DNA from: Pocillopora damicornis
Lineage: Eukaryota
DNA length: 64,000 bases
Assembly: GCF_003704095.1 (NCBI RefSeq)
Contig: NW_020847516.1
Coordinates: 310,001-374,000, forward strand
Reading direction: 5' to 3'
This document shows, one piece after another, positions 1 through 64,000 of the stretch. The notes beneath the pieces were generated by a model, which saw nothing but the letters and a program-made list of their open reading frames with translations, was not told the DNA's origin and did not search any database. The translations under genes were made by a program, and so were the position numbers. Within the stretch, counting starts at the first letter, position 1. Every line of letters begins with the position of its first letter.

Positions 1-1448
1 TTCAGTTGACACATAGTATGTTTTCTGACCGATTTATAAGTCTTTGAGGAGTTAAATCTGTTTTCAGCTGTGATTTTTAATTTGTCATCACTGCAGTTAT
101 GATACCTGACCAATCTGTGTTTTACATGTCACTATTTCATTGATGAAAGCAATTCGTTCTGGTTTGAAAATTATTTAAAACAAAATCAACCTTCACAAAC
201 ACAAATGTATTTTTCTCTCAGCGAGCATTTACATTTCACGTGGAATTTTTTATATTTATTTTTATGAATTTCTAGCATTACTAACATTGTCGGTTTTAGT
301 TTTGAACAATCGAAATATAATTATATAATTGTATGTATACATGCCAAAATTGTACACTCAAACTCGATTTAACTCGATCTGTAACTGCAAATCAAAGTCA
401 CACCCCCATTTCTTGAGAAGTTTTTCAAAACTCAACAATTTTCGTTATTTTATTTTTTTATCAGTTTTATCCATGATAACTCGAATCAGGCCAATTGCCG
501 ATTGGTGGCAAATCAAAACAAACCACTATTTTGTCCAAAATACGAATTTTAGCATTGAGGAAGTCAGAGATTCTGTCTTCTTTGGTTACTTAATTACGCA
601 AAACGACTGTCAGTCCAATTCTGGTTTCGTTTTGTATTTTCAAAAATGTTCGCTGCTTATTAAACCCTTTCTACAAAAACGTTCTTTTTGATGGCTTGAC
701 GTCTCAACGCTGCAAACTTCTTGAAAATAATTAATTTTCCATGAAGGTTAGAACCATCAAGACTCGAACGGAGTTCGTCGAAGCTACGTTAAGTGGTGAA
801 CATGTCTGATGCATACGCAATAATTTACAGAACGACGTTGCATGCACGAAAACGAAAATAAAATAAGCACATTACTCTTGTTACTGTGACTCGAATTTTG
901 AGGGCGAAAACGAAGATAAATATTGAGATGTTCCGAAAGAAATGTAAAAGACTCAGCTCTTCTCCTTTGGGTAAGCAGCTGAATTGCGAAATCAATGACT
1001 TCCCGCTCTCCTACCTCTGAAACTTTGTTCCCGCGACATTACGAGATGTGTGCCGCCATTGATAGTGGCTTCTCTTAAGCTACTGTCAAGTTTATTTTGT
1101 TCCATTGACTGGCTATCACGTGATCGTCTGGAGAAATGACGCGGTCGAAAGTTCACGATTCTGTCAATTAACTTCCAAATATCTTCCGCAAATGAGCAAG
1201 TTCCCCGCCATCTTTGCCATTTCAGATTGTCGACGAAATCCAAAAGCTCCTTGACTCATAATCACTCTTATTTCTGGTTCATAGTTAAAGCGTGAGGAAA
1301 GTATTTCAATGAGTTATAATCTATTGAATGAGATATATCTATGACTTGGAGCGCTCAACTAACTCATAGGATGGCGACAAAACCCTAACCACCGTCCGCC
1401 ATCACTGAAAATAGTTTCACCCCGAGATCCTGGGTTAGAGTAAAATAA

Positions 1449-1567
1449 CCAATCAGCTGGTAATACAGCTTAGCGATTTTGACCAATAAGTGTACAGCAA
1501 AGTGATAGTAAGAGACCAATCAGAAGTAAGAATCGAAACGCAAGTAATCTTTGAATTTAAACTTGAA
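1449..1567 (+). promoter_or_regulatory. POC5 proximal promoter: three CCAAT boxes plus CHR-like elements
   Basis: CCAAT at 1449, 1483 and 1516 (34 and 33 bp apart), followed by back-to-back TTTGAA (1550), TTTAAA (1556) and CTTGAA (1562) just upstream of the ATG at 1577. This is the NF-Y/CHR arrangement known from G2/M genes. Confidence 0.55.
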
Positions 1568-1576
1568 ACAAACAAA

Positions 1577-4500
1577 ATGGCGACCCATAGTGAGTCTGAC
1601 TCTGTCCCACATTTCTCAGACATGGATTCCCCTGGAAGCTCTGTTTCCTCTTCTTTGCAAAGAGAATACGAAGAGCTTCTTAAGTACGCTGTTGTTACAC
1701 CGAAAATTCAAGTTGTTCCAAGTGTGTACGAGCCATGTATTCCTTCGAAAGATGATAGTAGCGCTGCCTTCATTGAAACAAACGACAGCAGCTCTACGAC
1801 TTCGAAAACTACGTCGGTGTCGACTCAAAGTTCCCAACCAACAACAGAGGAATCGCATTTAGTCGATAAAGAAGAAGTGAAGAAACTTTCGGGAACCCCC
1901 TCTCTCAAAGTGTCGTTTCAAGGACAGGGATCAATAGCTCGAGATTCTCTGCTTCGATCAGGTAATTTCTAGACATCTATATTCAGTTACAAACGTTAAC
2001 TTATTAAGAACTTTGTGGTAAGCTACAGGGGTACGTATGCACTAACTCTACCCTTAACTCAGAGCATGTGTTATCATGAATTATCTTCTCATAAAATGAT
2101 AAAAGCTAAAAGAGGAAATTGAATTAAATTCGTTTGTGCGGCGAAAAATGTGTGCAGGTTCAGAGCTCAATTTTTCAACTCCTACGTTTACGTTAGTTTC
2201 CTAGCTTTGCAAGCATGAAGTGAAAACAAAGTTGCAAAGGATGAGCGCGCATAAACCTCGATATATTTCTGTTTTCAGCTGTGAAGAGATACTGCACTAA
2301 GCAATTGATATTTTGGAAGCGATGAAAATGAAACTCGGCTAACTTCATTACTTGCAAATTTCTCTCTTGTGCCTTAAGAAGTACATGCCAGAAAGGCCTT
2401 TCTGAAAAGCAATTGTTAACTGCATTTTAATTACACTGTAGAGGGAGGCATACTTACCCTTTAAGCATAGCCCTCAACCATTCCATCCTTTTTTAATTTT
2501 TCCTTCTATAACTTCTGTATTAGTGGTGAAGAGCATCCTTGAAGACTTGAACATATGTTATACATATCGTTCTTAGAAGCTGTTAACCATGCTTAGGAAT
2601 TAGATTGTTTTGATTTTGGACTGGATGAAAATTAGTTATATTAAAGAAAATATTTATCTAACCTGGTGACAAATGTGTTGCTAACTGAAAAATATTCCTA
2701 AACATTATCTACATGTAATTTTAACAATTGACTCATTTATATACTGATAAATGTTTTTCAGAAACAGATGCTGTTTCACCAGTCATAGCAGAAGCTGAAC
2801 ATGAATCATCATTATCTCACACTGCTGATGAGTCACCAGACTCCCCAGTGCCATCCTCACCTGTAATAGATGCTGACCTGGCCAGAATGGAGGCATTATT
2901 GGATAACTGGTGTTTGGATCTCAAGAGAAATGTTTTGGTATGTGACCTACATGTCTGTACTGATTTTAAGACTTCAAATGTTGAAGTGAAGATTTATTCA
3001 TGACCAAATCAAATTTACAAATTGACCAAATGAGGATTGAGTAAAAGTGACTTTGTGACAATAATTATAATATTTTCTTATCCCAGTGTATACCCTATGG
3101 GCGTAAGTGAGAATGTACTTCATTCATGTTCATGGCCATGTGAAATTTTTCCTTCTCCAAACAGGCTGAATTTGCACAGTGTAAAATGGGGTTATTTGAA
3201 AAACAGAAACAGCTTTTGATGCAGGAGAAAAGAAGGTACTGTAACAGTTTTTGTATGCATGTAATACATGAAGAAAACATCTCAGGTGCTTCATTTTTTT
3301 CTTTGTTCCAATCAAAAAGCTGTACTGTGTAGAAAACTCTCACAACAAACAGACACTATTCAAGATAATGATATCATTTAATATCATGTAATAACATAAT
3401 ATTTATGCAACTGTTTAATAAATGTTAAACTAGATTTAAATCTTAGAAAGTAAAAAAATCCTGCTTTATTACCACTTCTAATTACCAGTACTCCTAATTA
3501 CAATGTACAATGTACATTGTACAGTTAGGAGACAAAGTGAAATGAAAATTATTTAAGGTAGAAGAGGTTGTTTATGTGAATTGCACTTTGTAGAATTTGA
3601 GTAATATGATTCTTTTATGTCAGTAATCAGTACTTTAGCCTAACTTCTATCAACTGAGATACTGCTCAGGTACATGTNNNNNNNNNNNNNNNNNNNNNNN
3701 NNNNNNNNNNNNNNNNNNNNNNNNNNNNNNNNNNNNNNNNNNNNNNNNNNNNNNNNNNNNNNNNNNNNNNNNNNNNNACTTTGCACTCTTGTTGTTTCTC
3801 AAGTTAATGATTGCATCTTGGATTTTTATCCATGAAAATGGTATTTCACGCCCAATAGTTGTCTTACACTCTTCAGCTTCAGCAATTATTACTCTCTTGA
3901 GATTTTGAATCCCAGTATCATTTTTTCCATAAGTATTCTCTACAGGGAAGTACAAGAGGTTGTCTTCTTCATTCAGAACAAGCTCATCGCTAAAGGAATC
4001 CAAAATATTCTGCCGCAGGTGCTTATCAATTTTGTTCAAACAAAGTTTTTCCATATGGCCCCTGTGTGTTCCAACAAGGAAGATGGGTGTCCTTGATGAG
4101 GCCTTACTGCAAATGGATTCCATCCAGAATTTAAGTCTTTCGATTTTTGCTGCCATGTTTCCAAAATTGTCATCTGCAAAGTTTGTCATGTTGAAGAGCA
4201 CAAGGTAGATGGCATTGTCTCTCATGAAGATATGATGGTAAGCATAGTACTCTTCATCTCCTGAGAAGTCTAATATTTTTAGTTTAAGACTGGAAAATGT
4301 AGAATTTAGAGCCCTTCTCAACTTCTGGAAATTCAGTGCTATCTTTTCAATAAAGATAAAAGTGAAAGTAGCTTGCGTTTCCCTTGCATCTAGAGTATTA
4401 TAATTGAAAATAGAAAACAGAGAATTATATTCACTGTACAAAGTGAGGCATGCTGACACTGAAAATATTGCTGAATACATTTTAAGGGAACAGAAGTGAA

Positions 4501-7500
4501 TAAAATTTTCAGATAATTTGTCAAAGATGATATAAAACAATAAGATCGAACTGATAGCCTGCATGTTTACCAGGGAACACAAAGCCTGAGTAACTCTAAC
4601 GGTTACGAGGAAAGCGAGAGGAATCACTAAGAAATGAAGAATGTAACAATAATGGAGGGTTGTCATGTTAGTTGATATTTGTAGCTGAAAAATGGAACCA
4701 AAACTAAAGCCACACATTACAGGAATTAAAAACCATACGAGGCACGGCAGAAAAGGTAGTGGATAATTGAACTTTGCTTGACCAGGGACAGATGATTCAA
4801 TCCCTTTCCAATTACTGATTTGAAAATAGTGATTACAGGACAAATGATAGCTAATGTCACAGATCAGGATAGTAACAATCGCTATGTGGAGTACCCAGAT
4901 CAACAGGTAATCATGAAATATTATTAATCTAATTGATGGGTCAAACTTTTGACACTCCAATTCTTTAAAGGGCCCTGCAAGCACATGTGCAGCTCCTAAT
5001 CCCATTAGAATTCGAGGGAGCACGGCCATCAACCAAGCGAGTTTAAAAAATTCTGGATGCTCTGATCGCTGAGGCTGTAGCCAAATTTGCAAAGTAAATA
5101 CAGCAATTGAATATGCATAGAAACTGACAGACACTGATGCGAAAGCCCCAAGCCATACGATCGAAATTATCCAGGATATACGTAGTAAGAAGAACATGAG
5201 GTGTACCACTGCTGACATTGCTGATGTTATTTCATCATCGATAATGACTTCGACTCCTGCAGGGCCAAACATCAAACCGTGGTACAGAGCAGATTCCTGG
5301 AATCGAGTAAAGCTTCCAAATTTAAGACCATCGTCGGCGTTGAGTCTTTTCCACCTCCGGTCAACTAAACTCATTTCCACACCTTTAGTCCTTGGTTCAG
5401 CTGCATCAAACGGTTGCCCTGTAAGCGATTTTGTTAAACTGGTCTTGCCAACTCTAGCATCTCCTAGTATTAAACACTGGCCTTGGAATACATCCTGTTT
5501 GTATGATTCTGAGTCGTTTTGTTCGCTTTTAAAACCAAGGTTTCTCAGAATTTGTCTATAAGACTCTTGTCCACGTCCATCCGGTAAGCGTCTCTCGAAC
5601 TGTAACTGGGACATCACCTCAGATGCCGTTTCCAAGGTGTGATCGTTCGTAAGACGAATACGTTGCACATCTAAGGCCATCTTTTCATTTCTTTGTACAA
5701 GAGCAGGGTGCTTTCATTGATAGACGCGACGCACACAGTTCTATTACCCTGGAGCTGACTCCCGGAAGCTGTTCACGTGACCATATCTCGCCAAATGGCA
5801 AGGACCTTGCCGTCATGGTCTACTGATCACTTTGTTTTCAGGGAAATAGACTCTTGCTGGGAATCTGTTACTTACTCAGGCGTTTTTGAGCTTCATTGAA
5901 CGTTTATTTATTAAAGCTTTTTTACCCCACAGACACGGCAGTGAAATGCACAAGCTGATGAATGAGATGGAGAGTCAAAAAGAGTTGTTACTGACTTATG
6001 AACAGACCCTGACACACAAAGACTCTATTGTTACCAACATCACACACGCTATTCACAAACAGGTTTGTTGTACATTTTTGTCTTGACAGTAACTTACTTA
6101 TCTTCGCGGGTCGCGAATGGAATAATTAAGTTGAATAGGATGAAATGGATGATTACAAGAGACAATCTGCTATGTTTTTACAATGAGAGCCATCTATTGA
6201 GAAATCAAACTATAGCGGCATGTCCTTGTGTGTTTATTTCATTTTCAAAACAGATTTACTCGTTTGGTAACTAGTTGATGAACAAATAGAAATCAAAATG
6301 GGCTTTAAACTTTTCAACCACAGTACAATTTAAACTATTCGCACTTTTTTTTATTTCATTCCTCTTATTTGTTAAGTTCTGTTGTCCAGCTTATGATATT
6401 AAAGTCGAACAAGGGTTGAAAAAGGCCGGATTCTGAAAGAGCATTGTCCATCTTATATCAGGACAAGCTTTTTGTTATGTTTTTTTTTGTTGGTAGCATC
6501 CATATCGTTACTTCCACATACCTCCAACACTTTACGCATTGCTCAACTGAAGGGGAAAAAGAGACAAGTGCGTTGTGATTATGCTTGAATTTTTCACCCT
6601 TGACGCGCGACAATTTACCCGCGGCGATTTACTAGTGACAATTTATTCACGACGATTTGATTCTCCCGTTTGGCACTCCCGCGATTTGATGTAATTTCCG
6701 AAGGTTAACAAACTTGTATGTTTTTTTCATAGAGGGAAAGAAATGAACTTATGAAGGCTTTTACCTTGTGGAAAATCAGACACTGCGATGAAAAAAGAGA
6801 GGTCAGTTCAGGAACCCTGACGAAATAATTGTAGGACAGTATTCATAGACGCCTGTGCACGGGATTGAAATTTAGAAGTCTCTCTTAAACCTTTGGTACC
6901 TTATAGCAATATTTATGATTACAGATATTGATAATAAACCAACTGTATCTTCCCAGTTGTAATCAGTTCAGACCAGTAGAACTTCCACTTTGCACCTTAA
7001 CACCCCGTATTTTTTTTTGTGACTACATGTTTATTACCTTCCACCCAAATCGTCTTAGTGCACATCACACCATTATTTCCTCACACATTTCAGTTCGGTC
7101 AATTTTCTGATGGTCATCATGTTGTTTCTTTTCAGGGTTTTGCATCCAAACTTGCCGGAAGACATTACAAACACGCTTTAAAGTCACGTGCCTGGAGTGC
7201 ATGGCGGTCTGTTATTGAATCCAAATGGAAACAACGAGTGGAAAAAGCATGTCAGGTTATTTGATCTGTTTGTTATTGTCAATCGTGTTGACTGTTTGTT
7301 TGGCTTTCAGATGGTCCGGTATTCAATTGGTGTTTAGGGACCAAGTATTGTGAAGAGGGATTTTAATTCGTCCACGAACTACATGTAACTTTTTCTATTT
7401 TTTCTGAAGGCGAAAGCTCAAGACGTGTGTGTCAAGTTGACGGAAGACTATGAAAGTCGTCTCGCAACAGTATGTTTTATCGTGTCTTTTTTTCCTTGTA

Positions 7501-9110
7501 ATTTGACTGTAAACTTTAAACGCCCTCAGACGAAGGACAGAAATCAAAGGTTAACAAATCATTAATTTCCGTAAGTATCGTGAAATTTTCCATCAAGATA
7601 GTGACAGGTTTTATGCTTTTGGTTTTGGTCTTTGGTTTTCCTTCTTTTTACTTAAAGAAAACTCCGCCAATTTAACCCACTCGGTCAGGTTCATTTATGA
7701 ATTGTTCCCTTGATTAGGCCACCCGTGAGCTGGAAATAGCGCGGAATGAGATAGCTCATCTTCATGCCGAGAGGGAACGGTATGAAGAAACTATGAAAAA
7801 AGCTTTCATGCGCGGAGTGTGTGCACTGAATTTGGAAGCCATGACTATGTTCAGAGAAGGTGAAGAGGGTGGCAGACGACCTCCGCCTGCTGCTGCAGGA
7901 ATCAACAACAACGGTGAGAGAAGGAATGAACGGTTCCTCATTTTTATGATTGTACTGAGTCATAACCAGTTGTGGAGCGCGACGTTGTATGCTACTATGA
8001 AGCACGAAAATTTTTGTCTTGTAATCGCTATTTTGAAAAAGAATAATAGATTAGTGTACAGGTGACATTCATCATGACCGAAATAAAGAGACGCATCTTA
8101 TATATCCAGTTTATAGCAAAGTTTGGATGTAACGCACGCTGTCATTAGTTGAAAAAGTGTGCTCTATCAGAGTATAGAGCATGCTGACGACACTGTAGTT
8201 CACTTTGGAAATAAAGGTTGTTTTAAAAATTAAAAGTAACGGGTAGGGAATTTAACGGATTCTTTATTATAAAACAGAGAGAGAATCCTTGACTGTGTTC
8301 TGTTGTGAAGCACTTAGGAAGCGGCCAGAGCGCGAAAGAAGTTTAGGGGCACAAGCCGTAGTCGAGTGTTTCTCCCCGCTTCTTGAGTGCTCTAACCGCT
8401 TCCTGCGTGCTTTACACCAGAGCAGAGCTCAGCCAAGGCTTCTCTATTTGTTAATTGATTAATTACCCGTGCTAAAATGGCGTCTCGTCTTTGTTTTGTC
8501 TCCAGATGAAGATATGCCACGTCATCAACCACCTCTTCCAACTGTAACGACATCTGGTCCAGCTGTCACGCAACATCAGTTTAGTCACGTGTTTTCCAGA
8601 CATCAAACTTCAGCTGAGAAGCCTGGCCAGATGGGAAAAACTGTTACCGTGAAAGCTGTTTGCAGATCAGACATTCAGGGACAAAGAGGCGGCGCCGGTA
8701 AAGTAAAATTTACACATGTTTTTTTTCTCTCCTTCCGTCGATGTATTTCAGATTTTCAAAGCCAATACTCTACCAGCGAGATGGCTGAGTGGTTAAAGAG
8801 GAAGTGGGAGATCACTTCCCCATGGACTACCACGGGGAAGGGAGGAAAGTGGTGAAAGGAACCTCAACATACCTATCATAACCAAAAAGTATTTCAAAAC
8901 ATTCTTGTTCCTTTATACTTTATTTCAGGTTTGGTAGGTACCCAAGGGCCTGTTAGTTCAGTTCTCGTTCAGAAGCATTCCTCAGAATATGGCACCTCAG
9001 GAGCCCCTCCGACTCGTCAGCGTGCACCAATTAAAGCAGCCACCACGAGAATATCGCGTGGTCCAAGCGTGCAGACAATCCACACGACTCCGGTAAAAGT
9101 TGTACACTGA
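1577..9110 (+). CDS. POC5: Centrosomal/centriolar protein POC5 (10 coding exons, ~526 aa)
   Basis: Exons 1577-1961, 2762-2937, 3165-3235, 5933-6062, 6733-6801, 7136-7255, 7410-7469, 7718-7913, 8506-8697 and 8929-9110 are all GT-AG and in phase (sum 1581 nt). Motifs recognised from vertebrate POC5: [88 protein letters not shown] and C-terminal VKVV. Confidence 0.93.
3678..3777. other. Assembly gap (100 N)
   Basis: Run of exactly 100 N. True length is unknown, and the gap truncates the nested Roc gene. Confidence 0.99.
3778..5680 (-). CDS. Roco-family Roc-COR GTPase with a multi-pass membrane insertion; intronless in the visible part, nested antisense in POC5 intron 3, 3'-incomplete
   Basis: Open frame of at least 634 codons from the ATG at 5680 to the gap. 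P-loop GDARVGKTS (aa 73-81), switch I TKGVE, G3 [29 protein letters not shown] (aa 469-497), LKFWMESI, G4 [10 protein letters not shown]5 YFPVEN, and COR start [12 protein letters not shown]. Residues ~155-416 are strongly hydrophobic. Confidence 0.85.
8076..8458. repeat. Interspersed non-coding repeat with a long imperfect internal hairpin (POC5 intron 8)
   Basis: ctgtgttctgttgtgaagcacttaggaagcggccagagcgcgaaagaag (~8293-8341) pairs imperfectly with cttcttgagtgctctaaccgcttcctgcgtgctttacaccagagcagag (~8379-8428). Boundaries are approximate. Confidence 0.45.
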
Positions 9111-10208
9111 AATCCGCGCTAGTTTTTCCCCGCCACATGAAGTCATAGTCTCAACTGCTTGTTACTAGTGATAGGTCGATTTAAATTAATTGATTTTTGT
9201 AATTTTGTAATAAATCATTTGCCTTGTTTTATTTTGTCTTCCGTATGACGAACATTGCAGCTGAACAGCTGAGACCATAGCAAGAATTACGGACAAAAGG
9301 GAAGAAAGTAATAGGTCAAATTTCACTGGATGAGATGATCTGAATTAGTGCGTGTGAATGCTCTAACAACTGGACACTCGGACAACATAGTCCAATAAAA
9401 GTAATCAAGTTGTGACGCAGGTTCTTTTGGGACCAGATGTGTAAAATTGTGCAGTAAAGCGATAATGAGGAAAAAAGAAGAAAGTTTCCCTGAAAATGGT
9501 CAATCCCTCTGAGTGAAAGCGCCTGGAATATTGTTTTTCAACAATAGTCATCTCAATGCAAACTTTTGAAAAAACTAAATTAGTTTTTTCCAAAGTCTGC
9601 ATCACATAGACTAGTTTAAACCACATTATTAATATTTTTAGACGCCGCTTGCGGACCCCGAGTTTCTCTTAAGTACTTCAATTTGGAGGCAAAGCCGTTA
9701 GCTGACCGCTACAGTCAGTAAGTCTTGTGTTATCTTTCTCGGCTGTATTTTTCACCTCGAAGCGCAAAATTGCATCTGGGTCCAAGCGATAACTAATACA
9801 GTGCGTGATTATCATTCAAACCTTTACAAATCCACACCGTTGCGCACCAAGTTTATAAATGTAGTTTTGCTTTAAGCTGGTTGTAAGAAAAAGAGTTTTC
9901 GATGAAATCAAGTCATTTCTGATCCTGGAGTTAAAGGTGCGAGAAAATTTGCGACATATGTAACAAATAACGTAATTTTCGCGCGCGCTGATCATTACCT
10001 CATACAAAGCAACCAATCGGTAAAGCGTACCTGCTAAAATACGGGCTGGTACCATGAATATTGGATATCGTGTTTATTTTAGCTTTAGGCGGACCAATCA
10101 GAGCGTACGGTGTGATATCGCTGGTATTTGGAGAGAGAGGAAAATTTCATGTCCGAAACTTGAATGTAGAGCGAGGGAAATTTGGGAGAAAATTTTTCCC
10201 AAAGTATT

Positions 10209-22700: not shown

Positions 22701-25700
22701 ATCAACGACTAAAGAGAAACGAGACGCAGAGGGAGATGGTCGGGATCTTTTGGTGGCTTATCTGAGCGACGTGGGGGGCTACGACAGAAATTATCGTGAT
22801 GTTGGAGATGAGGACGAAAATAGTTCGTTAGGTAGAAATGCAAGCATAAGCAAACCCCCCCCCCCCCCCCCCAAAAAAAAAAAAAGGCACGAGCGATAAT
22901 GTCTTGATAAGAGGTGGCTGAATTACGAAATGAATTAGAAGGGAGGTAAAGTCCAGTCGCAGAATGGAATGCACGCCACGGCGTTGATAGAGCAACGCAT
23001 TTGATTTTTTTTTTGGCAAAAAGTCATGATCAATTGAAAAACGTTGAGCCATTTCCATTAACAACATGATGTACAATCTTTGACTGTACCTTACCATTCT
23101 TTTTGTTCAGGAAAATAGATAGGAGAAGGGTCATCACTGACTGTGATTCTCATATGGTATTCAAGCATACAATTGTGTTGATTGTATTTTGAGTGTTCTT
23201 TTCTGTCATTTACGATTGTTTTTAGAGTCCAGAGACAAGAAACAAAAGGTTGAATATCGAAGAATGGTTATTGATGAGTCAGGAGATGGAGAATTCGTCG
23301 AGAAATCGAAGAATAAGGAACTGAAAGCTAGAAAGCGTCGAGAGGTCGCGGAGCCATGGGACGAGAGCTTTGACGGACCTAAGAAAATGGCTTCAAGGGC
23401 AGCTCCAGTGGAAACGACATCGAAGCGTAACGTTATTCCAGTATCACTAGGTGATACTGAAGATGACTTGAGCATGCTAAATGATGCATCGGGTGAAGAT
23501 ACCATGCTTGAAGCCAAACGAAGCCAAACTTTTCAGCCATTGACGTCAGACGAAAGCTCAAACGCAGCTGAATCCGGCGAGGGTGCTGATACTGCCATTG
23601 CATCTGGTGACAGGGATGTTTCTGAAGAGCAATCCGGGTTTGAAAACCAGGCAGCTGACGAGCCGAAAGAGTCGGGCGAGTCTGTTCAGTCTGGGAACAC
23701 AGACGAAGGAGAGGAATCTGGAGAAGAGGCAGATGAGGAGGAGAGCCAGGAGACAAGTTAGTTGAAATCATTAGAGATATTTAAATATGGACATCTTAAC
23801 GTCACCTGGGCACGCTCATTCCAATATAAACTTTCAACACAGTTTAGTTTTCAAGTGCCTGCTGATAAAAAATTTGTAATCACGTGTTATTGTCCATACA
23901 CTTGACCTTGGCGTATTTTGGGAATAAAGCAAATGTCAAAGTATTACAGAGCTCCTAAGTTAATCGCTATCGCATGGATCACTGATTTCCATGACTATGG
24001 TGTTAAGTATTACGGATTATAGAATACTATATTTTGTTTTTCTCACAGATTCTGCACGTGTTGTAAGGGTAGTTGAAAATGAGCATGATGATGTCACTTT
24101 GTCCCGTCATCGTAGAGAACTGCCGGAGGTTTTGGATGAAGAAGATAAACCAAAGGCAAGATCCAAGGTGAGAAGTTTTATAGAAACTGGTATTCACACG
24201 ATTGTGGAATGTCAGGAGATTTGATAAGACACGTATCGGTGAATCAGTTCTTGTCATTTTATTTTGATGGGAACCCTCTAAAAACTGAATTCCTTCCTAA
24301 GAAGACAGTTGGTCCCACTTTTTCACAAATTACTCACAAAATGAGAGAACTTCAACGACCTAATGTTGAGTCATTTTTCGACTTGAAAAAACAAATACGG
24401 AAGCTGTTTAAAATTAATTTGGCAAAGAAGCAACATGAATGAATGAGATTAAAACGGATTGCAAAAAAGGTCGAGTTCGGGGATTTTAAGCAAAAGAAAC
24501 AGCTTTCGATCTAAATCCTTTTCTGACCTGTCTACCTCTCTAAAGGGATCTGTTGGTGTGGAGCCCAGTCTTGGGCTGCGCTCAAACTGTACTGGTCGGA
24601 ATAACTCCTTTTTTCCTTGTAATAAGCCTTTTACATCTGTGTTTTAGAGACAAGATTTCATACTGAATGACAAAAATATCAATAAGATGCAGGACCAAGT
24701 AACTCAAGGTACAATGAAAGTTAATCAGTTGTTCATACTTGAATCCAAAGTGACGATGTTAATTATTGCTACAACATTTTTAAAGAATTAAGAAATAATA
24801 AATATCTGCTTTTTCCAGTATTGGGTTCTTTGCCGAGCTGACAGCTTTGGCAGAGCTTGTATTTGTATCTTTATTTTTGATAATAATGGTTACAATGCAG
24901 TCAGTAGTTGTTGCGTTTTCCACCTTACAAGTTGCACTGGTTACTATTAATGTTCATCATTGATTCGTTTGTCTTTCCTTTCCCTTCATATCGATGTCTT
25001 TGACTGATGAATTAAGCCACAAGTCTAACTTTGCTTTCCACGTCTGACTTTGTTTTCCAAACTCATTACGAGTTGACGTTTTCCCTTCGTTTCAGGAGTG
25101 GACAATATAATGGGCCTGATAGTAGATATATATCAGTCGAAGAGGACCCTGGCGAGATTGGGACAAGTTGTCAGCCAGTTGAAACAAAATGTGATGCAAC
25201 AAATGGATGTACCTGTTGGACAGAGAGATCAAGCAAGGAACAAACTCAGAAATACTGTTCGACACACACTAGTGCAGAAAATTAACGGTGAGAACTGACC
25301 AATCCAATTGAAATATTCTGATTGGTCTGTAATCTTTGGTCTTCATGAGACATTTGTTAGTGAAGGCAAAGTGTTTGCTCCAACCGAAGGCTAAAGCTCG
25401 AACTGTCAACTTTTTGAAAATTTTCAAGGCCTTTTATCAACCTCCAGTGTCAGCTTTTTGAAATCTGTCAAGGCCTTTTATCAACCTCCTGTATCAGCTT
25501 TTGGTTGATAATCAACGTAATAAGGGACGTGCCGGTCATTATTTATTTACTCGGGGTGGGGAGGGTGGGAAGAGGGTTGGAGAGTTTGGTTGTGTCACGA
25601 TCATTGAATTTTATCTGATCCCCCCATAACACTCCTCAATATTCTCATGAAACCCCTCCCCCTCACTGGCAGCTAATCGGCAGTAAATTTTGTCTGGTTC

Positions 25701-26249
25701 TTTTTTGCATACTCCGTTTGGCAACGACTGATCCTCCCTTAGCATCCTGCCTCCCTCCCCTACTATCACGTGATCAATTTTAACTGGTTCCTAAATCAGA
25801 CTGTGTTTTCTGCACTCGACATCTTGGTATATTTTAGCCACAGCTATCTCTTAATGATTTGGTTTTAGTATTGTGTCGCCTAAGGGGTCAGCCTAATGAA
25901 TCCTGTATTTCAAATTTACATTACCCATACTATTTGACTATCTTCAGAGCTTGCTCAGTCAATTCGCCAAGAAGTTGAAGATTATAAACAAAGTCACCAG
26001 GCAGTTAGTCAACAAGCTAAGGAGGCCATCTCAGCTCTCTTGGACATTCCCGTTTTCCAAGATAAAGTTACCAGCTTAAAAAGCACAATCAAGAAAAGAG
26101 CTGCAGATATTGAGAAAGAATATAAGAAAGCCAAAAGAGGCAGCGAAGAACTTCCAAGTATTTTAAAAGAACACTTCAAGAGAAATGCTCCAGCTGATAT
26201 AAAAGGGGAAAAGAGGCTTTCACGTTCCCACAGAGATTTGAATCTATAA
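10209..26249 (+). CDS. Secreted multi-module protein (~1257 aa, 29 exons): signal peptide, dibasic-site-rich N-terminus, poly-Q, Pro/Gln/Tyr-rich region with Cys pairs, SEA domain, WSC domain, acidic region and helical C-terminus
   Basis: Exon 1 (10209-10275) encodes the signal peptide MKIVSLVLIFGLFAVGFSRPSE. Further exons: 11732-11857, 11933-11965, 12384-12431, 12526-12564, 13106-13165, 13242-13324, 13503-13553, 13660-13732, 14336-14458, 14887-15311, 15571-15880, 17362-17474, 17825-17883, 17963-18105, 18467-18586, 19089-19355, 19530-19625, 20101-20112, 20308-20334, 20452-20472, 22296-22316, 22494-22574, 22661-22831, 23226-23756, 24049-24167, 24648-24708, 25096-25287, 25948-26249. All are GT-AG and phase-consistent (sum 3774 nt). 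The microexons are the least certain, and two genes cannot be excluded without RNA data. Confidence 0.75.
12713..12741. repeat. Perfect 14-bp inverted repeat with 1-nt spacer
   Basis: agcttacccaaaga-c-tctttgggtaagct, intronic. Confidence 0.9.
17362..18105 (+). CDS. SEA domain (three exons of the 10209-26249 gene)
   Basis: ASLRFKQNWHNDYKRSSSTKYKIFAAEVEKA-IKDVYTQDKNFRQVKVTSF-SEEDMKVAANFLLEF matches the SEA pattern (W..dl...sS..y..l...ve..i..vy....f..v.V.sF). The GS(V)VV autoproteolysis motif is absent. Confidence 0.75.
19089..19355 (+). CDS. WSC carbohydrate-binding domain exon (of the 10209-26249 gene)
   Basis: YQGCYKD...RDL...MTPEWCVGKCKLAGYKYAGLQYGYLCFCGD...CDSLCFGDKTRYCGAFWHNSIFSV shows the canonical 8-Cys WSC pattern in one symmetric phase-1 exon. 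Confidence 0.93.
19742..19781. repeat. (ATT)n microsatellite
   Basis: Direct read: attattatt... (about 13 units). Confidence 0.95.
20776..20816 (-). ncRNA. Minimal type I hammerhead ribozyme (mirror copy)
   Basis: Exact reverse complement of 21668-21708, within the left arm of the palindrome. Confidence 0.85.
21668..21708 (+). ncRNA. Minimal type I hammerhead ribozyme (PLE-associated)
   Basis: CCC-CTGAAGA-GTGAA-GCGA-TTCAC-GAAA-CAGGCTTG-TC-GGG: stem I CCC/GGG, core CUGANGA, 5-bp stem II, GAAA, short near-palindromic stem III, and GUC cleavage triplet at 21703-21705. Confidence 0.85.
21766..22030 (-). mobile_element. Degraded 3' end of a non-LTR (LINE-type) retrotransposon
   Basis: Minus-strand translation HNSYLYMIANMWNQLPVVTKSSTT...RARLNN resembles the 'SF.Y....lWN.LP..ik...s...Fk..L' tail of CR1/L2-type ORF2. 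It ends beside the (TA)n tract. Confidence 0.45.
25521..25794. mobile_element. MITE-like element with imperfect terminal inverted repeats
   Basis: Left end taagggacgtgccggtcattatt followed by a G-rich tract. Right end has a C-rich tract followed by aattttaactggttcctaa. Confidence 0.45.
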
Positions 26250-27944
26250 AAACTACTCAAACACAGTTACAGCGGTGACACTTCAATGCACATAAATCGA
26301 GTGCTTCCTATAATAAATCACGATGAATAATCTGTGATGAGAAATTTGGGAGTGTTAAGCGTGGGAATGAAATCTTAAAAGAGAGATACTTTGTAACATT
26401 AGACGAACATGTAGACAACTACATGAGAATTTTACATGAGAAAGAATCACAAGGTTTAATTCAGATTTTTTGGGGAAGGTCACCTCGTGACTTCATCAAG
26501 ACATCACACCAGTTTCTTATCTTTAACTGTATAGTATGTAATAGCTCTTATTTTATGAAAACGTTTGTTCAAATATTTTTTTCCTTCAGCGTAGTACTAT
26601 TTCTGCACTGTTATCCTCGAAGGATCTGATAATGAAACACATAGAAAATTGATCACCAATGCATGTGGAAATTTCATCGCCTCACCTTAAGGGTTCCAAG
26701 CTAGGGGTGTTTATTTAAAAGTGCGAACACTAGTGTTTACTACTACAAAACAGTTCCGTCGTTTTTCAAATTTACTTTTTATTAATTATGATATTCATCA
26801 TATAATGGAAACTCCACTATATTGCATGGGGTGCCAAGACAACACTGTGCCACCGAGACGGTTTTACGGAGCTTGCAAGAGACGTTTATGCACCCGTGTC
26901 TGACTTTAAACCCCCTCCGCCCCCCGCCCCTTTCCATTGCTAGGTAGACCTCAAGTCCGTCTATCATCATTTTATTTTAGCAATTTACTATCCAGTAGGT
27001 GAAACAGAACTTTAGGCAATTGCTTTCTTTCTACCCGTGGTAACAGCCACCTCGAAGAGTTCACTTTTACCAGGTAAAATGTATTGGGTGATGTTTGTCT
27101 TTAGAATGTCACAACATCTACGTAAGATATTATTTTCATCGGTCTGTTGACTTGTGATGTATTGTATTGTCAGCATAAAAGTCGATAACACAGCCTATTA
27201 TCTTTTCCTTGACAATTTTATTGAAGTAGGATAATCAAAAACGTATCTAGCAAGACACAAATTCCACAAAGTTGTTTTGTTTAGAAATTGTACAGCCTTG
27301 ATTTCTTGCTGAAAATTTTAACTTATACTTTAGCAAAAAACTAAAATTATTTTATCTCATCAAAAGGTTCGTAAAATTTTACAATGCATGCAAATAATTT
27401 ATCTCTCAATTTTTCAAGGAAGCAAAACTCTAAACTTAGCGAGGTCACTAAATTTCTGTAAATAATTTTGGGAGGGCTCTGACCTCGTTATTGTACATGT
27501 TTATTAATTAAAGTTGAATTAGAACTCCTCGAAGACAATTGTTCCTGTTCCTGTACATGACTCATAAGTCCTAAGTTGTTTTAACATACAACGAAACAAA
27601 TACACGTGGATTACTTTCATTCGTAGATTTAATTCGCTTAATGAAATTATTGGAAGTAATTACTGATCAGTTACGTCTACCATGCTGATATTACAACAAA
27701 TGCATATTCACACAAAAAGGCAAGCTAAAGTAACTTAAATTATTTTCGTCGATGGGCTCCGGTAAAATAAATCAGGGTTTGCGTCACTTACATCACATTG
27801 ATTGCAGCTAGCGATGGCACCCAATCTGCTAACTCAACTTAACCTTCTTCATACGGTTTGCAGAAACTTAGCAGAAAGTGTTTCGATTTCCTAATTACCT
27901 CGGTAATTAGGAGATGTGGGTTACTGAACTAAATTTTATGGGAT

Positions 27945-28121
27945 AAAAGAGTAAGTTTCTATTGAAACTGTGGTGCTACGTCGGTGGGAGAGTATAACAG
28001 AGTAATTTACGGTTATCAACTGAGTTGAAAACGTAAATTGGCCACCGTAAAAAAGTTTAAAGGCTGACGTTTCGAGCGTTAATTTACCTTTTCAACTCAG
28101 TTGATAACACTAAATTACCTT
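27945..28121. repeat. Dispersed repeat family copy (ttatcaactgagttgataacgtaaattggccaccgtaa..., hammerhead-associated)
   Basis: Shares gtaagtttc...gaaactgtggtgct.cgtcggtgggagagtataac...ttatcaactgagttga..acgtaaattggccaccgta with copies at ~35855-36046 and ~39518-39770, and on the opposite strand at ~47451-47545 and ~47980-48125. Confidence 0.8.
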
Positions 28122-28747
28122 AAATTTTATAGGCAACACTTGATTCTCCGCTAAATGACATCGGCGTTTAATTCAGTAGAGAAGAACATTGTATACTTTT
28201 AACCATTGTCTACTTATACATTTCCTTTATACTTTTCTTTTGAGCTATTTCCTATTTTGAATCAAACTCGTTTTGTTGTTCGTTTCTCAGAAACACAGCT
28301 AATTTTGTAGAGGGTATTTTAACCCCTTGGTGCCGCATATTTTATGTACTGCGGTATGTACTGCAGTACTGCATTTTTTTTACATTCCATCGCTGCTCGT
28401 CACTTAAGGAAACGTTAATTTCTTTTGCAACTTTCATAACTATATTTCTCTCTGAGCTGGACTTTCTTGGGCATTCCTGTCTGAAACTGTTTGAACTTTA
28501 CAACTTCCTTCAAACTTTTTGCCATTGCCTCCTCCTTCTGCAATTGAAGAATCGCTGTGCTTTTGGTTAATTGGTCCCCTAAATCACATTTTAGGTAACC
28601 ATGGCTCCTCAATTTCAATGGGAAAACTTTACTTGCTTTTATGGTGTCCTGATTGTTATCTGTTGTCAAAGGGACCAAAAATACCCTCAGTGGAGCAGGA
28701 TTATCGGCGTGACTAATGGTTTATATCAATTATGTACTTTGCTGTGC

Positions 28748-28910
28748 TGATAATGATAATGTTGATAACGATAATAAGGTTTATGCTGACAATATTAATG
28801 ATAATTATTATAAAAATAACAATAAAGATAGTTATGATAATAATATCACTAATGATAAAGATAATAATGGTAATGACCATGACAATGGTAATGATAGCGA
28901 TGATGATGAG
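28748..28910. repeat. Degenerate (GAT/AAT)n trinucleotide low-complexity tract
   Basis: gataatgataatgttgataacgataataag... This tract explains the spurious N/D- and I/M-rich ORFs here. Confidence 0.85.
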
Positions 28911-31900
28911 TTGATAAAATTTGCTACTGTAACGACATCGCTATCTCCATATGTGAACATATATTTCATAAGTTCACTGCTAAAGGTACATTTTTTAAAA
29001 AAACAGGAGAACTTTTTATGCTTCATTTTCACCAATTTGATAAGAATTACCGGGTATTTTTAAAATGAATAAAGAACTTGTTGTTTACCTTTGCGAAAGA
29101 AAAGATCTATGGATGGGAATTGTTCGCTTTAATCTGTCAAAAAACAAAAAGATATTTTTAGGAACTAGATAAGGAGAGTTGTGTTGATTAGCTTCACTGG
29201 GTAATTCATGGATTAAAAGGTACATTAAAATTGAACATCGGCTAGGCATTTTAACCCTATATATTTATCTTGTTTTATTTACTTAACGCACCATTAATTT
29301 TTGCACTGCTGCCCAGAGTTCCGGGTTAGGTTTAGCCTGGGATCGGATAAGGGGAAATGCTCCACCAACATCTACTGAGAAAAAGCGCACATCAGTAAGC
29401 AACGATAGAAACATGTAGGAATTTGTTTTCTTTTCGGGATGGAAGCTAGTTGACGGAAAAACCGTTGGAGAAATCTTTCATGTTTAAAACACTCATGACA
29501 ATTGCAAACTTTGTTTTATAACAAAAGAAAAACGAAGGCATGATCTGATACTCATTTCTGGCATCCATGTTTGGATAGTCCGCTGAACCTCGTGGATTGA
29601 ATCGCTGTAAAAAGCTGATGAAACCGTGAACATGAAGTGTACCCTTGCAATAAGAGCTATAAATAAAACTTAACCTTGATGTAACGCCTGATCGAGGATT
29701 CAATTTCGGCTGCATTGTGGAGTCAAGCGTTTTCATCGCAGAAGGAATGTGCCGGATTTCTCTGACAACTCCACGGTTTTCGTGAATAGGGAATTAAGGC
29801 TCATGCTCAGAACAGATTAAGCCAGGCTATTAAGCTAATCTATCATGATAAGATTGCCTAAGACATTTTAAAAAAATTAGCACGCAACGCTGATCTTTGC
29901 GTACATTTTGTTTTATGACTACCAAAAACGTGACGTGAAAGAATGTCGTCAGAGTAAATGGTATTCGACTGCTGAATATTTCGATAAAACAGGAAAATGT
30001 GCTGAAGCCGTTAAAAATTAGGTCACAGGGAAAGCCCTGCTGCAATATGAGATCAAGAAAACAAAATAAATTCACATGATGTATAGGAGCAGTTTGTTAG
30101 AAAAATGATCTAGTCAAACCTACATTCCATTTAAAACCGAAAATTAGTCCTTATTTTGATAGAAAAATCGGCGCTGATGCAGCTTAAGGAGTATTAATGT
30201 CATGTTAAGCCGTTAACAACTGGCTTCGTTCCCGCCACAATCAGCGTTGAGTTTATGTCGGCCCTCATACTATTTTGGTTAAACTAATTTCAGTGATTCT
30301 GTCTCGAAAGGAACGTAAAGTCTAACGATTGCAGTCTGTCTATTCTTGAGAGTCAAAGAGTAAACCGTCTGAGTTATAGTGTTATTTCTGCAATGAACCA
30401 AATCTGACTTTTGCGCTTCGGTTCAACAAATTCGTTTTCGTTGTGACCCGATGGCGCCCATCTTCGAAAAACCAGATTCAAAAGGCGTCATATCCGCTGA
30501 AAGTACATAGACACCATCACAAACCTTGAACTGGAAACGACGTAACCACATGAAATGCCATAAAATACGAAAATGCAGTCCAAAATAGCTTCAAGAAGTC
30601 CATACTGCCCCGAAAGTTAACGTTGCCAGAGTAAAATCCAAAAACCAATATGTGTTTGGCTGGAGCAGGAATTCTTGAGCAAACAACAAGGTGTATTGGT
30701 ACGCAATTGGGTGACCCAGATTACCTGTGACTGGTAACCTGCACTGAGTTTAACAACATATGACATCATCACTGAAGGTTTACCACAATTAAATTCAAAC
30801 TCATCGGCTCGCTTCTTGAGCAACCTTGACCAAATTATTTTCCAAGAAAATCACTCAATTAATCCCATGGAAGAAAAAAGTAAACTTTACGAAAAGATTT
30901 TCAATCCGTGTGCCAAGAATTATGACATGAAACAGGGCTTACGTATTCTGATGAGATTGTTCACTGATTCAAGGGTCTGTTGGTTTTCACGATCTAAGAT
31001 AAAAGCCATCTTTGGCTCAGTGAACACTAAAAAGTTTATCTAAAAATGTAAACACAACTACAGAGCGTGTGAGGTACCGAGAAAATGTATGGTGTATGAA
31101 CGCAAACTAATTTTTGCAAGCAAAAGAGGGATAGAAACTGTAAAGGAAATCTTTTATTTGTAGACAACTTTTCTTGGGGAGGAATTAATAAAATATTTTT
31201 ATTAGCGTTACTTTGGTCACTAAAGAAGTAGTGTTGTTTTTGAAGTTAAATTTCAATTCAAAAAAGCATTGGAGTTTAGTGAACAGTATTCTACCTGCAC
31301 GAAAGAGGTACAAAAAAACCTGATTCCACTACTTTCTAGAAGGTTTTAAAAGACAATTTTTTAAGCCAATGTCTAGAAAACTGAGTCATCATAAAAGTGC
31401 CATGCAACCCCAACCCTACCCCCCTTACACATCAGGCTCAGGCTTCAGCCGCTATTGTCCATGGGTTGACTGGTAGAAATTAGTCCTTCGACTCTCCCAA
31501 AAATTGTTAAAAATATTTGATTTTCAACCAGTTCACAAAATAATCAGCTTTGCTTTTGACCGGAGCTCCTAGCTCCCACAGCAATAATTACTAATGCTTT
31601 TCATGCTGGGTGAGTGTATGTCGGTTCATGATTGCAACTGTGACCATGGTTTAAACATACCACAGATTGATATGAACTTGTATGATAGATCACGTCCATT
31701 GTGGCTTGTTTTGGAATGCATCACCCCCTCCCCCCCTCCCCCTGCTTATCATTTTAGACGCGCTTTACGGCTTACCATTGAAATTCTCAAATTCGTGCCA
31801 GTTCTTAGAATTTGAGAGCGGCGAACAACATTCATTGTTGGGGATTTTTATCCTCAATAACTGATTGACAATTTCACAAAAATCTACTTTTTCTTTTTTC

Positions 31901-33875
31901 TTTTTATATCGTCATAAAGAGTCGATTTCAAATTGCCGATTACATTCCAGGTTGCTGTATTTAGAGAAGAAATGTCGATATGAAATTGTTTGCCTTTCAG
32001 GAATGGGATCATTCTTCTAATCAAGGCAATTCTGATTGTTAGCAGGGTAATCTTGACAAAAAAAAATGCGTCTTATCATACGTGGTGGCACGTAAGAACC
32101 ACATGAAAATTGATTTCGTTGAAATCTAGATTTAAATTTAAAAAAAAACCGACGCACAGAACAACTTGTTACTAGCAGTTAAGCAACATGGAAAAGGGAT
32201 GATTTTCAGAAATATTTTTTGTTTCCTCACCATTCTTACTCGTCTACGATCTTATACATTAATTGTGTGTTTCAACATCGGGAAACATGTTTCGAATTTC
32301 TTTGTCTATCTTCTTTATCTTCTAGTAGATAAGAGCAATTTAATAGTGAGAAATCACATCATGCCTACATTTTTTGCTGAAAAGTAAATTCAATAATATT
32401 AGCGGTCCTTGCTGCTATTTGATTGCAAAATTTGCTTTGCTTTGATTCGACTCCAGAAGTTAACGATGGTGTCTTCCCCCGCTCTGCGCACTGCTCTTTT
32501 CTTTGCAGAGCTCACAGAAAGGAACCTACTTTTGTAGGGATGTGTTAAACACTTGTTTGTTTGGCAGGCATCTGTGCACTTCGTGATCTGCAAGTTTCTT
32601 TTCCGCTGCTCAGGGTAGTAGAGACATCAGGGCTACTGGTAATCCTTTTTGTCACGCTGAGTGCTATCAGCAAAATCTTTTCATATCTCAGGGAACGTGT
32701 CAGAGAATCAATTCACTGTTTCATTGACATTAATTTTTGTTTCAAAGGGAGCTGTAGAGTGATTGATCTGAAATTTACAGGATGACATAATCAAGGCTCT
32801 TTTTCCCTTTTTTCATGAATTTCAGGAATCGGCTATTCAATATACAAATGGATAAGACAAATATTTTCAGCCCCAAAATGGAGAAAGAAGAATGTAGGTC
32901 ATATTAAATCATTGCTTTTTCTAAGAAAGCTTCTTCGTAATGACTTTTAATCAACTCCTTTTAAGGGTGCGTCTGTTACTGGATGAAACAGGTCACATGA
33001 CGTAACGGATATTTTGACAGGTGCATTCACGATGCACTTGGCTTGCCGCTTAGTTTCTAAAACATAAACTTTCCACATTGGGCTCGATGTTGTCAATGTT
33101 GGCTAAAACTTTTGAGGTGACAAACATTCGTTGTACACATTTTTTATTCAATAATTTTCTAATTATCATCTTTAGCAGCGTTTACCTTCTTTCTAACCTT
33201 TATTTTTAAGCACTCTTTACAACAGATTAAAATTTTTCCAACTGTTATCGTGGGAGTAAATCTTCAAAAAAAAAAAGGAGACCAAAGCAATTACTAATCT
33301 GCCAGCCCTAAGTTCACTAAATTTGCTAAACTTGAATCGATGAAGCCGTTTTGAAGGAGAATTCAAGATACATTCAAATTGATATTATTATTTCCACGGC
33401 TCTTTGATTTAATTGAAAAACATCATAAGATACATGGTGATCCATTGTTCAGAATCAGTCAAATACCTAAGCACAGTTGACGAAGTTAATAAAACATTAA
33501 CAAGTTAGACATCACTTCCGTTTGTCAAGAGCTTAGGGCCGATCAGTTACAATACCACCGCGACTTTGCCGGGACATTTATTCACAGGGAAATACATTTT
33601 TTTTTGCTTGAGTTAAAGGTTCGTCGCTGTCTTCCCTTCAGGGTGTAACATTAAGTGATTACAAGGCTGTAGATATAGAAAATGTCGACGGTAAATTGCC
33701 ATGAAGCGATTCCAATAAGATTTTCAGACAATGAACTGTTAATATTCTATCTAACCAAAGCCGACTTTGTCAGGTGTGGATTTGTATAAATCTATCTTTT
33801 TATAGGCGATGTTATTTGTTTAAGAATGTGTGTTATAATCCGGCATTTTGTAGATCTCGGACGTGTGGTTTGGTC

Positions 33876-36800
33876 ATGAAGGCACCGGTTGTTCTTGTGG
33901 TTGTCATTGTTCTCTGTCATAGCATCAAGGCAGGTGGGTTTACACCACGGGAAACACAGACAAGAAAAGTATTATTTTTGTCAAAGCTATATCGTTTTGT
34001 AATTACTAAGCTTTTTCCAAGTTGTTTATTCCCTCTATAGATAAATCTTCCAGAATGTAACCTCATATTCATGATTGATAGAAAGTTATATTATTTAAAA
34101 CACTATGAATATTTTCTTGCAGTTTAGGTCCTGAAATAAGATTTGTGTGGCTGAAAGCCTTATCTCTAACCATCTTACATCCATTTAGAGTAAACTTCAG
34201 ACTCACTTAGCAACCAGTTGATAAGCATTCATTCAATGGCAAAGTGAGGACGTTGATAATTTCTTGTTGGTAATATGTTTAGATAGTTTTTGTTGAACGA
34301 ACCATTTGTCGGAGAAATTTATAGTACAATTGAAGAAGACGTACAAGTACTCCCCTGATCTTATAACTACGGGCAGAGAAAATATGTAAGAGGTAATTAA
34401 GCCCATTTGGAGCTGCTTGAGAAAATACTATGATCCACAGAACAAAACTATTCGGTGGCCAAAGACCGGAGTTACACACAAAGTACCTTCCAATTCTTTA
34501 AAAGTAATGCGTGCATTTGTCCCGCCTCGAAAACATAACCATGCAGACACAACATAAAATCAGATCAAGGTAAATACAACAAAATCGACCTTCCCCTCTG
34601 CTATGACGTCCGCACTCGTGAAGCGGAGATCGGAGTAAGGAGCTGTTGCTTAGATCCATCTGCTGGAGTCCTGAATTCAGGAATGTCGTCGAGAAGTTCT
34701 TTTACTTGAAACATTTGTCTCCCTATATCTTTTTTATCATTTGTAAGCGCTTTATAGTCGAGTTTAGTTTATACGGGCAAACATTTCCTGAAAAAATTTG
34801 AGTTGTTAGTTACTTGGTGGGAGAAGAGATGGTTTAGAGATCACCACGATGGACTTAAGGTCGAGCGGTGTTGGTTTGACCATTGGCTGGGTCATTGTTC
34901 TGTGCTCTAAGGAAATGTGCTTTACCCTGATAGTGCCTCTATTCATCCAGGAGTATTAATTGGTACCGCAAACATCAGCAGTAATGATTGTTTGGTTCGC
35001 AACATGTGAACTAGTGTCTTCCAGTGACTTTTAGTTGTTCAAAGCAAGCCCTTTATCTTTATTGCAAGATGACAGCTTTAGTGGGGAATTTCCGGGAAGC
35101 GGCGAAAAAGACTCACCTGAGACAAAAACTAACGATGACAAGTGTGAGCCAAACCCGTGCCAAAACGGAGGCACCTGTGTTGTTAACTACGATCTTATTG
35201 ATGGATACAAATGTGAATGTGAAGAAGATTTTGGTGGGATAACATGCAACGGTTAGTTTAACAAACACATGGCAGCATAAATTCACACATTCGTTTCACT
35301 GTTTATATTATGCTAGTCATACCATTTTTCCTAACTTGTTTGTATGTTTTTGTGACAAAGTTGATATTATTACAATTAACGTCAAGGGGTTGTTAAAAAT
35401 TCTTTAGACCGACAAACTGCGGCGGCATTACAAAATCCTGCAACATTACAAAATGCGTAGGTCGCCTTTATTACAAAATGCTGCAGTACCTATTACATAA
35501 TGCGCAAGTTATTACAAAATGCCGCAACCATTATTACAAGACACGTAGGTTATGACAAATGCCGCAGAACACATACCACTGAGCTAAATAGAATTTAATC
35601 GTGAGCCAGGTAAATATCCCTTAACTCCCACGACAGACCAAGACAGAATTTCTCCGCATTATATCAAAACGATATCAAGCAGGCAATTAATGAGAATCAA
35701 GAAAAATATCAATTAAGAGATTATTAGTTGAACCGATACCTATTTCTCTGAGCTTATGTCGTGCAAATCGTATGGCAGACAGTAAGGATAATTAGTAATG
35801 TGAGATCTTGGGAGTGAAAGGGTTCACACGAGACAAACGTCCTATACAAACTGAATAAAGGGGGTAAGTTTCCAAAGAAACTGTGGTGGTGCTTCAGTGG
35901 GAGAGTATAACGAGGTAATTTGGTATTATCAACTGAGTTGATAACGTAAATTGGCCACCGTTAAGAATTTCAAGCGAGTGAGTGAGTGCCCTTCGCTCTG
36001 ACAAGGACTAACGCCTAAAGGTGGCCAATTTACATTATCAACTGAATTTAGGTTGACAGGTGGATGAGAGATTTAGAGGTACAAGCCCTTAAAATAAATA
36101 ATTATAAAATGAATCAAAATGACGTTGCTTTCAAATTAACTGCTATTTTTCTTTCCATAATCGACAGAGCTACAATGCCGAATATCTCTGCCACAATTTT
36201 CGTCTCCTCATTGTGTCGTGAAACGAGAACTCAGCCGACAAATCAAGAAAACTTTGATTCGATTGACCTCGGATAAAGACAGTGACTATTCCAAGTAAGT
36301 CATCAAGAGAATGGGAGCAACACTCCTATTCTGACTTTAATCCCTAACCGCGGCCCAAAGCGCTGGAGGTTAAAGAAATTTCCTCATTAACCTAGTTCCA
36401 AATGAGTTGTTGTGAATTAATTTAAGACGCCTACTCTCTTGCACGCTTTGCTAAGGGAGCGAAATTTAAGTTTATTTTTTCCTCATTCATCTACGAATAA
36501 ATTTTATTTGAACCAACCTTATCATTTGGCTGAAAATGGAAGAATGATTCTTCATTATTCCAAGCAGTGTTAGAATTATTTTGTAATTAGATGTTAAATT
36601 CCTTAAGCAGATCAGAGCACCTGTTGGTACCTACTCTTTCCAAGAAAGGAGCAGCGAGCTTTGTACAAAGCGCGTCTACGGATCCTTTCACAATTGAATG
36701 GTACATGAAGATGACCGATAACGCAGATGTCAATAGAGATCTGGAGTCGCACTTTACGTTAAAAGATCCTCGATTTCACCAAACGCCGACGCTTATTGAT

Positions 36801-39729
36801 TTTGCCATCGTATTTCTGACGTTCTACAAAGAACACAGGGTAAGACATTGTAATACTTAGGCGGGTTGCTGATCCAGATTTATGCCATGCTTGCCTTCCT
36901 TAGAGGGCTCAAATATTGCCCACTTTGATCGCAAAATAAGACAGACAAGTATTACGACAAATGCAGCGAGAAACAAAAGACAAAAAAAAGAAGAACTCCA
37001 GTGACATAATTCGACAATCAATGAATCTTAATATGGCTCAACTCTTGTAGTGCTATCTCCTTATAGAAGGCAAGATAACACAGGAATAATCTTTAATTCA
37101 TTTCACTTTCTAGTTTAATCATTATGGCTTTCGTTTCATGTCCTGTGTAGAAACGAAGTGCTATGAGCTCTTTGAAACTTGTGCCGGCTATTGAAGAAAA
37201 TTTCTTTAAAGATCGCTGCTTTGCAGATCAGCGGGTTGCAGGCGCTAATCCATTTCAACTTTGGCGAGTAACAAATGAAAAAGGTAAATCACTTCACTGG
37301 TTTATGATATTTCCTCGGCTAAACATGCTTGCGAAGACTGAGACATCGTGCTGCAGTTATGCTGGCCTGAGAGATAAACAACAAACAGACGTTGCTAAAT
37401 TTATCAACTTCCTTCGACCGGAAGTCCCTTCGATTTACCTTCTTTTAATTTACAATTGTGAAACTTCCAAATTAGCTATTACATGCAAGGCTGTCCGCAT
37501 TGATAAACCAAATCTAAATTAGTGTTTCACCATTATTGGAGGTACCTTCCATAAGCTTTAGCCCTTCCATCCTGAATCCACACAGGAACATGCCCCGGGG
37601 AGTGAAAACTCACAATGATATGAAAATAACATGGGCTTTTAAATAATATTAGGCTTTTCATGCTCATGCGACTTTACTAGTGGACATGAACACATCTAAA
37701 CGTTAATGAAAATTCTTTCCAATTGTTTTCTCATCATCAGGGGGTAACGGCGTCGAATGGAAGTCTCTTTTTGAAGAGAAACTGAATAAAGATTTTGACT
37801 GGGAGTCGATGTTAAAAGCAGCTCTTGACAACCAAGATTCTCTAGAGCAGGTAAGAAATGTGAAGGTACAAAACAACCGTACTTGATCAAATGAACTGAT
37901 CAATTGAACCATTGACTGACTGACTGAAGGACTGTTTGACCGACTGTCTGACTGACACCATAGCCGAATGAAGGCTGACTAACTGATTTGCAAACAAACT
38001 ATGAAACTCACTGCATCACTGGCCAACTGACTAAGTTCAGTTTTTTAGCAAGGCTCTTTTTGGTTTCCAGTACATGTGATACCCAGCTGAGTTTCTGGTA
38101 AACTTTCAAGTCAAGCAAGTTACCGAATAGTGCCATTGATGGGTGTTCTTTTATCTCCAATAGGCTATAGACAATGGTGATGTTTACGTTAACATTTACC
38201 CAGAACTAGACGGAGTTAAAATGCCCGAGGCACTTTTACGTGACGTTAAATTCAACCATACTGTTTTACAAATGACTTCACCGATTGCTTTCTTCGTCGT
38301 CACAAAAGACGAGCTTGGAATAAAGCGCCTAAATCCCGTGGCTATTCAAATGGACTCGAAGCTAGAGGCGAAAGTTTACACTCCAATTTACGGAAAGGAC
38401 TGGTTCTTAGCTAAGTCATTTGTACAAAGAGCAGATTACAATTCCTTGCATCTCATAAGGAAGCGACTCAAGGTTCATTTGTATCTCGATGCGCCGTGTA
38501 CTTTGGTTGAGAAATACTTCTCAGAGTACCATCCTATCTATCAGGTTGTGCGACAGCACTGTCGAGCTGCTTTGGAGACCAATAAGCTGTTTGAAATCAA
38601 ACTGTTTGGTAAGAGTGTTACCCAATTAAAATCAAACATGAACCTTTTGGAAATGATGTAAAAACCATATTCAATCTTCATTGTGTTATCGGCATTATTA
38701 TTATTTTTCTTCATCATTCAAATTTTAATCAACTTCATATTTTCCCCTAAACAAAAACCCAAAATATTGTAGCTTCAAAAACATCGTTTTAATGTTGTCG
38801 TCTTTCGTTCATAGTTCAATTCATATCCATTTATTCACTAATTCATTCTTTCATTCACTAATTGGCTCATTGATTGATTGATTGACTGATTTATAAATTC
38901 TGTGATGCATCGATTTCATGATCTATATATTGAAGGATTGATGATTGATTCACTAACTACCGTTGATAATTAGGATTACCGTGCCAACATGGGGCTGTCA
39001 CATATGGGGGATATGGATATAATCCATTTTACACTATCAGCCTTTCGCACGCTTGATAGCTTTATTTCTGACGGTATCTATGCATTTTTCCTACAACAGG
39101 AAGAAGTGGTCCAATATACAAGGTTCTAAGTGTTGACTATTCTAGTGCTCTTGAAATTGTAAACAAAGAATACGAACGAATGACTTTTGATGACTTAGAT
39201 TTACTAGAAGACCTCAAGGTTAGTTTGGTGCATGCCACTAAAATATGCATTCGTTTTCTTGAGCATATTGTCACGTTTTGCAAGGTCATGAAAAAGTATA
39301 TTTCGACTAGAAAACGAAAATTTATTACTTGGATTGTAGAGATCTGCTGCAAGCTTAAATCTAACTACCCTTGAAACAAATGTTCACCATAAAATCTGAA
39401 AGTATGATAAAGTCTAAGGCTGAGTAATTTTATTAACAGAGCTCAGTTTTGTATCAAAAATATGTCTTTCTTCCGGCCGGTAGAGCTGTCTATATATCTA
39501 TGTAACAACCTTTACATAGATAAAAGGGGGTAAGCTTCTAAAGAAACTGTGGTGCTGCGTCGGTAGAAGGAGGGGGGGGGTATAAAAAGATAGTTTGGTC
39601 ATAATAGCTGAGTTGAAAATGTAAATTGACCACCGTCTAGAATTTCTAAGCTAATGTTTCGGGCGCTACAAGATAATCTGGTTTTATCAACTGAGTTGAT
39701 AATGTAAATTGGCCATCGTAAGGAGTTTC

Positions 39730-39764
<35 letters not shown>

Positions 39765-41750
39765 GCGTTTCGCAACGAAACAACCAAAAAATTTAGCCGA
39801 CATGCGTATAACCTGTCATGTTTTTACCGTTAGTCATGAAAAAGGTTAACCGTTAAACCTTTTTCCTACAAGTTTTCCTAAATCTAAAATTGACTGCCTT
39901 TTTTTTCTTCTAACAGAAACGAGGAGTCGATGACGTAGAGAAGCTTCCATATTATCCGTACAGAGATGACGGAAAGATTTTGTATCAAAAACTTAGTGAA
40001 TTTGTTGACGCCTACATTGACGCGTAAGTGAATATGCACTCCTTTCCTTACTTTTAAGTAAATTAGGTGGAATACGCTCCACAAGAAGACATTCCCTGTA
40101 TTGCGTATGATTTTCAAGCAGGCACCACTACCTCTCGAAGATGGAAACCAACCTAAATTACCTGCCAACCTAAAATTATTTTAAATGTTCACACGAGACG
40201 TAACAGAGTCTGATTTAACAACTTTTAATTTAGAAAGGAGGAAGTCGCGTCAATTCTCTCGAAACAGGACTTTCCCCCCTGAACCAATGAGAAAGTCATA
40301 TACCCTACTTCCCTACTTTCCAATGTCGAGGTACCGTAAATTCGCCTGGTGAAAAAATCATGTATGAAGGAGAAAGAGTAATTTCCTGATCGCTCCATTT
40401 TGTCTCATCACACTGTTTCTCGTGTGGATCTTGTAGGCAGTACGAAGATGACGACCAGGTGTTAGCAGATAACGAGCTTCAAGAGTTTGCAAATGAGTTG
40501 TCAGCTGATGGTACACATGGTGATTTTGCAGGACTTGGCAAGGTAACAAATATGCTGTGGCACTTTATGCAGAAACGCGATCTTTATTTTTGAGCAAGCC
40601 TAGAAAAGAGGGATTTCCTCTTACAAACTACTATTATGGTTTTCCGATCAGTTCTCAATTATCATCAATTTGGTTCTGTAGAACATTTTCTTTTACCATC
40701 ACTTTTTTCTTTGAAGGTAAAGAAATTCCCAGCCAGCATCAAAACCAAAGCTGCCCTAAGACAAGTGTTAACCACCCTTTTTTGGGCGTTCACTGGCGGC
40801 CACGCAGCAAGTACCTACCCTATACTGGAGTACGGTGGCTTTGTACCAAATGCACCGCACAGACTGTTTGCAGATAGTAACGGCAATACCGAATTCAGCA
40901 ATTTGATGTTTGGAAACAAAGCTGTAGCACTGGTAATAATCGACTTTGGGTAAAAAATTGTAACATTATTACGGGCTCCAATTCGGTGAGCAAAGTTTAG
41001 AGGTTTCGCTTTCAGAGCAATTTGTTGGCTAATTATGCGCCAAAGCTGATAAGCCTCACTCTTTTACTAACGTCATTAATTTACCAGCTGGTCATCGATT
41101 TTTTCATTAATAATAATCCAATAAGCATTTCGAAACCTTTGTGCGCAATATGGACAGGTGGCAGTGATTTTTTGCAGCTCCCTATGACTCACTGCACGGC
41201 AATCTGTGGTAATAATGATCATCAAGAAGTACTTATCGATGAAGAGACCTCTCAATTTCAAAAATGTGATGAATTGACGACATTGCGGCTAAAAGTCGTA
41301 ATTTCGTTAATGGTAAAAAATGGTTAAATTAGAGAATAGTGGCCCAAAATTGGCCCGCTCGACCTCGTAAAACTCGCTTTCCTGAGTTTCATTTAGACAA
41401 ATATAACCTCTTACGCACGGTGGGTATAATTTGATTTCAGTTATAAAAGTAGCCCGCCTTTTGACAGCTTATAAGTTTTTTTCTCATCTTACCTATCATA
41501 ACCTTTTCTACTGTGACAGGAAATAGCCGAACTAAGTTCTAACCTGGCAGGAATTCACCTCGATCAGTTACTCGATTATTCAACAAAGATTGAAGGTAAC
41601 AAAGGCAGAGAAGTAGTTGAAAAGTTTCACGACGAACTCAAGAATGTAGGCCAAGAGATAACCAAAGCCAACGATAAGCGAGTAAAGGAAGGTTTTCTGC
41701 CATATCCATACCTCCTGCCAGAATACGTGTCTAACAGTGCAAGCACGTAA
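33876..41750 (+). CDS. Secreted EGF-lipoxygenase-like protein (~687 aa, 12 exons), with no PLAT domain and substituted metal ligands
   Basis: Exons: 33876-33933 (signal peptide MKAPVVLVVVIVLCHSIKA), 35069-35251 (EGF, CEPNPCQNGGTC...YKCECEEDFGGITC), 36168-36294, 36611-36839, 37151-37283 (DRCFADQRVAGANP), 37741-37850, 38164-38608 (PVAIQM, WFLAKSFV, HPIY), 39100-39218, 39917-40023 (KRGVDD, YPYRDDG), 40437-40542 (DNELQEF), 40717-40932 (GHAAST, FVPNAP) and 41520-41750 (PYPYLLPEYVSNSAST*). Sum 2064 nt. Confidence 0.9.
34815..34970 (+). mobile_element. Degraded tRNA-derived SINE-like relic
   Basis: Eroded A/B-box-like head followed by gggtcattgttctgtgctctaagg...ctttac...agtgcctct...catccaggagtattaattggtacc. 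The same core occurs on the minus strand at ~50125-50278. Confidence 0.5.
35426..35572. repeat. Array of about 7 degenerate ATTACAAAATGC motifs
   Basis: attacaaaatcc, attacaaaatgc, attacaaaatgc, attacataatgc, attacaaaatgc, attacaagacac and atgacaaatgc at roughly 18-24 bp spacing. Confidence 0.75.
35618..35825. mobile_element. MITE-like element with TIRs cccttaactccca / tgggagtgaaagggtt
   Basis: Imperfect terminal inverted repeats around a ~200-bp non-coding body. A related element lies at ~63389-63565. Confidence 0.6.
35855..36046. repeat. Dispersed repeat family copy with a partial internal inversion
   Basis: Same family as 27945-28121. ttgataacgtaaattggccacc is later mirrored by ggtggccaatttacattatcaa. 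Confidence 0.75.
39518..39770 (-). repeat. Dispersed repeat family copy with internal duplication and a degenerate hammerhead motif (39733-39766, minus strand)
   Basis: Minus strand reads gct-CTGACGA-a-GGGC-taac-GCTC-AAAA-CG-TC-agc, a hammerhead core with GAAA mutated to AAAA. Confidence 0.7.
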
Positions 41751-42659
41751 TTGGTCCAGATGGTGTACATTTCTGACGATGGGGAACAATTTTCAATCTA
41801 GAACAGAAGTTTTAATTAAATGAAACATGGCGGCAAAAACGACCTTTTTTTTGTGCACTTAAATTGGTTGTAAAATTAACCAGGGAAAAGCCATTATCAC
41901 AAGCTGTCCTTTCATTCATAATTCAAGGACGTAGTATTTAATTTAGGACGTAGTATTTACAACAATTGCATGCCACATTGAGAAAACTATATAAAGAACC
42001 TTTTCACGCAAATTAAAAAGGCGTAGGATGATAGCTTTGTTGTAATTAAGTATTACATACAACAATAAAATGTAGTCCACATTTTCATACTTAAAATTGC
42101 GTAAGGATGATCATTTGCTTCCAGTTATCAGAGCACAACATCAAATTTTTGAAATAATAAACAATTCTTTTCGCTAAGTTTGTTTTACAATGAATTGTAA
42201 TTGCCCAAGAAAGATGAATCAACTTATAAATACCATCATGGAGACCGAGGAAAGGAAAAGGGAGAAAGTGGCCACGGCCGCGTGGAACTGAGCTGAGTCC
42301 CCTTTTGGATTTTAAAGTCACTTATACGGTCGAAATCAGAGTGTTTATTTCTTCGTTTTCAGTCCGTAACTTTTTAGAGCCGGCGATGAGCTCTATAAAA
42401 AAAGGACAGTTATTGGTCATGTTGTCGCTGAGGAAACAGCGTCACCCAAGACGATCGATATCTTTATTTTTTGTAATCTATTGCTTCTCTAAAGTATTAA
42501 ACGGATCGAACAAAATGTTCAGTCTGCAAACCATGCATCGTTTATTTTCGCATTTTCAGTCAATCGGAAGGAAGCACACGGTAAGCGAAAAGGCTTCGTG
42601 CTTACCTCTATTTGTCTGGAAACCGCAAATAATGTTCCCTATTTCATAAGCCATCAACA

Positions 42660-42868
42660 GGGTCTCAATGGGGTTAACCATTAACCGTAAAATGGCCAAA
42701 AAAGATAGCCGTTAGGAATAAAAATTGACAAATTTGGACCGATAGTCGTAAAAAAAAGTTAACCATAAAAAAATTTTTGGTGACAACAATGGAATGATAG
42801 CAACCGTTAGCCGTAAATTGGCCAAACTTTTAACCGTTAGCCATAAAAGCCATCACCCATTAACTCTA
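42660..42868. repeat. Interspersed repeat containing reiterated (A)ACCGTTAGCCGTAAAA-like motifs
   Basis: accattaaccgtaaaa, gccgttaggaataaaa, accgatagtcgtaaaa, accgttagccgtaaa and accgttagccataaaa. A fragment recurs near 39826-39856. Confidence 0.55.
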
Positions 42869-43035
42869 CCAAATGTTGAATGAAAATGACAGAAGGCTGG
42901 TGCAGCTAAAAGGAGGACACGTCGCTGTCACCGAGCGTCTCCTTCCCAGGAGTCTATAGTGAAACCTACAAAATGTCAGAGACCTGGTGAGGGTAAAATG
43001 TGATAGGCTAACTCAAAACTCAGTGGAAGTTGCAA

Positions 43036-43839
43036 TACTGTACTACTCGAATGAGCACCACCCGCCGCGAATAAGCGCCGCATTCGGGGCAGAAAAGTTG
43101 AAAGGCGCCGCCTTCGAATAAGTGCCGTAGCCCCGGTGCGGCGCTTATTCGAAGAAGTCATGCGCAAGATTCAATGATTCATTCACATTTAGATATTCTG
43201 AGGGGACGAGATTGAAATATGCACCGATTCAGACGTGCAAGAGGCGTACCCTCGTACTCTTGGATCAAGAAAAGTTCAGAAGTTGAGTTAAGACACCACA
43301 GGTAATGCAGTTAAAAAGTGCCAGAAGGGATGAATGGTGATAATCAAAAGACGCCTCTGTTATTTATTATAAAATAATTCAAATAGTACGCGCGCTCTGA
43401 TTGGCCATAAAACCATTTTACATGAGTGTATGTAAACACGGTTTTCGTTCCTCTTTCATTAGTTATTTTATGATCTTTTTTTTATTTTTTATTTTTTATT
43501 TTTATTTATTTATTTTTATCATTATTTTTTTACTTTTATTTTATTTTATTTTACTTGGGAGGTTGGGAGAACACTCGATAAGCTGGAAACCACTCCGCTT
43601 CGCTTATCTCGTGTTCTCCCAACCTCCCGCGTGTTTACATCAGGTTATGTAAACACGGAAACCATTTTACATTTCTTCATTGTAAATTTGACGTAAAGAT
43701 AGAAAATATCCTTTAAATCAAGGGGACATATTTCTTCGTCACGTTCAATTTTTGAATGAGCACCTTCCTCGAACACGCACCTCACTTGAGACGCAAAAAT
43801 TATAGAAGAGCCGCTGCGCGTACTCGAGTAAACATGGTA
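43036..43839. mobile_element. MITE/non-autonomous DNA transposon relic with a nested repeat at ~43362-43680
   Basis: Left end tactgtactactcgaatgagc and right end gcgtactcgagtaaacatggta are imperfect inverted repeats flanked by TA. Subterminal cgaataagcgcc motifs are reiterated. An unrelated cgcgctctgattgg-type repeat with a T-rich tract lies inside. Confidence 0.55.
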
Positions 43840-44025
43840 CTCTAGTCGCTTTATACCACACAAACTAGAATGAATTCTTGTATCCAACCTTATGGCTACA
43901 ATCCTGACATCGCAAATTGAAGCTTATTTTACGAATACTCATTCATTACCTCTTTTATATTATTCATAAAACCCAGTAACCTTTGCATAATCCTCCGCAT
44001 ATATTGAAACAGCGTTTGAAGGACA

Positions 44026-44222
44026 ATAAACTCAATAGCCTCTGTTTTGCGCGAGAATGTATACGGATATTTTTCCTTGGACATTATCTGTTCCTCCAAG
44101 CTCACAGTTTTCCTCGAGCTTTGCTCTCGAAAAACTGTTCGCATCTTCAAGTTGAACAGATAAAGCCTGCGAACAAATATCCGTACGTTTTTTAGCGCCA
44201 AATAGAAGCTATTGCTTATTTA
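44026..44222. repeat. Fold-back (imperfect palindromic) element
   Basis: aaactcaatagcctctgttttgcgcgagaatgtatacggatattt pairs with aaatatccgtacgttttttagcgccaaatagaagctattgcttattt. An inner pairing is acagttttcc.cgagc / gctctcgaaaaactgt. Confidence 0.7.
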
Positions 44223-46324
44223 GTTCCAAATTCTCAATTTCACTGATTAAACTATATTTTATTGAAAAACAGATTATATTTTTCTTTCCTTTTTGTAGTT
44301 CACTCGAAGAAGATGCTAACTTTTTTTGTTTCGTTGTTGCAGGTATTGATTAGAATCGAACTGTTATATATGCATCATTTCAGTGGTCCACGAGGGCTCG
44401 CTGCGATATTATATTTCAACTCAAGAGGAAAAAGCTGAGCTCGAAGTCACGTCCGATGATCAGAAATACACGCTCACAATTGTGACCCCTTGAGTTTATA
44501 TAACAGACAAAACGTTTCTAGCAAAAAAACACTTTAAACTATGAAGGATTATATAATAATGATCATAATCTAAAATACAGAACAGAATAAGATTCCTACA
44601 TTTTTACGTCAAGTTTTGTTTCAAGTCCTCGTTAGTTAGTTTACTATTGGTAGACTGTTTGTTTTACTATGTTTGTTTTTTGTTTGCTTTGCCATTTAAT
44701 TGATGTTTACCCAAACGGCTTGAGCCAGAAGTATCAGCGAAGTATTTCCAGGACAGATAACCTTCCCATGGAACCCCAAAGTTTTTTAAAATCGCAATGA
44801 TCGCAAAGGATTGGAGGATGATAAAATGAAGAGATATCAAGTTAAGATTTGGTGCTTGTGGACATAAGTAAAGCTGTTGCCTTACATAATAAATTACGTA
44901 AACTAATTAGTGAACTGTCTCTCGCTTATAGAGTCTGAAAAAGTAAGTCAATTTGAACTTTACTTTCACAAATTAGGGCCTCTTATCTTCAAGTGCATTC
45001 TCATCCAAAGCTTTTGTTTTCAATTTAACCATGTGGACTCACAAAAAAAACTGATCCCTGTTAGATATCAAGACTTTTCATCGTCTTTTGCTATTCAGCA
45101 CTGGTTGATACCAAACTCAATGTTGTAATATTAACATCTCGCGTCCTTTAAACGAAAATTATAAACATCGCACTCGTTCACTTCATTTTGAACGCTCTCG
45201 CGCATTCCTTCTCAAATTATTTTGTAACTCGTGTATAGAGTTAGTGCTTGATTTTCTTCCTCAACAAGTACAAAATATCAGTGAAATAATGTTTCGCGTT
45301 ATAGAAAGTGGGTGATTTCTTTATCTCGAAGTTGTATCATAAACTTGCATTCTGCTAAAATCTTTCTTTTGCCAATAACTATTGACCATTCAATGCTCTC
45401 AGCTTATGGCATGTGTTAACAGCTTTGAGTGCTGTAACACTTCAATATACTTCAAAAGTTTTCACTTCAAACGCTTGATTACTCAGACACTAAACCATTC
45501 TTTCTGTGATTTATTGTCCATTAAGATAATTTAAAAAGATTCCTGTTAGTTCGGTTGTTTCTTTCTAATCAACTTTTTGCAATAAAGATTTCAAACATCG
45601 GAATTTTTCTGACAAAATTTGATTCGATATTACATCACTGGCACGTCTTAAAGTTTTAAAGACCAAAAACCGTACGGTAATGCTTTGTATAAATGACATA
45701 ATAAAAATGTACCACCAGTCGCAGAGAAAACCATGAAGTTTTGGCGGGTACCAGTTTCCCGCGTGATATCGCGAGATCTCGCTGTTGGATAAGTAGTGCA
45801 ATATTTGCACATTAAATGTCTAAGATGTACTTTCAAAGTTGTACTAAACTAAAACCCTCCAGGTAACTCTAATTCGTTCCACCTAGCAATAGAAAACAAT
45901 GGCGCTATTTGTTTGATTAATGATTTCGTTGGCGTAACAACGCGACGCACTTTTTGTTTCTAAGTTATGTTAAAACTTCACGCTTTATCCGTTTCGTTCA
46001 TAAACAAATACCGTTGGTGCACGCTTTAATTGTTTGCAAGTCAAGCGTGGCCTCAACTTCCAAATATGGACCAGGTAGACGATCGGAGCTCTGATTGGTT
46101 AGCGCCACGACGCTTTCCGACCCTTCTCTCAACCTATGAAGTCATTGGCGAAGTAGGTACAGGTCCAGGCTTCCATCGTAGTCTGCTGCGGGTGGTCCGC
46201 CAAAAGCCAATCTCTGGCTGATTTAAAATTCTGAGATAGCTTTTGACTGGTAAATGTAAGAGAGAAATATCTGAATATTTCGCTTTGGTTTTTGTCGTCT
46301 GAGGACGGCCTTATCTCATTTGAG

Positions 46325-58615
<12,291 letters not shown>

Positions 58616-59934
58616 ACTCCGAGTAGGACAGAAGAGTGACTAAGGCCACGAAAAGCCTTCAAATCGAGCCATAAATGAAGTCATGTACACATAGGGTTCA
58701 AGCTACAAAAGTGACATTTAGTTTACTATGTTGGCATGACATACGTTTGTATAAACAGAACTTATACAATAGGCTAGATATCTTTAGTTCCTTCATAATC
58801 ACAAATGTATTCATTCAACCAGCCATTCCTTGACCAGTGCCTGAAAAAAAAAATGTAAAGTTGATTTTGTTTGTTGATTGATTCCGTAACATGCTATGGG
58901 TTTCTCTTCCCATGGAATTGCAGCTTAAACTTTTTAAATTATATTAATTGTTTTAAGCATTTTGATTAAGGTCTGTTAAAGACCTCTACTGTCACATAAA
59001 ACCCGACGACTTTCTCATACAGGGACTTTGGTATGGTTGATAAGGACAATAGGCCAAGCAGGGCCCGATGACGTCATTGTACAAGTTTGCAAAGAATGCA
59101 GGGAATAAAAACTCGAACATTTCAAGATGTGGGGAGTTGTTTATTTTAGTAATTACTAGTAAAAGTTCAAGCCCTGCGCAGATAAATAAAACTGAATTAA
59201 CGACCAAGTAATTGTAACCCGCTTAATAGATTTGTAGCTTTATGGTCAGATAATTAAAAATTGTAAATTTGATCTATGGATGTAAATAAATTTCTGAAAA
59301 CAAGCAATCGGGCGTCAAAAGTCATATTTGAAATATCAATTTATTTCCCATACATTTTATAAACTATTCTAGATTTGCATCTCTAACCATAAGCAACAGT
59401 TTTTGTAAATGAACATTGGAATGAAGTTGGTAAGGGTAAAAATCACCGCAAGTAACGTTCAAAATCCAGCTGCCCCAGGTAACTTTGAAGAGCTACCTTT
59501 CATTTCTACTTTATCTCTTGCCGGTATAAGACAGGCCATTATACAAATGAAGAGCCCCTTTTTATCTTGAAAAAAAAAATTCATCATAATATTACACACA
59601 ATTTTGGGACTGACCAATCTAGCAAGGCACTTTTGATCAGCAGCCAAATTCTCTGATGTCATGGATCAGTCCGCCCGGGAAAGCTGGGAACGTCGATCCG
59701 AACTTTTCTTTTTTGTTATACATATGTTTGACTGTTTATATATTTACTTTCATTAATTTATGACTTACATAAACTTCCTTGCAGTAGCCTTATCATCATT
59801 TCACTGAAACGTTTCTTTATGGCTATTTTGCGCCCTTTACACGATACCATATTAAAAACCACACATGCTCTTTACATTCTCAAATTATGTTACAACACTA
59901 AACTCCTTTTCATGTCATCTTTAGAAATCCATCC

Positions 59935-62900
59935 TTAATACAAACTTATTACATTATTTGTAGTCAAATTTGAAAGAACAGAGCCCAGCAGAAGCATATA
60001 CATGCTTGCACCTATCAGAAAGATGTAGATGATACAAGGTAGCGTGACACTTCGCCGAGTGTGTGAAGTGTTTCGCCGTAACGGCCCCTGGTTAGCAGGG
60101 AGAGGCCATTTTCTGTACGCAGCTCGACGCTCAACTTTGTCACGTTTCCTGAAATACAAAATAATAGCCATGGTTCATAATTATGGTTCAAAACACATCG
60201 CTACTTCTCACACCTACTGACCCACAAATCGACGTACAAAAGGCGGATTTCTCACATTCGATTTAGCTACGACCGGTACTTCGTGCGGGAGACGCGGTGA
60301 ACAAATAGTCTGTGCGCTGGAATTCTGTTCTTGCGCAAAAGACTTTCCTTTCAGAGTGCCTCTCTCTCCAATAGCATCCTATTATCATGTGTTTTTTTTT
60401 TGTTTAGGTCAAGGACCAGCCAGGGAGTGAGAGCAATCACATTTGTTAAATATCCAAGCGATTCTTATTTTGCTCTCCCTCTGACCAATGACCATAGAAG
60501 AAAAAAGGGACTGTTAAGACTAGAGTATATCTTACCTAAGTAGCTGGGGATCATAAGTCTGCCTAATCTCATTTCTTAGTTCTGTGAAAAATTAGATAAA
60601 AAATCATATACCAGTTAGTAACCCTGTCTTTATAGGAACATACAATTATGCTAAGTACTGAGGTAATGAAATCTAATTTATATGCTGTTAAGGGGAAAAA
60701 GTCAGTTCACAGCTGTGGACCCTTCCTCACAAAACTAAGTGCGCAAGAACAGGTGTGGAGTACAAGAGTGATCCCGGTGCCTTCATGGTTGTTAAATTTC
60801 CCATGGCTCCTATTTCACCCACACCTTGGACAATGTAACAGGAAATAGAAGGTCTGTAACCAGACTATGGAAGGTCTGTAACCAGACTATGGAAGGTCTG
60901 TAACCAGACTATGGAAGGTCTGTAACCAGACTATGGAAGGTCTGTAACCAGACTATGGAAGGTCTGTAACCAGACTATGGAAGGTCTGTAACCAGACTAT
61001 GGAAGGTCTGTAACCAGACTATGGAAGATTGAGAGGAGTGGGTCCTGTAAAAAAGCACTTTGAGGCTCTTTTTGGGAAATCTATGGTCTGTTTAAAACAT
61101 GTTGAGTTTTCCACATATGCTATCATTTGACATCTACTGCTTGTCAATTATACTTTACGGCATTGTTAATTGCATATACTTTACCTGTTGCTGGTGTTAA
61201 TTGTTCGACTATTTGCCGGCACAAAGGGCATCTTACTGAGCCTCTACTACTGGTCCTGAAGTTTAACTGTCGTAAGCATGGGTCACAGAACACATGATCA
61301 CAAGAACATTTAAAAGGCTCGTAAAACAGATCCAGACACACAGCACAGCAATGGTGATCTTGGATTTCTACTGAAATAGTCTAAAATTGTTAAAAACAAC
61401 ACATGTGATTCAATGGTCAGTAGTACACTGTCTTCCAATCAATCATCTCAATAACTGGTCATTTCAATGTTTTAAGCAAAGGTGAGTTGCTATGAAAACT
61501 GCACTGAAAATTAAAAAGAGATGAAAATGTAAATAACTGAATACGACAAACTACTGCAAAAAGTGAAGAAGCTTGCAACTCTAAAACCAGCATGTGATAC
61601 ATGATAACAACTCAAAGGTCAACACCTGGAATCCAAGCACTCTTTCTCCAGTTCTAATTTGAACAAAAAGTTTACCCTCTTTCAATTAATTCCAGTTGTG
61701 TGCCACAAAAAAAAGCCATATACAGTTGAGGTACAGTGTAAGTGATTTTTACCTTTTTTTCCACTGTCTTACATAAAGGCTCACTGGAAACTTCATCAAC
61801 TGGCAAGCAACTGTAGTATGTCGTTTGATCTGAAAATTGGCAAATAGCTGACTTCTCTTCCCTCTGGTCAGTTGTTATGTCTAGTAAATTATTAGCTTCT
61901 GGTAATATTTGATGCCGTCCCTTTGTTTTCCTTCTGGATCTCTGCTTATAAGTTTCCTTGTCATTTAAAATGCCCCTTGCTCTACTTGTGTTTGAATTTA
62001 ACTTTGTAGCTTTAGAGGAATCACAATGCAGTGCACAGCTAAATCTACATGTATGCTGGGGCACTAACTCCTGGGCCTCATCTTGAGCAGTGTTTAACAA
62101 GGTTTCTGCTTCTAAGCCAGAATAAGGTTCATGCAATCTGATATTGCAACACTGTTTACAGTTATGAATGGGACATAACCCAGTTAGATGAGAAGTGTTT
62201 GGACAAATATCTTGCCGCACAGTACATGTAGATATCTCTCTCTTGCGCGAGCTAAACTTATATGCTAGCATTTTGAGAGAACTGGGTATGTTTTCCATCG
62301 CGATATCTGATGTTGAATTGCATGAAGATGTTCCTTCATCAATGCAGTGCCTAATATCTACAATGTAAAGTGAAACAGTTGCACAATCAGTTCATTTTTC
62401 ATGCAATTTACATACATGCAAAACATGTCTCTCCTTTTCAGCAACCCAACTGTTCTAGATGGGAATTAAATTTACAGTATTTTGCCAAAAACTGGGAATT
62501 TCCATGCATTTTCAGTCAGGTTTTGGTTTGCATGGCGGAATGTCAGTTAGAATTCCTAACAGTACACTTTTTACCATTACTAAACAACTATAAAACTTCA
62601 TATTGAAATCTTATGATTTTAGAGCATTTAGATAACTTTTATCATTGACAACATGATACAGTAATAAATTTGTAACTAACATTTCAAATGCACCTACATG
62701 TAAATTATATGCTCACCATTCCCCTCACTATCCACAAGTCTGCCATTGGCATCTACCACTGAGAATACTGAGGATGATGCAATCTGTGTTGTGTCTGTAT
62801 TTCCCCTGAAGTCTGTGTAATCAAACTCACTAATATTTCCAACAAAAGATTTTGTCATATTATTTTGTAGTTCTGCAGTTTTGCCAAAAGAGTTCCTTGT

Positions 62901-63947
62901 AGACTGATTGAAAGATATTGAAGGGCTCCTGATATCCAAATTTGTCATCTGACTTGTGGGCAAAATAAGATCAACTCTACTTTTTTGAATCCAGACAGCT
63001 GGGATAATAAACTTTCCACAGTTACAGTGTATTCCATGAATAAAGTCAAAAGCTCCTATTCGACTCTTGCATTTGGGGCAATACAATTTTCCCTCGGTCC
63101 ATTGAGCCTAGAGCACAAATAAAGATTATACATCAACCCTATAGAAAGTCATTCAGAAATCAAACTAAAAAGGGAGAAAACATGTGAACAAAAAACATCT
63201 CACATTTTTTTACAAGCAGTGGGCAAAGTAACTCTGATTTCTCTCTTTGACCACACTGAGGTTATCTATAATTACCCAAAAATCTTGCTATACAGTGTCT
63301 TCGTGGCAGTAAAGGTGACCATAAAATAAAAATTTCCCATTTCTTTCAGCTACCATAATTAAAAAAAGATCTTTAACTCAAAACACTAAACCCTTTAACC
63401 CCTTAGACTGTCCAGGATCTAATTTCTCCTCACAACATCCCCCTCTGAATCCTATATTAAGGTCACGAGAACAAGACAATGATCACCAACTTCTCCTCGT
63501 CAGCATCTGAGGAAATGCATATCGATCAGTAAGGAGAACATGCATACTAAGGGCGTAAATGGTTATTCATCTTAAACGTGTGATTCAAATTCAGAGTACC
63601 ATTCGCTTCGTTTGAGTCTTTATGGATGCCCACCTAAGGGGCATGTACTTCTTCACTAGTAGTACAAACTGAAACTCTCCTTTTTGTACCATGTAGCCTG
63701 CTGAGTTGCAAGCCTTCCAGAGCTAACTAACGGGACTAAAACACACCTCTTCCACGCTATCACGGACCCAAGGAAGCATTTCGTCATCTTCTAAGAACCA
63801 GGAAGAACATTTTTCGTGACTGAACAAATCTATTTGACCTGCCCCAAGTCTGTCTCTCTCCTTTTGATCTTTGTGAGATGCAAGTTGCTTGACGGAAAAA
63901 AGATTCAGTCGACACTTTCGACAACGAAATGATGAATCTTCGTCCAT
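59935..63947 (-). CDS. RNF180: E3 ubiquitin-protein ligase RNF180-like (6 exons, ~550 aa)
   Basis: Exons 63947-63747, 63107-62717, 62357-61753, 61380-61185, 60581-60536 and 60148-59935 (sum 1653 nt). N-terminal DUSP12-like Zn module (RCRKCR...CSSWF...WTEGKLYCPKCKSRIGAFDF...CNCG...KSRVD), C3HC4 RING (CAVCLDLFYEPFKCSCDHVFCDPCLRQL...CPLCR), KWPLP motif and C-terminal TM segment match RNF180 architecture. Confidence 0.88.
60848..61027. repeat. 22-bp minisatellite, 8 identical units, each with an internal hairpin
   Basis: (gaaggtctgtaaccagactatg)x8 + gaag. Each unit contains GTCTG-taac-CAGAC. It lies in RNF180 intron 4. Confidence 0.97.
63389..63565. mobile_element. MITE-like element related to 35618-35825
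   Basis: Ends aaccctttaaccccttag ... ctaagggcgtaaatggtt form imperfect TIRs. Internal aatttctcc and cagtaagga motifs are shared with the other copy. Confidence 0.55.
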
Positions 63948-64000
63948 AATGAATCAAAATATATGTTTTCCAAGTTTTTACAAGGCGAAAACTACCCGGT

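What the first reader, a model, noticed from the sequence alone, without database searches (positions are those of the whole stretch)
3778..5680. Roc GTPase domain split in two by an ~8-pass transmembrane insert
Seen: P-loop and switch I (aa 73-102) are separated from G3/G4/G5 and the COR start (aa 469 onward) by ~365 aa. That stretch holds about eight hydrophobic segments (roughly aa 157-178, 180-200, 212-235, 252-275, 308-331, 343-362, 366-386, 401-416; nt ~5218-4433). No LRR, ankyrin or death domain precedes the Roc. Known: Roco proteins (LRRK1/2, DAPK1, MFHAS1) are soluble. Inference: an even number of TM helices would return both halves of the G domain to the cytosol, giving an integral-membrane Roco with a membrane bundle wired into the switch region. 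This could be a receptor-, channel- or transporter-coupled GTPase in one chain, for example in immunity or at a symbiosome/lysosome membrane. I know of no described protein with this layout, but I could not search.
Basis: partly seen in the sequence, partly recalled or inferred. Interest (0 to 1): 0.85.

Follow-up and report, generated by a model that had tools for sequence, protein, structure and literature searches.

The report
Coral Roc GTPase split by membrane bundle
A stony-coral gene encodes a relative of the Parkinson's-disease protein LRRK2 whose GTP-binding switch domain is cut in two by eight predicted membrane-spanning helices, a conserved and transcribed layout that no paper found here describes and that could tie a GTP switch directly to a membrane device.

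Summary
Window 3779-5680 (-) is one open frame of 634 codons that ends at a 100-N gap.

- **Split Roc domain.** Strand beta1, the P-loop, switch I and strand beta2 lie at aa 66-110. Strand beta3 with motifs G3-G5 starts at aa 464.
- **The insert.** About 350 aa lie between the halves, in the beta2-beta3 (interswitch) hairpin. They include eight predicted long hydrophobic helices.
- **Not an intron.** PolyA-RNA contigs from four studies cover it without a gap or splice.
- **Conserved family.** The same layout (about 870 aa, Roc half, 8 helices, Roc half, COR) recurs as an intronless multigene family. Every named member comes from stony corals, in seven genera. This genome has at least four copies.
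- **One G domain.** Structure prediction places both halves in one Roc fold (LRRK2 Roc Z 10.9). A two-chain test scored 0.88 against 0.02 for the best control.
- **Orphan insert.** It matches no Pfam family, PDB sequence or PDB fold, and has no relatives outside this family.
- **Motifs.** G1-G3 are invariant, but G4 lacks the guanine-specifying Asp in every member.

I read it as an integral-membrane Roco switch whose interswitch is wired to a membrane bundle. Its function is untested. This is a new variant of a known kind; interest 0.75. The scan had not reported it before on other DNA.

The parts
3779..5680 (-). Readable part of the coding sequence (aa 1-634) of the membrane-split Roc-COR gene. 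It is a single exon, and the frame runs into the assembly gap.
   Evidence: ORF list and sequence; tblastn of family member P0001 matches its aa 1-640 only here, at 97% identity; gapless RNA contigs.
5501..5680 (-). N-terminal conserved region of about 60 aa (one strand plus three short helices in the model). No known domain.
   Evidence: Conserved in the family; AF2 pLDDT about 70-80; no Pfam hit.
5327..5500 (-). Roc N-half: beta1, P-loop (G73-S81, nt 5438-5464), alpha1, switch I with G2 Thr98, and beta2.
   Evidence: Pfam Roc first stretch; aligns to Rab29 residues 9-52 and to C. tepidum and M. barkeri Roco; G1 invariant and G2 Thr in 60/62.
5225..5326 (-). Cytosolic linker before helix 1: a short helix and a predicted beta-hairpin.
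   Evidence: AF2 secondary structure in both models.
4403..5212 (-). Eight predicted transmembrane helices. TM1 5144-5212, TM2 5078-5128, TM3 4967-5056, TM4 4817-4912, TM5 4673-4753, TM6 4571-4660, TM7 4502-4558, TM8 4403-4486.
   Evidence: Hydropathy; the same eight helices in two AF2 runs; no PDB fold, PDB sequence or Pfam match; relatives only inside this family.
4769..4786 (-). Conserved P-G-Q-x-K-F motif in the TM4-TM5 loop, predicted to be cytosolic. It is the best-conserved element of the insert and a candidate coupling loop.
   Evidence: Pro in 58/62 and Gly in 61/62 sequences; short strand in both AF2 models.
4292..4402 (-). Conserved cytosolic strand plus basic helix after TM8, leading into beta3.
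   Evidence: High conservation and the highest K+R density of the region; AF2 strand and helix.
3851..4291 (-). Roc C-half: beta3 and G3 D-F-S-G (nt 4253-4270), switch II, G4 T-H-R-G (nt 4058-4069), G5 region and alpha5.
   Evidence: Aligns to LRRK2 residues 1387-1474, E 7e-9; Pfam Roc second stretch; motif counts.
3779..3850 (-). First ~24 residues of the COR-A domain. The rest of COR is not in the window.
   Evidence: In family members Pfam COR-A begins at the matching residue. Roc-COR structures match the full model at Z 13-17.
3678..3777 (.). Assembly gap of 100 N that truncates the gene.
   Evidence: no COR-coding sequence elsewhere in the window.
5681..5960 (-). Transcribed upstream sequence contiguous with the coding region, probably the 5' UTR. 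Its last 30 nt overlap an exon of the opposite-strand host gene.
   Evidence: RNA contigs lie on 3778-5960 (X1) and 3778-5773 (X12).

Best explanation
This is the 5' 634 codons of an intronless, transcribed gene for an ~870-aa Roco-type (Roc-COR) protein that is an integral membrane protein. All named members of its family come from stony corals.

Anatomy. A ~350-aa segment is inserted into the beta2-beta3 (interswitch) hairpin of the Roc G domain. The segment holds eight transmembrane helices, short juxtamembrane beta/alpha elements, and a conserved P-G-Q-x-K-F loop predicted to be cytosolic. The eight spans return the chain to the cytosol. There the two halves reassemble into one G domain, followed by COR.

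Proposed mechanism (inferred). G1-G3 are invariant, so the domain most likely still binds a nucleoside triphosphate with Mg and switches conformation. Beta2 follows switch I and beta3 leads into switch II. TM1 and TM8 are therefore mechanically tied to both switches. Nucleotide state would move the bundle, or the state of the bundle (lipid, ion or small ligand in the membrane) would set the nucleotide state. COR would supply the nucleotide-dependent dimerisation known from other Roco proteins, pairing two bundles. No other effector domain is present, so the membrane bundle is the likely input or output device.

Shown in silico: the architecture, transcription, conservation and compatibility of the two halves. 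Inferred: nucleotide binding, coupling, dimerisation and cellular role.
For: - **Reality of the gene.** Continuous ORF with Roc motifs on both sides of the insert.
- **Transcription.** Gapless polyA-RNA contigs from four studies lie over 3778-5960, 3778-5773, 3778-5607 and 4262-5336, with no indel or joint in the insert. Depth is zero in the neighbouring intron of the host gene, 6144-6500.
- **Conservation.** More than 200 homologues have 100% coverage and the same layout. They are contiguous ORFs on genomic contigs. Named ones are only Scleractinia.
- **Paralogues.** This genome holds at least four copies.
- **Eight helices.** Both AF2 runs give the same eight.
- **Cytosolic flanks.** The flanks of TM1 and TM8 are rich in K and R.
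- **Possible disulphide.** A Cys pair on the predicted outer face co-occurs: 48 with both, 0 and 3 with one, 11 with neither.
- **One G domain.** Both halves superpose on LRRK2 Roc over its whole length (Z 10.9, rmsd 2.5, model residues 71..616). Roc-COR structures match at Z 13-17. In the two-chain test, N-half against C-half with GTP and Mg riding along scored ipSAE 0.88 against 0.02 for the best of three controls; that mark was reached by 51 of 78 solved complexes and 2 of 108 mismatched pairs. The three runs agree in at least 72% of contacts and the partner's pLDDT is at least 58. Beta1 pairs with beta3 and beta4, and the P-loop touches G3, G4 and G5.
- **Position of the insert.** The N-half aligns to Rab29 residues 9-52 and the C-half to LRRK2 from beta3 onward.
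- **Selection.** G1, G2 and G3 are invariant or nearly so. dN/dS is below 1 everywhere, 0.35-0.82 in the insert and 0.10-0.37 in most Roc-half comparisons.
Against: - **G4.** The guanine-specifying Asp is absent in every member (T-H/Q-R/K-G/R/E). GTP specificity, and perhaps tight binding, is uncertain.
- **Model confidence.** AF2 confidence is only moderate (mean pLDDT 64). It falls below 50 at the P-loop and both switches in the full-length model.
- **Two-chain test.** The pass may reflect the model's memory of the G-domain fold. The calibration held no ligands.
- **Topology.** No dedicated topology predictor was available. Per-sequence hydropathy counts vary from 5 to 9, and positive-inside statistics for the internal loops are weak.
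- **Insert conservation.** The insert is the least conserved part, with no invariant charged residue inside the membrane. That fits a passive anchor as well.
- **RNA.** Contigs do not give the strand, and the gene lies antisense in an intron of another gene.
Confidence: 0.5

Rival explanations
1. Passive anchor. The eight-helix segment only fixes a conventional Roc-COR switch to a particular organelle or plasma membrane. Signalling goes through cytosolic partners of Roc-COR, with no allosteric link between the switches and the bundle.
For: The insert is the least conserved region (mean top-residue frequency 0.45 against about 0.75). It has the highest dN/dS. No invariant polar residue lies in the membrane and no known transporter or channel fold matches. 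A same-genome paralogue (L005) tolerates a disordered hydrophilic insert of ~130 aa at the same site, so the site may simply be permissive.
Against: A terminal single helix would be enough for anchoring. Eight helices of conserved number and length, a nearly invariant P-G-Q loop and conserved Gly packing motifs suggest a defined fold under selection. Placement between the two switch-flanking strands makes mechanical independence unlikely.
Confidence: 0.25
2. Pseudo-GTPase scaffold. The split Roc fold is kept for structure, for example to clamp TM1 to TM8 or to dimerise through COR. It no longer cycles GTP.
For: The G4 Asp is missing family-wide. The residue after the G3 Gly is Asp in 57 of 62 sequences; LRRK2 has Arg at this position and, from my knowledge, Ras has its catalytic Gln there. 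AF2 is unsure of the P-loop and switch regions.
Against: G-x4-G-K-T/S, the switch I Thr and D-x-x-G are invariant or nearly so across lineages only 35% identical. That is hard to explain without phosphate and Mg binding. Some members carry Glu at the G4 Asp position (T-H-K-E, T-H-C-E).
Confidence: 0.15
3. Artefact or non-membrane reading. The hydrophobic stretch is an unspliced intron, an assembly chimera, or a buried soluble helical domain rather than membrane spans.
For: The gene sits inside an intron of another gene, and RNA contigs carry no strand information. Two RefSeq models from Pocillopora verrucosa lack 130-135 aa of the insert.
Against: A stop-free frame of ~1,050 nt in DNA that is about 36-44% G+C across the insert. 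The same frame is kept in over 200 homologues on independent contigs, with dN/dS below 1. RNA contigs retain it in four studies while the adjacent intron is silent. Mean hydropathy of the helices is 1.4-2.4, typical of membrane spans.
Confidence: 0.03

Closest known systems
Roco proteins (LRRK2, LRRK1, C. tepidum and M. barkeri Roco): the Roc-COR tandem
   Same: Roc G domain by sequence (PF08477 E 6.5e-16; LRRK2 Roc E 7e-9). The Roc-COR fold matches (LRRK2 Z 17.3, M. barkeri Roco2 Z 16.0, C. tepidum Roco Z 13.1). The LRRK2-like T-H start of G4 is shared.
   Different: The G domain is interrupted by ~350 aa with eight membrane helices. There are no LRR, ankyrin, kinase or death domains. The G4 Asp is absent. 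The Roco reviews read here mention only soluble or peripherally recruited proteins.
Same-genome paralogue L005 (contig C1630), and P0080
   Same: Closest relatives found without a membrane segment. They have the same P-loop and switch I sequence style and a long insert at the same beta2-beta3 site. L005 also has G4 T-H-S-G.
   Different: Their inserts are ~130 aa, hydrophilic and Ser-rich or acidic, probably disordered, with no hydrophobic helices. They suggest the site was already permissive before a membrane bundle arose there.
Arf-family interswitch toggle (comparison from my own knowledge)
   Same: In Arf GTPases a register shift of the beta2-beta3 interswitch passes nucleotide state to a membrane-binding element. 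Here the same hairpin is continuous with TM1 and TM8.
   Different: Arf has an intact hairpin and a peripheral amphipathic helix, not an integral bundle. This is an analogy, not homology of mechanism, and it was not tested here.
FeoB (G domain fused to a membrane transporter domain; from my own knowledge)
   Same: One chain combines a small-GTPase-like domain with a polytopic membrane domain, and is thought to couple nucleotide state to transport.
   Different: In FeoB the G domain is intact and N-terminal to the membrane domain. No FeoB Pfam family hits this protein.
G-alpha helical-domain insertion, and membrane-anchored large GTPases such as atlastin and mitofusin (from my own knowledge)
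   Same: G-alpha shows that a G domain tolerates a large insert next to switch I. Atlastin and mitofusin show GTPases permanently anchored by paired helices.
   Different: The G-alpha insert is soluble and lies before switch I. Atlastin and mitofusin helices lie outside the G domain.

Membership tests
Roco (Roc-COR) proteins | Roc-type Ras-like G domain | tested here: met
   PF08477 E 6.5e-16, 59 bits against a cutoff of 27, in two stretches. LRRK2 Roc E 7e-9. LRRK2 Roc fold Z 10.9.
Roco (Roc-COR) proteins | COR domain directly C-terminal of Roc | tested here: inconclusive
   The window keeps only about 24 residues after Roc before the N gap. In full-length family members, PF16095 COR-A scores 25-31 bits, below the 35.3 cutoff. 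Structure nevertheless matches Roc-COR of LRRK2, LRRK1 and bacterial Roco at Z 13-17. The feature is met for the family and cannot be read in this copy.
Roco (Roc-COR) proteins | G1 P-loop, G2 Thr and G3 D-x-x-G | tested here: met
   G-x4-G-K-T-S invariant, Thr in 60/62, and the D and G of G3 in 62/62.
Roco (Roc-COR) proteins | G4 [N/T]-[K/H]-x-D with the guanine-specifying Asp | tested here: not met
   T-H-R-G aligns to LRRK2 T-H-L-D. Gly occupies the Asp position in 60/62 sequences. No Asp was found there in the ~180 longer members with a readable G4.
Roco (Roc-COR) proteins | Contiguous G domain (about 40 aa from P-loop to G3; this figure is from my knowledge) | tested here: not met
   The spacing has a median of 388 aa and reaches 416 at most in the family.
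Polytopic integral membrane proteins | Several segments of ~20 aa hydrophobic enough to span a bilayer, in even number so both flanks lie on one side | tested here: met
   Kyte-Doolittle windows of 1.6 or more. Eight family-conserved peaks. Eight helices in two AF2 runs. Per-sequence counts are noisy, 5-9.
Polytopic integral membrane proteins | Experimentally shown membrane insertion and topology | not testable with these tools
   Needs fractionation, glycosylation mapping or a solved structure.
Known membrane folds or families (transporters, channels, receptors, FeoB) | Sequence or structural match of the insert to a described family | tested here: not met
   Pfam: nothing for the window copy, and only single weak hits (best E 0.013) among 13 members. 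PDB sequence profile: 0 hits at E up to 10. Foldseek best E 0.42 with TM-scores 0.09-0.25. VIA best Z 8.5, within the helical background. Atlas: no usable hit. No internal repeat.

The most novel reading that the evidence does not exclude
A single-chain, nucleotide-gated membrane device. The Roc switch would directly open, close or oligomerise its own eight-helix bundle through the interswitch and COR dimerisation, acting as a channel, a transporter or a membrane-perturbing immune or cell-death effector specific to stony corals. To my knowledge this would be the first G domain with a transmembrane domain inserted inside its fold. A Cys-His-Cys-His tetrad near the predicted outer leaflet in the main clade could be a metal or redox site.
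Probability: 0.25. Interest if true: 0.9.

Novelty: new variant of a known kind. Interest (0 to 1): 0.75.

Why it matters
- **G-domain tolerance.** It would show that the Ras-like fold can hold a whole polytopic membrane domain inside its interswitch hairpin. That makes it a natural split GTPase and a natural experiment in how the switch regions pass force to an attached module.
- **Roco and LRRK2 research.** How the Roc-COR GTP cycle is turned into output is still debated. Here the only candidate output is a membrane bundle, which can be assayed directly by flux, conductance or structure in nanodiscs.
- **Coral biology.** All named members of this multi-copy family come from stony corals, and the membrane part evolves fastest. 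That profile is typical of immune, symbiosis or environment-sensing genes, in a group where Roco-type modules are also found in other unusual architectures.

Tried and rejected
- **Intron or artefact: rejected.** Gapless RNA contigs, a silent neighbouring intron and conserved ORFs argue against it.
- **Homology of the insert to a known family: none found.** Tried Pfam on the whole protein and on 13 inserts, a PDB sequence profile, Foldseek and VIA on an insert-only model, the ESM Atlas, and a profile search of 1.84 billion representatives. That search gave 33 hits, all the same architecture or fragments.
- **Internal 4+4 or 2+2 duplication of the bundle:** hhalign probabilities of 0.3% or less.
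- **Positive-inside rule on internal loops:** only weakly in favour of the N-in/C-in topology, so not used as main evidence.
- **Per-sequence hydropathy peak counting:** too noisy (5-9) to fix the helix number.
- **Splice sites at the short Pocillopora models:** I looked for them at the boundaries of the 130-135-aa deletions, using related loci. This was inconclusive because the loci are not the same genes.
- **Literature:** eight searches and five papers read. No description of a membrane-split Roc was found. The library lacks most subscription-journal papers, so this does not prove absence.
Contacts between the P-G-Q loop and the G domain could not be measured.
- **The N gap was not filled.** The COR part is described only from family members.


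Full report
**1. The observation**

On the minus strand, window 3650..5680 is one open frame. Codons 1-634 (nt 3779-5680) are readable. A run of 100 N follows at 3678-3777. Pfam finds only Roc (PF08477, E 6.5e-16) and Ras, each in two separate stretches, and no LRR, ankyrin or death domain.

- P-loop at G73-S81.
- Switch I Thr98.
- G3 D-F-S-G at 471-474.
- G4 at 538-541.

Kyte-Doolittle hydropathy in 19-residue windows exceeds 1.6 repeatedly between aa 153 and 386.

**2. Is it an intron or an artefact?**

Contigs from four polyA-RNA runs, each from a different study, lie on the locus without a gap or indel:
- 3778-5960 in X1, with 6 differences.
- 3778-5607 in X10.
- 3778-5773 in X12.
- 4262-5336 in X5.

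No joint skips the hydrophobic part.

The gene lies antisense inside an intron of a plus-strand gene. That gene has an exon ending near 3233, an exon at 5931-6062, and a next exon starting at 6733. Contigs carry no strand information, so host pre-mRNA had to be considered as the source. The next intron of the host gene (6144-6500) has zero depth in all four runs, which argues that the coverage belongs to the nested gene itself. Contigs drop rare variants, so minor spliced isoforms are not excluded.

**3. Conservation**

The first protein search returned 81 hits. Most are 850-960 aa long and cover 100% of the query, down to 35% identity. A profile of distant members returned 131 more at E below 1e-20.

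Every hit that carries a name is a stony coral: Stylophora pistillata (PFX14864.1, 'putative serine/threonine-protein kinase pats1'), Pocillopora verrucosa, Oculina patagonica, Desmophyllum pertusum, Montipora capricornis, Acropora millepora and A. muricata. These include Acropora and Montipora on one side and Stylophora and Pocillopora on the other, which by my knowledge of coral phylogeny belong to the two major scleractinian clades. Many unnamed hits come from ENA records labelled TARA metagenome scaffolds.

Ten members that I fetched as DNA are single uninterrupted ORFs, so the family is intronless.

This genome holds at least four copies:
- The window copy.
- A full-length paralogue about 12 kb away on the same contig and strand (L002, 41% identical, 854-aa frame).
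- L003.
- L004, which has one in-frame TAA between Roc and COR.

The window copy lacks its COR part because of the gap. Family member P0001 (97% identical) matches the window only over its aa 1-640. COR is described below from family members only.

**4. Where the insert sits**

By sequence, aa 68-111 align to Rab29 residues 9-52 (beta1 to beta2). They also align to the Roco proteins of C. tepidum and M. barkeri. Aa 464-556 align to LRRK2 1387-1474, from beta3 to beyond G4.

The insert therefore lies after switch I and beta2, in the beta2-beta3 interswitch hairpin. The P-loop to G3 distance has a median of 388 aa in the family. From my knowledge it is about 40 in ordinary small GTPases.

**5. 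Structure predictions**

AF2 on P0001 with a 62-sequence alignment gave mean pLDDT 64.5 and pTM 0.58. It shows eight long helices with pLDDT 70-88. Confidence is low at the P-loop and both switches.

An insert-only model, built from 13 sequences taken by DNA reference, gave the same eight helices. In window numbering they are 157-179, 185-201, 209-238, 257-288, 310-336, 341-370, 375-393 and 399-426.

The full model matches Roc-COR structures:
- LRRK2, Z 17.3.
- M. barkeri Roco2, Z 16.0.
- LRRK1, Z 15.2.
- C. tepidum Roco, Z 13.1.

It also superposes on the isolated LRRK2 Roc domain over that domain's full length (Z 10.9, rmsd 2.5 A, 117 residues aligned, model residues 71..616). So the two halves sit together in the model.

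As a controlled test I folded the N-half (P0001 62-160) and the C-half (440-640) as two chains, with GTP and Mg riding along:
- The score was 0.88 against 0.02 for the best of three controls.
- That mark was reached by 51 of 78 solved complexes and 2 of 108 mismatched pairs.
- The three runs agree in at least 72% of contacts, and the partner's pLDDT is at least 58.
- The interface is the canonical G-domain core. Beta1 (76-79) lies between beta3 (476-477) and beta4 (497-501), and the P-loop touches G3 Asp477, G4 residue 542 and G5 residue 588.

The tool warns that such a pass may come from memory of a known fold, and that its calibration held no ligands. What it shows is that the halves are compatible with a normal G domain, not that they bind.

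**6. Topology**

Both Roc halves must lie on one side of the membrane, so an even number of spans is needed, and eight are predicted.
- The flanks before TM1 and after TM8 are the most K/R-rich stretches of the region. This fits a cytosolic location.
- Internal-loop charge statistics favour the N-in/C-in topology only weakly.
- Two Cys (P0001 249 in the TM3-4 loop and 351 at the start of TM6) fall on the predicted outer face. They co-occur: both in 48 sequences, only one in 0 and 3, neither in 11. This fits a disulphide, although the sequences are related and the pattern may reflect few evolutionary events.
- In the main clade these Cys come with two membrane-embedded His (271 in TM4 and 355 in TM6) at similar depth. 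The full Cys-His-Cys-His tetrad is present in 33 of 62 sequences.
- No dedicated topology predictor was available. Simple per-sequence peak counts vary from 5 to 9.

**7. What the insert is**

It has no Pfam match, no PDB sequence match at E up to 10 and no Foldseek match (best E 0.42, TM-scores 0.09-0.25). No VIA match rises above the helical background (best Z 8.5). There is no usable Atlas hit and no internal repeat.

A profile of the insert, searched against 1.84 billion representatives, found only 33 proteins. All have the same architecture or are fragments of it.

Extramembrane loops are short, so there is no ectodomain. The best-conserved element is a P-G-Q-x-K-F motif in the TM4-TM5 loop, which is cytosolic under the N-in topology (Pro 58/62, Gly 61/62). 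The strand-plus-basic-helix segment just before beta3 is also well conserved.

The insert evolves faster than the Roc halves but is still constrained. In six pairwise comparisons, dN/dS is 0.35-0.82 for the insert and 0.10-0.37 for the Roc halves in all but one comparison.

**8. The GTPase motifs**

G1, the G2 Thr and G3 are invariant or nearly so. G4 is T-H-R-G, with Gly aligned to the Asp of LRRK2's T-H-L-D. Across about 180 longer members with a readable G4 the motif is T-[H/Q]-[R/K]-[G/R/E], and the Asp never appears.

Phosphate and Mg binding therefore look selected for. Guanine specificity is open.

**9. Origin**

A same-genome paralogue (L005) has the same style of P-loop and switch I. 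It carries a hydrophilic, Ser-rich insert of ~130 aa at the same site and has G4 T-H-S-G. P0080 has an acidic insert there.

So the hairpin was already a permissive site in this Roc clade. The membrane bundle is a derived version seen so far only in named stony corals. I did not test it.

**10. Mechanism and rivals**

My best reading, at 0.5, is an integral-membrane Roc-COR switch:
- The interswitch hairpin is continuous with TM1 and TM8.
- Rearrangement of switch I and switch II on nucleotide binding and hydrolysis would be passed to the bundle, or the reverse.
- COR would provide nucleotide-dependent dimerisation, as reviewed for other Roco proteins.
- The P-G-Q loop is a candidate coupling loop.

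This is inference from the anatomy. Three rivals remain:
- **Passive anchor (0.25).** It fits the weak conservation of the insert.
- **Pseudo-GTPase scaffold (0.15).** It fits the missing G4 Asp.
- **Artefact or non-membrane domain (0.03).**

**11. Novelty**

The sequences are in public databases as uncharacterised proteins. Eight full-text searches and five papers read turned up no description of a Roc, or any G domain, split by transmembrane helices. From my own knowledge, membrane-bound GTPases (FeoB, atlastin, mitofusin, SR-beta, Miro, GIMAP) all keep the G domain intact.

I class it as a new variant of a known kind (Roco), with interest 0.75.

Noticed in passing
window 3204-3233, 5931-6062, 6733-6762 (+): RNA contigs show a spliced plus-strand gene: an exon ending near 3233, an exon at 5931-6062 and a next exon from 6733. 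The Roco gene lies antisense inside its intron. The Roco upstream transcribed sequence overlaps exon 5931-5960 by about 30 nt.
   Followed up: partly
L002 (same contig, ~12 kb beyond the window start), L003, L004: Three more membrane-split Roc paralogues in this genome. L002 is a tandem copy on the same strand, 41% identical with an 854-aa frame. L004 has an in-frame TAA between Roc and COR and may be a pseudogene or a sequencing error.
   Followed up: partly
L005:1357-2517 (-): A Roc paralogue with a hydrophilic Ser-rich insert of ~130 aa at the same beta2-beta3 site and G4 T-H-S-G. It suggests the insertion site was permissive before the membrane bundle arose.
   Followed up: partly
window aa 243, 265, 345, 349 (nt ~4952, 4886, 4646, 4634; P0001 residues 249, 271, 351, 355): A Cys-His-Cys-His tetrad near the predicted outer leaflet, present in 33 of 62 family members. 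The two Cys co-occur almost perfectly. It could be a disulphide plus a His pair, or a metal site.
   Followed up: partly
P0085 and P0224 (Pocillopora verrucosa RefSeq models): These models lack 130-135 aa of the insert (about TM3-TM6, or TM2-TM5). One is labelled isoform X3. They could be real exitron splicing, shorter paralogues or model artefacts.
   Followed up: partly
P0017 and P0059 C-termini: Some family members carry an extra Cys-rich tail of ~90 aa after COR that the ~870-aa members lack.
   Followed up: no
window 3835-4065: One X10 RNA contig shows a 229-nt skip with only 26 nt on the shorter side. It is probably a paralogue or an assembly artefact.
   Followed up: no
window 5696-5698: Family member P0001 starts six codons upstream at an ATG that reads GTA in the window. 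The family consensus begins at the window's own ATG (5678-5680).
   Followed up: no

What the first reader, a model, noticed from the sequence alone, without database searches (positions are those of the whole stretch)
33876..41750. Secreted EGF-lipoxygenase with a dismantled iron site: probable pseudo-enzyme or neofunctionalised LOX
Architecture: signal peptide + acidic linker + EGF replace the PLAT domain of animal LOXs and the catalase-like AOS of known coral AOS-LOX fusions. By manual alignment to human ALOX5, the first Fe ligand His367 is Lys (38461-38463; LHLIRKRLKVHL versus HQTITHLLRTHL). His372 (38476) and His550 (40801) are kept, Asn554 is Thr (HAAST versus HAAVN), the C-terminal Ile is Thr (NSAST*), and the Ala/Gly stereo-determinant (Coffa site) is Phe. 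A new His sits one turn before the lost ligand (38449). The frame is intact over 12 exons, so it is not a decayed pseudogene. Inference: an extracellular lipid/oxylipin-binding protein, or a LOX fold with a rebuilt metal site and new chemistry. Secreted PLAT-less LOXs are known in fungi and Pseudomonas but are not the animal norm.
Basis: partly seen in the sequence, partly recalled or inferred. Interest (0 to 1): 0.8.

Follow-up and report, generated by a model that had tools for sequence, protein, structure and literature searches.

The report
Secreted coral lipoxygenase without iron ligands
An expressed stony-coral gene encodes a secreted protein with the lipoxygenase fold in which two iron-holding residues were replaced (His to Lys, Asn to Thr) before stony corals, sea anemones and soft corals diverged and have been kept since, so it is most likely a non-oxidising pseudo-enzyme with a new extracellular role, although databases name it as an ordinary oxylipin enzyme.

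Summary
The 12-exon model (33876-41750, + strand, all GT-AG) gives a 687-aa protein identical to RefSeq XP_027058331.1 of Pocillopora damicornis. Spliced RNA contigs from four RNA runs join the signal-peptide, EGF and lipoxygenase (LOX) exons at these boundaries.

HMMER alignments to solved LOX structures place Lys380 (38461-38463) on the first iron-ligand His and Thr572 on the ligand Asn. His385, His568 and the C-terminal register are kept.

The gene belongs to an anthozoan-wide orthologue group: stony corals, four sea-anemone genera and soft corals. Every member has a signal peptide, an EGF domain, Lys at the first ligand and Thr at the Asn site. Three of four soft-coral sequences have also lost the second His. 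All 62 other family members compared have His at the first site.

dN/dS is 0.09 overall and about 0.015 over the former active-site helices. The clade is monophyletic (support 100) and follows the species tree.

Most likely this is a metal-free pseudo-lipoxygenase with a binding role. A rebuilt catalytic site in hexacorals is not excluded.

C-terminal Thr is normal for this family. The "new His" is absent from soft corals. EGF was added to an ancestrally PLAT-less secreted family.

I found no paper describing this. Other notes of this scan report related LOX oddities elsewhere in the genome.

The parts
33876..33933 (+). Exon 1: start codon and signal peptide (aa 1-19 plus one base; phase-1 donor directly after the predicted cleavage motif S-I-K-A)
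   Evidence: Sequence. Joint 33933|35069 in RNA contigs of runs X5, X13 and X11. All full-length orthologues have the same type of N-terminus: Met, one or two basic residues, then a 12-14 residue hydrophobic run. No signal-peptide predictor was available.
35069..35251 (+). Exon 2: acidic Ser-Gly linker and one EGF-like domain (six Cys, 35143-35247), phase 1-1
   Evidence: Pfam EGF 1.9e-08 on the exon and 4.8e-07 on the whole product. Five of the six Cys are invariant in the 14 clade members; the first is present in 13 of 14. Joint 35251|36168 in all four RNA runs.
36168..36294 (+). Exon 3: conserved Cys84/Cys96 pair and an S-L-P-Q motif at the start of the N-terminal helical extension
   Evidence: The Cys pair is conserved in 14 of 14 clade members and in secreted sister paralogues.
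36611..36839 (+). Exon 4: clade-specific invariant N-terminal helices. An alternative acceptor at 36608 (tandem NAGNAG) adds one residue.
   Evidence: Joint 36294|36611 in X5, X10 and X13; 36608 is used in an X11 contig. RefSeq isoform X1 (688 aa) uses 36608. Invariant block at aa 140-179.
37151..37283 (+). Exon 5: start of the Pfam lipoxygenase match
37741..37850 (+). Exon 6
   Evidence: Joints 37283|37741 and 37850|38164 in RNA contigs.
38164..38608 (+). Exon 7: N-glycosylation sequon N311-H-T (38254-38262); former ligand helix with His376 (38449-51), Lys380 (38461-63, replaces iron ligand 1), Arg381 (replaces the conserved Leu), His385 (38476-78, ligand 2 kept); Phe423 (38590-92) at the Ala/Gly stereo-control site
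   Evidence: HMMER alignment to 5med. Pfam 2e-06 on the exon. Family tables. Codons. RNA contigs of four runs cover 38162-38607 with no difference at these codons. The sequon is present in 14 of 14 clade members.
39100..39218 (+). Exon 8
   Evidence: Joint 38608|39100 in X5, X10 and X11.
39917..40023 (+). Exon 9
   Evidence: Splice signals. Supported by identity of the model to P0243 and by the transcript ORF P0163.
40437..40542 (+). Exon 10
40717..40932 (+). Exon 11: second ligand cluster, His568 kept (40801-03) and Thr572 (40813-15) in place of the ligand Asn
   Evidence: HMMER alignment to coral 8R-LOX chains 3fg1, 3fg3 and 3fg4. Thr in all 14 clade members of the joint alignment, against Asn in 54 of 62 others. 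Thr codons ACC, ACT and ACG occur in different species.
41520..41750 (+). Exon 12: C-terminal helices and the C-terminus N-S-A-S-T (Thr 41745-47), stop TAA 41748-50
   Evidence: HMMER aligns residue 75 of 76 to residue 568 of 569 in 5med, so the terminal residue is in register with the C-terminal Ile, whose carboxylate binds the iron in LOXs. The terminus is conserved in the clade.

Best explanation
The gene encodes a secreted, disulfide-bonded and probably N-glycosylated protein. It consists of a signal peptide, an acidic linker, one EGF domain, an N-terminal helical extension and a PLAT-less lipoxygenase catalytic fold.

In the common ancestor of Anthozoa a member of the secreted cnidarian LOX family gained the EGF domain and lost the canonical non-heme iron site. 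Ligand His1 became Lys, ligand Asn became Thr, the neighbouring substrate-clamping Leu became Arg/Lys, and the Ala/Gly oxygen-access residue became a bulky Phe/Tyr/His.

I conclude that it no longer works as a fatty-acid dioxygenase. It acts as a non-catalytic pseudo-enzyme. The fold is kept for binding, most plausibly of a lipid or oxylipin, possibly an anionic one given the extra positive charges on the ligand helix. The EGF domain and linker place or present the protein outside the cell. The buried C-terminal carboxylate that normally binds iron is probably neutralised by the Lys380 ammonium group.

What is shown: gene structure, expression, fold, substitutions, their phylogenetic depth and purifying selection. 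What is inferred: absence of metal and activity, the Lys-carboxylate pairing, and the nature of the ligand.
For: - Gene and expression. Spliced RNA joints come from four RNA runs. The model is identical to P0243. Full-length intron-free ORFs occur on RNA-derived contigs of relatives.
- Ligand loss. Lys falls on His257 of 5med and Thr on the ligand Asn of 8R-LOX. His at site 1 is present in 62 of 62 non-clade homologues and Asn in 54 of 62.
- Depth. All 16 clade members have Lys at ligand site 1, and all 15 that cover the Asn site have Thr (P0170 has a gap there); all have an EGF domain, and those with complete N-termini have a signal-peptide-like start. They come from Scleractinia, Actiniaria (Exaiptasia, Actinia, Actinostola, Nematostella) and Octocorallia (Paramuricea, Dendronephthya). 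Three of four octocoral sequences also have Asn instead of the second His, which argues against a conserved metal site.
- Phylogeny. The clade is monophyletic with SH-aLRT 100 and a stem of 0.69, and its inner topology matches the species tree.
- Selection. dN/dS is 0.09 at dS 1.17, and 0.015 over aa 360-430. Thr572 is kept through three different codons. The path from Nematostella to this coral is about 0.7 in the clade against about 1.7 in a canonical sister clade.
- Fold. AlphaFold2 of the orthologue P0127 gives pTM 0.85 with the LOX core mostly above pLDDT 90, including the C-terminus. Foldseek matches 8R-LOX at E 3e-30 and Cyanothece LOX2 at TM 0.81.
- Secretory features. Ten Cys positions are conserved in 13-14 of 14 clade members, and the N-x-T sequon is present in 14 of 14.
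- Published criterion. Two ligand clusters (His+His and His+Asn) are described as essential for true LOX sequences (PMC6612559). The 5-LOX ligands are listed in PMC5113960.
Against: - Nothing here measures metal content or activity.
- Hexacoral members, and one of four octocoral sequences (P0174), keep His385, His568 and the C-terminal carboxylate. Together these could still hold a metal as a 2-His-1-carboxylate set.
- The former active-site helices are the most constrained part of the protein. A pure scaffold would not obviously need that.
- From memory, not checked here: mutants of the first His of human 5-LOX were reported to keep part of their iron while losing activity.
- No coordinates were available, so the Lys-carboxylate contact and the state of the substrate cavity are untested.
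- No ligand, expression site or phenotype is known.
Confidence: 0.68

Rival explanations
1. Neofunctionalised enzyme. In hexacorals the remaining His385, His568 and C-terminal carboxylate form a 2-His-1-carboxylate metal site with more open coordination positions. Alternatively, Lys380 itself is catalytic. Either way the protein would carry out new chemistry on extracellular lipids, for example transformation of hydroperoxides, rather than dioxygenation.
For: Three of the five ligands are kept in all hexacoral members. The constraint is strongest over the ligand helices, with omega about 0.015. The clade-specific invariant changes cluster at the site and not elsewhere. The C-terminal register is conserved.
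Against: The second His is Asn in three of four octocoral orthologues, and the upstream His is Gln in all four, so no single rebuilt site is conserved across the clade. Phe/Tyr/His at the oxygen-access position and Arg/Lys at the substrate-clamp Leu fill or charge the pocket.
Confidence: 0.22
2. Ordinary iron lipoxygenase. Lys and Thr are tolerated as ligands or replaced by water, and the protein is a normal secreted dioxygenase like its sister paralogues.
For: It has the LOX fold and the Pfam domain. Its sister paralogues are canonical and also carry signal peptides.
Against: None of 62 other homologues has anything but His at ligand 1. Four site residues changed together on one long stem branch. 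The two ligand clusters are treated as essential for true LOX sequences (PMC6612559).
Confidence: 0.04
3. Artefact or decaying pseudogene. Either the EGF and LOX parts are separate genes merged by prediction, or the substitutions are recent damage or assembly error.
For: None found. One assembly-versus-RNA difference exists at 38363 (Leu347 in the assembly, Pro in the RNA contigs), but it is away from the site.
Against: Spliced contigs run from the EGF exon through exon 8 in one 2642-nt record. Intron-free 698-700 aa ORFs are found in relatives. The frame is intact, dN/dS is 0.09, and the same residues occur in species across Anthozoa.
Confidence: 0.01

Closest known systems
Secreted PLAT-less LOX family of cnidarians and placozoans (for example Nematostella XP_048584002.1, Acropora XP_029186042.2, Stylophora XP_022779753.1, Hydra XP_047133050.1; database names '5-lipoxygenase-like')
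   Same: It is the sister group in the tree (31-row clade, support 100). It shares the signal peptide, the Cys pair before an N-terminal helical extension, a second Cys pair in the core, C-terminal Thr, the absence of PLAT, and the absence of an intron after the ligand helix. Paralogues lie in the same genome on contigs C3637, C788 and C3046.
   Different: These proteins keep His-x4-His, His-x3-Asn, Leu after His1 and Gly/Ala at the stereo-control site. They have no EGF domain and evolve about twice as fast.
Cyanothece sp. LOX2 'mini-lipoxygenase' (PDB 5med) and Pseudomonas aeruginosa secreted LOX (PDB 4g32, 5ir4)
   Same: 5med is the best sequence match among solved structures (1.2e-08 for exon 7 alone) and has the highest target-normalised TM-score (0.81). 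These LOXs also have no PLAT domain and carry an N-terminal helical extension. PA-LOX is secreted and was crystallised with a phospholipid in its cavity (entry titles).
   Different: They are bacterial, catalytically active, have a full ligand set and no EGF domain.
Coral allene oxide synthase-lipoxygenase fusion and 8R-LOX (PDB 3dy5, 3fg1, 4qwt), the name under which databases file this gene
   Same: Same LOX catalytic fold (Foldseek E about 3e-30, TM 0.70), and a cnidarian origin.
   Different: The fusion has a catalase-like AOS domain, a PLAT/C2-like domain, no signal peptide and a canonical iron site. The protein here has none of the first two (Pfam) and belongs to a different branch of the family.
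Epidermal LOX3 (ALOXE3) and fungal secreted Mn-LOX (from my own knowledge, not tested here)
   Same: Both are LOX-fold proteins that depart from standard Fe-dioxygenase behaviour. ALOXE3 acts as a hydroperoxide isomerase. Mn-LOX is secreted and uses another metal.
   Different: Both keep the full set of protein metal ligands. The protein here does not.

Membership tests
Lipoxygenase (Pfam PF00305), catalytic non-heme iron dioxygenase | LOX catalytic-domain fold and profile match | tested here: met
   Pfam 9.5e-35 on the whole product. AlphaFold2 model of the orthologue against PDB LOXs: E about 3e-30, TM 0.65-0.82.
Lipoxygenase (Pfam PF00305), catalytic non-heme iron dioxygenase | Ligand cluster 1: His-x4-His on the long central helix | tested here: not met
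   The window has Lys-x4-His. Lys380 aligns to His257 of 5med. 62 of 62 non-clade homologues have His.
Lipoxygenase (Pfam PF00305), catalytic non-heme iron dioxygenase | Ligand cluster 2: His-x3-Asn (His or Ser in a few LOXs) | tested here: not met
   The window has His-x3-Thr, aligned to the H-A-A-V-N motif of 8R-LOX. Asn is present in 54 of 62 non-clade homologues.
Lipoxygenase (Pfam PF00305), catalytic non-heme iron dioxygenase | C-terminal residue in register, so that its carboxylate can reach the metal site | tested here: met
   The alignment ends one residue before the end of both the query and 5med. The terminus is conserved in the clade.
Lipoxygenase (Pfam PF00305), catalytic non-heme iron dioxygenase | Bound Fe or Mn and dioxygenase activity | not testable with these tools
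   This needs recombinant protein, ICP-MS and activity assays.
Animal PLAT-LOX and coral AOS-LOX fusion (the database name of this gene) | N-terminal PLAT/C2-like domain and, for the fusion, a catalase-like AOS domain | tested here: not met
   Pfam finds only EGF and Lipoxygenase. The N-terminus is signal peptide, linker, EGF and helices. The gene lies in a different clade from the PLAT-bearing animal LOXs.
Secreted PLAT-less cnidarian/placozoan LOX family | Signal peptide, conserved Cys pairs, helical N-terminal extension, and phylogenetic placement | tested here: met
   31-row clade with support 100. Cys84/96 and Cys392/413 are shared. N-termini were compared. The signal peptide is judged by inspection only; no predictor was run.
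EGF-like domain (PF00008) | Six-cysteine pattern and profile match | tested here: met
   1.9e-08 on the exon. Five of the six Cys are invariant in the 14 clade members, and the first is present in 13 of 14. The calcium-binding EGF consensus is not present, by inspection.
Pseudo-enzyme (operational definition) | Enzyme fold kept, catalytic residues lost, purifying selection, expression | tested here: met
   Absence of activity itself was not tested.

The most novel reading that the evidence does not exclude
The lipoxygenase fold may have been converted about half a billion years ago or more into something that is not a dioxygenase but still uses the old active site. One version is a metal-free pocket: Lys380 takes the place and charge of the iron against the buried C-terminal carboxylate, and the pocket reads or carries extracellular oxylipins or anionic lipids. 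The bolder version applies to hexacorals: a 2-His-1-carboxylate or Lys-dependent centre with new chemistry on extracellular lipids. The probability given here is for the bolder, catalytic version.
Probability: 0.2. Interest if true: 0.85.

Novelty: new variant of a known kind. Interest (0 to 1): 0.62.

Why it matters
- **New pseudo-enzyme family.** As far as ten full-text searches show, no natural family of lipoxygenase-fold proteins without the iron ligands has been described. This one is old (shared by hexacorals and octocorals), strongly constrained, and present in every anthozoan group sampled, so it must do something useful.
[quoted passage not shown] Coral stress, wound-healing and symbiosis studies that count LOX or AOS-LOX transcripts may therefore read a probable non-enzyme as oxylipin synthesis.
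- **Natural experiment.** It shows what a LOX fold needs once the metal is gone, with a Lys opposite the buried C-terminal carboxylate.
- **Candidate function.** It is a candidate extracellular binder or regulator of oxylipins in animals where such lipids are proposed as immune and symbiosis signals. The Nematostella orthologue makes this testable by knock-down or knock-out.

Tried and rejected
**Readings tested and rejected**
- Pseudogene or merged gene model: rejected.
- C-terminal Thr as part of a dismantled site: rejected, because canonical sister paralogues also end in Thr.
- The upstream "new His" as a clade-wide replacement ligand: rejected, because it is Gln in octocorals.
- EGF as a replacement for PLAT: rejected, because the whole sister family lacks PLAT.

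**Leads that went nowhere**
- A planula-enriched "AOS-LOX-like" protein in a Pocillopora larval proteome (XP_027058640.1, PMC12960093) is a different accession from this gene (XP_027058329 to 331, RMX61109). This gene's accessions are absent from that paper's supplements.
- The Nematostella matrisome supplements hold no LOX entry.
- The "lipoxygenase" in the Acropora skeletal proteome paper is only a PLAT domain of a PKD1-like protein.
- Accession searches in full texts found nothing.
- There is no conserved flanking synteny within 10 kb in two other genomes.
- Ten long ORFs elsewhere in the window gave no Pfam match.
- NCBIfam gave nothing.

**Method notes**
- The joined 687-aa model was built and used only inside scripts, for local MAFFT, tblastn, dN/dS and trees. 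Searches used exon references or database protein ids. Once P0243 proved identical to the model, that id was used.
- The large representative search was used early, because an exon-sized query cannot reach full-length relatives through the length-limited word search.
- No signal-peptide predictor and no model coordinates were available.

Full report
**Scope and constraints**

The window is eukaryotic, so I built the spliced model by hand and checked it against RNA and relatives. The joined model existed only in scripts (/scratch) and was used for local alignment, tblastn, dN/dS and trees. Later a database protein, P0243, turned out to be identical to the model, and I used that id for whole-protein scans.

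**Gene model and expression**

The model has twelve + strand exons with AG/GT signals and consistent phases: 33876-33933, 35069-35251, 36168-36294, 36611-36839, 37151-37283, 37741-37850, 38164-38608, 39100-39218, 39917-40023, 40437-40542, 40717-40932 and 41520-41750. They give 2064 nt and 687 aa with one terminal stop.

An index search found 22 runs in 8 studies that hold the stretch. The RNA runs hold 0.25-0.35 of the sampled words, which is close to the exon share of the 8-kb query.

I laid contigs of four RNA runs on 33800-39799.
- GT..AG joints appear at 33933|35069, 35251|36168, 36294|36611, 36839|37151, 37283|37741, 37850|38164 and 38608|39100.
- One 2642-nt contig carries the EGF exon through exon 8 without interruption.
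- One run uses an acceptor 3 nt upstream (36608). This is a tandem NAGNAG site, which RefSeq lists as the 688-aa isoform X1.

The model equals XP_027058331.1 of Pocillopora damicornis residue for residue. That record sits on a 398,271-bp contig, which fits the window's position at 310001-374000 of its contig. A transcript-derived 687-aa ORF (P0163) differs at four residues, none at an exon junction.

**Ligand positions**

HMMER against PDB sequences aligns exon 7 without gaps around the site to Cyanothece LOX2 (5med, 1.2e-08). Lys380 falls on His257 and His385 on His262.

Exon 11 aligns to coral 8R-LOX. The His and Thr of the window's H-A-A-S-T motif fall on the His and Asn of H-A-A-V-N.

Exon 12 aligns to within one residue of the end of both sequences, so the C-terminal carboxylate is in register.

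The 5-LOX ligands His367, His372, His550, Asn554 and Ile673 are as listed in PMC5113960. My residue-by-residue mapping to 5-LOX numbers rests on my memory of that sequence.

The position four residues before Lys380 is usually Gln or Glu in homologues and is His here. The residue after ligand 1 is Leu in 45 of 56 non-clade homologues and is Arg here. The Ala/Gly stereo-control position is Phe.

**Orthologues**

The representative search with exon 7 found four close clusters and then a gap down to 40% identity or less. The word search with the full-length orthologue P0127 then showed the full group:
- Stony corals: Pocillopora, Stylophora, Oculina, Desmophyllum, Porites, Montipora and five Acropora species.
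- Sea anemones: Exaiptasia, Actinia, Actinostola and Nematostella.
- Octocorals: Paramuricea, Dendronephthya and two transcriptome ORFs.

All 16 sequences compared have Lys at ligand 1. All 15 that cover the Asn site have Thr there (P0170 has a gap at that point). All have a C-terminal Ser/Gly-Thr and an EGF domain. Those with complete N-termini have a signal-peptide-like start.

Two more genomic loci from other assemblies (L019, L020) carry the same exons, intron positions and residues.

Among 62 other family members, ligand 1 is His in 62 and the Asn site is Asn in 54.

Three of four octocoral sequences also have Asn in place of the second His. All four have Gln, not His, at the upstream position. 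Their stereo-control residue is Phe, Tyr or His.

**Selection and phylogeny**

Against the intron-free transcript L017 (82% identity), dN is 0.105, dS is 1.17 and omega is 0.09. Omega by region is 0.29 for the signal peptide and linker, 0.06 for EGF, 0.04 for aa 81-200 and about 0.015 for aa 360-430, the former active-site helices. dS is near saturation, so these values are rough.

Thr572 is encoded by ACC, ACT or ACG in different species.

In a 45-row maximum-likelihood tree the group is monophyletic (SH-aLRT 100) on a stem of 0.69. Octocorals, sea anemones and stony corals are each monophyletic, in the order of the species tree. So the changes date to before the hexacoral-octocoral split. 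That this split is older than about 500 million years is my own knowledge.

Path lengths inside the clade are roughly half those between the same taxa in a canonical sister clade: about 0.7 from Nematostella to this coral, against about 1.7. The caveat is that orthology within the sister clade was not established.

**Family context**

The sister groups are signal-peptide-bearing, PLAT-less LOX homologues of cnidarians and Trichoplax, with canonical ligands. They are named "5-lipoxygenase-like" in databases.

This genome has at least three such paralogue loci with readable canonical motifs (C3637, C788, C3046). It also has classic PLAT-type LOX clusters on C4204, C2496 and C3860.

The sister proteins also end in Thr. 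They share the Cys84/96 and Cys392/413 pairs.

The next relatives out are bacterial and cyanobacterial mini-LOXs, and the PLAT-bearing animal LOXs lie elsewhere in the tree.

EGF is therefore an addition to an ancestrally PLAT-less secreted protein. C-terminal Thr is not a loss.

Ten Cys positions conserved in 13-14 of 14 clade members and an N-x-T sequon at Asn311, present in 14 of 14, fit a secretory-pathway protein.

**Structure**

AlphaFold2 on the orthologue P0127 with a 45-sequence alignment gave mean pLDDT 83 and pTM 0.85. The LOX core and the C-terminus are mostly above 90. The signal peptide, linker and EGF are below 50.

Foldseek against the PDB returns only LOXs at the top: 8R-LOX (E 3e-30, TM 0.70), Cyanothece LOX2 (target TM 0.81), 5-LOX, 11R-LOX, and P. 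aeruginosa LOX including its phospholipid complex.

Coordinates are not returned, so the geometry of the site could not be inspected.

**Clade-specific changes**

Only 13 positions are invariant in the four clade members of the first alignment (three corals and Exaiptasia) and different from a strong consensus elsewhere. They include Lys380, Arg381, Thr572, Leu375, Asp389, Leu394, Lys397 and Gly605.

Across 14 members including octocorals, 226 of 687 positions are nearly invariant. Of these, 84 are specific to the clade. They are densest in the N-terminal helices (aa 140-225) and around the former site.

The ligand helix carries three more positive charges than in the sister proteins.

**Mechanism**

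The evidence fits one burst of change on the stem (EGF gain and four site changes), followed by very strong constraint. That is the usual signature of a new function, not of decay.

I take loss of dioxygenase activity as most likely, for three reasons.
- Ligand 1 is otherwise invariant.
- Two ligands changed together with the substrate clamp and the oxygen-access residue.
- No common metal-binding set survives across the clade.

The buried C-terminal carboxylate and the invariant Lys suggest that Lys replaces the cation. This is an inference.

A binding role for the retained cavity, with a lipid as the obvious candidate, is also an inference.

The main rival is a rebuilt catalytic centre in hexacorals (His385, His568, carboxylate). 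It is supported by the extreme constraint on the site and is not excluded.

**Literature**

Ten full-text searches found no paper on this clade, on EGF-LOX proteins or on any pseudo-lipoxygenase.

A recent anthozoan oxylipin study mined LOX and AOS-LOX sequences; the passages I retrieved do not mention this group.

PMC6612559 states that the two ligand clusters are essential for true LOX sequences.

Two earlier notes of this scan, on other parts of the genome, report a secreted PLAT-less LOX and AOS-LOX fusions with a ligand-less catalase-like domain. The first agrees with the sister family seen here.

**Limits**

There is no signal-peptide predictor, no coordinates, no metal or activity data, no expression site, and saturated dS. 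Exon joints 8 to 12 rest on protein identity to transcript ORFs, not on laid reads.

Noticed in passing
window 36606-36611: A tandem NAGNAG acceptor (aag|cag) gives two isoforms that differ by one residue (..Y-S-K-S-E.. versus ..Y-S-N-R-S-E..). Both are seen in RNA contigs and in RefSeq isoforms X1 and X2. The same pair of forms occurs in a related coral (P0126 versus P0127).
   Followed up: yes
window 38363: The assembly has T (Leu347). All four RNA runs and the transcript ORF P0163 have C (Pro), which is also the residue in orthologues. This is either a polymorphism or an assembly error, and it is away from the ligand site.
   Followed up: partly
window 35857-35993 and 39523-39751: Copies of one short interspersed repeat lie in introns 2 and 8 (66-85% alike). 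RNA contig depth there is in the thousands, and many contigs join the two copies or run on into unrelated sequence. It looks like an abundant, transcribed SINE-like element.
   Followed up: partly
window 33904-35096: Low-depth RNA contigs (depth 3-7, against 33-67 for the spliced contig) cover intron 1 continuously. This points to unspliced precursor or DNA carry-over.
   Followed up: no
window 35071-35142 (linker, aa 20-44): The linker between the signal peptide and EGF is acidic and holds Ser-Gly dipeptides in eight of the ten hexacoral orthologues (two N-terminally truncated sequences score none), but in none of the four octocoral ones. Nematostella has a 140-residue acidic version. These are candidate glycosaminoglycan attachment sites, which is speculation.
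   Followed up: partly
L020 13060-13122: A second, diverged copy of the start of the exon holding the His-x3-Thr cluster lies about 1.2 kb upstream of the real exon in another coral genome. It may be an exon duplicate or an alternative exon.
   Followed up: no
P0026 (Clavelina lepadiformis CAK8676793.1): In the family alignment, a tunicate LOX homologue shows Arg at the third His ligand and Thr at the Asn site. It could be an independent case of a LOX fold without a full ligand set.
   Followed up: no
G000 contigs C3637, C788, C3046 (L005/L014, L012/L015, L016), also C2640, C3883, C2558, C1053: The same genome holds several loci of the canonical secreted PLAT-less LOX family. The ligand helix there lies in one exon, unlike the PLAT-type LOX genes on C4204, C2496 and C3860, which have an intron just before the first ligand His.
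   Followed up: partly
database names of P0243, P0003, P0169, P0173: [quoted passage not shown] It has no AOS and no PLAT domain and lacks two iron ligands, so these names are misleading.
   Followed up: yes
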